Shown here in pieces: positions 1 through 64,000 of a stretch of 64,000 bases of DNA. Each line of letters begins with the position of its first letter. Within the stretch, counting starts at the first letter, position 1. This stretch comes from a bacterium. GTDB taxonomy: Bacteria; Hinthialibacterota; Hinthialibacteria; Hinthialibacterales; Hinthialibacteraceae. The notes beneath the pieces were generated by a model. That model saw only the letters and a list, made by a program, of their open reading frames with translations. It had not been told where the DNA came from and made no database searches. The translations under genes were made by a program, and so were the position numbers. The stretch is taken from assembly GCA_963662285.2 (NCBI GenBank), contig CAXXMV010000001.1, positions 800,001-864,000 of the forward strand. Reading direction: 5' to 3'.

Positions 1-2
1 AA

Positions 3-146
3 GACGGCGATTGGCGGGCGCTCAATTTCCAACGCCCTCCATTCACCTGGCCCGATCCGGTCGCTTTGCTCTATGAAGACTGCCGGGAAGTCGACGGAGC
101 TTATCAAGATAAATGCCTGGGCGTTTGGAAACTGAGCGATTGTTGA
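3..146 (+). CDS. 3' end of a probable class I SAM-dependent methyltransferase (partial, enters from the window edge)
   Basis: Open frame DGDWRALNFQRPPFTWPDPVALLYEDC...YQDKCLGVWKLSDC* resembles the 'GDWRPLNL..PPF..P.P...E...DK.LGLW' C-terminus of a methyltransferase family. The SAM-binding part is outside the window. Confidence 0.55.
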   Translation, partial: DGDWRALNFQRPPFTWPDPVALLYEDCREVDGAYQDKCLGVWKLSDC

Positions 147-270
147 ATGGACTAAAAAGTTTGCTTGACATAAGAGAGGATATGTGAGAAATTAAACAGT
201 CTCAACACTGATAGAAGGTTAATATCCAAATAGATGTATGTTCATTTGCATCTTAAGGAGTGCAACTCTC

Positions 271-933
271 ATGAAACCAACTGGAAGCAAACTATCGGGA
301 TTCACATTGATCGAGTTGCTGATTGTCGTCGCCATAATCGGGATTCTGGCGGCGATCGCCGTGCCCAATTTTATGAATGCGCAAATTCGCGCTAAGATTG
401 CGCGTTCACAAGCGGATATGAAATCAATGGGAACGGCCATTGCCGCGTTTCGCGTTGATCAGAATACCATGTTGGTCGATTTTTGGGATGAAGGTACTCC
501 GCAAGCGTTAGAACGCTTAAAGAAATGGGGGCTTTGTTCGGTCGATAACCTGGATGATGCTGTGCGCAACCAGCCGTGTATATTAGCCAATTTAACCAGC
601 CCGGTTTCGTATTTATCATCGATTCCGAAAGATCCATTTTTCGGCAAGGTAACCAGCACCAGCAACCGATTAGTGGAAGCCCTGGCGGGAACCTATTTTT
701 ATGGCGACAACGATCCCGTCGTACCGGGCGAGGATCATGGCTTCGCCGCATTGAAAGTCGGTTTGGCGCAGCAATTCGATTTACAGCCGCTACTCGAAGG
801 ACAATGGGCGTTATTGGGCGTTGGCCCGGATTCAACCGCTGAAGAGATCGGGGCGGGGGATAATCCACGCGGCATCCCCTATGAATCATCCAACGGGCTG
901 CGCAGCACGGGCGACATCACCATGCGCGGGTGA
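271..933 (+). CDS. Prepilin-type N-terminal cleavage/methylation protein (GspG-like pseudopilin)
   Basis: G|FTLIELLIVVAIIGILAAIAVP class III signal with Glu5; GspG-like KDPF and GVGPD motifs; AAGGAG RBS at 255-260 before ATG 271. Confidence 0.9.
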   Translation: MKPTGSKLSGFTLIELLIVVAIIGILAAIAVPNFMNAQIRAKIARSQADMKSMGTAIAAFRVDQNTMLVDFWDEGTPQALERLKKWGLCSVDNLDDAVRNQPCILANLTSPVSYLSSIPKDPFFGKVTSTSNRLVEALAGTYFYGDNDPVVPGEDHGFAALKVGLAQQFDLQPLLEGQWALLGVGPDSTAEEIGAGDNPRGIPYESSNGLRSTGDITMRG

Positions 934-950
934 TATACATTCTTTCAGTT

Positions 951-1105
951 GTAAGAGGTCAGCCATTTGAAGTGTGTTATCCCTCCCCCAAGCTTGGGGG
1001 AGGTTAGGTGGGGGTTGATTCGTCGAAACGCAACCCCCCTCTAACTCCCCCCAAACTTGGGGGGAGGATTTGAGCATAAACGCTTTGTATAAAGCATAGT
1101 TATTA
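951..1105. repeat. 155-bp REPIN/MITE-like element, copy 1
   Basis: Same length as 49672-49826, with 11 mismatches by hand alignment. Contains two inverted GC-rich palindromic units. Confidence 0.93.
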
Positions 1106-1151
1106 CAGCATTACTTCATGTGGTTGAACTGATACTTTCCGTTAATACATC

Positions 1152-1919
1152 TTACTTGATTGTATCCGGCTTATCTTTCACGCAACGGAATCCAACCGCA
1201 AAATCCACCCAGGTAGATGGCAGGCCTTTACGGTAAAAGACTTTCTTACACATGTTTCCCGAATGCCAGCTGCCGCTGCGTATGACCCGGTTATTATGGT
1301 CTGTCGGACCTTTTGGATTATCAACCGGGCTGGTTTTGTAGTAGTCTTCGGCGTACTGATCCGCCACCCATTCCCAGACATTGCCGCCCATGTCATACAG
1401 GCCGTATCCATTCGGCTGATATTTACCCACAGCTTCAATTCGATTGATCCATAGCCCGTTATCTTTTGCAGCGGATTTTTTGTCCCAGGTATTGCCATTA
1501 GGGAAATCATTATTCACTAATCCCCCACGAGCGGCGCGCTCCCATTCGGCCTCAGTGGGCAAGCGCTTCCCCGCCCATTCAGCGTACTTTTGCGCATCGC
1601 GCCAGCTGATCCCCACTACCGGGTGATTGGGATATTTCTCACCACTTCGGAAAACATCCACATTCCAAAACTCCGGCAATTTATACTTGGTTTCCCTACA
1701 GAACTTATGATATTCAGCATTGGTCACTTCATGCTTATCCATATAAAACGAACCAACAATCACTTTGTGAGACGGGCTGAAATCACGCCCTTTATCAGAA
1801 TCCTTACCCATCATATATTCCCCGCCGGGAACCAGCGCCATGCTGGATTCCATTTCTTGCGCGGGAAGCGTTTGAGTGAATAACATAATCATCCCGACAA
1901 TGAGTAGTCTTCTTATCAT
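1152..1919 (-). CDS. Exported FGE-sulfatase (SUMF1) domain protein
   Basis: Sec signal; motifs FYMDKHEVTN, PVVGISW, RLPTEAEWERAARGG, NGYGLYDMGGNVWEW and GFRC. Confidence 0.92.
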   Translation of the reverse strand: MIRRLLIVGMIMLFTQTLPAQEMESSMALVPGGEYMMGKDSDKGRDFSPSHKVIVGSFYMDKHEVTNAEYHKFCRETKYKLPEFWNVDVFRSGEKYPNHPVVGISWRDAQKYAEWAGKRLPTEAEWERAARGGLVNNDFPNGNTWDKKSAAKDNGLWINRIEAVGKYQPNGYGLYDMGGNVWEWVADQYAEDYYKTSPVDNPKGPTDHNNRVIRSGSWHSGNMCKKVFYRKGLPSTWVDFAVGFRCVKDKPDTIK

Positions 1920-1937
1920 TACTCTGATCCTTTTCTT

Positions 1938-3491
1938 CTATTTGTCATTCAACCAAGCCTCATATTGCGATGCAAGTTCTTCCAGTTTATCCGGCTTGGC
2001 CTTAGCAAGGTTATTGAGTTCCGTAGGATCATTCTTGAGGTTGTATAATTCCCAGGGACCTTTATTTACCCTGACTATTTTCCAATCGCCGAAGCGCACC
2101 ATGCGGAACCTGTCCAGATATCCTGAGACGATAATCTCCGGTTGCTTGCGGGCTTCTCCTTTAAATAGCGGGGTGAGCGTCGAGCCATCCAGTTGGGGCA
2201 TCGGCTTTCCTTCGGCTTGGGCTGGATACATGGCGCCGGACAGTTCAAGCAGGGTGGGATAGATATCAACCAAGTGAGCTGGCGCATCGCATAATCCCGG
2301 CTTGATAACCTTGGGCCAGTTGGCGATGAAATGGGTATGCGACCCGCCTTCATGGCCATATTGTTTATAAAAGCGGAAAGGCGTGTCGCCCACATTAGCC
2401 CATGCCGCACATAGGGTGCGGTAGGAATCCGCACCGCCGGGGGGGATGGAGAAATCCTTATTGCTGTCATAGGGGCATGATCCATTGTCCGACAGGAACA
2501 TAATCAGGGTGTTGTCGCGTACTCCCATCTCATCAAGTTTCTGCAACACCCGTCCGATGTTCTGATCCAGACGGTCGACCATAGCGGCGAAGACCGCCAT
2601 TTCCAAATCAAGTTCATCCTGCTCGCTGGAGGAGAGTGAATCCCAGGGGCGGTATTTATATATATCATTACGATACGGCCCTCGGTGCTTGTTGATATTA
2701 TCTTCAGGAGGGCTGAGTTTACAATCCTGCGGGATCACGCCCAGTTCTTTCTGGCGCTCGAAACGTTCCTGACGGATTTTATCCCAGCCCTTTTTATACT
2801 TGCCGCGGTATTTGGCGATATCCTCTTTACGCGCTTGCAGGGGATAATGAGCTGGATGGTAGGGCAGATATAGGAAGAATGGATCATCGTTCTTCCCGGC
2901 TTTATCGAGAAAATCCAGGGCGTATGTGGTGACCACATCGGTTTTATAGAATGGCGGATCATGCACCGGCATCTCATCAATCTTCAGTTCTTTGCCGTTA
3001 AGTTTGAAAGGGCTTCTGAACTTGCCGTCAGGGGGGATGAAATAGGTATTGCCCACCGCATAGTTGAATACATCATCAAAGCATGATTCCGAGTAGCAGC
3101 GCCGGGGAACCCATTCATCAAAATGCTCCTTGCCGCACATGGCGGTGTAATACCCGGCGTCGCGCATCGGTTGGGTGAAGGGCTGGGCGTTCTGGGCATC
3201 CCTACGGGGCAGATACAATCCTGTAAACAAAGATGAGCGCGTCGGATTGCACTTGGCCATATTATAGAAATTGGTGAAACGAACGCCCTGGTTTCCCAGT
3301 TTATCCAAGTTGGGCGTATTGATCTCCGAGCCATAACACCCGATATCAGAGAATCCGACATCATCAGCCATAATCAAAACAACATTAGGCCGTTGATCTT
3401 TTGACGCTGCAGCCGAATAGCCCATCATCCCGGAAGAGAGCGCCGCCCCCGCCGCCGTCTTCAAAAATCCCCGCCTGGTTAGATTGCTCAT
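1938..3491 (-). CDS. Tat-exported Cys-type arylsulfatase
   Basis: TRRGFLK twin-arginine signal; PNVVLIMADD; CNPTR (CxPxR) followed by LFTG; FLSDNG; ELYNLKNDPTE. Confidence 0.95.
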   Translation of the reverse strand: MSNLTRRGFLKTAAGAALSSGMMGYSAAASKDQRPNVVLIMADDVGFSDIGCYGSEINTPNLDKLGNQGVRFTNFYNMAKCNPTRSSLFTGLYLPRRDAQNAQPFTQPMRDAGYYTAMCGKEHFDEWVPRRCYSESCFDDVFNYAVGNTYFIPPDGKFRSPFKLNGKELKIDEMPVHDPPFYKTDVVTTYALDFLDKAGKNDDPFFLYLPYHPAHYPLQARKEDIAKYRGKYKKGWDKIRQERFERQKELGVIPQDCKLSPPEDNINKHRGPYRNDIYKYRPWDSLSSSEQDELDLEMAVFAAMVDRLDQNIGRVLQKLDEMGVRDNTLIMFLSDNGSCPYDSNKDFSIPPGGADSYRTLCAAWANVGDTPFRFYKQYGHEGGSHTHFIANWPKVIKPGLCDAPAHLVDIYPTLLELSGAMYPAQAEGKPMPQLDGSTLTPLFKGEARKQPEIIVSGYLDRFRMVRFGDWKIVRVNKGPWELYNLKNDPTELNNLAKAKPDKLEELASQYEAWLNDK

Positions 3492-3668
3492 GGCATTCTC
3501 CTTCTTGCTGGATGATCAGATTTGGTTATGTAATTATACGAAATATCTGAACCATCTTATATGGCAATGTTCACCATTGAAGTGAACAAAAAATAAAAAT
3601 ACCGTATTAAAGTTAACGATAATATGGTAACATTATTCTAATATTACTCATGAAAGGTAAAGAGAATC

Positions 3669-6188
3669 ATGTTAAAGCGTTTTGGTAGTTATTTGTTTAT
3701 TGCACTTTTCGTTTTCACTAGTTCGGCTTTTGCTCAATCTGTTGGTATATTTGATACTCAGACTGATATCGGCGAACCGGATAATTTTGGTTATGCATCT
3801 TTCGATGATGACATCTATCAGGTTGAAGGCGTTGGCGCCACAGTCGGCAATGAAACATTATCTGACCAGTTCTTTTTCATCAGCAAGGAGATGAAAGGGA
3901 GTTTCGCCATTGAAGCGTATCCCGAACCGATTGATGCAGGTGAAGGCGGCTTGATGGTTCGTCAAAGCCTGGATGCTGATGCTCCTCATGTATCTATTTT
4001 AATGAATACCTCATTCGCTTCTTTTCCTCATATCCGAACTATCAAAGGCGGGGGTACTATTTTCGATGGAGACCCTGAGCCAGCCGAACAAGTTAAACTG
4101 CGGTTGGAACGATTGGGTAACAGCGTGCATATTTACACCATTGACGCTGCGGGCGCTGCAACGCTCCTGCAATCAGAGGTCGGATTGTTCGACGAAACAG
4201 TATTGGTCGGAATCGCCGCCACCGGAGGCTCTGCCGCTGGCATCAGCCTGTTCGATTTTTCTGAAGTTACACTTGAAGAATTTCCACTGAATGTGATCCG
4301 TGATGTTCCTACCGACGAATTACAACCGGGCGCGTCTTTAACTGGAATCACCGTAACCGCCAAAGTTATGGATGGCGAATCGGTTGATGCGACTGTGCGT
4401 GAAGTGATTCCTCCGGGATCATCCATATCCAACATCACAGTTTCCACTGGAGAGATGGTTGATAATGGCGATGGCACGGTCGATTGGACGTTGACCGGGC
4501 TTTCCGGGGAAGCGGTTATGACCTACGACCTGACATTGGGCAGCGACGATACCTCCGCCGTATGGCGTGGAACCTTCAATGACGGCGTTCGTCCTGAAAG
4601 TTATATCGGCGCTGATATCATGTTACCTAAAACACCCACCTTCACACCCAAAGGACCTTTTGACGTCGATACCCATTTCCTCACTATCATCCAATCGGAA
4701 TGGGCGACTCCTACGGAAATGGCGTTAAATGAAGATTTCGGTCTATTCTTCGATCCTACCGCTGACAATGGAATTGCGGTAATCGCCATTGATGAACCCA
4801 ATACGGAAGCACTGCTTCAATATACGCTGAATATTCCTGAAGATGGAACATACTATCTATTCGCAAACGCGCGTGAAGAAGATGGTAACAGCGACTCCCT
4901 TCATGTCGATATGGATAATATTCCTGCGGCAGATGATACTAGTCGATGGAATATATCTGCGGACAAAACTTATGAAGTTCAGTGGGTTAGCCAGGAAAGC
5001 CCCTTGAACGATCCTCGTCCATTTGTACTGACCGCTGGCGAACACGTTTTCAACATTATGTCCCGTGAAGACAGCGTCAGCGTGGATTGGATCGGCGTGA
5101 CCAGCAATGCCAGTTTAGATCTGGCTAATCTGGACATGAACGCCCGCGCCATTGTTTCGCGTATTATCTCGGATGATTTCCTGGAAGAAGGAGAGAACAG
5201 CGTCTCGGTTGAATTATCGCTCTTCTTAAAATCAGGCGTCACCGATTCGGCTATTGTCACTGAGATGCCTCCAGCCAACTACGGTATAGAAAATGTCAGC
5301 GCTACTGAAGGAACAGTAACTCAGAATGCAGATGGTTCGATCACCTGGGACATGACTGGCGTCACTGGCAAAGATGGCGCTATGACTTACACAGTCGTTA
5401 TTCCTACAGATAGAAATAATTATTCAACAGGCGGCTTCTTCCAGGGAGAGTTTGTGCTTGGTTCAGACGCGCCAGTTGAGTTTGGCGATACCATCGCCGT
5501 ATTAGGAACGCCTGTCGATCCTATCGGAAAGACGGTTTATTTCTTTGGCAACATAGATGCTGAAGAATTAGGAGACCTCATCTTTATTTCCGAAATGAGA
5601 ACCATGTTCGGACTGGACGTAATACTCTATGACGATGGCAACAATGCAGGATTGGATGATATGCCTGCTGATCTATCTGGATCAGACATGTCATTTATAA
5701 GCGGCTCGGTAGGTTCGACCAACATGGTTGATATGAACTATCACATCAACGATGAGACGCCAATCGTCTTTAACGAAAGTTACATCGCCGACGATTACGT
5801 ATTCCAACCCGGAACCAACGGTGGATCATCTGGAACCGAAATTGAGATCGTTGATAACGGCCATCCCATCATGGAAGGATTCGAACTGGGGCTGTTGCAA
5901 GTCTATAATGAATCTCACGGTATGGGTGGAGTGAACAATCCTCCCGAAGGCCTGCGGGTATTGGCCATTGAACCGGGCAACCCCGACCTGGCGGTGCTAT
6001 ATATCTTCGAAAAAGGCGCATCAGCCAACGGCTCATCAACACCGGGCGACCGTATCTCCATTTTCTATGGAGGCGACAGTTTAATCGATATGACCGCAGC
6101 CGGTCGTAAGTTACACAACCAGATTTTCGCCTACTCACTTGGCATCGAAGCGCCCGACGTAGGCGTGCATGATTTCATGCTGTATTAA
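3669..6188 (+). CDS. Large acidic secreted multi-domain protein (ConA/DUF1349-like, two DUF11-like repeats, CBM-like domain)
   Basis: Sec signal ending AFA|Q; GLMVRQSLD lectin-like motif; duplicated module 'V.E.(I/M)PP....N....G....N.DG(T/S)(V/I).W..TG....MTY'; C-terminus VHDFMLY. Confidence 0.7.
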   Translation: MLKRFGSYLFIALFVFTSSAFAQSVGIFDTQTDIGEPDNFGYASFDDDIYQVEGVGATVGNETLSDQFFFISKEMKGSFAIEAYPEPIDAGEGGLMVRQSLDADAPHVSILMNTSFASFPHIRTIKGGGTIFDGDPEPAEQVKLRLERLGNSVHIYTIDAAGAATLLQSEVGLFDETVLVGIAATGGSAAGISLFDFSEVTLEEFPLNVIRDVPTDELQPGASLTGITVTAKVMDGESVDATVREVIPPGSSISNITVSTGEMVDNGDGTVDWTLTGLSGEAVMTYDLTLGSDDTSAVWRGTFNDGVRPESYIGADIMLPKTPTFTPKGPFDVDTHFLTIIQSEWATPTEMALNEDFGLFFDPTADNGIAVIAIDEPNTEALLQYTLNIPEDGTYYLFANAREEDGNSDSLHVDMDNIPAADDTSRWNISADKTYEVQWVSQESPLNDPRPFVLTAGEHVFNIMSREDSVSVDWIGVTSNASLDLANLDMNARAIVSRIISDDFLEEGENSVSVELSLFLKSGVTDSAIVTEMPPANYGIENVSATEGTVTQNADGSITWDMTGVTGKDGAMTYTVVIPTDRNNYSTGGFFQGEFVLGSDAPVEFGDTIAVLGTPVDPIGKTVYFFGNIDAEELGDLIFISEMRTMFGLDVILYDDGNNAGLDDMPADLSGSDMSFISGSVGSTNMVDMNYHINDETPIVFNESYIADDYVFQPGTNGGSSGTEIEIVDNGHPIMEGFELGLLQVYNESHGMGGVNNPPEGLRVLAIEPGNPDLAVLYIFEKGASANGSSTPGDRISIFYGGDSLIDMTAAGRKLHNQIFAYSLGIEAPDVGVHDFMLY

Positions 6189-6217
6189 AATTACAAAGTT
6201 TCTTGGAATTAATGGAT

Positions 6218-6260
6218 AAAGGAGTTGCGGCAAAGAAAATTGTCGCAACTCCTTTTTATT
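6218..6260 (+). terminator. Rho-independent terminator
   Basis: AAGGAGTTGCGGCAA-loop-TTGTCGCAACTCCTT followed by a T-tract, 30 nt after the stop at 6188. Confidence 0.9.
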
Positions 6261-6414
6261 AGTTTAGAACTTTCTATCAAGCACCTGAACAGATATATAA
6301 CCTAAAAACAGGCTTGACAATAAATCTTAAACATGTTTCCTTTAAACCTAACCAAGACCAATTTTGCATTATTGGCATTATTGACTGAGATAGATTCATG
6401 AAAGGTAAAATACT

Positions 6415-6915
6415 ATGAGTACCAACGATAATTTACAGGACGCCTTTGCTGGTGAAAGCCAGGCCAACCGCCGTTATCTCGCATTTGCGCAAAAAGCTGA
6501 TAGCGATGGTTTCGCGCAGGTCGCCAAGTTGTTCCGCGCCGCCGCCGATGCTGAAACCATTCATGCCCACGCCCACTTAAGAGCCTTGGGCGGCATAAAA
6601 AGCACAGAAGAAAACTTAACAGAAGCAGTAGAAGGTGAACGGCACGAATATCAGGAAATGTACCCGGGATTCCTTAAGACCGCTCTAGAAGAATCCAACA
6701 AACGAGCCGAAGGCAGTTTTAAGAATGCTTTGGCAGCGGAAGAAATCCACCATAACCTATACAAACAAGCCCTGGAAGCAGTTAAAGCAGGTAAAGACCT
6801 TGATTCCATGTCAATTTATCTTTGCCCTGTTTGCGGTAACCTGGAATTGGGAGAAGCCCCCGAAAAATGCCCCATTTGTAATGTACCTGGATCGAAATTT
6901 GTTGAAGTAAACTAA
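6415..6915 (+). CDS. rbr: Rubrerythrin
   Basis: AFAGESQANRRY; two ExxH motifs (ETIHA, EEIHH); C-terminal rubredoxin-type CPVC...CPIC. Confidence 0.96.
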   Translation: MSTNDNLQDAFAGESQANRRYLAFAQKADSDGFAQVAKLFRAAADAETIHAHAHLRALGGIKSTEENLTEAVEGERHEYQEMYPGFLKTALEESNKRAEGSFKNALAAEEIHHNLYKQALEAVKAGKDLDSMSIYLCPVCGNLELGEAPEKCPICNVPGSKFVEVN

Positions 6916-6929
6916 ACGGTTTTTGATTA

Positions 6930-7043
6930 CAGAGCGATTCTCAAAATAACGTGCGTCAATGTGGTTGTTAAAAGTTCCCAAAAGAAGGAACTTTTAACAA
7001 CTCTAACGTTTTTAATACGCATATATTTTTTTTAACGGCTATT
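6930..7043. mobile_element. ~113-bp MITE-like element, copy 1
   Basis: Homologous to 28136-28248 (shared AAAATAACGTGCGT, AAAAGTTC...ACTTTT, AACGTTTT.AATAC.CATA). Perfect 15-bp stem GTTGTTAAAAGTTCC/GGAACTTTTAACAAC between convergent genes. Confidence 0.8.
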
Positions 7044-7067
7044 ACGCAATTTTCATTTTTGTAACCA

Positions 7068-7286
7068 TTATCCCACTTGATAGAAAACAGGGCGATACTT
7101 AGGCGGCGGTATTGATCGACCATTTTCTTTCGCCGCATCTAGCCATGCCTCTTTGGCGAGAAGAGCCTCCGCCAAAGCCTCCATTGGAGTCCCGCCAAAA
7201 GCAGAGCAATGACTCAGATCGGGGATATCAGCGATGCAGCCTTCATCTTCATCACTATAAAAAATATTAATGTGGTAATCTTTCAC
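7068..7286 (-). CDS. hicB: HicB-family antitoxin (short form)
   Basis: YHINIFYSDEDEG.IADIPDL..CSAFG.TP.EAL.E...AKEAWL..A...GRSIPPP matches the HicB N-terminal fold. Confidence 0.9.
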   Translation of the reverse strand: MKDYHINIFYSDEDEGCIADIPDLSHCSAFGGTPMEALAEALLAKEAWLDAAKENGRSIPPPKYRPVFYQVG

Positions 7287-7342
7287 AATTCATCCTCAAG
7301 TTTCATGTTTTCTTTCTCTATTATCTTTAAGAATTCGCATAC
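7283..7342 (-). pseudogene. hicA: Remnant 3' end of a hicA toxin gene
   Basis: VCEFLKIIEKENMKLEDEL* resembles HicA C-termini (QVRQFLKLVE.YNL.LE..). Its TGA overlaps the hicB GTG start (GTGA). An in-frame TAA lies two codons upstream. Confidence 0.65.
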
Positions 7343-7397
7343 CCTTTATCGACCGCAATGCCTTTTATTATAGAGGTAATATTTGCTTACCAACATG

Positions 7398-8936
7398 TCA
7401 TTTCACTTCCGCAGGAACATTGCCATACGACCAGGGAGCGCGGAATTCACCCGCTTTTTTTGGCGTGGGGATTTCATCCGGTTTCATGTCGCTGGCTAGA
7501 TTCAAGAGGGTTTCAATCATTGTAACTCCTGCGGAAATTTCCAGATTGCTATAACTGGTCAACCGCGTCTCATATCCGCCGCCATGTTCTCCGAGGGCGT
7601 CCAAGGTTGGAACATAGCCTACGCAATCATTGGCCAATTCAACCGGGAAGGTAAATGCAAAATTGCTCTTTTTCTTCAAATCCAAACCATATTGACAGAA
7701 CATTTCTCCCGGCGTAGTCAAGAAAACCGCTGGCCCGACTTGTATAGCCTGAACTTCCACGCCCGATGTCTTGCGTTGCGAAAGAAGAGCATCGAGCATA
7801 ACGATCTCCTTAGCGAAAGTCCACTCGGTATGGCCGACATCTTTCGGATCTTGTTTAGCCAGCGCCGTACATTGTTTGACGCGCTCTGGATCGGGTATGC
7901 GATGCCCTATGCTTAATATTTGTGATTTTGCGGATAACTTAACCGAAGCGCTCTTCTGCATCCCCAGCAGAGTCTTGACTGCTTCAGCGCCAATACGTCC
8001 ACCCACCAGTTTGGCATACTCATCTCCCGATGGTCTGACATAAGGGCTTAGATTATCAACCTGGGTTACATCGCCGCTGAAGCCTTGCAGAAACACAACT
8101 ATAACATCATCACCGAAACTACCGAGAATAATGCGTTCCATATAATAAATCCAGTTGGCCGAAATTCCATTAGGGCTAGTCGTGGCGTGGCAGGCGTAGT
8201 TGACGACGCATCCTGTTAATTTATCTTCATTATCCCACACCCCGATAACTCCAACCTCCGGATCGATCGGACCGGCTGGGTCAATAATGTCTGGATTGCC
8301 CGAACCGGGATGGGTAAAAACTAAACCATTCTTCATATTGAATCGACGATTAAAGGCAACGGTATCTTCAATTCCCTTACCTACGCCGCATAGAGAGGCG
8401 ACGCGATTGGAATCCGCTTCGCATACTGCGCTGATAATGGCGCCCCTGACGTTATTTAAGTAATCCGCATCGGCGCAGGATGATTTCTGATACGCCAAAT
8501 CCTGCACGAAGGGAGCAGCAAAATCGTATTGACCGGGTTGCACCATTCCCAGTGGACCCGATGAGTGAGAATGCGACGCGCCGATAAGAACCGCTTCCGG
8601 GGTAATTCCGCATCTTTGCTCGATCTCCTTGCGCGCATCTTCAACCAGCTGTTTTGGAACCATAAGAGCATCGACGCCAATTAACACGACTTTCTTACCG
8701 CCATCATCAAATAACGCCGCTCTTACTTTACATGGATCATGCAATTTTTTGAGATACGCCTTCCCGTATCCACCCGGCTGCTCCATCCCGATGGCGGGAG
8801 TAATATCCCATTCGGCGAAACCAACTTTGAGCACTGCTGCATCAGTATTATCGGCAGCATGAGAAATGACGGAACAACCAAGAACCCATACAAATAAAAA
8901 TACAGCAAAGCAAATCAACGCGTGTTTATATTTCAT
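7398..8936 (-). CDS. Exported neutral/alkaline ceramidase-like amidohydrolase
   Basis: Signal peptide; VGFAEWDITP, LHDP.KVRA, ASHSHSSG, NYACHAT, PGEMF, GYVPT...GGYE. Confidence 0.8.
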   Translation of the reverse strand: MKYKHALICFAVFLFVWVLGCSVISHAADNTDAAVLKVGFAEWDITPAIGMEQPGGYGKAYLKKLHDPCKVRAALFDDGGKKVVLIGVDALMVPKQLVEDARKEIEQRCGITPEAVLIGASHSHSSGPLGMVQPGQYDFAAPFVQDLAYQKSSCADADYLNNVRGAIISAVCEADSNRVASLCGVGKGIEDTVAFNRRFNMKNGLVFTHPGSGNPDIIDPAGPIDPEVGVIGVWDNEDKLTGCVVNYACHATTSPNGISANWIYYMERIILGSFGDDVIVVFLQGFSGDVTQVDNLSPYVRPSGDEYAKLVGGRIGAEAVKTLLGMQKSASVKLSAKSQILSIGHRIPDPERVKQCTALAKQDPKDVGHTEWTFAKEIVMLDALLSQRKTSGVEVQAIQVGPAVFLTTPGEMFCQYGLDLKKKSNFAFTFPVELANDCVGYVPTLDALGEHGGGYETRLTSYSNLEISAGVTMIETLLNLASDMKPDEIPTPKKAGEFRAPWSYGNVPAEVK

Positions 8937-9167
8937 GATTACGCCTTTCGGTCATTTATAATACTTCATGACTTTTAATCGGATAATACATCAAAGCAAT
9001 CCGTTTACGACATGATTCTATTAGCATATCAAAATTTATAGTCCTAATCAAATCCATATCAAAAATATCTGCTCTATTATTTATTTCCTTTCTCAACACC
9101 TTCAAATTTCCATGCAAATACTAGACAATCACATTATATAAAACTCTGTCATACATTGGATATTATC

Positions 9168-10556
9168 ATGAAAAAAATCTCTTCAATCTTATTGGCGGCC
9201 TGCATAATCCAAGCGTCGCTTTTCGTAACTACACATAATGCGGTAAGTGAAGAAATCATGTTACCTCCGCAATGCTCAATTAAACTAGGTTTAGGTTGGT
9301 CCAATAACACGGTTAACACCGTGATTTTCCGTCATCATGGCATTGTCACTCGTGGAGACTACCAAATCACAGCCTACTATGATGACCAAAAACGTATGGT
9401 TTTCGTTAAGAGAAATATTGCAACCGGACAAACCGAATCTTTTTCTCTATCTGGCGAATACAATACCCGCGACGCGCACAACAGCATCAGCCTGGGCATT
9501 GACTCCGATAGTTTCATTCATGCCTCGTATGATCATCATGGAAGCCCTTTGCATTACCGCCGTTCGTTGCGTCCAATGGATATAACCGCTTGGAGCGAAC
9601 CGCTCTCCATGACAGGGACATTAGAAGACCGGGTCACATATCCCTATTTCGTTATGTCTCCTCAAGACAAAAACGATCATGAATCCAAAGGCGAATTACT
9701 CTTTCTCTACCGCCATGGTTCTTCCGGAAATGGCGACCTATGTATGAAAGCCTATGATGTAAAAACGCAAACCTGGACAGATCGAGCTATGCGTTTCCTC
9801 AAAGGCATGGATCAATCCCCCTGGACCAGCAACGCCTACTGGAATCACCCCGCCTTTGATAATAAGGGAAACATGCATCTTTCGTTTGTCTGGCGCGCCA
9901 ATCGCGGGGGGCCGCCCGATCTGGTCAACAACATAAATATTGGTTATGCCTGTACCCCAGACTCAGGCCAGACATGGCTAACCTCTCGCGGCTTGCCCTT
10001 GCCGCTGCCCATGACCCAGGTCACATCAGAAGTGATCTGGCCCATTCCACCAGGCAGCAACCTGATCAATCAATGCAGCAGCGCGATTGATAATGATGGC
10101 TGGCTGCATATTGTCTACTATGCGGATGATATAAGAGGAATACCGCAATATCATCACTTGTGGTTTGATGGTCAGGCGTGGCAATGTAAGGCTATCAGTC
10201 GTCGAACCGATGATTTCCAACTCAGCGGCGGAGGCGCTCTGCGTCTTCCAATCAGCCGACCGGAGATTGTGATCGATAAACAGAATCGCGTCTTCGTCAT
10301 CTATCGCGGAGATATATCTGAGGACCGAATGACGGCTCAACAACTTGATCCACCATACTATGCTCCGGGAAAAACTTTGCTTCTGTTTGACAAGAACCTG
10401 GATCACGCAGAACCAATCATTGACCGCATCCGCTGGGAGCGTGACGGAATCCTCAGCATGTTGATCCAAAAGAACCATCAGCCTAATCATGACCGCCCCG
10501 AAGACGTTCCCTTTGAACCAGTCTATATTGTCGATTGGGATATCGCGGCTGAGTAA
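9168..10556 (+). CDS. Exported BNR_4 repeat (beta-propeller) protein
   Basis: Signal peptide; DAHNSISLGIDSD.FIHASYDHH, VTYPYF, YRHGSSGNG and LINQ motifs. Confidence 0.82.
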   Translation: MKKISSILLAACIIQASLFVTTHNAVSEEIMLPPQCSIKLGLGWSNNTVNTVIFRHHGIVTRGDYQITAYYDDQKRMVFVKRNIATGQTESFSLSGEYNTRDAHNSISLGIDSDSFIHASYDHHGSPLHYRRSLRPMDITAWSEPLSMTGTLEDRVTYPYFVMSPQDKNDHESKGELLFLYRHGSSGNGDLCMKAYDVKTQTWTDRAMRFLKGMDQSPWTSNAYWNHPAFDNKGNMHLSFVWRANRGGPPDLVNNINIGYACTPDSGQTWLTSRGLPLPLPMTQVTSEVIWPIPPGSNLINQCSSAIDNDGWLHIVYYADDIRGIPQYHHLWFDGQAWQCKAISRRTDDFQLSGGGALRLPISRPEIVIDKQNRVFVIYRGDISEDRMTAQQLDPPYYAPGKTLLLFDKNLDHAEPIIDRIRWERDGILSMLIQKNHQPNHDRPEDVPFEPVYIVDWDIAAE

Positions 10557-10578
10557 TCACCAATAATTGAGGTTTTCA

Positions 10579-10824
10579 ATGTCCGATAAGCCTAATGTTG
10601 TAATTGTAAAAGTGCAGGATGATTCCGTACTGTTTCCTGTGATGACCTTGATTTGTTATTTCGTTTTCTTTCCTCTAGGGATTCTGCTCAACATAATCGG
10701 GCTATTCACCGGACCTAAAAGAGGCTGCTTCGCCATCATGCTTTTCCTGGTGTTGCTTCCAGCGTTGATATGTTTCATGCTAATGTTAAGTTGGATGGGA
10801 TTCATAGCCTTCAGCATATTTTAA
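10579..10824 (+). CDS. Small membrane protein of unknown function
   Basis: GAGG RBS; 2-3 hydrophobic segments; tightly packed between co-oriented genes. Confidence 0.7.
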   Translation: MSDKPNVVIVKVQDDSVLFPVMTLICYFVFFPLGILLNIIGLFTGPKRGCFAIMLFLVLLPALICFMLMLSWMGFIAFSIF

Positions 10825-10834
10825 GAGCATCTCT

Positions 10835-12679
10835 ATGAAGAATGTAAATGTTTACAAAACAAATATGGATGCGCTTAAAAACAGAGAACCAGAACTGGCG
10901 CGGCTTTTACTAGCACGCCATTTCAATGAACAACGATATGTAATAAAACAGTCGGTTAACCAAAGCCCCATCATAAACCTATGCGGTAAAAACGGCCAAC
11001 ACATGCCGCTGATCAATCCAAACTCCCCCCAAGCCGAGGCGGATCAATGGGTGCGTGATCTGGGCGAAGAGAACCTGAAGCATTCCCACGTCATGATTCT
11101 AGGCATCGGTTCCGGCTACCATTCATTATCGTTCTACCATCTTTCTGATGAGAACTCTTATTTATGGATCGTCGAACCGGACTTGGATTTGATGAATGCA
11201 GTTTTCTATGCCATCGATCTATCTGAGATTATTCTCTCCACCCGCGTCCGCATCATCGGCGGTATGCCCGAGACCTATATCGCCCGGCAATTATTTACTG
11301 GAGAAATCGCAAATCGAACCAGGACACAGGGCGTTACGCTGGCGCCAACGCCTTTTGCGCGTCGCTTCTATGCCGAATATATCAAGCGATTATCCAGCGC
11401 CATTCAGCAAGCCATACAAACCGAACAACTCTCTTTTCGCACCGAAACCATTCAAGGGAAAGAAATTCTGAGCAATGTAATAGACAACCTCCCTTATATA
11501 ATAAACAGCGCAGGTATAAATCAGCTGCAAAGCCAAGCGGCGGGTATTCCCGCATTCGTTATATCGCCGGGGCCAAGCCTAGAAGCAGCCTTAGATTTCA
11601 TGCCCGACCTGCGCCAATGCGGCTATATTATCGCGGTTGACACAGCCTATGGCATCTTGCAGCGTAATAACATACCGGCTGATATTGTGGTAAGTCTTGA
11701 TTTCACCAAACTGAACGCCCGGCATTTCGAATTGATTAATAATGATGAGGCCTATCTCGTTGCATCAGTCGGGATTGATTGCCGGATAGTGCAAAAATAC
11801 ATCGAACGAAGTTTCTTCTTCACTACCGGAACCAACAAAATTATTCAAGCCCTGCCCTCTATCGGTTCGAGGGGAGAACTGGTGGCAACCGGTTCGACGG
11901 CGCATAGCGCTTATATGCTGGCGCGATTAATGGGCTGTTCACCCATTGTATTGATCGGGCAGGACCTGGCTTTTGATCAGGGAAAAATGTACGCCGATGG
12001 CGCCATGCAGAACGACTTGGATCTACCCAAGCCAAATCCGGCGGATATGGTAGAGGTAATTTCAAACTCCGGCAAAACAGTTTTAACCAACCGTTTGTAT
12101 AAAATGTATTTAGATAAGTTTGTCGAGATTATTTATACTTCGGCGGGCAATGTGATTAACACATCTGCTGAAGGCGCTAAAATTGTTGGAGCGAATGTTG
12201 TTCCTCTCCAACAGGTAATGGCCGAAATCCCGACGAGAGATATTGACAGGAAAATCCTCTCCAATATTTTCAAGCAAAGACGCCATATAAAACAAGATTC
12301 GGTGCAACGCGATATCGATAAACTTATATCACGAAGCCGCAATATCCAGCAGCATCTTAACAAACTCAAAGACGCATGTGAATCATTGCCAATAAAATCC
12401 AGTCTATTTCAATCTGAATTCAATACTATATACCGTCAACTACAAATCCTTCTTCAACAAGATCCCCAGGTTTTCATGCTCTGCACTCCCCTATGCCCAG
12501 GCAGCACTATTTCATTTATGAGTCAAATGAGCTCCGCCGGATTAATCAAAAACGGTTCAGAGTCAGAAAACCAGAAGATACAAAAAAAATCGCTCCTGTT
12601 TTTTAAAGATTTCATCGATGCCTTAGAGTTAAATATCAAGTCATTATCAAAGGCCTCTTTATCAACCACAGCCAAATAA
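10835..12679 (+). CDS. Motility-associated factor (Maf/DUF115, MptE-like) glycosyltransferase-family protein
   Basis: ILGIGSGYH, VISPGPSL, IIAVDTA, GSTAHSAY.LA..MGCSPIVLIGQDLAF and VINTSAEGAKI motifs. Confidence 0.85.
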   Translation: MKNVNVYKTNMDALKNREPELARLLLARHFNEQRYVIKQSVNQSPIINLCGKNGQHMPLINPNSPQAEADQWVRDLGEENLKHSHVMILGIGSGYHSLSFYHLSDENSYLWIVEPDLDLMNAVFYAIDLSEIILSTRVRIIGGMPETYIARQLFTGEIANRTRTQGVTLAPTPFARRFYAEYIKRLSSAIQQAIQTEQLSFRTETIQGKEILSNVIDNLPYIINSAGINQLQSQAAGIPAFVISPGPSLEAALDFMPDLRQCGYIIAVDTAYGILQRNNIPADIVVSLDFTKLNARHFELINNDEAYLVASVGIDCRIVQKYIERSFFFTTGTNKIIQALPSIGSRGELVATGSTAHSAYMLARLMGCSPIVLIGQDLAFDQGKMYADGAMQNDLDLPKPNPADMVEVISNSGKTVLTNRLYKMYLDKFVEIIYTSAGNVINTSAEGAKIVGANVVPLQQVMAEIPTRDIDRKILSNIFKQRRHIKQDSVQRDIDKLISRSRNIQQHLNKLKDACESLPIKSSLFQSEFNTIYRQLQILLQQDPQVFMLCTPLCPGSTISFMSQMSSAGLIKNGSESENQKIQKKSLLFFKDFIDALELNIKSLSKASLSTTAK

Positions 12680-12704
12680 CCGGTATATTTCTAAATAAAC
12701 AAAA

Positions 12705-15700
12705 TCAATTCTCTTTTATGTTGATCGGTAATTGAATGGTAAACTTAGCGCCATTGCCAGGTGATGATTCAACTGACATAGCGCCATTGTGATTCTCTGT
12801 GATAATGAAATAAGAGACCGACAGGCCTAAACCCGTACCAATTCCAGGGGCTTTAGTGGTATAAAACGGTTCAAAAACACGCTTCCGGATTTCTTCCGTC
12901 ATGCCAGGCCCGTTATCTTCAACTTCCATACAGGCGTTATCGCCTTGTTGAAGAAGTCGGAGAGTTATACAAGGCGCTTCAGTTTTATCTTCTTCTTCAT
13001 TCATTGCTTGAGCGGCATTCTTCAACAGGTTAAGAATTACTTGTTGAATCTTGATGCCTTCACACAACACCTCCGGCATATTCTCATCATAACCACGGAT
13101 GATATTGATCTTCCGGAAATCATATTTCTTTTTCAGATCATAATCGTTAGACGCCAGTTCAATTGCTTTATCAAGCATTTCGCTTAGATTATGATAAGAG
13201 AAATCTGAGTCGCTTCTACGGCTGAAACTAAGCATATTACCTACAATCTTTGATGCTCTTAGACCAGATTCAGTAATAGTTTCAATCATGTCGAACAAGC
13301 CGCGCTTATTCATATATTTTTCTATTGCTTTTATATCCGTACCGCACTCTTCGGCAATAATTTGATTTTTAGGTATTGCCCCGGTGATGCGGTTACGCAG
13401 AACCTGGGTATTTTGGATGATGCCAGCCAAAGGATTATTGATTTCATGGGCCATACCTGCCGCCAGTCCACCGACAGAGAGCATCTTTTCCGATTGGATC
13501 ATCATCTCTTCCAACCGTACATGCTCAGTCACATCGTCGACGCGAATCACTGCGCCTTCAACGCCATTTGCAACGAGAGGATAGATGGTGACATTCTCAT
13601 AACGAATCTCTCCACCAACTTGCCGAGCGACTTTGGCGTCTTCGCAGGTTTGGCGTTCACGGATAGCTGATTTAATTTTCTCAATCTGGTTCTGGAGATT
13701 AGGAAAGACATCTTCCAGTATACGCCCGGCAGCCTGGGCGGCGTTGATGCCGGTCTCTTTTTCGGCTTGTTGATTCCATTGCGTCACATTGCCATCTAAA
13801 TCAACTCCAATAAGCACTGAAGGCATAGAATTAATTATGTTGCTCAAATAGTTACGCAGATGATGAAGTTCCTCTTCAGCCCTCTTGCGTGCAGTGATAT
13901 CACGGATAACCGCCATAACTCTATCCTGCCCACCCAGCACTACCCGCTTAAGAGTAACGTCTCCCCAGTACAATTCCCCGTTCTTTCTCAGGAATAACCA
14001 TTCAAATGTCTGCACTCCTTCCTCTGCGGTTTTTTGAATCAAATTCTCTGCATCTTTATTTGAGTATGGAGGCTGACCTTCACTGATGTCTCCAACATTA
14101 AAGTTAAGAATATCTTCCCGCTTATATCCTGTCATTCTGCATACAGAATCGTTTACATCCAGGAAATCGCCGGTTTCTAAATTATGAATAATAATACCAT
14201 CGTTACTGGCATTGAATATCTCCCGGTAACTAATTTCGCTTTTGTTTAATGCCTCCGCTGCTTGCTGACGCTCAAGCGCCAGTTTTCGCTCATACTCAAC
14301 CTCCCGTAATCGCAACCGGGAACGCCAACTCGAAACAATCCAACCGATGCCTAGCAGTCCGATGATAATCCCCCAGCGAAATAACTTAGTCTGCCACCAC
14401 ATGGGTAGGATGATCAAGTCTAAATCAATGTCTTGTTTATCCCACACACCATCATTATTTGTAGCCTTGACGTGTAATTTATAATTCCCTGGATTCAAAT
14501 TCGTATAAGTCGCTTTTCTTTCCGGACCGGCCATACGCCAATCAGACTCAAAACCTTCAAGCATATATTGATATTGGTTTCTAGAAGACGAGCGGTAATT
14601 CAATAGCGCGAATTGGAAACTGATCATGGAATGGATTGAAGAAATCTCGATACGGTCGGTTTCCGTGATGCTTTTTTGCAGAGGAGAGTCCTCTCGACCT
14701 GGAAGCATTGCTTGATTGAATATTTCAAAACAGGTAAAAACTAATGAAGAGGCTACATCATTAGGATGAATATCCCGTGGATTATAAATTATAAGCCCTT
14801 CTGTTGATCCAATAAACAATTCACCTGAACGACCGCAATAACGGGCGTTTCCATTTGAAAATGTCCCCGGTATATTTTCATCATAGGTGCGGCATTGATT
14901 AGCCTCGTAATCAAACCGGCAGAGTCCTTTGTTAGTTAATAACCACAGAAATCCATCTTGGTCTTCCACAAAGCCCCGTATCATATTACTAGGCAATCCA
15001 TTTTCAATAGTGAAAGCCTCAAATTTTTCCGTAGATTTATCAAACCGGTTTATACCTCCACCTGCGGTTGCTATCCATAAATTACCATCCTTATCCTCCA
15101 GCATATCTGTAATCATGTTGAAACTTAAAGATTGCGGATCATTGGCATCGTGGTAGTAATTCGTCCAACTATCAGTTGATGGTTCCCATCGGCAAATACC
15201 ATCCGACGTCCCGGCCCACAAAGTTCCATCTTGCATGATTTGTACGCTCCAGACAGAATCATGGCTGATACTGCCGGGATCATCTGGATCATGACGATAT
15301 GTAATAAAACCATCTTCTTCAGGTAAATACCGGGAGATGCCTCCATCAACCGTTGCCACCCAAAGCTGTTTTTCATGATCTTCAACGATGCGCCATATAT
15401 GAGGGCTGTGGAGTGAATTGCTGCGCTTGCGCTCAGGTAGATACCTGCGAAATGTTCCTGTTTCCGGATCAAATTTATTCAGCCCTCCATTCCAGACGCC
15501 TACCCACAGTTGTTTATTGTGATCTTTCAGTAAACAAACAGCAGCTCTTCCTCCCAGGCTGCTTTCATCATTAGGATCATGTTTATAATTTGTCCACTGT
15601 CCGGAAGCACGATCAAAATAATTCAATCCTCCCCTATCCGTACCTACCCACAAATTACCGGACTCTTCTTCTATAACAGAAAGCACTCTATCATCAGACA

Positions 15701-16880
15701 GCGAATTATCTTCTCCTGGAATATTACGGTACACACGGAATGGAGCATTCAATTTATTGGCGTAACTTACGCCAGACGGGAAATGCCCCATCCAGAAATC
15801 GCCATTACTATCCTGGTAAATTGATCGAATAACATTGCTAACTAGCGTTCTCTCGTCATATTTATTGTGGAGGATATTTATCGCTTGTTTTTTTAGTAAA
15901 TTATAAAAATAAAGCCCACCTCCATCGGTCCCCGCCAACACATTTCCCTTATGGTCGACAAACAATGATTCAATTGTGGGATTCTGAAGCGCATTCGGGT
16001 CATTGGGATCATAATCAAAACGTTCAACAGACCCGCTTTGGGGATCAAAAGAACATAATCCTTGCTCAGTCCCCAACCATAGAATTCCATCAGTTCCTTC
16101 CCCAATAGAATCAATTCGGTTATGACTTATACTGCCCGGGTCATCGGGATTATGTTCATAATATCGAAAATTCCGTGTTTGGGGATCAAATTTATTCAAG
16201 CCGCCAAAATTCATCCCAAGCCAGATTATCCCTGTACGGCTGCGTATCATTACCCGAATCAGATTATCATTTGGCGAATCGTGATCTATAGAACCGGCTT
16301 CATAAGGTTTGGAGACTAATCTTTCAAATCTACCCGTCTTGGGATCAAAAAGATTCAATCCTCCACCGATGGTCGACACCCATATCGTTCCATCATCATT
16401 AATCAGTAAATCACTGACTGCATTATCACTCAAACTAGCCTCATCATTTGGATCATGAAAATAATGACTGAATTTCTCGGTTTCACGATGCCAAAGATTC
16501 AAGCCGCCTTCATCAGTTCCAACCCAGATATTACTGTTGACATCCTCTTTAAGACATAATATTGAATTATGAGATATGCTATTTGGATCATCGGAATCCG
16601 GTCTGAATATATTGAATTCATGACCATCATATCGCACCAGGCCATCACCTGTTCCAAACCACATGAATCCCCGGCTATCTTCTAGAATAATGTTAACCGA
16701 AGAAGCCGGCATCCCCTCCTTTGTTGTCAGGCGCTTAAAACTAAGAGAATCAGTTGTATTAGTTTGTACTCCCCAGGCAGAAAAGCCCAAAACAGATGAT
16801 AGGAATAACAAAAAAATCATATATTGGGTTATGAAAATCCCGTTGTTTTGCTTCATAGTTCTATCCATTATAAAAATCAA
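12705..16880 (-). CDS. Sensor histidine kinase with two-component regulator propeller repeats, Y_Y_Y domain, 2 PAS, HisKA and HATPase
   Basis: Repeated 'ED..G.LW(V/I)GT..GGL..FD' blades; YQYMLEGFE..W and YTNLNPGNY; TM segment; AHEINNPL; GTGLGL. Start may be ATG 16856. Confidence 0.95.
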   Translation of the reverse strand: MIFIMDRTMKQNNGIFITQYMIFLLFLSSVLGFSAWGVQTNTTDSLSFKRLTTKEGMPASSVNIILEDSRGFMWFGTGDGLVRYDGHEFNIFRPDSDDPNSISHNSILCLKEDVNSNIWVGTDEGGLNLWHRETEKFSHYFHDPNDEASLSDNAVSDLLINDDGTIWVSTIGGGLNLFDPKTGRFERLVSKPYEAGSIDHDSPNDNLIRVMIRSRTGIIWLGMNFGGLNKFDPQTRNFRYYEHNPDDPGSISHNRIDSIGEGTDGILWLGTEQGLCSFDPQSGSVERFDYDPNDPNALQNPTIESLFVDHKGNVLAGTDGGGLYFYNLLKKQAINILHNKYDERTLVSNVIRSIYQDSNGDFWMGHFPSGVSYANKLNAPFRVYRNIPGEDNSLSDDRVLSVIEEESGNLWVGTDRGGLNYFDRASGQWTNYKHDPNDESSLGGRAAVCLLKDHNKQLWVGVWNGGLNKFDPETGTFRRYLPERKRSNSLHSPHIWRIVEDHEKQLWVATVDGGISRYLPEEDGFITYRHDPDDPGSISHDSVWSVQIMQDGTLWAGTSDGICRWEPSTDSWTNYYHDANDPQSLSFNMITDMLEDKDGNLWIATAGGGINRFDKSTEKFEAFTIENGLPSNMIRGFVEDQDGFLWLLTNKGLCRFDYEANQCRTYDENIPGTFSNGNARYCGRSGELFIGSTEGLIIYNPRDIHPNDVASSLVFTCFEIFNQAMLPGREDSPLQKSITETDRIEISSIHSMISFQFALLNYRSSSRNQYQYMLEGFESDWRMAGPERKATYTNLNPGNYKLHVKATNNDGVWDKQDIDLDLIILPMWWQTKLFRWGIIIGLLGIGWIVSSWRSRLRLREVEYERKLALERQQAAEALNKSEISYREIFNASNDGIIIHNLETGDFLDVNDSVCRMTGYKREDILNFNVGDISEGQPPYSNKDAENLIQKTAEEGVQTFEWLFLRKNGELYWGDVTLKRVVLGGQDRVMAVIRDITARKRAEEELHHLRNYLSNIINSMPSVLIGVDLDGNVTQWNQQAEKETGINAAQAAGRILEDVFPNLQNQIEKIKSAIRERQTCEDAKVARQVGGEIRYENVTIYPLVANGVEGAVIRVDDVTEHVRLEEMMIQSEKMLSVGGLAAGMAHEINNPLAGIIQNTQVLRNRITGAIPKNQIIAEECGTDIKAIEKYMNKRGLFDMIETITESGLRASKIVGNMLSFSRRSDSDFSYHNLSEMLDKAIELASNDYDLKKKYDFRKINIIRGYDENMPEVLCEGIKIQQVILNLLKNAAQAMNEEEDKTEAPCITLRLLQQGDNACMEVEDNGPGMTEEIRKRVFEPFYTTKAPGIGTGLGLSVSYFIITENHNGAMSVESSPGNGAKFTIQLPINIKEN

Positions 16881-17086
16881 AAGTTATTTACATATTGTAT
16901 CTTATATAAATCAAGAATAACGGGCAAAGCGCATTTCTTTAAATTGCAATGCTTTCCAGGTATTCAAACCAACATAGCAAGTAACGTAATGATACAATTC
17001 ACCCTAATTGTTTCATTGTTCTCGTTTGAAATACTCAACGGATGTAGAATAAAAATTATTGAGACTACATTTATAACGAGGAAACT

Positions 17087-18358
17087 ATGTTAAAAAAAGT
17101 TTTTGCATCAATATTTTTCACTCTTTTGATCATTTCCAAATCAGGTTTTACCGCTACTGAAATAAATCCCTCACAAGTGGATGTCTCTACCCTGACGGGA
17201 AAAATTATGTGCGGCTACCAGGGCTGGTTCGCCTGCCCGGGAGATGGCGCTGACCGTGGATGGGTTCACTATGGAAAACGTGGAGAATTTAAACCCGGCC
17301 AATGCTCTATAGATTTATGGCCCGATGTCAGCGAACTTGACGAAGATGAAAAATATCCCACGTCACTCAAACATGCTGATGGCAGTATTGCTCAAGTTTT
17401 TAGTTCATTGAACCGTAAAACCGTCGTCCGTCATTTCAAATGGATGAGCGATTATGGCATCGACGGCGCCTTCGTTCAGCGCTTCGCAGTTGAGACCTTC
17501 AACAAGAAAAATCTCAATCACTGCAACACCGTGCTGCGTCATTGCCGTGAAGGCGCCAATAAATATGGCCGCGCCTACGCTGTGATGTACGACCTATCCG
17601 GATTACGCGAGGGGCAAATTGATCGCGTTATCGACGACTGGAAAAATCTGGTTGATCAAATGGGTATCACCAAAGATAAAAATGATAAAAGTTATCTGCA
17701 CCATAACGGCAAACCAGTGGTCTCCATTTGGGGCGTCGGTTTTAACGATAACCGCAAATACACCCTGCAAGAATGCGCCAAATTAATCGACTTCATGAAG
17801 AACGATCCAAAATACGGCGGTTGCACTGTCATGCTTGGCGTTCCCACATATTGGAGAACCCAAACTCGCGATACGGTGAATGACCCATACCTGCATGAAG
17901 TCATACTGAAAGCCGACATTATCAGCCCCTGGACCATAGGCCGTTTCGGAACTTTTGAGAATGTTGAACAACATGCCATTAAATGCTTAAAACCAGATAT
18001 GGAATGGTGTAAAAAAAATGACAAAGAATATCTCCCGGTGGTTTTCCCCGGATTCAGTTGGCATAACATGAAGCCCGACGCTCCCTTAAATGCCATCCCC
18101 AGAAGAAGAGGAGCATTTCTCTGGAAACAAATCACTGAAGCCAAAAAATCCGGCGCCACAATGATATACCAGGCCATGTTCGATGAGGTCGATGAAGGAA
18201 CCGCCATTTTCAAATGCACTAATAATCCACCAGTGGGAGACAGTAAATTCTTAACCTATGAAGATATGCCCAGTGATCATTATTTATGGCTGGTTGGCAA
18301 AGGAGGTCAACTAATACGAGGAGAAATACCTCTAACCAATGCAATACCCGATAGATAA
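17087..18358 (+). CDS. Exported GH71/GH99-like glycoside hydrolase (xylosidase/arabinosidase-type)
   Basis: Signal peptide; MCGYQGWF, HFKWM.DYGIDGAFVQRF, PVVFPGFSW and AMFDEVDEGT. Confidence 0.85.
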   Translation: MLKKVFASIFFTLLIISKSGFTATEINPSQVDVSTLTGKIMCGYQGWFACPGDGADRGWVHYGKRGEFKPGQCSIDLWPDVSELDEDEKYPTSLKHADGSIAQVFSSLNRKTVVRHFKWMSDYGIDGAFVQRFAVETFNKKNLNHCNTVLRHCREGANKYGRAYAVMYDLSGLREGQIDRVIDDWKNLVDQMGITKDKNDKSYLHHNGKPVVSIWGVGFNDNRKYTLQECAKLIDFMKNDPKYGGCTVMLGVPTYWRTQTRDTVNDPYLHEVILKADIISPWTIGRFGTFENVEQHAIKCLKPDMEWCKKNDKEYLPVVFPGFSWHNMKPDAPLNAIPRRRGAFLWKQITEAKKSGATMIYQAMFDEVDEGTAIFKCTNNPPVGDSKFLTYEDMPSDHYLWLVGKGGQLIRGEIPLTNAIPDR

Positions 18359-18474
18359 ATAAATTTCCGGAAATATGAATAAACTAAGGCAACAAGCTCA
18401 CTCTGTATTTACTATTCTATTTGAAATTGTTAACATAATATTGTATTTATTCAATCCCATCAGGAGAATGTGAA

Positions 18475-19239
18475 ATGGCTGATTATATAACTCGTAGACA
18501 ATACAATGATTGGATTTCCGACGCTCGCGCAGCTGCGCTTCTCTGCGGCTATCCGGTAGATGATTCAATGGTTAACGACAACACCGGGCTGATTTTCGGC
18601 GATTACGAAGGTCTGGATAACGGGCTGTGGGCTGGTAATAATGAATCTCACGAAAGATTCGTTATTTTTCAAAGCGTCAACAACCCGGCTATCGAAGGTA
18701 TGCCCAAAAGCGCTTTTGTCGGCGCCCAGTATGGCGGTTTGTGCGATAAATGCATGGTTCTTTTCCCGGGTCAGTTTTGTTCAGTGCATTATCATGTCCG
18801 TAAAACTGAATATTACATCGTCATGGGCGGCGAAATGGTGGTTCTCTACAGCCAGGATCGCGCTCCGGGCGGCGAGTATGAAGATGGAACCAACGCTGAC
18901 CTTATCGATACCGCGAAACTACCGGCTGGTACTCCACTTCCCGCTGGAACCCCGCTTCCTAAGGGACGGGAAAAAAGTTATGAAGTAGTTCAGGATAACA
19001 CCCTCGTCCTTAAACCGGGCGATCCCAGATTCCTGCTTCCCCGTAAAACTCCACATGCGTTCTTCTGCCCGCATGACGCCAAAGTCCCGACTGTAATTCA
19101 TGAAGTATCCTGTTATTCCCACGAACCAACCTCTAGCGGTAAAGATTCCTTGCTTAAAGATTGGCAGCATATTCACGACAACGTCTTTCTCCATCCTGGC
19201 ATCAAGGAAGCGCGTCTGGCCAATAATATTAAAGAATAA
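18475..19239 (+). CDS. D-lyxose/D-mannose isomerase-like cupin
   Basis: C.K.MVLFPGQ.CSVHYH..KTE; VLKPGD...PHAF...EVS; DNVFLHP; AGGAG RBS. Confidence 0.75.
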   Translation: MADYITRRQYNDWISDARAAALLCGYPVDDSMVNDNTGLIFGDYEGLDNGLWAGNNESHERFVIFQSVNNPAIEGMPKSAFVGAQYGGLCDKCMVLFPGQFCSVHYHVRKTEYYIVMGGEMVVLYSQDRAPGGEYEDGTNADLIDTAKLPAGTPLPAGTPLPKGREKSYEVVQDNTLVLKPGDPRFLLPRKTPHAFFCPHDAKVPTVIHEVSCYSHEPTSSGKDSLLKDWQHIHDNVFLHPGIKEARLANNIKE

Positions 19240-19276
19240 GTATATAAGATATCATGGTTTATGTTATTTGAATTTC

Positions 19277-19326
19277 AAAACGCCCGTTTCTATTTCAACT
19301 GCGATGAAGAAACGGGCGTTTTTTTT
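19277..19326 (+). terminator. Rho-independent terminator
   Basis: AAAACGCCCGTTTCT...AGAAACGGGCGTTTTTTTT. Confidence 0.88.
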
Positions 19327-19427
19327 CGCAATTTCCATAAAACCAAGTATACTTTATATTAAAGAAATAATACTTTACGTACCACATCGCAAAACATTGT
19401 ATTACATCACCTCACTTCAGGGAAAAA

Positions 19428-22400
19428 ATGATCCTATCATTCATAAATAATATTGCATTACTCCTGGCATTATGTATTTGTCATTCTTTCATTTTGCAGC
19501 GCTGGAAACCAAATACCTTACTCTATCAAATCAGTACCGGGCTTTTATTCGGAGGAATATGTATTGCTGGAATGATGAATCCCTTTGTTTTAACCGAAGG
19601 GATTATTTTTGATGGACGTTCCTTTGTCGCCAGTATAGCAGGTCTCATGGGGGGACCGCTTACCGCCATTTTTGTGGTTCTGATAGGTGGGGCTTACCGC
19701 ATATGGGGAGTAGGCGGCAGCGGGGCTTTTGTGGGCGTCTGCGTGTTAACCTCTTCCGCCGTCTTAGGCGTTTTATTTCGTTATTGGAAAAAAGGTAAAA
19801 CTGAATTAATTAATCCTATATATCTCTACGGTTTTGGCGTAATTGTTCACATAAATATGCTTCTATGGATGTTCACCTTACCTTCTTCTCAGGTTTGGAA
19901 CGCAATTTCGCATATTTCTTTACCGGTAATGATCTTTTTTCCGATAGCCACTGTTTTGCTTGGCAAAATGCTCCAACAACAAATCAACAATCTTTTAATG
20001 TCTTCAGCTATAAAAAAAGTGAGACGAAATACCGTGAACTGGTGGAAAATGCCAACAGCATTATTCTACGAGTTGACATTAATGGTAACATCATCTTCTT
20101 CAATGAATTCGCTCAAACTTTCTTTGGATACTCCGAAGAAGAGATAATAGGACGTTCAGTTATAGGGACAATCATTCCTGAAATAGAAAGCAGTGGTCGC
20201 GACTTAAGCAATATTGCACAAGAAATTTTCAACAATCCATCTGAATATACAAAATATATCAATGAAAATATAAAGAGCAACGGTGAACGGGTATGGGTAT
20301 CATGGACCAACAGAGTTTTATTCGACGCTGATGGCGCCCCCATAGAAATCCTTTGCATCGGGACTGATATTACTGAACAAAAACGCGCCGAAGAAAATTT
20401 GCGTCTTGATGAATCACGCTTGGAGACATTGCATGAATTAGGACAAATGACTGACGCCTCTTTAAGCGAACTCACAGAATTTTCATTGGAAAAAGCAGTG
20501 CAACTAACCAAGAGTTCAATCGGTTACTTAGCTTTTGCAAATGAAAATGAATCGGTTCTGACTATGCATAGTTGGTCAAAAAATGCTATGAACCAATGCG
20601 CTATAATTGATAAACCCACCGAATTTCAAGTCAAAGATACAGGGCTTTGGGGTGAAGCAGTACGCCAAAGAAAACCAATCATCACTAATGACTATACGGC
20701 GCTGCATCCCACTAAAAAAGGTTATCCTGGAGGTCATATTTCCATCATGCGCCACATGAATATCCCGGTATTTGACCTTGGGAAGATTGTAGTTATTGCA
20801 GGCGTTGGAAACAAGGAAACCGATTATGATCAAACCGATGTCCGACAATTACAACTTTTGATGGAGGGGATGTGGAAACTGATTCAGCGCAAGCACGCTG
20901 AAGAGGCCTTGCGGGAAAGCGAGGAACGCTTCCGTACCCTGGTACAGAATATCCCCGGAGTATGCTATCGCTGCGCATGCGACAATGATTGGACTATGGA
21001 ATACATCAGCGATGATATTGAAATGCTGAGCGGCTATGCGTCCCGTGAATTTATTGCTAACCAAGTACGATCCTATGCATCTATTATCCATCCAGATGAC
21101 GCTCAACTAGTTGAAAAAACCATCATAGACTCGAGAAACACAACCAATGCTTTCACCATTGAATACCGCATCATCCGGTCAGATGATGACATTCGCTGGG
21201 TGTTCGAGAAAGGGCAATTCGTCTTTGATGCAGAGGACAATGTTCGTTGTCTAGATGGAGTAATTGAAGATATTACTGAACATAAAAAAACCTTGGAAGA
21301 CTTAGAAAACTCAGAGGCGCTCTATTCTTCACTAGTTGAAAATCTACCCCAGAACATCTTACGCAAGGATTTGAAAGGTGAATTCACCTTTGTTAATGAG
21401 TATTTTTGCAAAACAATCGGCAAATCCAAGAGCGAATTAATTGGCAAAACCGATTTCGACTTCTACCCCATTGAATTGGCCGAGAAATATAAGCAAGATG
21501 ATCAACAAGTAATCAAAACAGGCCAATTTTTCGAAACTGTCGAAATTAACCAATCAATAAATGGACAAGATAATTACGTCCATGTCTTAAAAACCCCGCT
21601 TAGAGACTCAACCGGGGAAATAATCGGTTTACAGGCTATTTTCTGGGACATAACCAAGCAGCGCCGCCTGGAACAAGAATATAAGACGCTTTTCTGTGAG
21701 ATGCTCGACGGATTCTCTCTACACGAGATACTCTGCAACTCACAAGGCGAGCCTTCTGACTACCGCTTCCTGGCCGTCAATCCGGCCTTCGAACGTATGA
21801 CTGGTTTGAAGGCTAAAGACATAATCGGTAAGACGGTTCTGGAGGTTATGCCTGATACCGAAAAGCATTGGATCGAAACCTACGGTCGCGTGGCGTTGAC
21901 TGGCGAACCAGCCCTGTTCGAAAACTATGCGAAAGAACTGGATAAGCATTTTGAAGTAACAGCCTTCCGCCCCTCGCCAAACCAGTTCGCCTGCATCTTC
22001 GCAGATATCACCAAACGTAAAAAATCCGAGGAAGCATTAAAACAAAGCGAGATGCAACTTGCAGAATCTCAACGAATCGCCCATTTAGGTAATTGGTTTT
22101 GGGATATTCAAACAAATATTATACATTGGTCAGATGAAACTTACCGTATTTTTGGTTTAATTCCAAATGAATCACCCATAACAAATCAAAACTTCTTGAA
22201 CTTTGTTCATCCCTATGATAGTCAGACTCTACAAAACGCCGTTAAAAATGCTTTAGATAATAAGTCTTCTTACAAACTCGATCATAGAATCATACGCAAA
22301 GACGGAGAAACCCGTTTTGTACACGAAGAAGCAGAAGTTATTTTCGATTACGACAACAATCCCATTAAAATGGTTGGCACGGTTCAAGATATAACTGAGC

Positions 22401-23569
22401 GTAAGCATTTAGAAGATCAGCTGTTCCAATCCCAGAAAATGGAAGCAATCGGACATCTGGCAGGTGGAGTGGCGCATGATTTTAACAATATACTAATGGT
22501 CATATCGGGTTATGTGAGTTTTATTATTGAGAAAGAAGATATAGATGCCGGAATTCGCGGCGATGCCATTGAAATAAGAACCGCCGCAGAACGGGCTGAA
22601 TCTCTCACCCGGCAACTGCTCGCATTCAGCCGCAAGCAGGTTATGCAATCTAAAGTCATTAACTTAAACAAATTAGTCATAAATCTAGAGAAGATGCTCC
22701 GGCGTTTGATAGGTGAAGATGTTCAACTCACCACCCATCTATCTCCCGAACTTGGGCAAATATTTGCCGATCCGGGGCAAATTGAGCAAGTAATCATGAA
22801 CCTGGCCATCAATGCCCGTGACGCCATGCCGAATGGAGGCGTACTTGTTATCGAAACATCCAATGTTTACTTGGATCAAACATACGCCAAGATTCATCCT
22901 GATATTCAACCGGGTAATTTCATCATGCTTGCTATCAGCGATACCGGCCAGGGGATGACGCATGAAATTCAGGAAAAAATATTCAATCCCTTCTTTACCA
23001 CTAAAGAAAAAGGCAAAGGAACGGGTTTAGGGCTGGCCACTGTTTATGGAATCGTTAAACAAAGCGGCGGCAACATCTGGGTATACAGCGAACCGGGCAA
23101 AGGCGCCACTTTCAAAGTCTATTTCCGCCAAACTGATAAAAGCGTTGAATCATACGCAAAAGATATAAATATTTCCGGTTCTTCCCAAGTTTCAGAAACA
23201 ATCCTGGTAGTTGAGGATGAAACCGGGGTCAGGAAGATTGTTATTCGTTTATTAGAAAAACTTGGTTATAAAATTCTAGAATCGAGTAATGGAGAAGAAG
23301 CCATTCTGGAATGCGAGAAACATCAAGGCAAAATAGATTTACTCTTAACCGATGTTATAATGCCTAAAATGAGCGGCAAAGAGTTATCCGGTATTATTTC
23401 AGCGAAATACCCTAATATCAAAACTCTATTCATGTCAGGTTATACAGACAATATCATAGTACATCATGGCGTATTAGATGAAGGATTTGAATTAATTCAA
23501 AAACCGATTGCTCCTGAAGAATTATCACGCAAGGTACGCGAGGTTTTAGATACTAAAATATTCATATAA
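19428..23569 (+). CDS. Hybrid sensor kinase (LytS-type 5TM, PAS/GAF array, HisKA, HATPase, receiver), split by a -1 frameshift at 20012-20018
   Basis: ORF 19428-20147 encodes a 5TMR_LYT domain (GIIFDGR). The kinase frame continues after A7 as SETKYRELVENAN; AHDFNN; GTGLGLA; receiver LLLTDVIMP and KP. Confidence 0.88.
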
Positions 23570-23665
23570 GTCATATTTATCTGTTCAAACAATGAATTCT
23601 GGCAAAACTTTTGGGTAAAGATCAACTCAGTGGGAGAGGGGATGCATAGAACATGTGTGGTTGGA

Positions 23666-24400
23666 TCAAGGTATAAAACGCAGTCTAATGGTTAACCATA
23701 GAAACTTGATATTGCCAATCAGGTAACGCTGCCACATGCGTCTTGGCTCCATGCATAAACGGTGCAGCCATTCGAGTCCGGTTTTGCGGAGGATCATCGG
23801 GGCGCGGGGGATATTTCCCGAATAGAAGTTGAATAATCCTCCGACGCCCATGCCGATTTTGGCGCCGGTTTTCTCCAAGTTCTGATTAATCCATTTTTCC
23901 TGAAGGGGGACGCCCATCGCCGCTAGAAGTAGATCGGCTTTGGATTGGCGTATCTGCCGCACAATATCTTCATTATTTTCGGGGGTAATAAATCCATGAT
24001 GCGTTCCACAGAATATTAAACCAGGGTGGGTCTCCAAAGCGCGTCGCTGCATCTCTTCAGCAGTTCCCGGTTCGGCGCCTAGCAGGTAGATGCGGTAACC
24101 GGTTCCTTCAAGCGCATCGAGCAGCAAGGGATACAAATCGGTGCCATTGACATTATCAACTAATGGACGGCCATGAATGTTGGCGGCGATTTTCATTCCC
24201 ACGCCGTCGGCGAAGGTATAATCTGCATTCTGTAGTAGTTCAAGGTATCCCGAATCGGTTCGGGAGATGTTAACGCAATGCGCGTTGACAAAATACATCT
24301 GAACGGATTTTTGGCCAGCTAGAGTATTGAGGATCAGGTCTATCGTTTCCTGAAGCGTGATATTGGTTATGGGGATATCGAAAAGCGTCATCACATTCAT
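23666..24400 (-). CDS. WecB/TagA/CpsF glycosyltransferase
   Basis: FVNAH, ADGVG, NGTDL, MGVPLQEKW, RAP...GLEWLHRL..EPRRMWQRYL. Confidence 0.95.
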   Translation of the reverse strand: MNVMTLFDIPITNITLQETIDLILNTLAGQKSVQMYFVNAHCVNISRTDSGYLELLQNADYTFADGVGMKIAANIHGRPLVDNVNGTDLYPLLLDALEGTGYRIYLLGAEPGTAEEMQRRALETHPGLIFCGTHHGFITPENNEDIVRQIRQSKADLLLAAMGVPLQEKWINQNLEKTGAKIGMGVGGLFNFYSGNIPRAPMILRKTGLEWLHRLCMEPRRMWQRYLIGNIKFLWLTIRLRFIP

Positions 24401-24424
24401 ATCAGATACAGTTCCCCGAATATT

Positions 24425-25615
24425 CTAAACCAATTCTTTCAACATGTTAAAAAATGGCGGCAAAATGGCGCCGGGACGAAATTGCTGCATTGATGCAGCG
24501 CAAGCCTCGCGATTATATTTTTGCGGATTATCAATCACGCCGCAAAGGGCATGGGCTAATTGTTCGGGCGTTGATTGTTCCACAATAAGCCCGGTTACAC
24601 AGTGCTGAACCAAAGCGCGTATCTCGCCCACATTGGTTGATACGACCGGCAAACCGCAGGCCAGCGCTTCCATCACGCCTATAGGCATCCCCTCGAATTT
24701 AGATGACATCAGGAACACATCGCTAATGCGCAATGCATTAGCTAGATCAGGCGCAGATAACGAGCCAAGCATACAGACCTTATCGCATATATTAAGGCTT
24801 TCGATGGTTTGCTCCATGCGAAGCCTCATACCGCCTCCGCCAGCCAGCGCGAGACGTATATCAGGATTTTGCGCCGCTGCCAGGGCGAAGGATTGCAGCG
24901 CCAATATGGGGTCTTTCTGCTCTTCCCATCGGCAGGCGAAAAGAATCAAACAGGTGGAATCGGAAAAATTGTGTTGCTGGAGAAACTGTTGACGAAGTTG
25001 TTCTCTTGGATGATCGCTGATTGGCGAGAAAACATCATCGCTATACCAGGTTGATAAAAAAGATATTTGGTCATGATGCGATGGATAATTTTGCTGTAAG
25101 TATGCCACGCCCTCGCGTTGGACGGAATAAATAAATCGGCTGCGGCGCACCGCTCGCGCTTCGGCCATCCGGTAGAGCCACGGAGCATGACGCCAACGTA
25201 CTTCTGACCGGGGGCTAACGATCTCTCTTGGGTCGCCATGAACGCAGAGGATATTGCTCTTGGCTGGCACAGAGGAAAGAGCGAGCGGCTCGACTCGATG
25301 ATAGATGACCATGTGATCCTGCAAGTCAAAATTCTTAAATCTTAGCGCCAGGGGGAAACGTAGAAACAATGGTATTCTAGTGCGTTTATTGGGTTGTTGG
25401 TCAGCCAAGACGGGATAGAAGCGAATCGGTCTGCCACAGAATTCCAGCGTGCTCCATTGCCCGATGGGGCGCTGCGCTGGATATTCGGAAACGCCTATTA
25501 GAGATAGTTCGAAATCTTCTGGAGCATGTTGCAGCATAGAACGGATAACGGATTCGATGCCGCCGATTTTACTACCCCACGGATCAAAAGGGTGGATGGT
25601 TGTGAGTTTCAGCAT
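24425..25615 (-). CDS. GT4 (GT-B) glycosyltransferase
   Basis: GGIES at the N-terminus; SKFEGMPIGVMEALACGLPVVSTNVG (Ex7E motif). Confidence 0.93.
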   Translation of the reverse strand: MLKLTTIHPFDPWGSKIGGIESVIRSMLQHAPEDFELSLIGVSEYPAQRPIGQWSTLEFCGRPIRFYPVLADQQPNKRTRIPLFLRFPLALRFKNFDLQDHMVIYHRVEPLALSSVPAKSNILCVHGDPREIVSPRSEVRWRHAPWLYRMAEARAVRRSRFIYSVQREGVAYLQQNYPSHHDQISFLSTWYSDDVFSPISDHPREQLRQQFLQQHNFSDSTCLILFACRWEEQKDPILALQSFALAAAQNPDIRLALAGGGGMRLRMEQTIESLNICDKVCMLGSLSAPDLANALRISDVFLMSSKFEGMPIGVMEALACGLPVVSTNVGEIRALVQHCVTGLIVEQSTPEQLAHALCGVIDNPQKYNREACAASMQQFRPGAILPPFFNMLKELV

Positions 25616-26916
25616 GGGGCTCGATCATCTTCTGGTTGAATTTCATGAGATTGTCTACCGGGTATTCGTCCAGACGCAGCCCACCCCAAAGCGAGCGCAA
25701 AAATTAACCACAGGCAATACTGATAGGCCGTTGCGATTATCAGGTTATCATTGGCGCTTCCGGCCAGCCATGAAGCATAAATGGCGATAGCCGCCCAGAT
25801 AAAATGACGCACCGGAGGCGCATTGGCTCTTCGATGCGCCCTGAATAAGACCCATCCAAGACCTAGCAGCATCCCGATGTTTATTACAAAACCGATCACG
25901 CCGCCATCAATCATAAAACGGACATAGTCGTTATGCGGTTCCTGCCCCGGCCCGGTTCCATTCAAAACTTTGTTGGGATTGACATAGGGTGCACTATCAA
26001 GCCCATAACCATAATAGGGGCTTTGGGTCCAGGAGCGGTATAGAAAACGCCAATTAAGCAGACGCCAGACCAGCGATGAAGTTTCCCGGCCAGTGCGCTC
26101 GATCTCATCCAGGTTATCCCATTGGGTGATGACGCGGATGCGTTCCCGTCCGGTTGGCGTGGTGACGAATAAGATTACGAAAATCATCATAAAACAGAGG
26201 ATGCTGTAGCGCAACCAGCGGTTTTCTCCGATAGCGATAATCATAATCAAGACGCCCAGCATTCCCGCGCCGGTAAAGCTGAAAGTAGCTATCAAAAGCC
26301 CCAGGATTAACAATAAAAGCAGAATCCAGCCCGTGCGCCGTTCAGCCCAACGGCATTTCCAATAGGCCGCGCCAGCCATCAACACCAGGTAGAAAGAGAA
26401 CGGATTGGGATGCACGAAAGTACTTTGAATGCGATGGGCTTCCTGCACCTGCATACCCTGATGAAATGCGATTTGGTATAATCCGGTCAGGGCGGGAACT
26501 ATCATAGATAGAAACAGAACAGCCAGAATGCGCTTGCCCTGGCCTTGCATCGTCATATTCAAGATAACGATAAAAAAGACAACGATGGATAACAGGCGCA
26601 GCCATTCGCGCACCGAAGCGATGCGCGATGCGCCATGAACCAGAACTGGACCAACCGCCCAGGGGATCATGAGAACTATCCAGATCAACAAAATTTTAAC
26701 TATGGGCTGCCCAAACATTAGGCGACGCTGAGAAGGTTGCAGCACGACCATCCACCAGACGCCCAGTGCGATAACCGCCATACTGCATAATCCCGCAGGA
26801 TTAAGCGATGCTGGACCAATAGACAACGTTAAATCCGTCGTGGCATCAAGAGATGGACGAATTATTATCAGCGCCAGGAAAAAACCTTCAATCCAACTTC
26901 GCATCCGGTCGGTCAT
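25609..26916 (-). CDS. O-antigen ligase/polymerase (Wzy_C) family membrane protein
   Basis: Multiple TM segments; R.QSTFVHPN; S..WR...W; GYG; PHNDY. Confidence 0.9.
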   Translation of the reverse strand: MTDRMRSWIEGFFLALIIIRPSLDATTDLTLSIGPASLNPAGLCSMAVIALGVWWMVVLQPSQRRLMFGQPIVKILLIWIVLMIPWAVGPVLVHGASRIASVREWLRLLSIVVFFIVILNMTMQGQGKRILAVLFLSMIVPALTGLYQIAFHQGMQVQEAHRIQSTFVHPNPFSFYLVLMAGAAYWKCRWAERRTGWILLLLLILGLLIATFSFTGAGMLGVLIMIIAIGENRWLRYSILCFMMIFVILFVTTPTGRERIRVITQWDNLDEIERTGRETSSLVWRLLNWRFLYRSWTQSPYYGYGLDSAPYVNPNKVLNGTGPGQEPHNDYVRFMIDGGVIGFVINIGMLLGLGWVLFRAHRRANAPPVRHFIWAAIAIYASWLAGSANDNLIIATAYQYCLWLIFALALGWAASGRIPGRQSHEIQPEDDRAPC

Positions 26917-28064
26917 ATCAACGCTTCCATAATGGTTTGAGCGATAATGTCGGAAACGGTAATCGGATTGCCCGACATGCTGTTTCCCATAGACATTTTA
27001 ACCAATAAAGGAATTTCGTCCTTAGGAATCTTAAATTCGCTCAAATCTGAGGGAATATTAAATTGCTTATTAAGATCAAACATATAATTGATGATCAAAT
27101 CGGCGTACTCGCCTTTTTTAAGTGATTGATCATCAGTAATCAAGCGGCCTAACCTAGCAATTTTATCATGTTCGGCGCATCGGTTGAACTTTAATGCATG
27201 AGGCGTGAGGATGGCGCACGCTTTGCCGTGGGGAATATCGTACAGCGCTCCCAGTCCGGCAGCGAATCCATGGGCCAGACCCAAACCAGCGTTAGCGAGG
27301 CATATACCACTGATAGTGCTGGCCAAGAGCATCTTCTCGCGCTGCTCAATTTGAGAACCATCCTGGAAAACCTCCTTGATAACTGGCAGCGCCAACTCCA
27401 AGCCATAAAAGGCCAAAGCGTCGGTGATAGGAACCGCGCGTTTACTGATATAAGACTCGATCAGCTGAGTTATAGCGTCCATCCCGCTGTAAGCTGTCTG
27501 CTCAGCGGGGAGAGACAAACTCAGTTCGGCATCAAGAATGGCTACTGACGGGTAAAGATGAGGGCTGCGGAAACTCTTTTTGAAGCGTCCTTTAGGCGAA
27601 CGGATAACGGCGTTGCGCGTCACTTCGGCGCCAGCGCCCGCAGTAGTTGGCATGGCTATATGGGGCAGGCCGGGTTTGGTGACAGGTTTTCCGGCGCCGA
27701 CGCCTTCGAGATAATCCTCTATCACGCCGCCATTGGTTACTAATCCAGCCACAGCTTTAGCCAGATCGATCACCGAACCGCCGCCCAGTGATATAACCAT
27801 ATCGCATTGCGCCGCTTTGGCGGTTTGGGTCGCGCTGCCAGTCATCTCGACCGATGGTTCACCGTAAGGCTTAATATATTCGACGACCTGTATGTTTTTC
27901 GATGCCAGGGAATGCAAGGCTTTTTCAGCGCATCCACTTTTGCTAACCGATGCGCTCAGTGCAACGAATGCTTTGTTCCCCATTGAAGATGCAATATCCC
28001 CGACACGGGAAACGGCGCCTTGGCTGACAATCAATTGCGTAGGACTAAAGTATTGAAAATCCAT
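26913..28064 (-). CDS. Iron-containing alcohol dehydrogenase
   Basis: GGGSVIDLAKA, PTTAGAGAEVT, GMDAITQLIES, HG...HG. Confidence 0.95.
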   Translation of the reverse strand: MDFQYFSPTQLIVSQGAVSRVGDIASSMGNKAFVALSASVSKSGCAEKALHSLASKNIQVVEYIKPYGEPSVEMTGSATQTAKAAQCDMVISLGGGSVIDLAKAVAGLVTNGGVIEDYLEGVGAGKPVTKPGLPHIAMPTTAGAGAEVTRNAVIRSPKGRFKKSFRSPHLYPSVAILDAELSLSLPAEQTAYSGMDAITQLIESYISKRAVPITDALAFYGLELALPVIKEVFQDGSQIEQREKMLLASTISGICLANAGLGLAHGFAAGLGALYDIPHGKACAILTPHALKFNRCAEHDKIARLGRLITDDQSLKKGEYADLIINYMFDLNKQFNIPSDLSEFKIPKDEIPLLVKMSMGNSMSGNPITVSDIIAQTIMEALI

Positions 28065-28135
28065 GATTCCCCTTAAAAACCTGCAGTAATGTATCATTCA
28101 TTTTATACAACACTTAACTTAGATATAGTGCATGT

Positions 28136-28248
28136 TATAGCGATAATTAAAATAACGTGCGTTAATGAGGTTGTAAAAGTTCTCAAAAGATGGGACTTTT
28201 CACGAATCCAACGTTTTCAATACACATACATCTTCGATAACCACTATA
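28136..28248. mobile_element. ~113-bp MITE-like element, copy 2
   Basis: Imperfect terminal inverted repeats TATAGCGAT...ACCACTATA; homologous to 6930-7043. Confidence 0.8.
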
Positions 28249-28374
28249 TAAGATATAATTAAATATGGCCTGTTACTAGATTCCACGGAGATCGTTCTTC
28301 CTCTGGACGAAGAGTACTGACTAAACTACCATCATTAGTTCGATATAACTATATATTGCGTGGATATCATAAAC

Positions 28375-29544
28375 ATGAAAACCATTTATTTTGACGTATT
28401 CGCAGGAATCAGCGGTGATATGTGCCTGGGAGCGCTGATTGACGCAGGCTGCCCGGGAGAAGAGATTAGATCACTACTCAGCGGAATGAATATTCCCGGA
28501 TTTGATTTGCAGTGGGAACGCGTCATGCGCGGCCCGCTTTCTGGAACCAAAGCCCATGTTATTGTAGAAGAAGAGGCGCATTCGCATAGAAAACTATCCG
28601 GCGTGCTGGATATTGTTGATAGCATCAAGTGGCCTGGTGACGTCCGCAACCGGATCGAAGAAGTTTTCACTACTTTAGCACATGCGGAAGGCCAGGTTCA
28701 CAATAAGCCATACGACCAGATTCATTTTCATGAAGTGGGCTGCTATGACGCCATAGTGGATATCAGCGGAACGCTGCTGGGATTGCACCTGTTGGGCGTT
28801 GAGTCATGCGCCAGTTCTCGCGTCCACGTAGGCGAGGGATTTGTCCAGACGCGCCATGGAGCGCTGCCCCTGCCTGCGCCCGCTACAGCCAACCTGCTCA
28901 AAGGTTTCACTCTTTTCGGCACGGGCATAGATATGGAATTGGTCACGCCGACCGGAGCGGCGCTGTTACGCGTTTTGACCGGCGGCTCATCCACTATGCC
29001 GACCATGAATCTGGAAACCATCGGTTATGGCGCCGGGACGCGCAATTCCAAAGAGTTGCCCGGTATGCTGCGCATTTTCATTGGTGAAAGCGGCCAAAAC
29101 GGCGCCGATAGCGTGACCGTCATCGAAACCAATATAGATGATATGAATCCGGAGTTTTTTAATCCGATGATGGATAGCCTTTTTAAGGCCGGAGCGTTGG
29201 ATGTCTGCTTAACGCCATCTATGATGAAAAAAGGCCGCCCTGGAACTATAGTAAGCGTAGTCGCGCCTCCGGCTCTACGTGAAACCATCGCTCAGGCCAT
29301 GATGCAGAACAGTTCATCTATCGGCGTTCGCATGTATGATTGCGAGCGCAGGATCATGAAACGTACAAGTTGCGAAGTCCAAACCCAATGGGGCGCAGTA
29401 CGGGGCAAGGTTTGCTGTGGACATGGTGTGGAAAAGCGCTTTACGCCTGAATATGATGATTGCCTGCGAATTCACAAAGAGCAGAAGACTCCTATTGCCC
29501 AAGTATATCAGGCGGCGGCGACGGCTTTTGAGAAACAACAATAG
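28375..29544 (+). CDS. larC: Nickel insertase of nickel-pincer cofactor biosynthesis
   Basis: GISGDM.LGAL, IHFHEVG, PAPAT, ELVTPTGAA, ETNIDDM.PE, MKKGRPG and PEYDDC. Confidence 0.95.
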   Translation: MKTIYFDVFAGISGDMCLGALIDAGCPGEEIRSLLSGMNIPGFDLQWERVMRGPLSGTKAHVIVEEEAHSHRKLSGVLDIVDSIKWPGDVRNRIEEVFTTLAHAEGQVHNKPYDQIHFHEVGCYDAIVDISGTLLGLHLLGVESCASSRVHVGEGFVQTRHGALPLPAPATANLLKGFTLFGTGIDMELVTPTGAALLRVLTGGSSTMPTMNLETIGYGAGTRNSKELPGMLRIFIGESGQNGADSVTVIETNIDDMNPEFFNPMMDSLFKAGALDVCLTPSMMKKGRPGTIVSVVAPPALRETIAQAMMQNSSSIGVRMYDCERRIMKRTSCEVQTQWGAVRGKVCCGHGVEKRFTPEYDDCLRIHKEQKTPIAQVYQAAATAFEKQQ

Positions 29545-29583
29545 TTTTGTTTGAGTACACAATATCTTTTCATCAGAGGAAAT

Positions 29584-30681
29584 ATGAAATCAAAAAAATT
29601 GCAAATCATTATTGCATTGACGATTGGTCTGGGCTGTCTATACCTGTTTGCCAAAGACCAGAACTGGTCAGAAGTCTGGCTGGCGATGAAAAGCGCAAAC
29701 CTGGGATGGGTATTGCTGGCAATTATATTATCCATCAATTCGATCTTGATTCGCGCTTTCCGCTGGCGCATGTTATTAGGAGAACCCAAGGTTCCGGTTA
29801 TAAAACTTTTTTTGATTGCGAATATTGGTTTCATGGGAAACGGGATTTTCCCGGCCCGTATGGGAGAATTATTACGGCCATTTCTAGTATGGAAAATGAC
29901 GCCCCATGCATTTTCGACCGCGCTGGCGACCATTATTGTGGAACGCATCTATGACCTGATGGGCTTATTGCTGATTCTGGCTTTCGTATTTATGGTTTTT
30001 CCCTTCCCGGCAATGCAGGGTCAGCCAGCCGAACTGGCGGCATCTGCACAAGGCGGTCAATTAACACAGGATATCATGAATACCGATCCTAGAGCGTATA
30101 TCCAGGGATTGGCGAAGTTGGGCGTGTTAGTCTTCATTACAATGTTCGGCGCAATAGCCGTTATGAGTTATGCGCCACAGTGGAGTCTAAAAGTCGCCCG
30201 TATTATATTTAAACCATTGCCAACAGGCATCTCAGGCAAATTGTTAAAAGCCATAGAATCATTCGAGAAAGGCGCCGTGACCTTCCGCAAACCACTGCAT
30301 TTTTTATATTGCGTAATGTGGACCATCCTTCTCTGGGTATCAATTGCTTTCAGCGAACTCTTAATATTATGGGCGCTAGGCGTTGATACGGTTGGAATGA
30401 CCGGCGCACTGTTTTTAATGGCGGGATTATGCTTCGCGGTGATGTTTCCCCAAGCTCCGGGCTATATCGGGGTATACCATTTCGCAGTGCAATTGATTCT
30501 GGTAAAAACATTTCTGATCGATTCAACCACCGCCACTGCGGCGGCGTGGATCATGTGGTTATCGCAAGTGCCGCCAGTGATTGCAGCGGGCTTTACGTCT
30601 TTGTTAATAATGGGAATTTCGTTTAAGGAAATCAGTCATGTCCGGGAAGAGATTCCTGAAGATATGCCGGAAAATTCTTAA
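29584..30681 (+). CDS. Lysylphosphatidylglycerol synthase TM-domain (flippase-like, AglD2/UPF0104) protein
   Basis: RAFRW; GFMGN..FPARMGE..R; ERIYD; PQAPGYIGVY. Confidence 0.9.
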   Translation: MKSKKLQIIIALTIGLGCLYLFAKDQNWSEVWLAMKSANLGWVLLAIILSINSILIRAFRWRMLLGEPKVPVIKLFLIANIGFMGNGIFPARMGELLRPFLVWKMTPHAFSTALATIIVERIYDLMGLLLILAFVFMVFPFPAMQGQPAELAASAQGGQLTQDIMNTDPRAYIQGLAKLGVLVFITMFGAIAVMSYAPQWSLKVARIIFKPLPTGISGKLLKAIESFEKGAVTFRKPLHFLYCVMWTILLWVSIAFSELLILWALGVDTVGMTGALFLMAGLCFAVMFPQAPGYIGVYHFAVQLILVKTFLIDSTTATAAAWIMWLSQVPPVIAAGFTSLLIMGISFKEISHVREEIPEDMPENS

Positions 30682-30691
30682 TGAAAAAACA

Positions 30692-31144
30692 ATGAAGTTA
30701 CCCTTAGACCTCGACTTATGCACTCAAGAAAGTTTACTCGAATGGATCAATGGCCTGGATGTTACGCTGGATATCCAGGAACTTGACCGTTATCCATCAC
30801 GCCCGTTAATCTTCTCTGATTATCGTAACGATCCACCCGTCATTACGATCTACCGCTATCTTCCTATGGAAAACTGGCTTAATTTAATGAGTCAACGCAG
30901 CGTGGGCTACTATGGCCCCTGGTATTGCCTGCATATCGCATATCGTTTATATTTTTATCTGGAATTTAATGGTTTGTTTGAAATAGAACGTAAATGGTAT
31001 CATAACCTTTTCGGTGGATTAGATACCACCGAAGCGCGGGCTTATCGCTTCACCAAAGAAATCCTGGGGACATTACGCCATCCCTCCCGCTTCGATGCAC
31101 ACGTCAGACTGGCCTTTCAACCGGGAGTGACGCCATTGTCATGA
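30692..31144 (+). CDS. Hypothetical protein (possible degenerate zincin-like fold)
   Basis: Starts 11 nt after the preceding stop; contains LHIAYRLYFYLE and TEARAYRFTKEILG. Confidence 0.65.
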   Translation: MKLPLDLDLCTQESLLEWINGLDVTLDIQELDRYPSRPLIFSDYRNDPPVITIYRYLPMENWLNLMSQRSVGYYGPWYCLHIAYRLYFYLEFNGLFEIERKWYHNLFGGLDTTEARAYRFTKEILGTLRHPSRFDAHVRLAFQPGVTPLS

Positions 31145-31285
31145 TTTCTTGTTATTTCATAAAATTTATATGAATAGGAATCTTTTATTCTAGTAACCAT
31201 GGTCTGGATCAATCAACTTATCTTTTTGTGATTAAGAATAAATAGAAATCGAGTTAAATTGTCAAAAAATTGTAAAAATGTTCGT

Positions 31286-31423
31286 TCAGATAATCTCAAT
31301 CTGTGAAAAAGATTGGAGGGCTTTTCTTTTTTCTTCCTCTAATACATTCAAATACCGGTTAGTAGTAACGATAGTTGTATGACCGAATATTTCCTTGACG
31401 ACCGCAATTCGGAGAGTTCCCAT
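31286..31423 (-). pseudogene. Tyrosine recombinase/integrase C-terminal remnant
   Basis: My translation: MGTLRIAVVKEIFGHTTIVTTNRYLNVLEEEKRKALQSFSQIEII*. It carries the box II motif (L/F)GH..I.TT.RY with the catalytic Tyr; the rest of the gene is absent. Confidence 0.8.
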
Positions 31424-31655
31424 TTCTCCATGAGTTATGTGATAGATAATTTACTGTATTATGGTATTATCAACATAAATATTGAATTATATATTAGATG
31501 GTATTGAGAAGAGTACACCGCTTTTGCATCCGCTTACCAAAAGAATATTCTATAATCTTTTGCCATAAATTTATGTGATAACTTTCCTTGAAAATTCGAA
31601 ATGATAGGAAAATATGTGGCGCAAAAGAAATAAAAATTCATTTTGCGCGTTTTCT

Positions 31656-32948
31656 TCATTCACCAGGATTCATCGTATTTATCCAGTTCAAGATTTCCTG
31701 GCTGGCAATTTGGTGACCTAATTCAGTAAAATGGCCGTCGATGGGGTAATATATTGCATGGTTACTTTCTCTGGCTGCTTTTTGAAGCGGCTTTGTTAAA
31801 GAAATGAAGGGGATATTATTCTCACTAGACCAGCTTGATAGATAATAACCAGTATTATACCGGAGACCATCTAATGAAGGGATATAAACCAAAACCATTG
31901 GAATTTTATTTTTTTGGCATAATTTGTTAGACAGCAATATGTATTGCAATGATTTTTCATAATCCTGTTTGGATGCATTTGGATGAAATAGAATTTCTTG
32001 ACTGGGATTTACTCTGTCGAAATTATTATATTTTTTTCCCTTAAAAAGATTCCAAAGTTGATCAAGACTCTTTTCTGATAGAATATTCTCAGAAATGTAG
32101 GGAAATTCGATCCTGACATTTGCATCATTTATCGGATTTATTTTTAACTTGATAGAAGAATGTTGATAAATTTTTTCGATTTCTTCTGCTAATGAGCATT
32201 CATAATGAAGTTCTTTGGATTCCATCCCGGGTATTTTGATAAAAAAAGATCCAATAATCCAACTCAAGCGAATATGACTCAGTGGTTTAGCAAATGACCT
32301 CAAATGTTTTAAGTATGAATGTGACTGATGGAAAGGCAGCCGTTCAATTGAATCATTCTTTATTTTCAATTGTAAGATTTGAGTATACCGCATATCATCC
32401 CATACATCATTATCAAATAATTGAAGAAAAATCAGGTTGATATCCTTAAAAGTTTTTATAAGTTTGGGAATACGGAAATAGAAATCAGAGGGGCTGGTCC
32501 CTCGAATCCCGGCGTTAATACATTCAATGCTATGGTTGGAATCTTTTTCTATTAATTCGGTAAAACTCTCTTCATGTTCAACTCCAAAGCCCTCAGTAAG
32601 AGAATCGCCGATAAATAGACAGCGTAATCCGTTATGCTGCTTATATTTGTAATTCTCTTCATCCCGTAATCCTTTAGAGTTGATTTTGTAATGATTTTGA
32701 AATTCCGCAGTTGATGATATGGCGATAGATTCTGTATTGGGAACAAAGCGGACAAATTCCGGGTAACTTGGAAGAGTCATCCCATTCATAGCGAAACAAT
32801 CAACTTTTTCGGGGATGTTCAGGTTGGTGTAACGAATAAATATTTCAACTATAACTAGAGAGAAAGTAGTTGATAAACAGACAAGAATAAAATTTATTGA
32901 AAAATTCCGTAAACGGTTTATCCAAGGTGATTTTACATTTGTATGCAT
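31656..32948 (-). CDS. SGNH/GDSL hydrolase-family membrane-anchored protein
   Basis: INSKGLRD; FIGDSLTEG; INAG; FDND; DGHF...GH; N-terminal TM; visibly AT-rich. Confidence 0.88.
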   Translation of the reverse strand: MHTNVKSPWINRLRNFSINFILVCLSTTFSLVIVEIFIRYTNLNIPEKVDCFAMNGMTLPSYPEFVRFVPNTESIAISSTAEFQNHYKINSKGLRDEENYKYKQHNGLRCLFIGDSLTEGFGVEHEESFTELIEKDSNHSIECINAGIRGTSPSDFYFRIPKLIKTFKDINLIFLQLFDNDVWDDMRYTQILQLKIKNDSIERLPFHQSHSYLKHLRSFAKPLSHIRLSWIIGSFFIKIPGMESKELHYECSLAEEIEKIYQHSSIKLKINPINDANVRIEFPYISENILSEKSLDQLWNLFKGKKYNNFDRVNPSQEILFHPNASKQDYEKSLQYILLSNKLCQKNKIPMVLVYIPSLDGLRYNTGYYLSSWSSENNIPFISLTKPLQKAARESNHAIYYPIDGHFTELGHQIASQEILNWINTMNPGE

Positions 32949-33143
32949 TGTGAATATTATAAGATCGTTAGAGTAGTTTTCATAATAATGTTCTGATTGA
33001 CTTTTTCGAAGACCAAGTGTGATAATAAACAAACATAATTTTGCTAATCGTTCTAATAATAATTTACTAAACTCCAAGGCAGATTATTATCTTCATAACG
33101 CTTTTGATACCTATATTAGCGTTAAGGATTGGATGTTGCATGA

Positions 33144-33662
33144 CTAGAGTGGTTCTTTTGATTGAAGGCCGATCCAATCAATGGAGATATTATCTATGGC
33201 TTTTAGTCGCTCGATCAGTTGGCCTGCGTGGTGTTGTATATGCCTGATATTGATAAACTGAAATTCCATCTTATTGCAAGGATACCACCAGAACCCCGAT
33301 TCCGCTTCCATATCCAATTGAGCCGTTCTGGTTTCGACCTCTTGGCGGCAGAATTGATAATACTCAAGAATATCTTCTTTGCTGTATGGTTCGCCGATTT
33401 TCGGTTCACGATGCGGCGGCCAGGGGAGAGGCCCCATGAATTGGTGCTCATCCCGGTGTTTGATCCAGGCAGTAAACTGTTTGTCAGAATTCTGAAGATA
33501 GAGGTGAGTGAAAAACAGCGTATGGTATGAGATATGCCAGAACTTATTATGATAGGCCGGATCATTCCAGGCGTCATCGGGACATTTGGTGATAGCGTTG
33601 CGCAGCATTTCGAGAGAAACAAGATATTGATCTTTAACAATACTATTAATGTCCATTTTCAT
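33144..33662 (-). CDS. DinB-family protein
   Basis: FWHISYHTLFF..LY and NIRHIQHHAGQL. Confidence 0.88.
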   Translation of the reverse strand: MKMDINSIVKDQYLVSLEMLRNAITKCPDDAWNDPAYHNKFWHISYHTLFFTHLYLQNSDKQFTAWIKHRDEHQFMGPLPWPPHREPKIGEPYSKEDILEYYQFCRQEVETRTAQLDMEAESGFWWYPCNKMEFQFINIRHIQHHAGQLIERLKAIDNISIDWIGLQSKEPL

Positions 33663-33749
33663 TCACCCCTCTCACGGTAGGATGTGAAACTTTATCTTGC
33701 ATCAGCATATCGATAGAAGAAACAATTTTAAGTGATTATAGTTTCATTT

Positions 33750-34439
33750 TCATATATCATCCAAGGCAGTTTCCTGCTGCTTTGGAATCAGGCTTTGGCG
33801 TGAGGTTTGGTGAATGGCGCCATCCTGGAAGATGAAGATTTGGTCTGCCAGTTTTATTGCTTCATTGCGGTTATGGGTTATGTGCAGCGTGGTGACTCCG
33901 GTTTCCTGGACGATTTTTTTCAGCAAGCTGCACATATCGTTGCGCGTATCGTAATCCAGTGCGCTGAGCGGTTCGTCCAGACAAAGGATATCCGGTTTAA
34001 AGGCTAACGCCCGCGCCAGAGCGATGCGCTGGCGCTCGCCGCCGCTTAGGCCATGCGGTTTACGATCCAGCAGATGAGTGACGCCTACCGCCTCGGCTAT
34101 TTCATCAACCCGCTCGTAGATGGCTTGGCGTTTCCATTTACGCACGGACAGGGCGAAGCCGATGTTTTTCCGTACTGACATGGTGGTGAAGATAGCGCCT
34201 TCCTGGGGTACGAATCCAATGCCGCGCTCCGCAGGTTTAAGGTTGGTGACATCACGTCCACCGAGATGGATTGATCCACTGGCGACGCGGCGTAAACCGC
34301 AAATGGCTTCGAGGACAGTGGTTTTGCCGCAGCCGGTTTTGCCCATTAAGACGCCGTATTGGCTCTTCTCGATGGTCATGTTGACCTGATGTAATTTGAA
34401 ATGCCCCAAGCGGATGGATAAATCGTTTATAATAATCAT
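33750..34439 (-). CDS. modC: Molybdate/tungstate ABC ATPase
   Basis: GKTGCGKTT, LSGGERQR, LDEP; last gene of a modAB-like operon. Confidence 0.85.
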   Translation of the reverse strand: MIIINDLSIRLGHFKLHQVNMTIEKSQYGVLMGKTGCGKTTVLEAICGLRRVASGSIHLGGRDVTNLKPAERGIGFVPQEGAIFTTMSVRKNIGFALSVRKWKRQAIYERVDEIAEAVGVTHLLDRKPHGLSGGERQRIALARALAFKPDILCLDEPLSALDYDTRNDMCSLLKKIVQETGVTTLHITHNRNEAIKLADQIFIFQDGAIHQTSRQSLIPKQQETALDDI

Positions 34440-35383
34440 ACCGCCCCCCGCTGACTTTCGAATGTTTTTCCACCAAACATGCGAACCACCACCAAGACCA
34501 ACACCGCTACGGCCACCATGATGAGGGAGACGGCCAAGGCGCCTTTGACATTACCGATGCCTAATTCGAGAAATACGGAGACAGGCAACACCTCGGTACG
34601 CATACGCACCGAACCGGCGAACACCAGAATCGGTCCAAACTCGCCCAAGGCCCTGGCCCAGGACAGGGTGAAGGCGGTCATGACGCCGCGCCAGGACTGA
34701 GGAAACACTACGCGCCAGAAAGCCTGACCATGGCTGCAACCAAGAGTAAGAGCGACATCTTCATGACGCCGCGATATCTGGTCATAAGTGGCCCGCATAG
34801 TTCGTACAGCGAAAGCGCAGGCAACCAAGAACTGTGCGAGAATAACCGCCGGAATTTGAAAGACTATGCCTAAGTCGCGTCCCAGGATGAGGTTTGATAG
34901 ATAACGGAAGGCATCATCAATAGTGAATGGATCGGATTCGGTTCCACCAATGGGCAGGCCAAAAAGTATCAGCAAACTAAGCCCGATAACCAGGGGAGGC
35001 AGAATGATCGGTATATCGAGTACTGAATCGATCAGGAAACTACCAGGGAATTGATAGCGCGACATCAGGTATCCTATGGGCACGGAAACTATCACGGATA
35101 GAATAGCTGTGATAGTGCAGGTGATAAGACTTAGACGTATGGCGTACTGAATGTTCTGGTCGGACAGCGCGTTGACGAAATCCTGATATTCTATTTTGAT
35201 AATCCCGGCGCCGATCATGGCGACAATGGCCAAGACATATAATGCGCTGGTTAAACCGAAGGCAGTGAAAAAAGGCATATCGCTTTTAACGCGATATGCC
35301 TTGCCGTGTTTCAATTCTGTAGAGATGGCTGGATTATTCTCCGGCTCACCGTGATTTGCAATATTATTGGTCGGATGGTTCAT
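34436..35383 (-). CDS. modB: Molybdate ABC permease
   Basis: DIPIILPPLVIG; EAA-like loop; WARALGEFG. Confidence 0.9.
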   Translation of the reverse strand: MNHPTNNIANHGEPENNPAISTELKHGKAYRVKSDMPFFTAFGLTSALYVLAIVAMIGAGIIKIEYQDFVNALSDQNIQYAIRLSLITCTITAILSVIVSVPIGYLMSRYQFPGSFLIDSVLDIPIILPPLVIGLSLLILFGLPIGGTESDPFTIDDAFRYLSNLILGRDLGIVFQIPAVILAQFLVACAFAVRTMRATYDQISRRHEDVALTLGCSHGQAFWRVVFPQSWRGVMTAFTLSWARALGEFGPILVFAGSVRMRTEVLPVSVFLELGIGNVKGALAVSLIMVAVAVLVLVVVRMFGGKTFESQRGAV

Positions 35384-36875
35384 TTAATTTAAATTCAAAA
35401 CCGGCTTTTTTGTATCGATCTTCTGTATGTTCCAGCGCGGCGAGAAAACGTTGCAATAGATATTTATGCTTCGACTGCTTGCCTATGGTATAGGTTTGAA
35501 CCGCCACGGCGCCGGAATGGTCTATAGGAACAATGGCGGCGTCTCCCTTTTGGGTCACCAGGGTGGCGTTTGATTCATAGCATAGCGCGGCATCCAGGTT
35601 TCCGGTAAGGATGGGCGCCACTAGAAATTCACCAGTGGGAACCTGGACGGCGATATTACCGGATTTTTGCAGTTTATCCCATTTTCCCATCTCTTGCAGC
35701 ATTTTAACCGTCAGATGCCCCATAGCGCTCTGTTGGGGATTGCCCATACCTACTTTGATGCCCGGCTTGAGTAGATCATCAACAGATTTAATGCGGTCTT
35801 TGAAAGCAGGGGCGACGATAATGACAATATTCATAGATGACACTGCTTTGACGTCAAAAAATAAGTCGGTCACATCCGCCATGAAAGAGGCGTCGCAGGA
35901 ATGGTAAACATCAGGTCTCTGCCCCAGTTTCATTTGTCCTACCAGAATACCGCATCCATTGTAAACCGTATTGAAAAGCACGTTTTCACGTTCGGCAAAC
36001 TCTTTCAGAGTTTCTTCGATGGCGCGTCGATTGACGCCTCCGGCGAAATAGGTAATCTGTGGTTTCTCAGCCCAGGCGTCGCCATCTTCAATGGTCGGCC
36101 ATTGCTTCTCTGCGAATCGTTTCAAGCCCCGGTCACGCGCAGATAGATAGCGGGCGAACTTGAGCGCCTCGGTGGGAGTACGGGAAAAAGATAAAACGCC
36201 GATAGTCACTTGATCGATGAAATCATCGGTTTGGGGAATAGCGATCATCTCCAACTGTTGGCTATATTGCAATACGGTTGAATCCCAGATGAGCCCGACA
36301 TCAACCATGCCCAAGAGCAGATCGTTGGCCACTTCGTTGACGGTTGGTTTGTAGACGCCATTTTTATCGACGCGTGTTTTTACTTTATCCCACAGATTGA
36401 ATTTTTGCAGCAGGGCGACTGAGGCCCGTCCTACTGCAGCTGTTTGGTTAGCCAGAGAGACGACGACATCTTCACGGGCTAAGTCGCTAAGCGTTTTAAT
36501 TTTTTTGGGATTGCCTTTCCTGACCGCAATAACCGGGCGCTGATAGGCGATAGGCATGGCTTCGCGCACCAGACCTTTTTGACGCGCAATGTTAATATGA
36601 TCCTGATCAGCCGCCAGGTACAAGTCGCCCTTCCTGGCTACATCCATGATGCTGATAAGAGCGCCTGAACCCGCCCAGATGGGCTGTACTTCGACGCCGT
36701 ATTCTTTTTTATAATCCTTAATCACATCTTCAACCGCATAACGTATGCCAGCAGCGCAATAGAGGGTTAAGGTTTTAGGTTGAGCCGCGCGGCTGTTGAT
36801 ACCAGTAGAATTAAAGAAAATACATAGCGCCAGAATTCTTACAACATATATGGAACAATATAGAACTCGATTCAT
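35364..36875 (-). CDS. modA: Molybdate-binding protein with two tandem ModA-like domains
   Basis: Domain 1: CAAG, GSGAL, DLYLAAD, KGNPK. Domain 2: FAGG, GCGILV, DVYHSCD, GNPQQSAMG. Confidence 0.85.
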   Translation of the reverse strand: MNRVLYCSIYVVRILALCIFFNSTGINSRAAQPKTLTLYCAAGIRYAVEDVIKDYKKEYGVEVQPIWAGSGALISIMDVARKGDLYLAADQDHINIARQKGLVREAMPIAYQRPVIAVRKGNPKKIKTLSDLAREDVVVSLANQTAAVGRASVALLQKFNLWDKVKTRVDKNGVYKPTVNEVANDLLLGMVDVGLIWDSTVLQYSQQLEMIAIPQTDDFIDQVTIGVLSFSRTPTEALKFARYLSARDRGLKRFAEKQWPTIEDGDAWAEKPQITYFAGGVNRRAIEETLKEFAERENVLFNTVYNGCGILVGQMKLGQRPDVYHSCDASFMADVTDLFFDVKAVSSMNIVIIVAPAFKDRIKSVDDLLKPGIKVGMGNPQQSAMGHLTVKMLQEMGKWDKLQKSGNIAVQVPTGEFLVAPILTGNLDAALCYESNATLVTQKGDAAIVPIDHSGAVAVQTYTIGKQSKHKYLLQRFLAALEHTEDRYKKAGFEFKLNEPSDQ

Positions 36876-36997
36876 AATACAAGAAACTCCAATTCATTGA
36901 GATAACGAATTATAAACTTTCTCATTATAGAATACAAAATTCCACCAGTGTTAATAGCGTGTTAATAATGCACTATGAATATGCCGATTAGAAGAAA

Positions 36998-38008
36998 TTA
37001 AAACATAACCGGGGCGCCGTTTTTTTGCAGGGACTTTGAAGCGCCTTCGAGAACTTTGACCACCCGCAGACCATCACGCCCATCACTGCGCGGCGTTTGA
37101 CCGGAAAGTATGCAATCGACGAAATGCTGGATTTCGGTGATTAATGGTTCTGATTGGGATACAACGGGAATATGAATAGCTCCATGCCGAACCGAAATAG
37201 CTTCGATGGTATCAGCGCTGGATTTCTTAACCGTGGCGCTTTTGTCATAAATACGGATTTTTTCGCTGGGATGCATATCATCGAAAACGACCATTTTCTC
37301 CGAGCCGACAATTACCAGTTTGCGTTCTTTGTTTGGATCCAGCCATGAAACATGAAACTGCGCCATACGATTTCCAGGGAACATCATGGAGACAAAAACC
37401 ACATCTTCTATAGTTGGTTGGATAGATGCCAGCCCCGTCGCCGAGACCGATTCCGGTTCTAATCCCATAAGATAGAGGATCACCGAGACGTCATGGGGCG
37501 CCAGGGACCATAGGGAATTTTCATCCTGCCGCACTACGCCCAGATTCAAGCGTTTTGAATAAAGATACCTTATCTCTCCCAATTCACCTTGATCAACCAG
37601 GTCTTTTAATTGATTTACGGCGGCATGATACTCCAGCAGGTGACCCACCATCAAGGTGCGATTCAACCGCTCCGCCTCATCCACCAGGGTTTGCGCATCA
37701 CTGGAGGTAAGGGTCATGGGTTTTTCGACGTACACATGCTTGCCCGCCTGAAGCGCTTGCATAGCCATAGAGAAATGCATCGGCGCGGGAGTAGCCAACA
37801 GCACAGCATTGATCTCGTCAGAGTTCAATACCTCTGAATATTCATGATATATTTTTGCGGATGGATAGAGCGCTGAGTATTTCTTCAACTCATCCGGATT
37901 GGAATCGCAAATGGCGGCCAACCGGGCGTTCTTGACGCTACTGGAGACGCGCAGAACATTCTTACCCCACAAACCTAAACCGATGGAAGCTATGTTTATA
38001 TTATTCAT
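36998..38008 (-). CDS. Gfo/Idh/MocA oxidoreductase (WlbA-like, nucleotide-sugar type)
   Basis: GLGLWG, ATPA..H, VEKP, LAPHD, SWLDPNKER. Confidence 0.9.
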   Translation of the reverse strand: MNNINIASIGLGLWGKNVLRVSSSVKNARLAAICDSNPDELKKYSALYPSAKIYHEYSEVLNSDEINAVLLATPAPMHFSMAMQALQAGKHVYVEKPMTLTSSDAQTLVDEAERLNRTLMVGHLLEYHAAVNQLKDLVDQGELGEIRYLYSKRLNLGVVRQDENSLWSLAPHDVSVILYLMGLEPESVSATGLASIQPTIEDVVFVSMMFPGNRMAQFHVSWLDPNKERKLVIVGSEKMVVFDDMHPSEKIRIYDKSATVKKSSADTIEAISVRHGAIHIPVVSQSEPLITEIQHFVDCILSGQTPRSDGRDGLRVVKVLEGASKSLQKNGAPVMF

Positions 38009-38178
38009 TTTTCCCCAACAACCTTTTGCGCAAGAGTAAAAATACAGAATGTTTTAGAGACGACAGCTATCATTGTAGCATGGTTGTAGTGTATTATTTA
38101 TAATAATTGAAGCATGACATTAGCAATTATTGTAGAATATTGTGGTTAATATCAGTTTAGAAAAGTGGAGATGGGAAA

Positions 38179-39489
38179 ATGAAAAAGAAAACTAATCGCA
38201 GAAATTTCATTAAAACCGCATCGGCGTTATCGGCCTCAACTTTTATAATTCCCGCCAGCGTGTTGGGTATGGGAAAACAGGCCTCCGCCAATGACCGCAT
38301 CAATGTGGGATGCATCGGGGTTGGTCCGCGTGGGACGGATGGTCTCCGTGGTTTGTTAAAAAATAAAACCTGTCAGGTTACAACGCTATGCGACCTGAAA
38401 AGCAATGTGCTTGAAGAGAAGAAGAACCTTGTCAACGAGTTCTATGAAAATAAAGATTGCCAGACTTATCACGACTTTAACCAGTTAGTCGCCCGTAAGG
38501 ATATCGATGCCTGTCTGGTCGCTACCTGCGACCATTGGCATGTTCTAACCTCGCTGGCGGCGGTTCGTTCTGGCAAAGATGTTTATATGGAAAAACCGAT
38601 GGGGCTGACCCTCGAAGAGGATCAGGTCATGCGCGAGGCAGTTCATAAGCATAAACGGATTTTCCAATTCGGAACCCAGCAGCGTTCAGACGCCAAGTTC
38701 CGCCAGGCATGTGAATTGGTGCGCAATGGCAAGATAGGCGAGCTTAAGTCAATCAATGTTTGGTCGCCGGGTAGTATAGAGGGAGGCGAGTCAACCCAGG
38801 TACCAGCCCCGGAATGGCTTGATTATAATTTCTGGCTGGGACCATCAAAATTCACGCCTTACACAATAGACCGCTGCTCTAACAGCCTGTGGTGGTTTAT
38901 ATCCGATTATGCGCTTGGTTTCATCGCCGGCTGGGGCATCCATCCGATTGATATAGCCCTATGGGGCGCCGAAGATAAATTCGATGGTCCCTGGGAAGTA
39001 GAAGGTACCGGAACATTCCCGACCACCGGCGTTTGCGACACTGCTATGAACTGGAATGTGAAAATAAAGTTAGGCAGCGGAGTAAAGATTAATTTCACCG
39101 GCACGCCCTGCCCTGCTGAATGGTTAAAACGCTATGATGATATGGAAAGCAGTCATGGAACAGCGTTTGAAGGCAGCGAAGGCTGGATTTATGTTAAACG
39201 CGGTGTGATTAAAGCCAGTTCAGAAAGCATATTGAAAGCCAAAATCGATCAGCCATTATACAAGAGCGATAACCATGTCGACAATTTCCTCGATTGCATC
39301 CGCAGCCGCAAAGAAGCCGTCAGTTCGATTGATGCTGCGGTACGCGGTGATACGCTATGTCATATCAGTGATATTGCTATCCGGCGGGAAGAAAAGATGG
39401 TCTTTGATCCCAAGACTGAAAAATTTATCGATAACAATGAAGCCAATAAACGCTTGATGCGCCCCATGCGCGCGCCTTGGCATTTGTAA
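38179..39489 (+). CDS. Tat-exported Gfo/Idh/MocA oxidoreductase
   Basis: NRRNFIK; IGVGPRG; DHWH; EKP; GTQQRS; WGIH. Confidence 0.92.
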   Translation: MKKKTNRRNFIKTASALSASTFIIPASVLGMGKQASANDRINVGCIGVGPRGTDGLRGLLKNKTCQVTTLCDLKSNVLEEKKNLVNEFYENKDCQTYHDFNQLVARKDIDACLVATCDHWHVLTSLAAVRSGKDVYMEKPMGLTLEEDQVMREAVHKHKRIFQFGTQQRSDAKFRQACELVRNGKIGELKSINVWSPGSIEGGESTQVPAPEWLDYNFWLGPSKFTPYTIDRCSNSLWWFISDYALGFIAGWGIHPIDIALWGAEDKFDGPWEVEGTGTFPTTGVCDTAMNWNVKIKLGSGVKINFTGTPCPAEWLKRYDDMESSHGTAFEGSEGWIYVKRGVIKASSESILKAKIDQPLYKSDNHVDNFLDCIRSRKEAVSSIDAAVRGDTLCHISDIAIRREEKMVFDPKTEKFIDNNEANKRLMRPMRAPWHL

Positions 39490-39517
39490 TATTACAGAAT
39501 AGTTATTTCTTATTCAT

Positions 39518-39562
39518 ATTGGCCATACCCCAAGCAGTTGCTGGAGCATGGCCAATTTTTTT
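39518..39562 (+). terminator. Rho-independent terminator between convergent genes
   Basis: ATTGGCCAT...ATGGCCAAT followed by a T-tract. Confidence 0.75.
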
Positions 39563-39579
39563 GCTCTTTTGATAATTCT

Positions 39580-40491
39580 TTATTTCCAAACAGGTACGCC
39601 TGCGTTTTTCAGTTTGACCATATATAGTCCACGACGGGCGGTAATGAATAGCGTCTGGTTATCCCGGTCGCCGAAGCCGCAATTGGAGGGATTTTCTGGA
39701 ACTATTATTGTTGTAATAAACTTTCCCGATGGACTAAATATTGCTACGCCAGTGCTTGAGGTCGAATACAGGTTGCCAGCCAGATCAACTTTGATGCCAT
39801 CCGGATGAGGCACTTCGGTAAAAACCTTGCCATTTGATAAGTTCCCATCTTTAGCGACGTCAAAGACCCGTACATTTGAATCTGCTGAATCAGCAATATA
39901 TAGCAGTTTCTCATCCGGTGAGAGAGCGATGCCGTTGGGTTTATTGAAATCCTTAATCAGCAAGACAGGTTCTTCTCCAGGCATTACCCGATAGACGCCG
40001 TTAAATGGAATATCGCGTTGCGCTTTATCTGTCAAACCATAATCAGGATCAGTGAAGAAGATCATCCCATCAGAACGAATAGCGCAATCGTTGGGGCTGT
40101 TAAAACGCTTGCCCTCCCATTTATCAGCAATGGAGACGACAGAACCATCCACTTTAGTGATAGAGACGCGGCGGTTTCCATGTTCACAAGCGACCAGATT
40201 ACCTTTTTTGTCAAATGTCAAACCGTTGGAGTTGCCGCAATCGCTGCTCCAGATTTCCGCGCCATTTTTAGCGCTCCATTTATAAATCTTGTTGGGAGGG
40301 ATATCGCTGAACAGCAGATAACCGTCTTTATGCCACACAGGACCTTCGGTAAAATCGAAACCAGCGGCGATCTGCTCTACATCTGAGACGATGATGGAAT
40401 CGGTTTCTGATGCAAATGTCGAGAAAGTGGTTAATCCAAAAAAGATCGAACATACAAGTAGTAATCCAAAATTTCTTCGTGCATTGAACAT
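39580..40491 (-). CDS. Exported SMP-30/gluconolactonase
   Basis: FTEGPVW, FSDIP, SNGL, NSPND, FTDP.YG, PNGIALSPD and PDGIKVD. Confidence 0.93.
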   Translation of the reverse strand: MFNARRNFGLLLVCSIFFGLTTFSTFASETDSIIVSDVEQIAAGFDFTEGPVWHKDGYLLFSDIPPNKIYKWSAKNGAEIWSSDCGNSNGLTFDKKGNLVACEHGNRRVSITKVDGSVVSIADKWEGKRFNSPNDCAIRSDGMIFFTDPDYGLTDKAQRDIPFNGVYRVMPGEEPVLLIKDFNKPNGIALSPDEKLLYIADSADSNVRVFDVAKDGNLSNGKVFTEVPHPDGIKVDLAGNLYSTSSTGVAIFSPSGKFITTIIVPENPSNCGFGDRDNQTLFITARRGLYMVKLKNAGVPVWK

Positions 40492-40613
40492 TTTGTTTCT
40501 CCTTATTTATATACTATTTTTATCGAATTATCTTCTTATTTCGCCCTCACTATAAACCTCTCCCGGAGAGATGATCTTCCTAGAGTGGTTTTGAGATATG
40601 TAGGTGATCGCAT

Positions 40614-40645
40614 CAAGGGCTGACCGCAATGCGGTCTTGCCCTTG
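40614..40645. repeat. REP-like GC-rich palindrome
   Basis: CAAGGGC-T-GACCGCA-A-TGCGGTC-TT-GCCCTTG, 33 nt downstream of the operon's last stop codon. Confidence 0.65.
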
Positions 40646-40677
40646 GCACCCATGCTATTTATTTATTCCCTGTTTTT

Positions 40678-41046
40678 TTATCTGAGTTTCTTGATCTTGA
40701 TAGACGAAGCGCTTGCATCGCGTAAAATGGTTGCGTCTCCATCTACTTTACCGATCAGAACCACTTCGCTGGCCGCACGGGGACGGTCATCCGTCGACGC
40801 AGGAGTGCGTCCATAAAAGATGCAGAAGGCATGTCCCGGAGGCCAATAGGCCAAGTCGCCGATTTCCATAATCTCCTGTCCAGGTTCTTCCATATCCAAG
40901 TGAACCGGGATGCTGAAATAGATTTCATCGCCCCAGACATTATATGGAAGATCAAAGGGCATGGCGTCATAGATGGCTTGAGCGGTTGCATTATCTTCAA
41001 GGGTTGCTGACAATACTGCATCCCCGACCGTGATTTGAATTGTCAT
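40678..41046 (-). CDS. Cyclophilin-like fold protein (DUF369/TM1367 type)
   Basis: WGDEIYFSIP; GDLAYWPPG.AFCIFYG.TP.S. Confidence 0.9.
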   Translation of the reverse strand: MTIQITVGDAVLSATLEDNATAQAIYDAMPFDLPYNVWGDEIYFSIPVHLDMEEPGQEIMEIGDLAYWPPGHAFCIFYGRTPASTDDRPRAASEVVLIGKVDGDATILRDASASSIKIKKLR

Positions 41047-41058
41047 GGCGATGTTTCC

Positions 41059-42606
41059 TTATTTCTTTTCGGGGCCATCCAGAACAATTGCCTTATCAAC
41101 ATAAATCATGCAATCCTCAGAAACAGGTTGCTTATTTCCAGTGACTACGACGGTGATGGTATGCTTGCTTCTGGGCAATCCCATTACATGGTAAATGCTT
41201 TCAGCGCCCTTGCTGCGCTCATAATAGAGATTAATCGAACGTTTTTTGGCGCCATCCAGATAGACGTCGGCGATACCGGCATCTTTATTATATGAACCAA
41301 GAACCAAGGCGCCGGTTCCTTCAAAGGTAAAGGTTGCTTTTGCGCCGGTCTGATTGGATATCATGGCGCCGTTTTTCTTTCGCCAATCGCCTTGCCATGA
41401 GAAAGCCGGCTGATCTTCTTGAACTACCGCTACGGGTTGATCCTGTTCCCACTGTTCTAGTTTGGCGGGGATGGGCTGCTGAATGGCTACTTTAATCTGA
41501 TCCCGGTCGATTGAACCGCCTTGTTGAACAATTAATTTTTTGGCGCGTTTAAGAGTGCTTTGGCAGATTTCAGCAAAAGAGTAATCGGTATAACTAAATT
41601 TTTCATCTTTAATTGCTTCGATCTCAGTTGTCCATTGTTCAGGAAGATTGTCATAACCCAGAACGATGCCGAGAACGCCAGCCGCGCTGGCCGGATTGCA
41701 ATCAGAATCCTGACCGCACATGGTTGAGATGTTGATGGTTTTTTCCAAGTCGCCTTCTCCATAGAGAAGACCGATTGCGATATAAGCGCCATTGGTTTTG
41801 GCATCTATATCAAAGTTATTCTTTACACCTTGGGAACATAGGTCGCGGTTAGCCCATTTGTCCTCAAACAACTGCCAGGTTTTCTGCCAATCAGTCGGGT
41901 GTTGTTTACTCCATTCGACGACATCAACAAGACAACGGGCGTATTCACTTTCTGCAGGCAAGGCATCGATACCCGCTTGAACGATTTTCTTGACGTCATT
42001 TTCGAAATATGCAACTGAGTACATGGCGCATACGAACATGCCGCCATATACGCCGTCACCGTAATTCATGACATGACCAATGCGGTCGCAGAAGAAATTT
42101 GATGAAGCGGGCATTCCTGGGCACATCAATCCGATAAAATCGGCCTCTATCTGGAAATCGATATCATCAGCATGTATATTATAAAGAGGATGCCCGGACT
42201 GTGGTGGAAGGATGCCATTACGGCAATTTTGACGGCCAATAAAATTAGCGTGCCACAACCGGTATTTGCTTCTGGCGAATGCCTGTCCATAGGAAACCGC
42301 CGGAGCATCAAGCCCTTCGACATCCATGACCTCAGCAAAGGTCATGTCGACATACAAATCATCCTGATTAATAGCGCTGCGCACTGAAGATGGATTCCAC
42401 TCGATTGGTTTATCATAGGTCTGCGCCTGTGCGCGAAACTCGGTCGGTCCGCCAACCGCCACGCCAATCATTTGTCCGGCCCAACCACCGCGGATTTTAT
42501 TGAGTAAATCCGCTTCAGTGATAACATGAGTTGAATCTGCACTGAAAGAAAGCGAGGCCCCAATAAAGGTCAAACAAAATATTACGCCGAAATAGAAATT
42601 ACGCAT
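41059..42606 (-). CDS. Exported ADP-ribosylglycohydrolase-family protein with C-terminal beta-domain
   Basis: Signal peptide; GGWAGQMIGV..G.PTE; NQDD; IDFQIEAD; GQDSDCN. Confidence 0.85.
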   Translation of the reverse strand: MRNFYFGVIFCLTFIGASLSFSADSTHVITEADLLNKIRGGWAGQMIGVAVGGPTEFRAQAQTYDKPIEWNPSSVRSAINQDDLYVDMTFAEVMDVEGLDAPAVSYGQAFARSKYRLWHANFIGRQNCRNGILPPQSGHPLYNIHADDIDFQIEADFIGLMCPGMPASSNFFCDRIGHVMNYGDGVYGGMFVCAMYSVAYFENDVKKIVQAGIDALPAESEYARCLVDVVEWSKQHPTDWQKTWQLFEDKWANRDLCSQGVKNNFDIDAKTNGAYIAIGLLYGEGDLEKTINISTMCGQDSDCNPASAAGVLGIVLGYDNLPEQWTTEIEAIKDEKFSYTDYSFAEICQSTLKRAKKLIVQQGGSIDRDQIKVAIQQPIPAKLEQWEQDQPVAVVQEDQPAFSWQGDWRKKNGAMISNQTGAKATFTFEGTGALVLGSYNKDAGIADVYLDGAKKRSINLYYERSKGAESIYHVMGLPRSKHTITVVVTGNKQPVSEDCMIYVDKAIVLDGPEKK

Positions 42607-42626
42607 TTATCCATCTCCTATAATTC

Positions 42627-45152
42627 TTAAAATGAATCTTCCCGCTCCAAACCATAAATAACCGGTTGAATCCATGTTGATGAATCGCATTGCATAAGCC
42701 ATGACAGTTGGTTGCTTCCCCGCTGCAAAGGAATACGGTAGCGATATGGCAAAATGCTATCATCCTCTACATCGAAGCGGGTAACATCCTTACCTGTCAA
42801 AAGGACATTATTAATCAGCAAACGGTTTTTCAGCTGGGTAATTTTACCTGAATCTTTTCGAAATATAAATGGGACAATTTCCGCAGGATTTATTTCAAAA
42901 CGATAAATTCCCGACTGCTCTACGTCGATATTCCAAGTAAGAAAACAGAGTCCTTCTGAGATTTTTTGAGCAGATAAAACCTCGCCGAGATTAAAACGCT
43001 TACTTTTCTTATCCTTTGAGATATCCTGCTCATTTTTGTTTTTTGAATTAATAAAACCGAGCAGCAAACTGTCTCCATCCAAGGTTTTGATTGTATATGG
43101 CGTTTTCCGATCGGGATCATCCGGCATAGCGAAAGAGCCTTGTAATAGGAGTGATTGAGGCGCCTTTTGGGTGGGAACCAACATTAAAGAATCGACGCCG
43201 ACGGAATATCCGGAAGAATTTTTATTCTTATCATTAACTAGAAAATTGATGCGCGGAGAATCAGAGGCATGAATAAAAAACGGAGTCTTGGGATTGAGGG
43301 GCTTTGGCTTCTTGATCCGATCATATAAATCCACCTTGTCAGATATCAACTGTTGATTAATCAGAATAGAAATGATTGCTCCAGACGGATCAGATGTGAG
43401 GCTGCATTTTAAACGATTCCACCCGGAATATACCTGACGAGGCAAAGTGAGCGCAATAGATGCACCTGCTTGAAAGGCGTCAAAATTAATTTGTTGATTG
43501 CCGCTCCAATCAGAACCATAAGGCAGCATGTCTTGTGGATCATAAACACCCATAACAGACTCGACAGGAAGAGTTTCCGCCTCCAATTGGCCTTCAAGAT
43601 ATTGCTCAGTTGAATCCATAACAATAACTGGTTGATTAATAGGCAGAGTTCTGAAATGACGCGCTCCGGCAGGGAGTATTACAGGAGTGATTCTTTCAAT
43701 ATTTTCCTGATATAAAAACACGGTTGATGCGTAATCTTTTCGTTTGATATTCCCTTTACCGTGTTCAAGAGTAATAATTGCGCCCTCTTCAAACTCGATA
43801 GGAGCAGGAAGGAATAATCTTAGAAGTTCGTTTCTAAAAGGCTTACTATTTTTCCCAGCCGTAAAAAGATGGTTTGTTGATAACACATTCCCCGCCATAT
43901 CAAAGAAACCATAGTTCCCGGCGCCATGGAAAGCCGGAATCTCGCTAAATGATGAAGTTAACAGCATGACGTCGCTCTGTGGAAAAGGAGAAGCATCAAG
44001 TTCCCATGCAATTAAATGCCCCGCTCCTTTAACGGATAGAGCAACATAGTTTTCTTCGCCCTTGCTTAAAAATTCCTTTCGCTGTTGATTCCATTTGAGA
44101 TTGCGAACCACCGTTTCATTATCTCTATGCCAATATGCATGAAAAGTTCGCAGGCGCTTAGGCAGAGTTGATTCCTGTTGAAGATATAGAACAAATTCAA
44201 AGGTATAGGAATTCCTGTCTGATCCATTTTCAATGACAAAGCGAGCTGATTCATAAAACGGCATCGGAAAATAGCAATACCCCCAACCACTGGTCTCTTC
44301 TCCAAGAGCGAAGGTACGCATTCCCCCTCCAAAAAAATCATACACCGGCGCCAGAATACTGGGGTGCTCTTCATTATCCCAATAAGCGCGTAAAACCAAA
44401 TCTCGCCCGGCATCATCTCCACCAGACCATTGCATCCTTATCCCCCGAATAACGGCGGGGCCTTCCATAGTAGTAAGGTTGATATGTTCTCCTGCGGCGA
44501 TGGAATGAGGTATTGAATATTCTTCGATATGGCTGCCGCTTTTGAAAGGAGGTATATCTGATAGTTTGTATCGTTGCGCTATTGAAGATAACTTGTTATC
44601 ATCCTTTTTAGGGAAAGGGAAATCAAAAGGGCTAACCTGCTCTTCAAAAGGAAAGTTGACGTATTCTATCTGGAAGTAATTTAAATCACTAACGGCAATT
44701 TTACAGAATTTTTGATATGGGATGGGTATGTATGACCAATATGCCCCGGATTTTTTATCAACATACACAAAAGGTTCGATGAAAGGCTTAATCTTTCCTT
44801 GAAAAAGATCCTGGAAATCAGTTTGGATTTTTGGAGAAGCTCCATCATCAATAAAAATACGTATCATTCCCGTAGGCGCCATACTCCAAATACGGGTAAT
44901 CGCCCCCGGTCCCTGCATTTCAGCAATTACAAACCAGTCTCCCTCCTTGCGGATGAAACCTGTTCCGTCCTGGTTTCCACCGAGTCGATCATAGCTGGAA
45001 GCCATGTTAACCGTATGATTTGGAGGAAGATATAGAGTATCGAGAGAAATTGAATCACCTAATAATGTGAATAAATCTTTATCAGGAGACGCAGATTGAA
45101 CCGGATTAATACATAAGGAGAGAATAATCGAATAAAATGCTGCGCGTAGAAT
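42627..45152 (-). CDS. Exported DUF2961/GH172-like protein, probable ATT start
   Basis: SSYDRLGGN.D; GPGAITRIW; GPAVIRGI; LRAYWDNE..PSI.AP; YFPMPF; LEHG. The ATT overlapping the upstream TAA gives a 21-aa signal peptide. Confidence 0.8.
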   Translation of the reverse strand: MLRAAFYSIILSLCINPVQSASPDKDLFTLLGDSISLDTLYLPPNHTVNMASSYDRLGGNQDGTGFIRKEGDWFVIAEMQGPGAITRIWSMAPTGMIRIFIDDGASPKIQTDFQDLFQGKIKPFIEPFVYVDKKSGAYWSYIPIPYQKFCKIAVSDLNYFQIEYVNFPFEEQVSPFDFPFPKKDDNKLSSIAQRYKLSDIPPFKSGSHIEEYSIPHSIAAGEHINLTTMEGPAVIRGIRMQWSGGDDAGRDLVLRAYWDNEEHPSILAPVYDFFGGGMRTFALGEETSGWGYCYFPMPFYESARFVIENGSDRNSYTFEFVLYLQQESTLPKRLRTFHAYWHRDNETVVRNLKWNQQRKEFLSKGEENYVALSVKGAGHLIAWELDASPFPQSDVMLLTSSFSEIPAFHGAGNYGFFDMAGNVLSTNHLFTAGKNSKPFRNELLRLFLPAPIEFEEGAIITLEHGKGNIKRKDYASTVFLYQENIERITPVILPAGARHFRTLPINQPVIVMDSTEQYLEGQLEAETLPVESVMGVYDPQDMLPYGSDWSGNQQINFDAFQAGASIALTLPRQVYSGWNRLKCSLTSDPSGAIISILINQQLISDKVDLYDRIKKPKPLNPKTPFFIHASDSPRINFLVNDKNKNSSGYSVGVDSLMLVPTQKAPQSLLLQGSFAMPDDPDRKTPYTIKTLDGDSLLLGFINSKNKNEQDISKDKKSKRFNLGEVLSAQKISEGLCFLTWNIDVEQSGIYRFEINPAEIVPFIFRKDSGKITQLKNRLLINNVLLTGKDVTRFDVEDDSILPYRYRIPLQRGSNQLSWLMQCDSSTWIQPVIYGLEREDSF

Positions 45153-46321
45153 TAACGCGCAGGCGATTTTCTTATTTGGCGTAACGTGGTCTTGACATTG
45201 ACGGCATAAAGCCGGGAGCCACGCTTGACCTCGAAACGAATAATTTCGTTGGGTTCTGTTTTGGAAATGAAATCTATTAAATTCCAAACTATTTTTTCCC
45301 GTCTTCCATTAAATCCGAGGATAAGATCGCCTTTTTTCAATCCTGCTAAAGCAGCAGAACTATCCGGGATCACCTCTTCAACAACAATACCATTTATATC
45401 TTGCCCTAAACCTACGCCTGAAATCCAGCCCCGCTCGCGTTTCCCGGTTCGAATAATTGCAAGAGCTGAATCGGCGATGATATCTGATGGTATCAGAAAT
45501 GTGATTCCTGGCCATCGTCCCAGGGAAAATTCAGAGGCCATCACGCCAACCAGTTTGCCAGAAGGACTGAAAACCGGGGCGCCTTCATTGCCTGGATAAA
45601 AGGGCAGATCTGTTTGAATATATTTCTCTATATCATATAACCCAAGCAATCGATTGTATCCACCTATAACGCCAGAAAATGGAGATGCAGGAAGATCATA
45701 AGGTCGTTGAATCGCCATAACATACGAAGCGATAGGCAATTGGTTATTCCAGTTGTTCAGAGAATCATTAGCGCCCTGATTACTATTATATTCTTTCAGA
45801 TCAATGTAATTACTGAAAGTGACGTCTTCAACACGTAGTACGGCAATGCCGCTCAATTCATCTATGCCATGCAATACGGCTTTGCTTATCCAACGGTAAT
45901 CATCTTTAATAGCAATCACGGCGCCAAAAGTGGCGCTTTTTACTACGGCGCTTAGCGTTAAAAGATGGTGCGGGCTTATTGCCAATCCAGCGCCTCTCAC
46001 ACGATTATTGCTCAACATTTGCTCTTTCATCAAATCCAATTTACGCCGCATGGCGTTCATCACATTCTTGAACATATACTGACCAGCCAGGGCGCCGGAG
46101 CCGTCTGATACGATATCTGAATAATTATCCTGCAAATCGCTAAACTGATCCACCAAAACCTGGTGTCTCTCGATAATGTAATCTTTGGGGATTTCAACGT
46201 TAATAGAATAAACCGCCGGAGAATAACGGCTAAAAGTATCATAGATCGCCATATCTCCCTGGGCGGGAGCATAATAAGGCAAACAGCACAATCCTAGAAT
46301 AAATAGAGCGAATCGTTTCAA
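45152..46321 (-). CDS. HtrA/DegP-like trypsin-fold + PDZ protein, catalytically inactive
   Basis: Signal peptide; IQTDLPFYPGNEGAPVF...G.LVGV; PDZ motif SAALAGLKKGDLIL. Confidence 0.85.
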   Translation of the reverse strand: MKRFALFILGLCCLPYYAPAQGDMAIYDTFSRYSPAVYSINVEIPKDYIIERHQVLVDQFSDLQDNYSDIVSDGSGALAGQYMFKNVMNAMRRKLDLMKEQMLSNNRVRGAGLAISPHHLLTLSAVVKSATFGAVIAIKDDYRWISKAVLHGIDELSGIAVLRVEDVTFSNYIDLKEYNSNQGANDSLNNWNNQLPIASYVMAIQRPYDLPASPFSGVIGGYNRLLGLYDIEKYIQTDLPFYPGNEGAPVFSPSGKLVGVMASEFSLGRWPGITFLIPSDIIADSALAIIRTGKRERGWISGVGLGQDINGIVVEEVIPDSSAALAGLKKGDLILGFNGRREKIVWNLIDFISKTEPNEIIRFEVKRGSRLYAVNVKTTLRQIRKSPAR

Positions 46322-46594
46322 GGCAATCCTCCAAACATTACGTATGATAATACTTAACCCAAGCGTACATAAGAACGCGCTTCGAGCATTAAGGTAACGA
46401 TCATATTTGGGGAAGTCACTCTAGTAGTGCGTCCTGAATCGTTTTACCGGGGAATATTTTACTCCCTTACCCCTGATCCTCTTTTGGCTGGAGAAGGGAT
46501 TTTGTGACCCTGAATTTATGTTTAGACATAGTGCTGGAGGGAAAATTACTGAGAATATATGCTCCTGAAATATAATAGCGCTTTTTACGCAGGT

Positions 46595-47710
46595 TTATGG
46601 TTTTATTCTTGATCCCAAAAGACGCATGATGAGTTTATATATTCGGTAACTCCTGCGTTGTTCAAGATCATTTCGCCAGCGCTGAGCTTCAGTTATATTA
46701 TGAAGGGCGGAGGCATAGGTCTCCTCCCAATTCTGCACGCCTAATTCCAACTTGGAGATATAGTCTTCCACTTCAGCAGTTAATTCTGGTTTTGCCGGGG
46801 AAACATCTACTGCGTCATCTTCATCAGTTTTATCATCTGATTTATCATCTGATTTATCAACTACTTGTTTATCATCTATTAATGCATCTTGATCATCAGA
46901 TTTAGGCGCAACGCTCTGATTTTGAGAGACGAGATCAAGAAGACCTTGCGTAACGATCTTCTGGAAAACAATCTCAGATTCGACCTGCTCATTGATAGGA
47001 GTTTCTATCATGCTTAAAGATATGGGTTGGTCAGCATGAAACAGATGTAAAAGTACTTTCCTATAAGCAGGCGACTTAAAATCGTGGATATAGAGTTCGT
47101 CCTGATAAATCTGGTTTATACGCGATGCAAGATCGAGAGATTTCGGCAAAGCCTCAAGGAGAACATCCAATAGTTGAAGATGCACCCAGCGGGAAATATC
47201 ACCCAGATCAAAAACCGCCACCTGTCCGCCAAAGGATTGCAATTGCTGAATAATCTCCTCAGTATCAGGCAGAGGATTCTGGGCATGCTCCGCCAACCAG
47301 GGGTGATCTTTATGATGAAGGTGAGTATAGGCGTCGCAAACCTGTTTCTCCGCAGCCTCTACCAGGGTATCCTTAAAAGGAAAGGTAAGGATCAAACCAG
47401 TACGCGAAACGCGAATCATTTCCTGTAAGACGCTAGCGCGATCCTTCGGATCGATATGCTCTAGAACATCCAAAGAGACCGACATATCAAAAGATTGATC
47501 GCGAACAGGAAGATGAACAGCGCTGCCGCGCATTTGTTCGCCTGGCGCATCAACCAGAGGATCGCAAATAATCCATTCGTGATCAGGCGCCATACTACGC
47601 ATACGGCCTGGATATCCACCGACATCCAGCACTCGTCCAGGATCGGGAAGCGCCCAATTAAGCAGATGCTTTACTGTTTCACACCGTTGCCACGAATCGA
47701 AATCAAGCAT
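46595..47710 (-). CDS. Class I SAM methyltransferase with acidic linker and coiled-coil tail
   Basis: VLDVGG; LP..DQSFD...SLDVLEHI; EMIRVSR. Confidence 0.85.
   Translation of the reverse strand: MLDFDSWQRCETVKHLLNWALPDPGRVLDVGGYPGRMRSMAPDHEWIICDPLVDAPGEQMRGSAVHLPVRDQSFDMSVSLDVLEHIDPKDRASVLQEMIRVSRTGLILTFPFKDTLVEAAEKQVCDAYTHLHHKDHPWLAEHAQNPLPDTEEIIQQLQSFGGQVAVFDLGDISRWVHLQLLDVLLEALPKSLDLASRINQIYQDELYIHDFKSPAYRKVLLHLFHADQPISLSMIETPINEQVESEIVFQKIVTQGLLDLVSQNQSVAPKSDDQDALIDDKQVVDKSDDKSDDKTDEDDAVDVSPAKPELTAEVEDYISKLELGVQNWEETYASALHNITEAQRWRNDLEQRRSYRIYKLIMRLLGSRIKP
46829..46859. repeat. 12-bp in-frame tandem repeat (TTTATCATCTGA x2.6)
   Basis: Encodes DKSDDKSDDK in the methyltransferase linker. 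Confidence 0.85.
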
Positions 47711-47868
47711 CGAGTATTATCCTTACTGATTTTGTGAATTGCTCACTAGAAAACAACTCAATATCACATATCCAAATTCAAACTAATAGGGATATAGAAC
47801 CATATAAAATTACTCTTTAGAATTATTTTACTTTTAATTGTCCTTTTCAAGTCAACTTGAATATTTTT

Positions 47869-48582
47869 TCACCCGATAAGCGTAGGTAATTCTAATGATA
47901 TGGGTCGATCAGAACCATATCCTTCCGCATAGGTCACGCCAATTTTCGCTCCTATAGTCCGATTATAAGCCTTAATCTGAGATAAATAATCACTGGTTCC
48001 AACATATTTATACCCATCAGGTAATTGCGGCTCAACGAATTGCGAGCGAAAAGCGGTGAGCGCCTGTAATTTTACTTCAAATTGATCTGAAATATCTATG
48101 GCGAATGTCATATTTTTTATTTCATGCAGAAAATAATACAAACACCATTGAGCAGAAAAAGCAGCCGATTCAGTCTCTACTTTGGGTAACCGGGCCAGAA
48201 AAAACGCCGCCTGAACAAGTTGTCCACCGGCTCGATGATCTGGATGAGGATCATGCGGCGAACAGACAAAAACATAGGGACTGCGAAACCGGCGGATCAT
48301 TTCGGCAACCTTCAGGCGATTTTCATGAGAATCAGTTATTTGACCGTCTCCCAGATCAAGATTTCCCCGGTGATGCAGTCCGAGAATGCGTGAAGATTCT
48401 TCAACCTCTAAAGCGCGAGTTTCAGCATCACCTTTTGTGCCAAGTTCTCCCCGGCATAGATCAATCACGCCAATCCGTTTACCGGCTTTGACCATTTTCA
48501 CAATGGCGCCGCCCATCCCCAATTCGGCGTCATCAGGATGGGGAGCGAAGATCAATACGTCTAATGGATTCTTATCACTCAT
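47869..48582 (-). CDS. bshB1: Bacillithiol biosynthesis deacetylase (PIG-L/LmbE family)
   Basis: PHPDDAELGMGG; DL.RGELGTKG..ETR..E; HPDH; FRSQF; YAEG. Confidence 0.85.
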   Translation of the reverse strand: MSDKNPLDVLIFAPHPDDAELGMGGAIVKMVKAGKRIGVIDLCRGELGTKGDAETRALEVEESSRILGLHHRGNLDLGDGQITDSHENRLKVAEMIRRFRSPYVFVCSPHDPHPDHRAGGQLVQAAFFLARLPKVETESAAFSAQWCLYYFLHEIKNMTFAIDISDQFEVKLQALTAFRSQFVEPQLPDGYKYVGTSDYLSQIKAYNRTIGAKIGVTYAEGYGSDRPISLELPTLIG

Positions 48583-48675
48583 GACGAGAAACGCCTTTCC
48601 GCTATATATAAAACAACATTCTGATATCCTACGAGGGAAACGTGATCAACACAACCAGATCAGGAGAATAGTTCA

Positions 48676-49665
48676 ATGATATATCGGCTTGGAATGATAG
48701 GTCTTTGGGATCATACATCATACACATTAGGACCATTGCCGGAAGTTAAGAACGTCAAACTAACCGCCTGTACATGCAGCGAACCAGGCCTTATCGAAAA
48801 ACACCGCAAAAATTTCCCCTATTTTGATGAATCGGTGAATATCTATACCGATTTTCATGAAATGCTCGAAAAAGAATCACTGGATATAGCCGTTATCCAT
48901 ACAACCCACGGTCTCCGGCCTGAAGCCATTATCGCCGCCGCTAAAGCAGGCGTGCACATATTTACCGAAAAACCAATGGCCACCAACCTGAAAGACCTGG
49001 AAAATATCAAAAAAGTTATCGAACAATCAGGCGTTAATTTGACTATGATGTTGAGCATGCGCGGCTATGGTATATACCGTAAAATACATGAGTTAGTACA
49101 TAAAGGCGTAATTGGGGAAGTGGTTCTGGCCACGGCTCAGAAATCGTATAAATTGGGGGATCGGCCTGACTGGATGAAAAACCGGGGAACCTTCGCCGGA
49201 ACCATCCCATACATCGCCTGCCATTCCCTCGACCTGATCCGTTGGACTACCGGACTGGAATTCGTCAAAGGCGCAGCATTTCATAATAATATCGGGCGAC
49301 CTGAAATTGGATTAATGGAAAACAGCGCTAATATGATTTTACTGGCGCAAAACGGGGCTACTATATCATCCCGGCTGGATTACTGCCGTCCCGAAATTGC
49401 ATCATCCTGGGGCGACGACCGCCTGCGCATCGCCGGGCTGGATGGCGTTGTAGAGGTAATGAATGACAAAATCACATTAATAACCAAACAGGAAAATATT
49501 CACGAAGTAAAATTCGATAAAGACATATCTCTATTCAAAAATTTTATAGGCGCTATCGAAGGTAGGGAAAAACTTATTGTTCCTATGGAGGATTGCTTCA
49601 GAATTACCGAAGTGGTTCTTAAACTACGCGACGCAGCCGATAGTGAAAGCATGACGACTCTTTAA
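48676..49665 (+). CDS. Gfo/Idh/MocA oxidoreductase
   Basis: LGMIG; HIFTEKP; HSLDLIRW; AGGAG RBS. Confidence 0.88.
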   Translation: MIYRLGMIGLWDHTSYTLGPLPEVKNVKLTACTCSEPGLIEKHRKNFPYFDESVNIYTDFHEMLEKESLDIAVIHTTHGLRPEAIIAAAKAGVHIFTEKPMATNLKDLENIKKVIEQSGVNLTMMLSMRGYGIYRKIHELVHKGVIGEVVLATAQKSYKLGDRPDWMKNRGTFAGTIPYIACHSLDLIRWTTGLEFVKGAAFHNNIGRPEIGLMENSANMILLAQNGATISSRLDYCRPEIASSWGDDRLRIAGLDGVVEVMNDKITLITKQENIHEVKFDKDISLFKNFIGAIEGREKLIVPMEDCFRITEVVLKLRDAADSESMTTL

Positions 49666-49671
49666 GAAATC

Positions 49672-49826
49672 GTAATAGGTCAGCCAATTGAAGTGCGTTA
49701 TCCCTCCCCCAAGCCTGGGGGAGGTTAGGTGGGGGTTGATTCGTCGAAACGCAACCCCCCTCTAATTCCCCCCAAACTTGGGGGGAGAATTCATACATAA
49801 ACGTTTTGTATAAAGCATAGTTATTA
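49672..49826. repeat. 155-bp REPIN/MITE-like element, copy 2
   Basis: Near-identical to 951-1105 and in the same orientation; ends TAATA...TATTA. Confidence 0.93.
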
Positions 49827-49884
49827 TGCTATTAATTCAATGGGATTGAACTGTCACAATAAACCTACAGGTAAACAGACATCA

Positions 49885-50844
49885 ATGAAAAAAGCACTAC
49901 TACGCAGCATCGGCATTGGCATATTCGCATATCTACTGATTTACGTCATCGATATATCAGAATTGGCGACGGTTCTGCGTTCGTTCAATTTATGGGCGTT
50001 AGTATATGTCCTCCCATTCCACTTTAGTTTATGGACATTACGCGTTTTGCGTTGGAAAATTCTGCTTAAAAACGAAGATATTAATCTTCCCTTTTTCGAT
50101 ATCCTGGCTATAGCGGCATCCGGTTTTTTTCTGGGCTGCATGACGCCGGGACGTTTAGGCGAATTCGCCAAAGTCAAGTTTTTGATGAACGCAGGTTATC
50201 CATTTCGCGGGGCCTTTATGTCATCACTGCTGGAACGTTTCCTTGATCTGGCGGCATTGTTTTTTTACGTGGTTTTCGCTGTAGTAGTATGCTGGACTGT
50301 ACTGCCAGACGCTTTGATCTTTTATCTGGTTATAGCGGCGCTTGGTTTCATTGGGCTGCTGACGACATATATTAAACGAAGAAGAATCAAAACCATCATC
50401 CTGCAATTGATCCCGGAAACAGTTTCGGGAAACGTTGAAGAGAAACTAAGCATTCTCAGTTATTCGATCAATGCAACACGCGGCAGTCAACGCTGGGGGC
50501 TGTTGGGATGCTCTATCGCCATGTGGGGATTAAACCATATAATCATATACCTGTTATTCCAGGGAGCGGGATTCACTCTACCACTGTATTACACCTTCGC
50601 TTTTTCAACCATTGGATCACTGGCATCATTGATCCCCATATCAATCTATGGCGTGGGCATCCGGGAATCGATAATGATCGCTATGCTGCCCCTAGTTGGC
50701 TACTCACCAACAGAAGCCAAAACAGCCGGTTTCATGTTTGGCTTTATGTTCGTTATCCTGCTTATATATCATACGTTATGGGGTTTTATATGGTGGATGA
50801 GTCCGATCATGCAGCGTTATTTTTCGAAAGAATCAACTCCGTGA
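49885..50844 (+). CDS. Lysylphosphatidylglycerol synthase TM-domain (flippase-like) protein
   Basis: RVLRW; TPGRLGE..K; ERFLD; IPISIYGVGIRE. Confidence 0.88.
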   Translation: MKKALLRSIGIGIFAYLLIYVIDISELATVLRSFNLWALVYVLPFHFSLWTLRVLRWKILLKNEDINLPFFDILAIAASGFFLGCMTPGRLGEFAKVKFLMNAGYPFRGAFMSSLLERFLDLAALFFYVVFAVVVCWTVLPDALIFYLVIAALGFIGLLTTYIKRRRIKTIILQLIPETVSGNVEEKLSILSYSINATRGSQRWGLLGCSIAMWGLNHIIIYLLFQGAGFTLPLYYTFAFSTIGSLASLIPISIYGVGIRESIMIAMLPLVGYSPTEAKTAGFMFGFMFVILLIYHTLWGFIWWMSPIMQRYFSKESTP

Positions 50845-52137
50845 CCGTTTATGCTGGCCAACCTCTCCCGATTGCACCAATGCGTATTTCATCAGTATCG
50901 GGCCAAGAATTTGATTAATGGCTATGCATGCGATAACCACTGTCTTCAAGTCGCTGGCCCAGATAAATTCATCCTGATGCAATAGAGCAACCAATCCCAA
51001 ACTGACCCCCGCTTGAGGAAGAAAAACCATCCAATATGAACGGGGAGAAGGTATTGCGAGTTTGCTGACGCGCGATGCAAACCAGGTGGAGAAGGCCACC
51101 ATAATCATCCGGAAACTGACTAGCAACAATGCTAAAGGCCACATTTTGGCTAAGGCGCCCAAGTTAAGAGAAGCCCCGGCAACGCAGAAGAATATCACAT
51201 AAATTATCAGCGATCCCTCTTCAATAGTCTCGATCAATTCAACGCCCTGGCTGGAAGCGTTAGTAACCCATATTCCAGCCGCAACGCAGACCAATAGTGG
51301 ATCGAGCTGAATCGAATGTGCTCCGATTGATATCAAGTAACAAAACGCCAAAAGAAATAGAATCGCATCCAAGCGAATTCGTGACAGATAATAGGAGATG
51401 CAGACGCCCGCCAATACGCCAAATAAAATAGAAAAAACTATCTCTTTTACTAAAGCGAATAGTTTTATCCATTCCCAAGCGTCCATCCCCTGCTCCATAA
51501 CGCCGACGGTCATCAGAACGCAAGTATACATAACAATGACGATGACATCTTTGACTACGGCAACGCCCAAAGCCAGATCGGTGCACATACCTGCGGATTT
51601 GGTTTCGGTGATTATGGCGATAGTGGTTGATGGAGACTGAGCGATGGCGATCACGCCAATGATCAATGCAACGCTCCACTGGGCAACATTGGAATAAGAG
51701 CCGAACCACGGGGTGAAAGTAATCAGCGCCCAGGTTGAGATAGTTCCCAGGGCGAAAAGCCATATTGTCTGACTGAGGGTTATGGAGACAATTCCTCTCC
51801 AACACTTTTTTATTGCTTCAAGACGCAGTTCTCCACCAGCAGTCAGAGCAATTAAGGTTAGAGCGATTTGGTCGATCAACTGGAAATCGGCGACCGAAGC
51901 ACGGGTAATCAATCCCCCTAGATAAGGTCCAATCAACATACCGCCGATCAGATAACCCGTGATTTTAGGTAATTTGATACTGGCAAGAATTTCCCCTAGA
52001 AGATAGCCCGTTAAAATAACGAAGCCTAATGAAAATGCATTGGCGCCATGCAGATTGGGCAGTTCACCAAAAGGATAGAGCCGCACAATCAGCACTAAAG
52101 CAATAATAAGAAAGAGAGCGCTTAAACGATTAATCAT
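50833..52137 (-). CDS. Cation:proton antiporter (Na+/H+ exchanger family), subunit 2
   Basis: LPKITGYL..G.LIGP; AGGEL; SPSTT; KDV; FF..AGA.L; PQAGV. Confidence 0.9.
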   Translation of the reverse strand: MINRLSALFLIIALVLIVRLYPFGELPNLHGANAFSLGFVILTGYLLGEILASIKLPKITGYLIGGMLIGPYLGGLITRASVADFQLIDQIALTLIALTAGGELRLEAIKKCWRGIVSITLSQTIWLFALGTISTWALITFTPWFGSYSNVAQWSVALIIGVIAIAQSPSTTIAIITETKSAGMCTDLALGVAVVKDVIVIVMYTCVLMTVGVMEQGMDAWEWIKLFALVKEIVFSILFGVLAGVCISYYLSRIRLDAILFLLAFCYLISIGAHSIQLDPLLVCVAAGIWVTNASSQGVELIETIEEGSLIIYVIFFCVAGASLNLGALAKMWPLALLLVSFRMIMVAFSTWFASRVSKLAIPSPRSYWMVFLPQAGVSLGLVALLHQDEFIWASDLKTVVIACIAINQILGPILMKYALVQSGEVGQHKRSRS

Positions 52138-53528
52138 AAAACCGGCTCCTCTACTGATTGGCGAGAATTTGTGGAAGAACCGTTTTTGTCAACGTCATTA
52201 GGTCGAGGCTTGACATCTCCGTATGATTTCAACACGGATGTCAGTAAATATGGACCAATCAACTGCTGGATCAACACGGCGAGAATCACGACGCCTATAG
52301 CGGTTTCACCAATAGCGCCGGGATGAATCAATGCAAAATCTACTACCATTGCCAGCGCCACGCCGCCTTGAGGAAGCATCGCCCAGCCCAGCCTGCCTTT
52401 GGTGCGTTGTTTGGGTTCTAATAACCAGTCCACTGCAATCCAACTTCCCAGCCAAAAACCTCCTAACCTGGCGACGCAATAAACCATGGTTAAAAGTAAA
52501 ACGGTTGGAGTAATAGGAGGCCACATGGCGCCTACCAAAATCATGAAGATTACAAAAAAAGGCTTTTCTGTTTCCAGCATGCGTGAGGTAATTCTGCTTC
52601 GAGCAAAGTTTGGCAGATTGACCAGGGTAATACCCATAATCATATTGACGAACAACGGAGAAAGCCGCAGGTATGAAGATAAACCACCAGAGAAGATTAC
52701 CGCCCCGGCCAGCAATAACAACATCTCATTATTGCCCAACCGGTGATTGGTTAAATAATGGAGCAGCCATCCTAATATATAGCCCAGCAGTAAAGTTAAT
52801 CCCAACCACTCAAAACCACTCATAATGTGTACTATGGGAGTTGCGATTGGGTTGAAGACGCCAATATCAGAAACGGAGGAAGACGCCCCGGATAGAATAC
52901 CAACATAACCAATGGATGTGGGATGATTAAAACAATACCAGATTCCCATAGCCAACACAGCAATTGGCGAACGGATCTCAGTCAAAAGTTGAAGCAATTT
53001 GGTAATATCGCCTTTAGCATCCAAGTCGCGCTTCAATAAAGCCAATGCTGAATATGTAGAAACAGCCGCGATGCAACCCAGCAGGAAAGCAAGATCAGAT
53101 ATTCCCACACGCCTTCCTTGAGAGGCGATTCCATTCGAGATAAATCCTATCCCGAATAAATGCAAAAACCATGGTGTTGAAATCAAGATAAATCCATAAC
53201 AGACGACAAAGGTGATAATGGATATAATCGCTCCCACCATCCATACTTTCAATGGAATACGCGCAATCACCTTTTTGTCAAATTGCAATCCGATCAGCAG
53301 ACCTATCCATCCCAGGCATAGACTTATAACCGGGGATAACTGCCGTAATGCGTCATGATTCAATACATTTGATACAGAAGGACCAGCCAGTAAACCAATA
53401 ATAAGGAATTCGGTTCCCGCCAAAAATAAATATTGCGTTCCCAAAGAGAAACGTTCGCGGAACAAGGTCAACCTCGACGCGGAGAAGCCAATCAATAAAA
53501 GAATAACAAAACCGAGAACAACATTCAT
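52134..53528 (-). CDS. Divergent cation:proton antiporter-like membrane protein, subunit 1
   Basis: About 12 TM segments; G.L.GP; LGWIGLLIGLQ; SPLFVNM; PQGGVALA; 4-bp overlap with the next gene. Confidence 0.82.
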   Translation of the reverse strand: MNVVLGFVILLLIGFSASRLTLFRERFSLGTQYLFLAGTEFLIIGLLAGPSVSNVLNHDALRQLSPVISLCLGWIGLLIGLQFDKKVIARIPLKVWMVGAIISIITFVVCYGFILISTPWFLHLFGIGFISNGIASQGRRVGISDLAFLLGCIAAVSTYSALALLKRDLDAKGDITKLLQLLTEIRSPIAVLAMGIWYCFNHPTSIGYVGILSGASSSVSDIGVFNPIATPIVHIMSGFEWLGLTLLLGYILGWLLHYLTNHRLGNNEMLLLLAGAVIFSGGLSSYLRLSPLFVNMIMGITLVNLPNFARSRITSRMLETEKPFFVIFMILVGAMWPPITPTVLLLTMVYCVARLGGFWLGSWIAVDWLLEPKQRTKGRLGWAMLPQGGVALAMVVDFALIHPGAIGETAIGVVILAVLIQQLIGPYLLTSVLKSYGDVKPRPNDVDKNGSSTNSRQSVEEPVL

Positions 53529-53670
53529 TTATATTTCTCAAAGTTATTATTTATTAATAGTTTATCTAATAATATTAATAAATTACGTAGATTTTCATTA
53601 AATTAATGTAGTAGGCGAATTATTTGGATTTCAGCATAATAATGCATGTAAGTTTAATTATATGGAAGGA

Positions 53671-53997
53671 TCATCGAGAGAGTATAAAATCAACCGGAAC
53701 GGTAAAAAGTTTTCCTACGCTGGGATCAGTAAGATCAATATCCAAGTCTCGGAGGACATTCAACAACCTATCAACGATTTCTTTGCCAGGTATAAGCGCG
53801 AAAATATTTTTGTTGAAATCACGCGATCCACGAGTAGATTGCAATAATCCGGCAAATATAGGGACGTCTTTAGCCAGGACGCGCTCCATGGCTACGCCAT
53901 CAATAACCGTTGCATTGACAATTTCCAATTCAACCAATTCCGCGAGTATATCATCAAGAAATTCTTCCTGATTTAATATAATTACAAGAAGTTGCAT
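53671..53997 (-). CDS. PII-like (GlnB-fold) protein
   Basis: 108 aa; MQLLVIILN..E.LD.IL..L....I..AT..DG.....K.I......G.LFTVPV matches the PII beta-alpha-beta pattern and the C-terminal G..F..PV. Confidence 0.75.
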   Translation of the reverse strand: MQLLVIILNQEEFLDDILAELVELEIVNATVIDGVAMERVLAKDVPIFAGLLQSTRGSRDFNKNIFALIPGKEIVDRLLNVLRDLDIDLTDPSVGKLFTVPVDFILSR

Positions 53998-54119
53998 AGA
54001 AATAACCAAAAATCAAAATTCTTATTTAGAAACATAAAAACGATTTTTACATAATAAATCAAAAATTAATTGGAAACAGAATTATTCTTATCTCCCTCAT
54101 ATTCGGATAGATAAGGTAA

Positions 54120-54578
54120 TCATATTTCTTCACGGGACTTAATTAACGAAAGGATATCTTCAGCTGATTCAGATTTTAGTACTTGATTACGAAAATCAGC
54201 TTTCCGGAAGAAACGGGATATTTTACTGAGGATACTTAAGAAAGAAGTTTGCAATCGCGGCTCTCCCGCCAGCATGAATATTAAATTCACTGGTTGCCCG
54301 TCAAGCGAATCAAAATCAACGCCTTGAGAACATATACCAAGGCTCAAAACTAATCCCTGAACTCCCTTAGCAGTAGCATGTGGAATAGCAATTCCCTGAC
54401 CGATGCCCGTGGTTTGGATATTCTCACGCGCAAGAAGAGCCTCTACCAATGCATCAATATCAGCCACATTACAGCTTTGAGCGGCGAGTTGCGCCATTTC
54501 AGACATGACGCTCGGTTTAGATTGACCTTGGATATCTAGCGATATACAGTTAACCGAAAGAATTTCAGACAGATTCAT
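54120..54578 (-). CDS. PTS EIIA (Ntr/fructose-type) domain protein
   Basis: RE....TGIG.GIAIPHA (phospho-His); GVDFDSLDGQPV.LIF; ATG 54578 preferred over the longer ORF call. Confidence 0.93.
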   Translation of the reverse strand: MNLSEILSVNCISLDIQGQSKPSVMSEMAQLAAQSCNVADIDALVEALLARENIQTTGIGQGIAIPHATAKGVQGLVLSLGICSQGVDFDSLDGQPVNLIFMLAGEPRLQTSFLSILSKISRFFRKADFRNQVLKSESAEDILSLIKSREEI

Positions 54579-54913
54579 GTAGTATATTCCTATCATCCAA
54601 GACTTTTGAATATTATACAAAAAGGAGAACGAGTAACAATACTTGTGCATAAACGTTTTAAAAATAATCTGAAAAATATTGTAAAAATTCGTTAAAATTT
54701 TCTTTTTAAAATCCTGTAAAACTTGCCTTTTTGGGATAAAAAGCACTTATTTGCAAGCATATTTTCGCGAATCGATCTAACAAAAAAAAGTATCCGCGAT
54801 ATATTTCAAACCAGACAATTATATGAGAATCAGATTAAATTCATAAAAAGCAAAATAATGCTTGATTTTTGCCGTATGTTTAATGACAATATTATATATA
54901 GAGGAAATTGAAG

Positions 54914-55342
54914 ATGAGCAAATTTTGGAAATCATTAGTAATACTAATTGTTTTATTTATTGGAGTAAATATTGCCAAAAAAGTCATCAACATCACCAAA
55001 ACAGCATTGACATCATCCGATGGCAAATACGATGTCATTGATGGCATGGTTGGCAAGGTTGGCGTCGATAAGTTTTTGGAGATAAAAGAAAAACGGGATA
55101 CTTTCAACCTTCCAGCATTTAAAACTGGATTAATGATGTTCCAAACTCAGCATGGACGGCTTCCAAAAGATATGGCTGAATTAGAAAACGCAGGAGATGT
55201 TGGATCAGAAGTAACCCGAGACCGCTTCGGGAATCAGTTTCATATGCAGATAATGAACAACAAATCAGTAATTCTGATGAGCGCAGGTAAAGATAAGATT
55301 AAAGGAACAACAGACGATTTGAAATATAATATCTCATTGTAG
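54914..55342 (+). CDS. Membrane-anchored protein with a GspG-like C-terminal domain
   Basis: GAGGA RBS; N-terminal TM; GRLP..M.EL, DRFGN.F and MSAGKDKIKGTTDDL. Confidence 0.7.
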   Translation: MSKFWKSLVILIVLFIGVNIAKKVINITKTALTSSDGKYDVIDGMVGKVGVDKFLEIKEKRDTFNLPAFKTGLMMFQTQHGRLPKDMAELENAGDVGSEVTRDRFGNQFHMQIMNNKSVILMSAGKDKIKGTTDDLKYNISL

Positions 55343-55417
55343 AGATGAGCCATATATTTATTATTCGTTTTTGTAATTAGACTAAAGGTCAATAGGCCCC
55401 GAACGGAGGACCTAGTC

Positions 55418-56020
55418 ATGGAAACGATCCTTCATGAAGAAGAACAAATTTCGCTGTTGGGGAAGATGCTGTATTATTCAGCAAAAAATCTAACATCCCG
55501 CGAACGTGAAATCTATGATCATCTTGTCGAATCTTTGCTGCGTAAAGTTCACAAAAAACGTGAGGTCGAACAACGACATCACTCCAGCGATCACTATTTA
55601 CTTAACGCCCAGCATGAAGCGATTAAGAATTCGATTCGCAACAAAAGCCCGGAAGATATTTGCCGCATGTTTGTTGAAGCCTGGAACAAGCAAGATTTCG
55701 AGACGGAATTTTTCTGCTTGGCGAATTGCTTTCCTATGAGGAAAAAGAAAACCAACGATGTCAATGAATATGTGCTGCAACGTATGGGGAAATATCAAGA
55801 CCGGAAAAATGTCGGTCCAATCATCAAAAAAGCCCTTGATATCACATCATCACAAACCCAAGGCAACAAGATATCAATCTACTGCATAGAACTCCATAAG
55901 ATGCCGAATAGAGACTTGACGCTTCACCGTGAATACGAGTTCTTGTATGAGAATAATGCCTGGCGAATCGCCGATTATGAAACAATAAAAAGCCATGAAA
56001 TCGCTTCTGAACGGAAGTGA
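55418..56020 (+). CDS. Hypothetical protein (C-terminal NTF2/DUF4878-like pattern)
   Basis: GGAGG RBS; SPEDICRMFVEAWNKQDF ... ENNAWRI. Confidence 0.65.
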   Translation: METILHEEEQISLLGKMLYYSAKNLTSREREIYDHLVESLLRKVHKKREVEQRHHSSDHYLLNAQHEAIKNSIRNKSPEDICRMFVEAWNKQDFETEFFCLANCFPMRKKKTNDVNEYVLQRMGKYQDRKNVGPIIKKALDITSSQTQGNKISIYCIELHKMPNRDLTLHREYEFLYENNAWRIADYETIKSHEIASERK

Positions 56021-56329
56021 TTTCATGCATATTGCCTTCTAAACAAAAATACGCCTGTTCATTTTTCAACACTTAATTGATATTTTTTGTCTCATTTTTA
56101 AAAAAAATTTATTAATTTGACTCTATCTTGTATGTTTATATCTTCCCGAAATACTCTTCACACTCAAAAGAACCATTCAAAAAGCCATTAATCATAAATT
56201 AATGCCATTTTATTTTTTTTGAGATATCGTTACAAAACATGAAATATTACGTATTGAATGAACGTTTGATTATAAAGCGAATGATTATTCAAAAAATAAA
56301 TCGCAGGAATTTCAAGAACCTAATTGATT

Positions 56330-56345
56330 AGGAACAAGAATTGCA
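56330..56345 (+). promoter_or_regulatory. Sigma-54 (-24/-12) promoter
   Basis: AGGAAC-AAGAA-TTGCA gives GG-N10-GC with TTGC, about 105 nt before ATG 56449, after a long AT-rich spacer. Confidence 0.6.
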
Positions 56346-56448
56346 GTAGAGTTTACTGCAAGGAATCCTGCAGAAGACATTACATCTATGTCCTTGCAAC
56401 AAAAAAAAGTCCGTTTTTAAGATATAATATCATTTTTGAGGGATTATA

Positions 56449-57309
56449 ATGACTATGTGGTTGGAACGTCTTCGTCGTAAATCTCCTTCGATAAATAAGG
56501 AGATATTGGGAAAGAGGTATATTCAGACATCCTCAATCCTACTAATTCTTATCTTCCTGACTACCGTTGGTTTTGCAGGCGGGTCAATCTATTGGATAGT
56601 TAAAAAGGATAACGAATTAGAAAAATCCCGCCGCATCGAATTAGAACTACGCAACAACATCAAAGAGAGAGATTACGTTATTCAGCAATTTCGCCAGCGA
56701 ATTCAACAACTGGAAAGGCGCGTTGAAATCTTAGACGCCATACAGGAATTAAGCGCTAATAACGTATCAAAAGAAGACCAACTCAAAATTGCAAAACAGG
56801 TTGATGAAACCTGTTCAAAATATGGCCAGAATCCTTTTTTGATTTTAGCTATTATGTCTACCGAATCATCTATTCAACCCTGGGCTGCTTCTAGCAAAGG
56901 CGCCAGCGGCTTGATGCAGATTATGCCCAGCACTGGTCGCTATCTATCCAAACAGGTAAAAGAATCACCACAGTTAATCGGCGTCAAAGAGGATGAAGAA
57001 TTCGACGTTCCTCATTACCGCAATATCAATGGCAATATCGAATTGGGAACGCTTTACCTGACCCAGTTAATGCTCAAATATAAAAGCCTGGAATACGCCA
57101 TTTACGCCTACAACCTGGGGCCTGGACTCTTTGAAAAACGGCGTGAAACAAGTGGACCTTATCCCAGAAAATATCTGGCTAAAATAATGAAACGATACGC
57201 CAAATTAGCTTCTGATCATAATTTTGAAGATAATCAAGTCGCTGCTTCACTTTACACCTCCAACGATATTAATAAGCTTCTGGTTTTAGCCAATATTCCT
57301 ACCTATTAA
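56449..57309 (+). CDS. Membrane-anchored lytic transglycosylase (SLT) with coiled coil
   Basis: TM segment and coiled coil; AIMSTESS (catalytic Glu), GASGLMQIMP, AYNLGP. Confidence 0.93.
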   Translation: MTMWLERLRRKSPSINKEILGKRYIQTSSILLILIFLTTVGFAGGSIYWIVKKDNELEKSRRIELELRNNIKERDYVIQQFRQRIQQLERRVEILDAIQELSANNVSKEDQLKIAKQVDETCSKYGQNPFLILAIMSTESSIQPWAASSKGASGLMQIMPSTGRYLSKQVKESPQLIGVKEDEEFDVPHYRNINGNIELGTLYLTQLMLKYKSLEYAIYAYNLGPGLFEKRRETSGPYPRKYLAKIMKRYAKLASDHNFEDNQVAASLYTSNDINKLLVLANIPTY

Positions 57310-57430
57310 ATTAAGATATGCTATGATTCTTTATTCTCAGAGCATAAATCATTAATTTACCTGTTTATAACGCATCAATACAAATTTATACCGGTGGCTT
57401 TTTAGAACTATTTAAGAAAAATCGCTCTAT

Positions 57431-58282
57431 ATGAAGAATGAAATTGATATGAAACCTCAGGAATCAAACACTTTATGGACAGAGGACTTGGCTTTCGGCA
57501 TCCCTGTGATTGACCGTGATCATAAAATGCTGATTGAATTTATGCAAGATTTTTTAGAGAATATAAAAGAGGACTATAGTCTGAATAAATTGCAAACCAC
57601 CTTATCTTTTCTAAAAGATTATACCAATATGCATTTTGAACACGAAGAAGCGCTTATGAAGGATATTGAGTATGAGGATTTCGAGAAACATCAAGTTATG
57701 CATATCAAATTTTGTTATAACATCGAGAAAATAGAAGGAGAATTTGTTCCCGGATTCGATATAAAAAAGTCGTTATCACAGACCCGTTTCCTGCTATACA
57801 CTTGGTATACCAATCATATTAAAAATACCGACCGGCAATATGTCGCTTTGTTTAAACAAAAGCGCGGCGAGCATTCAAAACCTGGATCATACAAACTATG
57901 GGATAACAGCATGTTGATCGGAATTCCCGAAATCGACCGGGAGCACAAAGCCCTGGTTGAGACTGTTGAAGACTTGATTAACGCCGTTTCCCAGAAAAAA
58001 CATTATACCGAAACACTAGTCAGACGCACGATCCAGTTCCTGAAGAATTATACCAAACTTCATTTTAACCACGAAGAACTTTATCTCGAAGAACGGAAAT
58101 ACCTTGATTTACCGGATCATAAAATTCTGCATCAAATATTCACCAATAACATTAAAGAGATCGGCGTTCAACTGGAATTGCATCCCCATTCAAAAGAGAC
58201 GCTGACATCCATCCAATCACTGTTGCTAAAGTGGTTCTTAGATCATATCTGCGATGAAGACCAGAAATACGCCCTGATCTAG
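57431..58282 (+). CDS. Tandem bacteriohemerythrin (two domains)
   Basis: Two complete sets of ID..H, HF.HEE, H...H and HI...D..Y ligands. Confidence 0.93.
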   Translation: MKNEIDMKPQESNTLWTEDLAFGIPVIDRDHKMLIEFMQDFLENIKEDYSLNKLQTTLSFLKDYTNMHFEHEEALMKDIEYEDFEKHQVMHIKFCYNIEKIEGEFVPGFDIKKSLSQTRFLLYTWYTNHIKNTDRQYVALFKQKRGEHSKPGSYKLWDNSMLIGIPEIDREHKALVETVEDLINAVSQKKHYTETLVRRTIQFLKNYTKLHFNHEELYLEERKYLDLPDHKILHQIFTNNIKEIGVQLELHPHSKETLTSIQSLLLKWFLDHICDEDQKYALI

Positions 58283-58393
58283 AGTTATTGCCTAACAACA
58301 TTCTGATTCGAAATACGGAAAATCAATAAAAGAATGGCTTTTCCATAGACCGAATGTGATCATAAACCTATAAAATATTATAACCACTCTAGT

Positions 58394-60295
58394 TTACTGA
58401 GGCATCCGGTTTTTACATGATTCCAAAATACTGTCCAACATTTTACTGTATGACATGTCCTGTATTTTAGCCATTTTCGCTAAGTGTCCATCCCAGCACC
58501 AACCGGGGTTAGGATTGACTTCTAATAGTCGCGGCGTGTCATTGTTATCAAGTCGCCAGTCAAAACGCGCATAATCACGGCAATCCAGGCGCTCAAACAA
58601 CTTTAGACAACTTGCTTCTAAAAATCTCTCGGTATATTCCACTAAGTTGGCCGGGATGGATTTGATTTTCCAATAGGGTGAATTCGGATCCCATTTAGCT
58701 TCATATCCGCAAATTTTCGGTAAACCTTTAGGTAAAACCGAATAATCCTCTTCAATAATAGGTAGTATGGTATATGAATTGGGTGGATTTCCGATAATGC
58801 CAACGCTTATATCTTTTCCCGTTAAAAATTCTTCGACCAGAATTGGATTGTTGTAGCCAAATTTTTCTCTGATTACAATGATCGCGCTTTCCAATGAGTG
58901 TAGATCATAACAGACATTCTTTTGCGTAATGCCGAAACTCGAATCTCCGAAATTAGGTTTAACAATAACAGGAAAGGTAAGCGGAAACTCGACAAATTGA
59001 ATATCCTCTGGTTTTATCATAAAGGCTTTTGGAACAGGGATATCCATTTCTTTGGCTATACCGCGTATCAGTGATTTATCATAACAGTAAGAAAGACATT
59101 GGGGAGTGCCGCCTGAGTAATGAAATCCCAGCAATTCCAAAAGCGCGGTAATATGCAATTCCTTGGATGCTTCATTGTTAAAACCTTCATCACATAGATT
59201 AAGTACAAAACTACATTTTTCTTTTATCTTTTGCAGATCTTTGATCAAGTTGTCATGTTGGTTCAGGTAAATAAAATTATATTTTGACAAACCGGATAAA
59301 GCTCTTTTTAACTCGTTAATAGTATGATAATCATCCTCATCAAAGATTGATTCAGGCTTAATCACATCCGTTTTACTGGGATCACCCATCAAGACAATGA
59401 CTGATTCCTTCACTTTTGAGCGTTTTTTAACCGGCGACCATTCCTTTTTAGCAACAGCAATAACAACTATACGTTCCGCCATCATGCCTAAATCTTGATT
59501 CCGTTTTGATTCAGAGGATACTTTTGAGTAGTTTATGAAATTTACAAATCCCGCTTTTGTCAATATATCCTTAAGATCATCATTGGAATAAAGCCGTTCC
59601 GCATAGAATTGATCAGCGACAACGCCTTTGTGTACATGAGTGATAACTTCTCTGGATACTAACCGTTCCATACTTTCAGAGAGAGAACGTTCACGGCATA
59701 CAAAATAGTTCTTGTCAATCCACTCCCAACTACGCGGTTGAAAATTATCCCGCATATAGTTGCCATCTGTGATATCGATCAACAATTTTCCTTCCGGCTT
59801 TAATACGCGCATAACTTCATCCAGGATTTTCATATCATCCTGAGTGGATTCAAAATATCCGAAACTGTTTCCGGCAATTATTACGGCGTCAAAGTTATCA
59901 TTTGGGAAGGGTAATTTTCTGGCGTCACCTTCTTTGAAAATGACATTTAGACCTTTGGTTTTGTTGATTTTTCTCGCCCGATCTATCAGGTAATGCGAAC
60001 GATCAAAACCCACAACATTGGTATACTCTCTTTTCGCAATTTCCAAAGCATGGCGTCCTTGACCACAGCAGAGGTCCAAGATAGAACTGCTCTTTGAGGC
60101 TTCTATCGCAGCCAGGAAAATATCTACCTCTTTTTCGGTTATATCTTTATCTTCTACAACGTCTCCATCGGTTCGCAGATAATTTGCATTAAAAATATGA
60201 CGCCACCAATCGGCTTTTACATAACTTTCCAGATTGTCAACAGGACCTAATACATCGATTAATTTTTTATTGCTGTTTTGCGGATTCTTTGACAT
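58394..60295 (-). CDS. SAM methyltransferase fused to a D-Ala-D-Ala-ligase-like ATP-grasp domain
   Basis: LDLCCGQGRH, GDARKLPF and GNSFGYF; then YDKS, FPVIVKP..GDSSFGI, VEEFLTG, YARFDWR and EVNPNPG. Confidence 0.9.
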   Translation of the reverse strand: MSKNPQNSNKKLIDVLGPVDNLESYVKADWWRHIFNANYLRTDGDVVEDKDITEKEVDIFLAAIEASKSSSILDLCCGQGRHALEIAKREYTNVVGFDRSHYLIDRARKINKTKGLNVIFKEGDARKLPFPNDNFDAVIIAGNSFGYFESTQDDMKILDEVMRVLKPEGKLLIDITDGNYMRDNFQPRSWEWIDKNYFVCRERSLSESMERLVSREVITHVHKGVVADQFYAERLYSNDDLKDILTKAGFVNFINYSKVSSESKRNQDLGMMAERIVVIAVAKKEWSPVKKRSKVKESVIVLMGDPSKTDVIKPESIFDEDDYHTINELKRALSGLSKYNFIYLNQHDNLIKDLQKIKEKCSFVLNLCDEGFNNEASKELHITALLELLGFHYSGGTPQCLSYCYDKSLIRGIAKEMDIPVPKAFMIKPEDIQFVEFPLTFPVIVKPNFGDSSFGITQKNVCYDLHSLESAIIVIREKFGYNNPILVEEFLTGKDISVGIIGNPPNSYTILPIIEEDYSVLPKGLPKICGYEAKWDPNSPYWKIKSIPANLVEYTERFLEASCLKLFERLDCRDYARFDWRLDNNDTPRLLEVNPNPGWCWDGHLAKMAKIQDMSYSKMLDSILESCKNRMPQ

Positions 60296-60539
60296 TAGTT
60301 TTCCCTATATCTCAAAAGATATTTACTTAAGGCGATACATTGAATTGATAAATTTCGCTCTATTCAATTGCTGCATCCAATTTTCTTGAAAATATATTAT
60401 TTCTTTAGAGCGGCTCTCAAAATCATGTTCACTATACTCGCTTTTGATTGTAGAAAAAACCTATCTTATACAACTTTGCGATACCAAAATATATACATTA
60501 TTAATAAATTGCAACATACTGAAACAACAGCAGAATAAG

Positions 60540-61742
60540 TTATTTCTCCAAAGCCTGCTCCAGGTCAGATATTAAATCGTTGACGTCTTCGATCCCAACC
60601 GCAAGACGGAAAAGGGTATCACTGATGCCTATAGCGATACGTTCTTCCCGTGAATAGTTATAATAGCTAACCATAGCGGGATGAGTGATAAGAGTTTCAA
60701 CGCCGCCCAGACTAGGTCCGATATAACATAATTCAATAGCATCCATAAATCTTTTGGCGGTTGATAAATCACCGTCAATTTCAAAACTGACCACGCCCCC
60801 GCCTCCGCTCATCTGTTCTTTGGCGATGGAGTAATGAGGATGGCTTTTCAGGAATGGATAAAAGACTTTTGTGATTTTGGGATGATCTTCCAGGAACTGG
60901 GCAATTTGCAGAGTCGACTCATTTTGTCGGGCGACGCGCAATGGGAAGGTTTTTAAGCCGCGCAGCAGCAAGTAGCTGCAATGAGGATCCATGACTCCTC
61001 CCATGGTTTTATGTAAATCCCTGATCTGATCAATCAAATCTTTTCGTCCCAGAACCGCTCCAGCCAGGATATCATTATGCCCGGCCAGATACTTGGTTGC
61101 GCTTTGCAGAACCAGATCAATGCCGAATTCTATGGGTCTCTGATTAAATGGAGTGCTAAATGTACTATCGATCAAAGTAAGCACATTATTTCTATCAGCG
61201 ATTTCTTTGAGTTTGACCAGGTCAAAGATATTCAAATAGGGATTAGTAGGCGATTCAGAGAATATAAAACGGGTATTCTGGTTGATGGCGCCCTCTATGG
61301 CCTCGTAATCGCCAAAAGGAACAACCGTGCAATCAACATGGAAATTCTTCAAAAAGGTATTACAGAATTCCAAAGTTTTTTTATAACTATCATCAGTAAA
61401 AACAATATGATCGCCCGCCTTTACCAATGACAAAATCGTAGTGGTTATGGCGCTCATACCTGAAGAAAAGGCAATGCCGTCTTCCGCCCCTTCCAAATCA
61501 GCTAATCGTCTTTCAGCGATTTGAACGGTTGGATTTCCATACCGCCCATATTCATAATGTTCTTTCCCATGTTGGGTATAGTCTTCTATTCTCTGGGCGT
61601 TTTCAAAAACAAAAGTCGAAGACTGAATAATAGGCGTCGTTATGGAATCCGCATATTTCTTCTTTGATTCTGCCGCGTGTATTGCTCGCGTGAAAATTGA
61701 TTTGCCTTTGGTTGTTTTATCTTTTGATGAAGATTGACTCAT
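60540..61742 (-). CDS. Cystathionine gamma-synthase-family PLP enzyme (Cys/Met metabolism)
   Basis: YGRYGNPT; SSGMSA; ESPTNP; DSTF; SATKYLAGH (PLP Lys); SLGGVE. Confidence 0.93.
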   Translation of the reverse strand: MSQSSSKDKTTKGKSIFTRAIHAAESKKKYADSITTPIIQSSTFVFENAQRIEDYTQHGKEHYEYGRYGNPTVQIAERRLADLEGAEDGIAFSSGMSAITTTILSLVKAGDHIVFTDDSYKKTLEFCNTFLKNFHVDCTVVPFGDYEAIEGAINQNTRFIFSESPTNPYLNIFDLVKLKEIADRNNVLTLIDSTFSTPFNQRPIEFGIDLVLQSATKYLAGHNDILAGAVLGRKDLIDQIRDLHKTMGGVMDPHCSYLLLRGLKTFPLRVARQNESTLQIAQFLEDHPKITKVFYPFLKSHPHYSIAKEQMSGGGGVVSFEIDGDLSTAKRFMDAIELCYIGPSLGGVETLITHPAMVSYYNYSREERIAIGISDTLFRLAVGIEDVNDLISDLEQALEK

Positions 61743-62287
61743 TCTTTATCCCCTTCTTCGTTCTCATGAAAATGCATACTCCAATTTCGCCAATCGCGTA
61801 ATATATTATGCTTCAAGGCTTCATAAATGAACCTGAATAAGCATTTCAATCAGAATATTAATAGTTCCCGCTTTTCATTGAGAAGAACACAGCCGGTTTA
61901 ATTAACAATAATTCATCCATGTATCCCAATTTTCCCCAAAACCTAACCACATGGAATCTAACCATTAGAATATATGCAAGTAACAAATACTCAATCCATA
62001 TTAGTCCTTATGCTGAAATTGTTTAGATATTATTTTCATGACCAATATTAACAAAAAACTACGCTAACAAGATGATTTACTTATATTATTTTAAGAAAAT
62101 ATCGCTGAAATCAGCAGAATGTGTGACGATGGCTTTTTCTCAATCGTTTTCTCATTAGAATGGCAAAAGATTAAAAAAAGAGTTATGGTAGTCAAAAACC
62201 AATAAATTCCAATTTCTGAGTTAACGTTACAGCTATTGAAATAAAAAATAAATAAAATCGCCAGACCGCTTGCTAAGGAGCAGAAAC

Positions 62288-63880
62288 ATGGACGTAATTA
62301 TTTGTCCTCAGTGTAGACATGAAAATCCTCTTGAGGCTTTTGTTTGCGAACAATGCAACGCAAACCTCAAACCTGTTAAATCTATCATCGATACAGCCAA
62401 TTCCCACTACAACGAAGCATTATCACTTGCCCATGAAGGCAAATTGGATGAGGCAATCGGTCAATTGGATGCGGCGATTGCTCTTTCTTCTCAAAATGCG
62501 GTTTATTTCAACCTTCTGGGAACCATTCAGGCGCAAAAAGGTCTTTTTAGCGAAGCCATCCATGCGTGGGAACAATGCCTTAATCTTAATCCGGAAATGG
62601 AAACAGCGCATCAAAATATCGAAAAAGCCCGTCGAATGGAAGAAATTCGCGCTGAAGATTTCGAAGAACAACCACAAAAGGTCAATTCTTTATTGATTGC
62701 CGCCGCTGCATGCGTGTTTCTGCTCACCACAATATTCGGCGGAATCAGTTCCTATATGAAATCCAATCGCATCACAACCTTAACCAATGATTTGATGGCA
62801 ATTCAGAAAGAATCAAGTTCCTGGAAGTCACAATTTGAATCTTTAACCGCTCAGTTTCCTCAAGAGGGAATTAACGGCGTTTTGAAAAAACTGACCCAAA
62901 ATGAAACACTCATCGCCGACAGAGATAAACGAATTGAAGCGCTCGAACTCAAGATTGAGAGAGCCAGCAGTAATTACAAAGAGCGCATGGATGGCTTTCG
63001 CTTGAAACTTCAGGAAAGCCAACAAGAAAAGAACCAGATGGCGACCGAATTAAAGATGATCGATAGTTTGAAAGAAATAATCGTTAATAACGAAACCCAA
63101 ATCGATCTGCTGCAGGAAAATATTACTTCCTTAAAAGAACAACTGGATTTAGCAAACAAACGAATAGAAACACATCGAAAGAATTTATTATTAGCCCAAG
63201 ACAATTTACGAGACATAAAAGAAAACCGCGATAGGATTCTTGAATCAAGTCGGAAAATCAATGAAAAATCAATCCAGGAACTGCGTAGCCAAATTTTGGA
63301 ACAACGCGATGAAATCGCAATTTGGCAAAGAAAATCTACCGATCAACAATATGCCGACACCTTGGTCATAGAAGCGCTAGATCACCTTAACAACAATAAA
63401 TTCAACCTTGTACAGCAGAATATCGAAACCGCCCTGGAGCGCTCTCCGGGACACCTGGTAGCACTCTATCTGCAAGAATTAATTGCAAAAATCCTAGACG
63501 ATCCTCTTGAACAGGAGATTCGTCGCCTGGAAACAATTGAAAGAAACACTCGTAGAGAAGAAATAAAAACGAAATTAATCGCTTTTAATCTGGAAAAAAC
63601 CAGGAAGCACTATGATTCTGGTAATTTCAGCCAGTCTATCAACTTAGCCCAACGCACGCTGGACCTAGAACCCCAAAATGCCAAAGACATCCAAAAACTC
63701 CATTCATTAATTTCTCAATCAGAAGAGCGAAACAAAGAAATTGTTTTATCACTGATTAAAGTGCGTAAAGACATAAAGTTGAAGAAATATAAGGAAGCTA
63801 ATGCATTGCTTCAACAAGTGTTAAAATACGCTCCGTCCCATGATGAAGCCATAGAATTACTAAAGGAAATCCCCCGGTAA
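62288..63880 (+). CDS. Zinc-ribbon/TPR/TM/coiled-coil/TPR protein
   Basis: AAGGAG RBS; CPQC-x10-CEQC; TPR repeats; TM LLIAAAACVFLLTTIFGGI; long coiled coil; C-terminal TPRs. Confidence 0.85.
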   Translation: MDVIICPQCRHENPLEAFVCEQCNANLKPVKSIIDTANSHYNEALSLAHEGKLDEAIGQLDAAIALSSQNAVYFNLLGTIQAQKGLFSEAIHAWEQCLNLNPEMETAHQNIEKARRMEEIRAEDFEEQPQKVNSLLIAAAACVFLLTTIFGGISSYMKSNRITTLTNDLMAIQKESSSWKSQFESLTAQFPQEGINGVLKKLTQNETLIADRDKRIEALELKIERASSNYKERMDGFRLKLQESQQEKNQMATELKMIDSLKEIIVNNETQIDLLQENITSLKEQLDLANKRIETHRKNLLLAQDNLRDIKENRDRILESSRKINEKSIQELRSQILEQRDEIAIWQRKSTDQQYADTLVIEALDHLNNNKFNLVQQNIETALERSPGHLVALYLQELIAKILDDPLEQEIRRLETIERNTRREEIKTKLIAFNLEKTRKHYDSGNFSQSINLAQRTLDLEPQNAKDIQKLHSLISQSEERNKEIVLSLIKVRKDIKLKKYKEANALLQQVLKYAPSHDEAIELLKEIPR

Positions 63881-64000
63881 GACTAGCGGTTTGGATTCAG
63901 AATACATCATTTGCCTCGATGCTTGAGGAGATAGCCCATTTTTAAATGATATTGGTTAATCGGATTCACATAAAACGTTCTATAAGCGCCCACAAAGATT

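Follow-up and report, generated by a model that had tools for sequence, protein, structure and literature searches.

A putative portable EIIA and PII-like switch encoded beside cation/proton antiporters in several bacterial phyla

In a bacterium of the Hinthialibacterota, genes for an EIIA paralogue and a divergent protein of the PII family adjoin those for a pair of antiporter-fold membrane proteins, and we propose with moderate confidence that the two soluble proteins form a portable switch coupling the phosphorylation state of the PTS to monovalent cation/proton antiport. The window analysed is a 64,000-nt stretch of contig CAXXMV010000001.1 (positions 800,001 to 864,000, assembly GCA_963662285.2). 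What the data show is which genes are present, how well their key residues are conserved, that their order is kept across phyla, that the two regulators can be fused, and that they accompany antiporters of three architectures.

All four co-oriented genes of the original prediction were found, on the minus strand. EIIA (PTS_EIIA_2, Fru/Mtl/Ntr class; 152 aa, PF00359 E 3e-33) occupies 54120..54578, starting at an ATG that fits the N-termini of its orthologues; the longest ORF, from a GTG at 54746, is over-extended. After a spacer of 122 nt (53998..54119), unusually long for this gene pair, comes the divergent PII-family protein (53671..53997; 108 aa), its ATG likewise fitting the orthologues. 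An AT-rich spacer of 142 nt (53529..53670) separates it from CPA-a (52134..53528; 464 aa, no Pfam match), a degenerate full-length paralogue of CPA-b, which is itself a membrane-only antiporter of the CPA superfamily (50833..52137; 434 aa, PF00999 E 2.5e-27). The predicted 4-nt overlap of the two membrane-protein genes is an ATGA stop/start at 52134..52137, suggestive of translational coupling, with an AGGAG at 52146-52150, 9 nt upstream. Because the spacers are 122 and 142 nt long, a single transcript of the four genes is only a candidate reading in the window. The 142-nt spacer gave no Rfam match at E<=1, and a comparison of nine related spacers found nothing conserved except the start codon. 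A promoter-like site (TTGTTA-16-TATAAT, 10/12; 54612..54639, minus strand) just upstream of the EIIA start is a lead only, as the scan returned 14 sites against a shuffle mean of 13.7, which is no excess. A promoter-like hexamer pair also lies in the spacer between the PII-like gene and CPA-a (53598-53569), from the same scan.

The phospho-acceptor of EIIA is His67 in the motif GIAIPHAT, and its retention in 51/51 orthologues bears out the claim of an intact phospho-His. EIIA scores 103.7 bits against TIGR00848 (cut-off 103.5) and 84.5 against the PtsN equivalog TIGR01419, under the cut-off of 138.7. With the genome's canonical PtsN (C1:961708-962187) it shares 34% identity, which makes it, by sequence, a paralogue of that protein. 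The genome, 92.5% complete, has HPr, EI and HprK and gave no match to PF02378 (PTS_EIIC) at any position; the host PTS appears to be purely regulatory. HPr and EI were also found in four of five other module-bearing genomes; neither was found in the fifth, a Myxococcota MAG of unknown completeness. The absence of rpoN and amtB from the neighbourhood, noted along with that of EIIC, was equally borne out: rpoN is on a different contig from the module, and the three amtB genes lie away from it. Two of them directly adjoin canonical P-II genes, and a P-II fragment of 44 residues lies about 0.5 kb from the remaining one.

The PII-like protein has no Pfam or NCBIfam match even at E 10. The AlphaFold2 model (23-row alignment, pLDDT 84.3) has the order beta-alpha-beta-(two helices)-beta-alpha-beta. 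Its best Foldseek matches in the PDB were GlnB, GlnK and SbtB (prob 1.00, E 4e-4 to 2e-3, TM 0.50-0.59), and its top VIA matches were CPII, TM0021 and SbtB (Z 9.1, 9.0 and 8.7). PF00543 was matched at E<=0.01 by 51 of 101 family representatives, and the wide family aligned with the genome's own three PII proteins (hhalign prob 94.5, E 8e-8); on these alignments the family is homologous to PF00543. The region equivalent to the T-loop, predicted to be helical, contains the invariant motif D-(V/L)-P-I-F-A-G; E11, E23, L41, D44, P46, I47, F48, A49 and G50 are invariant in 34 sequences. Neither the T-loop Tyr/Ser motif, whose absence had been noted earlier, nor the C-terminal RxR segment of canonical PII was found in the alignment. 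The window's lineage has G-K-L-F where canonical PII has G-K-I-F. The case for a conserved adenylate site is nevertheless weakened, because this B-loop motif, G-K-(L/I)-F, has been lost in acidobacterial orthologues of the same module; the myxococcal ones have lost it too. One family member (P0129) is fused to a PilZ domain, and the window's genome encodes a diadenylate cyclase.

In CPA-b, the PF00999 match spans residues 42-416 of 434. The protein shares fold and register with NapA/KefC-type CPA2 antiporters (E 0.0053 against NapA 4bwz; hhalign prob 96.5, E 9e-10 against the NapA-type family), and its unwound motif in TM4, its Asp in TM5 and its motif in TM11 can all be aligned with theirs. 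Its site reads S168-P169 ... K196-D197 ... R343 ... Q375-A376-G377, and among 45 sequences D197, R343, Q375, A376 and G377 are each kept in 45 and K196 in 42. K196-D197 aligns with D-D of NapA and differs from both that pair and Q-D of Kef as given in excerpts of PMC6181914. TM11 has Q-A-G, not R-G-E; Val takes the place of NapA Lys305 in the alignment, the invariant Arg343 standing one helical turn off; and, set against the NapA/KefC type, CPA-b has no RCK/KTN domain and is accompanied by a degenerate paralogue. Because Lys replaces the first Asp/Asn and Val the NapA Lys305, the site looks odd for a cation carrier and the substrate is not certain.

CPA-a is clearly related to CPA-b at the family level (hhalign prob 99.8, E 4.6e-28, 398 columns). 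The original prediction had placed KD in the second subunit and LTEIRS in the first, and K196-D197 is indeed matched in CPA-a by R186-S187 within that string. In 48 CPA-a sequences, the five most frequent residues of the column equivalent to D197 are G (28), A (9), S (6), T (3) and H (1), with neither Asp nor Glu among them. According to excerpts of PMC6181914, 94% of CPA sequences have Asp at this ion-binding position, and transport depends on it. Since CPA-a lacks a carboxylate there, a role as a stand-alone transporter is unlikely and CPA-a is probably a non-transporting partner. An NTGA overlap that places the start codon in the CPA-b frame joins the two genes in 39 of 50 loci, or 38 of 48 after removal of two duplicates. 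The proposal of a heterodimeric antiporter gains indirect support from the overlap and from the loss of Asp in 48/48 sequences, but a CPA-a::CPA-b fusion was found in none of 29 longer relatives. The K-D/R/QAG type also forms the N-terminal domain of single-chain proteins of about 1500 aa that have no CPA-a-like domain (K in 26/29, D in 29/29), so the type can occur without a CPA-a partner.

Conservation of the gene neighbourhood was assessed in 58 genome loci found via the PII-like protein, with a strongly positive outcome. EIIA lies directly upstream of the PII-like gene in 52 loci, and the CPA-a/CPA-b pair adjoins in 46 (43 downstream, 3 divergently upstream). Module loci are labelled Acidobacteriota, Myxococcota, Eiseniibacteriota and the window's lineage, and two genomes further removed but within the same order as the window (L066 and L068) carry the same four genes. 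Of 56 loci, 35 have a gap of 0 nt between the EIIA stop and the PII-like start, and two have one of -7 nt. The CPA pair is not the only partner of the regulators, contrary to the original prediction, which had tied them to a heteromeric antiporter. In L017 and L018 they sit inside an Mrp operon, in the order mnhE, mnhG / EIIA, PII-like / mnhB, mnhC, mnhD, and in L070 at the head of one, with the two genes reversed. The same physiological role would be expected there, whereas the window has no Mrp genes beside the pair and Mrp (Mnh/Pha) is structurally unrelated to the CPA fold.

A third architecture is seen with EIIA::PII-like fusions, four clusters of which occur in the best 150 of 610 family representatives, one with 14 near-identical members from several sources. 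A metagenome scan gave 21 loci, from a lineage other than the window's, in 17 of which the fusion is a single ORF of 274-278 aa. In all 20 having upstream sequence, a NapA-type gene (PF00999 E 1e-64; NapA E 3e-44) precedes the fusion at a distance of 9-209 nt. EIIA is absent beside the PII-like gene in six of the 58 loci, three of which retain the CPA pair (L009, L013, L015). The EIIA/PII-like pair or the PII-like gene alone stands without an adjacent antiporter in six loci overall (L004, L007, L008, L019, L067, L069), and the link to antiporters is therefore frequent but not obligatory. In a PII-like tree (105 columns, quick search), the window's clade groups with Mrp- and NapA-linked proteins and not with acidobacterial CPA-pair-linked ones on a key branch that is weakly supported (SH-aLRT 82). 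The CPA-pair label requires at least three changes on well-supported branches, and the tree may be read as partner switching between antiporter types.

What follows on protein contacts, on which way regulation runs, on the ion carried and on a possible ligand is inferred from these data. CPA-b, with its invariant Asp, would perform ion/proton exchange, and CPA-a, of the same fold without the Asp, would pair with it as a non-transporting partner made in fixed proportion through the ATGA overlap; relatives of the CPA fold function as dimers. The EIIA paralogue and the PII-family protein would act together as a cassette. As the His is invariant and EI and HPr are in the genome, these would phosphorylate EIIA at His67, and, depending on that phosphorylation, the EIIA/PII-like unit would or would not dock on the antiporter from the cytoplasmic side and hold it off or on. 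Because the helical D-x-P-I-F-A-G loop is the same whichever antiporter accompanies it, the antiporter is a less likely contact for it than EIIA or a ligand. A point against the model is that trimeric PII proteins would have to join dimeric CPA proteins, in a complex of uncertain stoichiometry.

The idea that the genes are merely co-regulated, the EIIA/PII-like pair controlling a kinase, a transcription factor or another transporter within a shared K+/Na+/pH stress regulon, draws on the six loci away from antiporters, in two of which (L004 and L008) the PII-like gene adjoins a divergent two-component-like gene pair, as judged from ORF sequences. E. coli PtsN also has several unrelated targets, including TrkA and KdpD. 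We consider this account unlikely, as genes that abut (0 nt) or overlap, or that interrupt an Mrp operon midway, are typically those of subunits and not of regulon members, and the adjacency recurs in several phyla and with three antiporter architectures. Two separate homodimeric transporters, or a cargo other than Na+/K+ such as an anion or organic cation, would make the term heteromeric cation/proton antiporter wrong. The single-chain proteins without CPA-a and the lack of a CPA-a::CPA-b fusion fit separate homodimers or another cargo; so does, for the cargo, the lack of a Lys at motif position 6 among the matches listed in excerpts of the broad CPA survey PMC6181914. Yet CPA-a lacks the essential carboxylate, the 4-nt overlap and constant pairing in 46/58 loci fit a complex, and genuine Na+/H+ systems, NapA-type and Mrp-type, come with the same regulators, leaving this reading very unlikely.

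Gating by a ligand, the original dual-control model with the PII-like protein as main sensor, would have that protein sense ATP/ADP, cAMP or c-di-AMP and plug the antiporter, EIIA being only modulatory or secondary. PII-like proteins gate transporters in GlnK-AmtB and SbtB-SbtA, and the fold of PII, SbtB and CPII, the homology to PF00543, the G-K-L-F of the window's lineage, the diadenylate cyclase and the PilZ fusion are all on its side. The likeness to SbtB-SbtA, GlnK-AmtB and CPII extends to a small PII-fold protein encoded beside the transporter it presumably controls and to a T-loop region that is the most conserved part. We nevertheless regard ligand gating as improbable: the B-loop motif is lost in the acidobacterial and myxococcal orthologues, the RxR segment is missing, the only residues invariant in 34 sequences sit in the T-loop-equivalent, and four independent fusion clusters argue that EIIA is not secondary. 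The window's protein also differs from SbtB, GlnK and CPII in having no PF00543 match and a T-loop-equivalent predicted to be helical. Unlike SbtB and GlnK, for which no EIIA pairing was found described in the literature searched, it is paired or fused with EIIA, and its partners are antiporters working as dimers or Mrp complexes and not as trimers.

The PTS-coupled switch that we favour would be analogous to PtsN-YcgO of E. coli, built differently. According to excerpts of PMC11808508 and bioRxiv 10.64898/2026.08.14.744764, the CPA1 K+/H+ antiporter YcgO has a CorC domain to which PtsN binds when unphosphorylated, inhibiting the antiporter. The earlier list of precedents (TrkA, KdpD, GlnK-AmtB, SbtB-SbtA) missed this closest one. 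Judged by those excerpts, PtsN-YcgO/CvrA has in common with the module an EIIA of the Fru/Mtl/Ntr class and a regulatory PTS that plays no part in sugar transport. The phosphorylation state of that EIIA controls a CPA-fold antiporter there, as is proposed here, and a small cytosolic alpha/beta module comes between it and the transport helices, as the PII-like protein would in the module. The receiver in YcgO, its CorC domain, is built into the antiporter together with an RCK domain, whereas the antiporters here are membrane-only and would rely on a separate PII-family protein as receiver, an adaptor in the role of CorC. PtsN is global, whereas the EIIA here is a dedicated paralogue encoded beside its presumed target; and YcgO is a homodimer, whereas the antiporter here is a two-gene pair with one degenerate member. 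No paper describing an EIIA/PII-like antiporter module was found in the literature searched, in keeping with the prediction that it is uncharacterised. The EIIA/PII-like pair probably serves as a switch, so far unstudied, in the balance of salt and pH, and its net effect would be to tie ion and pH homeostasis to the PEP/pyruvate (carbon/energy) state of the cell.

The four co-oriented genes of the module lie at positions 50833-54578 on the minus strand of the window. They were confirmed as the original prediction had described them, including the ATGA overlap between the two membrane-protein genes and the R186-S187 within LTEIRS of the first of these. The EIIA gene (PF00359, minus strand) was taken to start at the ATG at 54578 because the resulting N-terminus, MNLSEIL, is common to orthologues. 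It is followed on the same strand by the PII-like gene (53671-53997, 108 aa), by CPA-a (52134-53528, 464 aa), a paralogue of the antiporter that is without its Asp, and by CPA-b (50833-52137, 434 aa), an antiporter of PF00999. An AGGAG lies 9 nt upstream of the ATGA overlap. The spacers between EIIA and PII-like and between PII-like and CPA-a are 122 nt and 142 nt, respectively, and the former is the largest EIIA/PII-like gap among the loci measured. An Rfam search of the spacers (E≤1) gave no riboswitch or RNA match; a sub-threshold CRISPR-repeat match fell inside the EIIA gene. The nine spacers compared showed no conservation, and the scan for promoters and terminators returned counts equal to those of shuffles.

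On either side of the module are genes of the opposite strand. A gene of the LPG_synthase_TM/flippase-like type (49840-50844, plus strand) is convergent with CPA-b, the 3' ends overlapping by 12 nt, and a convergent neighbour of this type also occurs in three of the loci compared (L001, L011 and L016). Upstream, divergent from EIIA, are genes at 54908-56020 and 56449-57309 (both plus strand). The divergent set consists of one further gene and two small ones that belong to no Pfam family, the first of 144 aa and hydrophobic near its N-terminus and the second of 200 aa, and it holds its position in seven loci of the window's family (clusters 21-23).

The conservation of the neighbourhood was assessed by a locus scan with the PII-like alignment, using one genome per species, which gave 58 loci whose ORFs were scored with profiles from the window's four proteins. 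In 52 of the 58 loci the PII-like gene directly follows EIIA, and in 43 it is itself directly followed by CPA-a and then CPA-b. Three Holophagae loci (L023, L039, L045) carry the CPA pair upstream on the other strand, bringing the CPA pair beside the PII-like gene to 46 of 58, so the conservation of the neighbourhood held. Among the other 12 loci, CPA-a is broken in two and CPA-b absent in L002, the contig of L053 ends within CPA-a, the sequence stops shortly past the PII-like gene in L014, L021 and L049, and L048 has 1.2 kb downstream of the PII-like gene without a match. Antiporter adjacency is absent in L004, L007, L008 and L019. In L004 and L008, which are relatives of the window's lineage, the lone PII-like gene adjoins divergent response regulator/sensor kinase look-alikes at 4235-6791, as judged by ORF reading. 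The four-gene order was found under the labels Acidobacteriota, Myxococcota, Eiseniibacteriota and 'Omnitrophota'/Hinthialibacter-like, the last being the window's lineage. Within the window's phylum the PII-like gene is present in 29 of 35 genomes, including all 20 of its own family, and two genomes from other families of the same order (L066, L068) have all four genes at low identity. Neighbours outside the four genes are lineage-specific. The junctions are tight as well. In 39 of 50 loci the CPA-a stop and the CPA-b start overlap as NTGA, the start codon being in frame with CPA-b; the count is 38 of 48 once two duplicate loci are removed (L071 of L006 and L072 of L009). The EIIA stop and the PII-like start abut (0 nt) in 35 of 56 loci; two loci have a 7-nt overlap, and 16 have a gap of 9-23 nt.

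The module EIIA belongs to the Fru/Mtl/Ntr class, matching PF00359 at 115.2 bits (cut-off 27; E 3e-33) over 143 of 144 model positions. It passes a generic fruA-type domain model (103.7 bits, cut-off 103.5) and falls below the cut-off of the PtsN equivalog TIGR01419 (84.5 bits against 138.7). H67, the presumed phospho-acceptor of this EIIA family, is present in 51 of 51 orthologues, those of Myxococcota included, and is invariant in the EIIA alignment of 34 sequences. The genome (7.29 Mb, 92.5% complete) encodes five EIIA_2 proteins, namely the canonical PtsN, with which the module's EIIA shares 34% identity, the module's own, and three HTH-EIIA fusions. The module EIIA is located outside the regulatory PTS cluster hpf-EIIA-hprK-ptsH-ptsI (L060, C1:960972-965300), which is some 107 kb distant and includes a separate EIIA of 159 aa; hprK was identified there by ORF reading. 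HPr (C1:963173) and EI (C1:963438) are each present once in the genome. No match to PTS EIIC (PF02378) was found in this 92.5% complete genome. The rpoN gene is on contig 2, a different contig from the PTS cluster, and there are three amtB genes. Two of these directly adjoin a canonical P-II gene, and a P-II fragment of 44 residues lies about 0.5 kb from the third. A diadenylate cyclase is also encoded. In each of the HTH-EIIA fusions, which are about 230 aa long, a helix-turn-helix-like segment at the N-terminus precedes the EIIA_2 domain; the three are found at L062 (C8:413880-417293), L063 (C1:682531-685950) and L064 (C2:1272707-1276111). The one at L064 is directly upstream of a look-alike of a ClC-type chloride channel, as judged by ORF reading.

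We place the PII-like protein in the PII family, on a distant branch and as an atypical member. The protein itself matched nothing in Pfam, PF00543 included, or in NCBIfam even at E 10. Folding from the single sequence was poor (pLDDT 59), and a model based on a 23-row alignment reached a pLDDT of 84.3 and a pTM of 0.76. In this model a beta-alpha-beta unit is followed by two short helices at the place of the PII T-loop and by a second beta-alpha-beta unit; the predicted fold is thus a double beta-alpha-beta, ferredoxin-like one with a T-loop equivalent between beta2 and beta3. Foldseek against the PDB placed GlnB, GlnK and SbtB at the top (prob 1.00, E 4e-4 to 2e-3, TM 0.50-0.59). VIA, which is independent of Foldseek, placed CPII (Z 9.1), TM0021 (9.0), SbtB (8.7) and DUF3240 (8.2) near the top, with CutA (7.8) after them. 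Unrelated ferredoxin-like folds are interleaved with these from Z 8.5 down, and chance matches to such folds also occur in the range of Z 9.1 to 8.7. A lead from the ESM Atlas was a P-II cluster with a score of 0.90. A profile search of 1.84 billion representatives retrieved 610 clusters at E≤1e-3, 208 of which reached E≤1e-10, and 51 of 101 full-length representatives of the family matched PF00543 at E≤0.01. The profile of these 101 representatives aligned with the genome's three canonical PII proteins at an hhalign prob of 94.5 (E 8e-8). The narrow profile gave a prob of 3.2 with the genome's PII proteins, so that the bridge to PII runs through the wider family, and against PDB sequences it returned nothing significant, the best being EF-Tu at E 0.14.

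Canonical P-II proteins carry a site of modification in the T-loop (Tyr51 or Ser49) and, at the C-terminus, RxR residues that bind nucleotide. Both are absent here. The aligned T-loop segment reads SRDF, where some relatives have SR(A/S)Y and others IDFS, and the protein stops six residues past beta4, without the RxR segment. The residues that never vary across 34 module-linked sequences are E11, E23, L41, D44 and P46-I47-F48-A49-G50, all except two in the T-loop equivalent. Canonical PII has G-K-I-F where the window's lineage has G-K-L-F, and acidobacterial orthologues have other residues at that position. A resemblance to c-di-AMP receptors of the DarA/PstA type was considered and rejected, as there is no Pfam match and none of them is among the structural matches listed. 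Two members of the family have other attachments. P0129 (405 aa) combines an N-terminal PII-like domain with a C-terminal PilZ domain, the c-di-GMP receptor fold, in a single sequence on one 9.7-kb contig, and in P0190 a PII-like member stands behind a PrmC methyltransferase, which may be a gene-calling read-through.

CPA-b matches PF00999 (E 2.5e-27) over residues 42-416 of 434. CPA-a had no match in Pfam or against PDB sequences; a lead from the ESM Atlas pointed to CPA-a clusters partly carrying PF00999. BLASTP aligned the two proteins in their C-terminal halves only (28% identity, E 8e-9), and the family profiles aligned over their full length (hhalign prob 99.8, E 4.6e-28, 398 columns). 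With PF00999 spanning nearly all of CPA-b and CPA-a aligning to it end to end, both are without a soluble domain. Among 45 CPA-b sequences S168, P169, D197, R343, Q375, A376 and G377 are invariant. CPA-b was mapped onto NapA by phmmer and by hhalign against 16 NapA-type (CPA2) proteins (prob 96.5). K196-D197 falls on the D-D of NapA, D197 being the second Asp (motif position 7, TM5), A-Q-S-P on A-T-S-V and P-Q-A-G on P-R-G-E. The TM10 Lys of NapA (position 8) aligns with V347 of CPA-b, and R343 is four residues earlier, in a profile alignment that could be a turn off. According to passages of a CPA survey (PMC6181914), the TM5 pair begins with D, N or Q and ends in an Asp that is found in 94% of sequences and is required for transport, and the TM10 residue is K or R in 95%. 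CPA-b is without the usual Asp, Asn or Gln at motif position 6, which is a Lys in 42 of 45 sequences, and a Lys at this position has no mention in 12 of the 32 matched passages of the survey (PMC6181914). The column of CPA-a equivalent to D197 contains G (28), A (9), S (6), T (3) and H (1), a top-five tally that covers 47 of 48 sequences, and no Asp or Glu was found there among the 48; in the window's CPA-a the site is R186-S187.

The EIIA and PII-like pair was also found beside two other types of antiporter. In L017 (Candidatus Vecturithrix, Moduliflexota) and L018 it is inserted between mnhE/mnhG and mnhB/mnhC/mnhD, as confirmed by Pfam, and in L070, from the window's own class, the order PII-like, EIIA, mnhE ... 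mnhB, mnhC, mnhD places the pair at the head of an operon for Mrp, the multisubunit antiporter. Four fusions of the two proteins, with PTS_EIIA_2 N-terminal and PII-like C-terminal, were present among the best 150 of 610 family representatives (P0135, P0198, P0212, P0214). The 90% cluster of P0214 has 14 members from NCBI, JGI, ENA and Logan, 11 of them of 274 aa and one labelled Candidatus Cloacimonadota. A metagenome scan with P0222, a member of this cluster, gave 21 loci at 50-94% identity, in which the fusion is a single ORF of 274-278 aa in 17, split in one and cut by the contig end in three. The split case (L087:1322-2158) has two ORFs of 114 and 149 aa and may reflect a frameshift, faulty assembly or a genuine separation of the two domains. 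An antiporter gene of 385-388 aa is directly upstream of the fusion in 16 loci, and four more have a C-terminal antiporter fragment at the contig end (blastp E 1e-60 to 1e-102). An antiporter is thus upstream in all 20 loci with any upstream sequence, with a gap of 9-209 nt in the 13 measured. It is of the NapA type, with PF00999 at E 1e-64, NapA (5bz3/4bwz) at E 3e-44, and the ATS, IDD and PRGE motifs.

A quick tree was built from 85 PII-like sequences over 105 columns, with the genome's canonical PII as the drawing root. A fully supported branch separates the module family from canonical PII. The Mrp-linked and NapA-linked sequences fall together with the window's clade, apart from the acidobacterial clade linked to the CPA pair (SH-aLRT 82), and the CPA-pair label requires at least three changes on the well-supported branches. 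Because of the 105 columns and the quick search, this result is suggestive only. The original prediction had read the locus as a heteromeric antiporter under the control of EIIA and the PII-like protein. That reading gained support in part; its tie of the two regulators to the heteromeric pair did not hold, as they form a portable cassette that also accompanies Mrp and NapA-type antiporters.

How might such a cassette work? The closest established case is PtsN-YcgO of E. coli. As two sources describe it, unphosphorylated PtsN binds the CorC domain of YcgO, a CPA1 K+/H+ antiporter, and inhibits it, and phosphorylation weakens the binding (PMC11808508; bioRxiv 10.64898/2026.08.14.744764). Whereas YcgO has CorC/RCK cytosolic domains as the docking site for EIIA, CPA-a and CPA-b are without any such domain, and the PII-like protein is therefore read as a free-standing counterpart of the CorC receiver. 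EIIA would be the phosphorylation-dependent input, the PII-like protein would be a separate receiver, and CPA-a may be a docking subunit. The fusions together with the 0-nt junctions favour a joint action of EIIA and the PII-like protein as a single unit, and the presence of the pair beside three unrelated antiporter designs favours antiport as what is being controlled. We consider it reasonably probable that the EIIA/PII-like unit switches CPA-b/CPA-a antiport through the phosphorylation of EIIA, a reading in which we infer the contacts, the sign, the ion and the ligand alike.

Several observations weigh against this switch and bear on its rivals. The EIIA gene is not adjacent in six loci, three of which retain the CPA pair, and the pair or the PII-like gene occurs without an antiporter in six. 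The window's spacers are long, and the promoter and terminator scans do not stand out from shuffles. Proteins of the PII family are trimeric, which is an awkward fit to a dimeric carrier. The pair and the antiporter might be co-regulated without any contact, which we regard as unlikely. Complex prediction for EIIA and the PII-like protein from their alignments gave scores of 0.02 and 0.01 against a mark of 0.32, without controls, and speaks neither for nor against binding. It is similarly improbable that control runs mainly through a ligand of the PII-like protein. HPr and EI are encoded in four of the five other module-bearing genomes, and neither was found in the fifth, a Myxococcota MAG.

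The membrane proteins raise another alternative, in which CPA-a and CPA-b form separate homodimers or the substrate is not a cation. The K-D/Val/Arg site, a point against the switch, is unlike any cation site described in passages of the CPA survey (PMC6181914). The K-D/R/QAG type is also seen as the N-terminal domain of proteins about 1500 aa long (K in 26 of 29, D and R in 29 of 29) and is therefore a feature of the clade, CPA-a not being needed in those proteins. No CPA-a::CPA-b fusion was found among these longer relatives, all 29 having a single N-terminal CPA-b-like domain. CPA-a itself is most plausibly a partner of CPA-b that does not transport, because it has no carboxylate and yet is co-encoded and translationally coupled, and we hold the alternative to be very unlikely. 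In the long proteins P0235-P0262, the CPA-b-like part takes up the N-terminal 460 aa, and the other roughly 1000 aa are mostly without a Pfam family; the C-terminus of P0236 is a voltage-gated-type Ion_trans channel domain, and AAA_16 is weakly matched in P0235.

The phosphorylation-dependent switch of CPA-b/CPA-a can be extended. The EIIA and PII-like pair could be a universal plug-in switch on the CPA pair, on NapA-type CPA2 antiporters and on Mrp across many phyla, setting ion and pH homeostasis by PTS phosphorylation, possibly together with a small-molecule signal at the PII-like fold, and the Asp-less CPA-a would be a pseudo-transporter that receives the switch. We offer this wider proposal tentatively and lean somewhat against it. 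The cassette was found beside the three unrelated antiporter architectures under the labels Acidobacteriota, Myxococcota, Eiseniibacteriota, Moduliflexota, Cloacimonadota and the window's lineage.

The module builds on known controls, that of YcgO by PtsN and that of transporters by PII-like proteins. To our knowledge, few cases of post-synthesis switching of Na+/K+/H+ antiporters are known (among them Kef-glutathione, RCK domains and PtsN-YcgO). Full-text literature searches, whose coverage is thin for subscription journals, found no description of an EIIA/PII-like/antiporter module and no relevant paper on a PII-like protein with Mrp or a cation proton antiporter; for EIIANtr with an antiporter, the full-text literature held the YcgO work and reviews only. 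PII and heterodimers have no mention in passages of a CPA review (PMC7349511) and of a 2026 PTS-Ntr review (PMC13104625). If the module is a switch, the regulatory PTS would gain a direct and widespread output to ion and pH homeostasis beyond Proteobacteria, and a new branch of the PII superfamily would have a defined partner. The CPA fold would have its first candidate for a heteromer of an active and a degenerate subunit, and the K-D type of CPA site, set against D-D, N-D and Q-D, would test current charge-balance models of these carriers.
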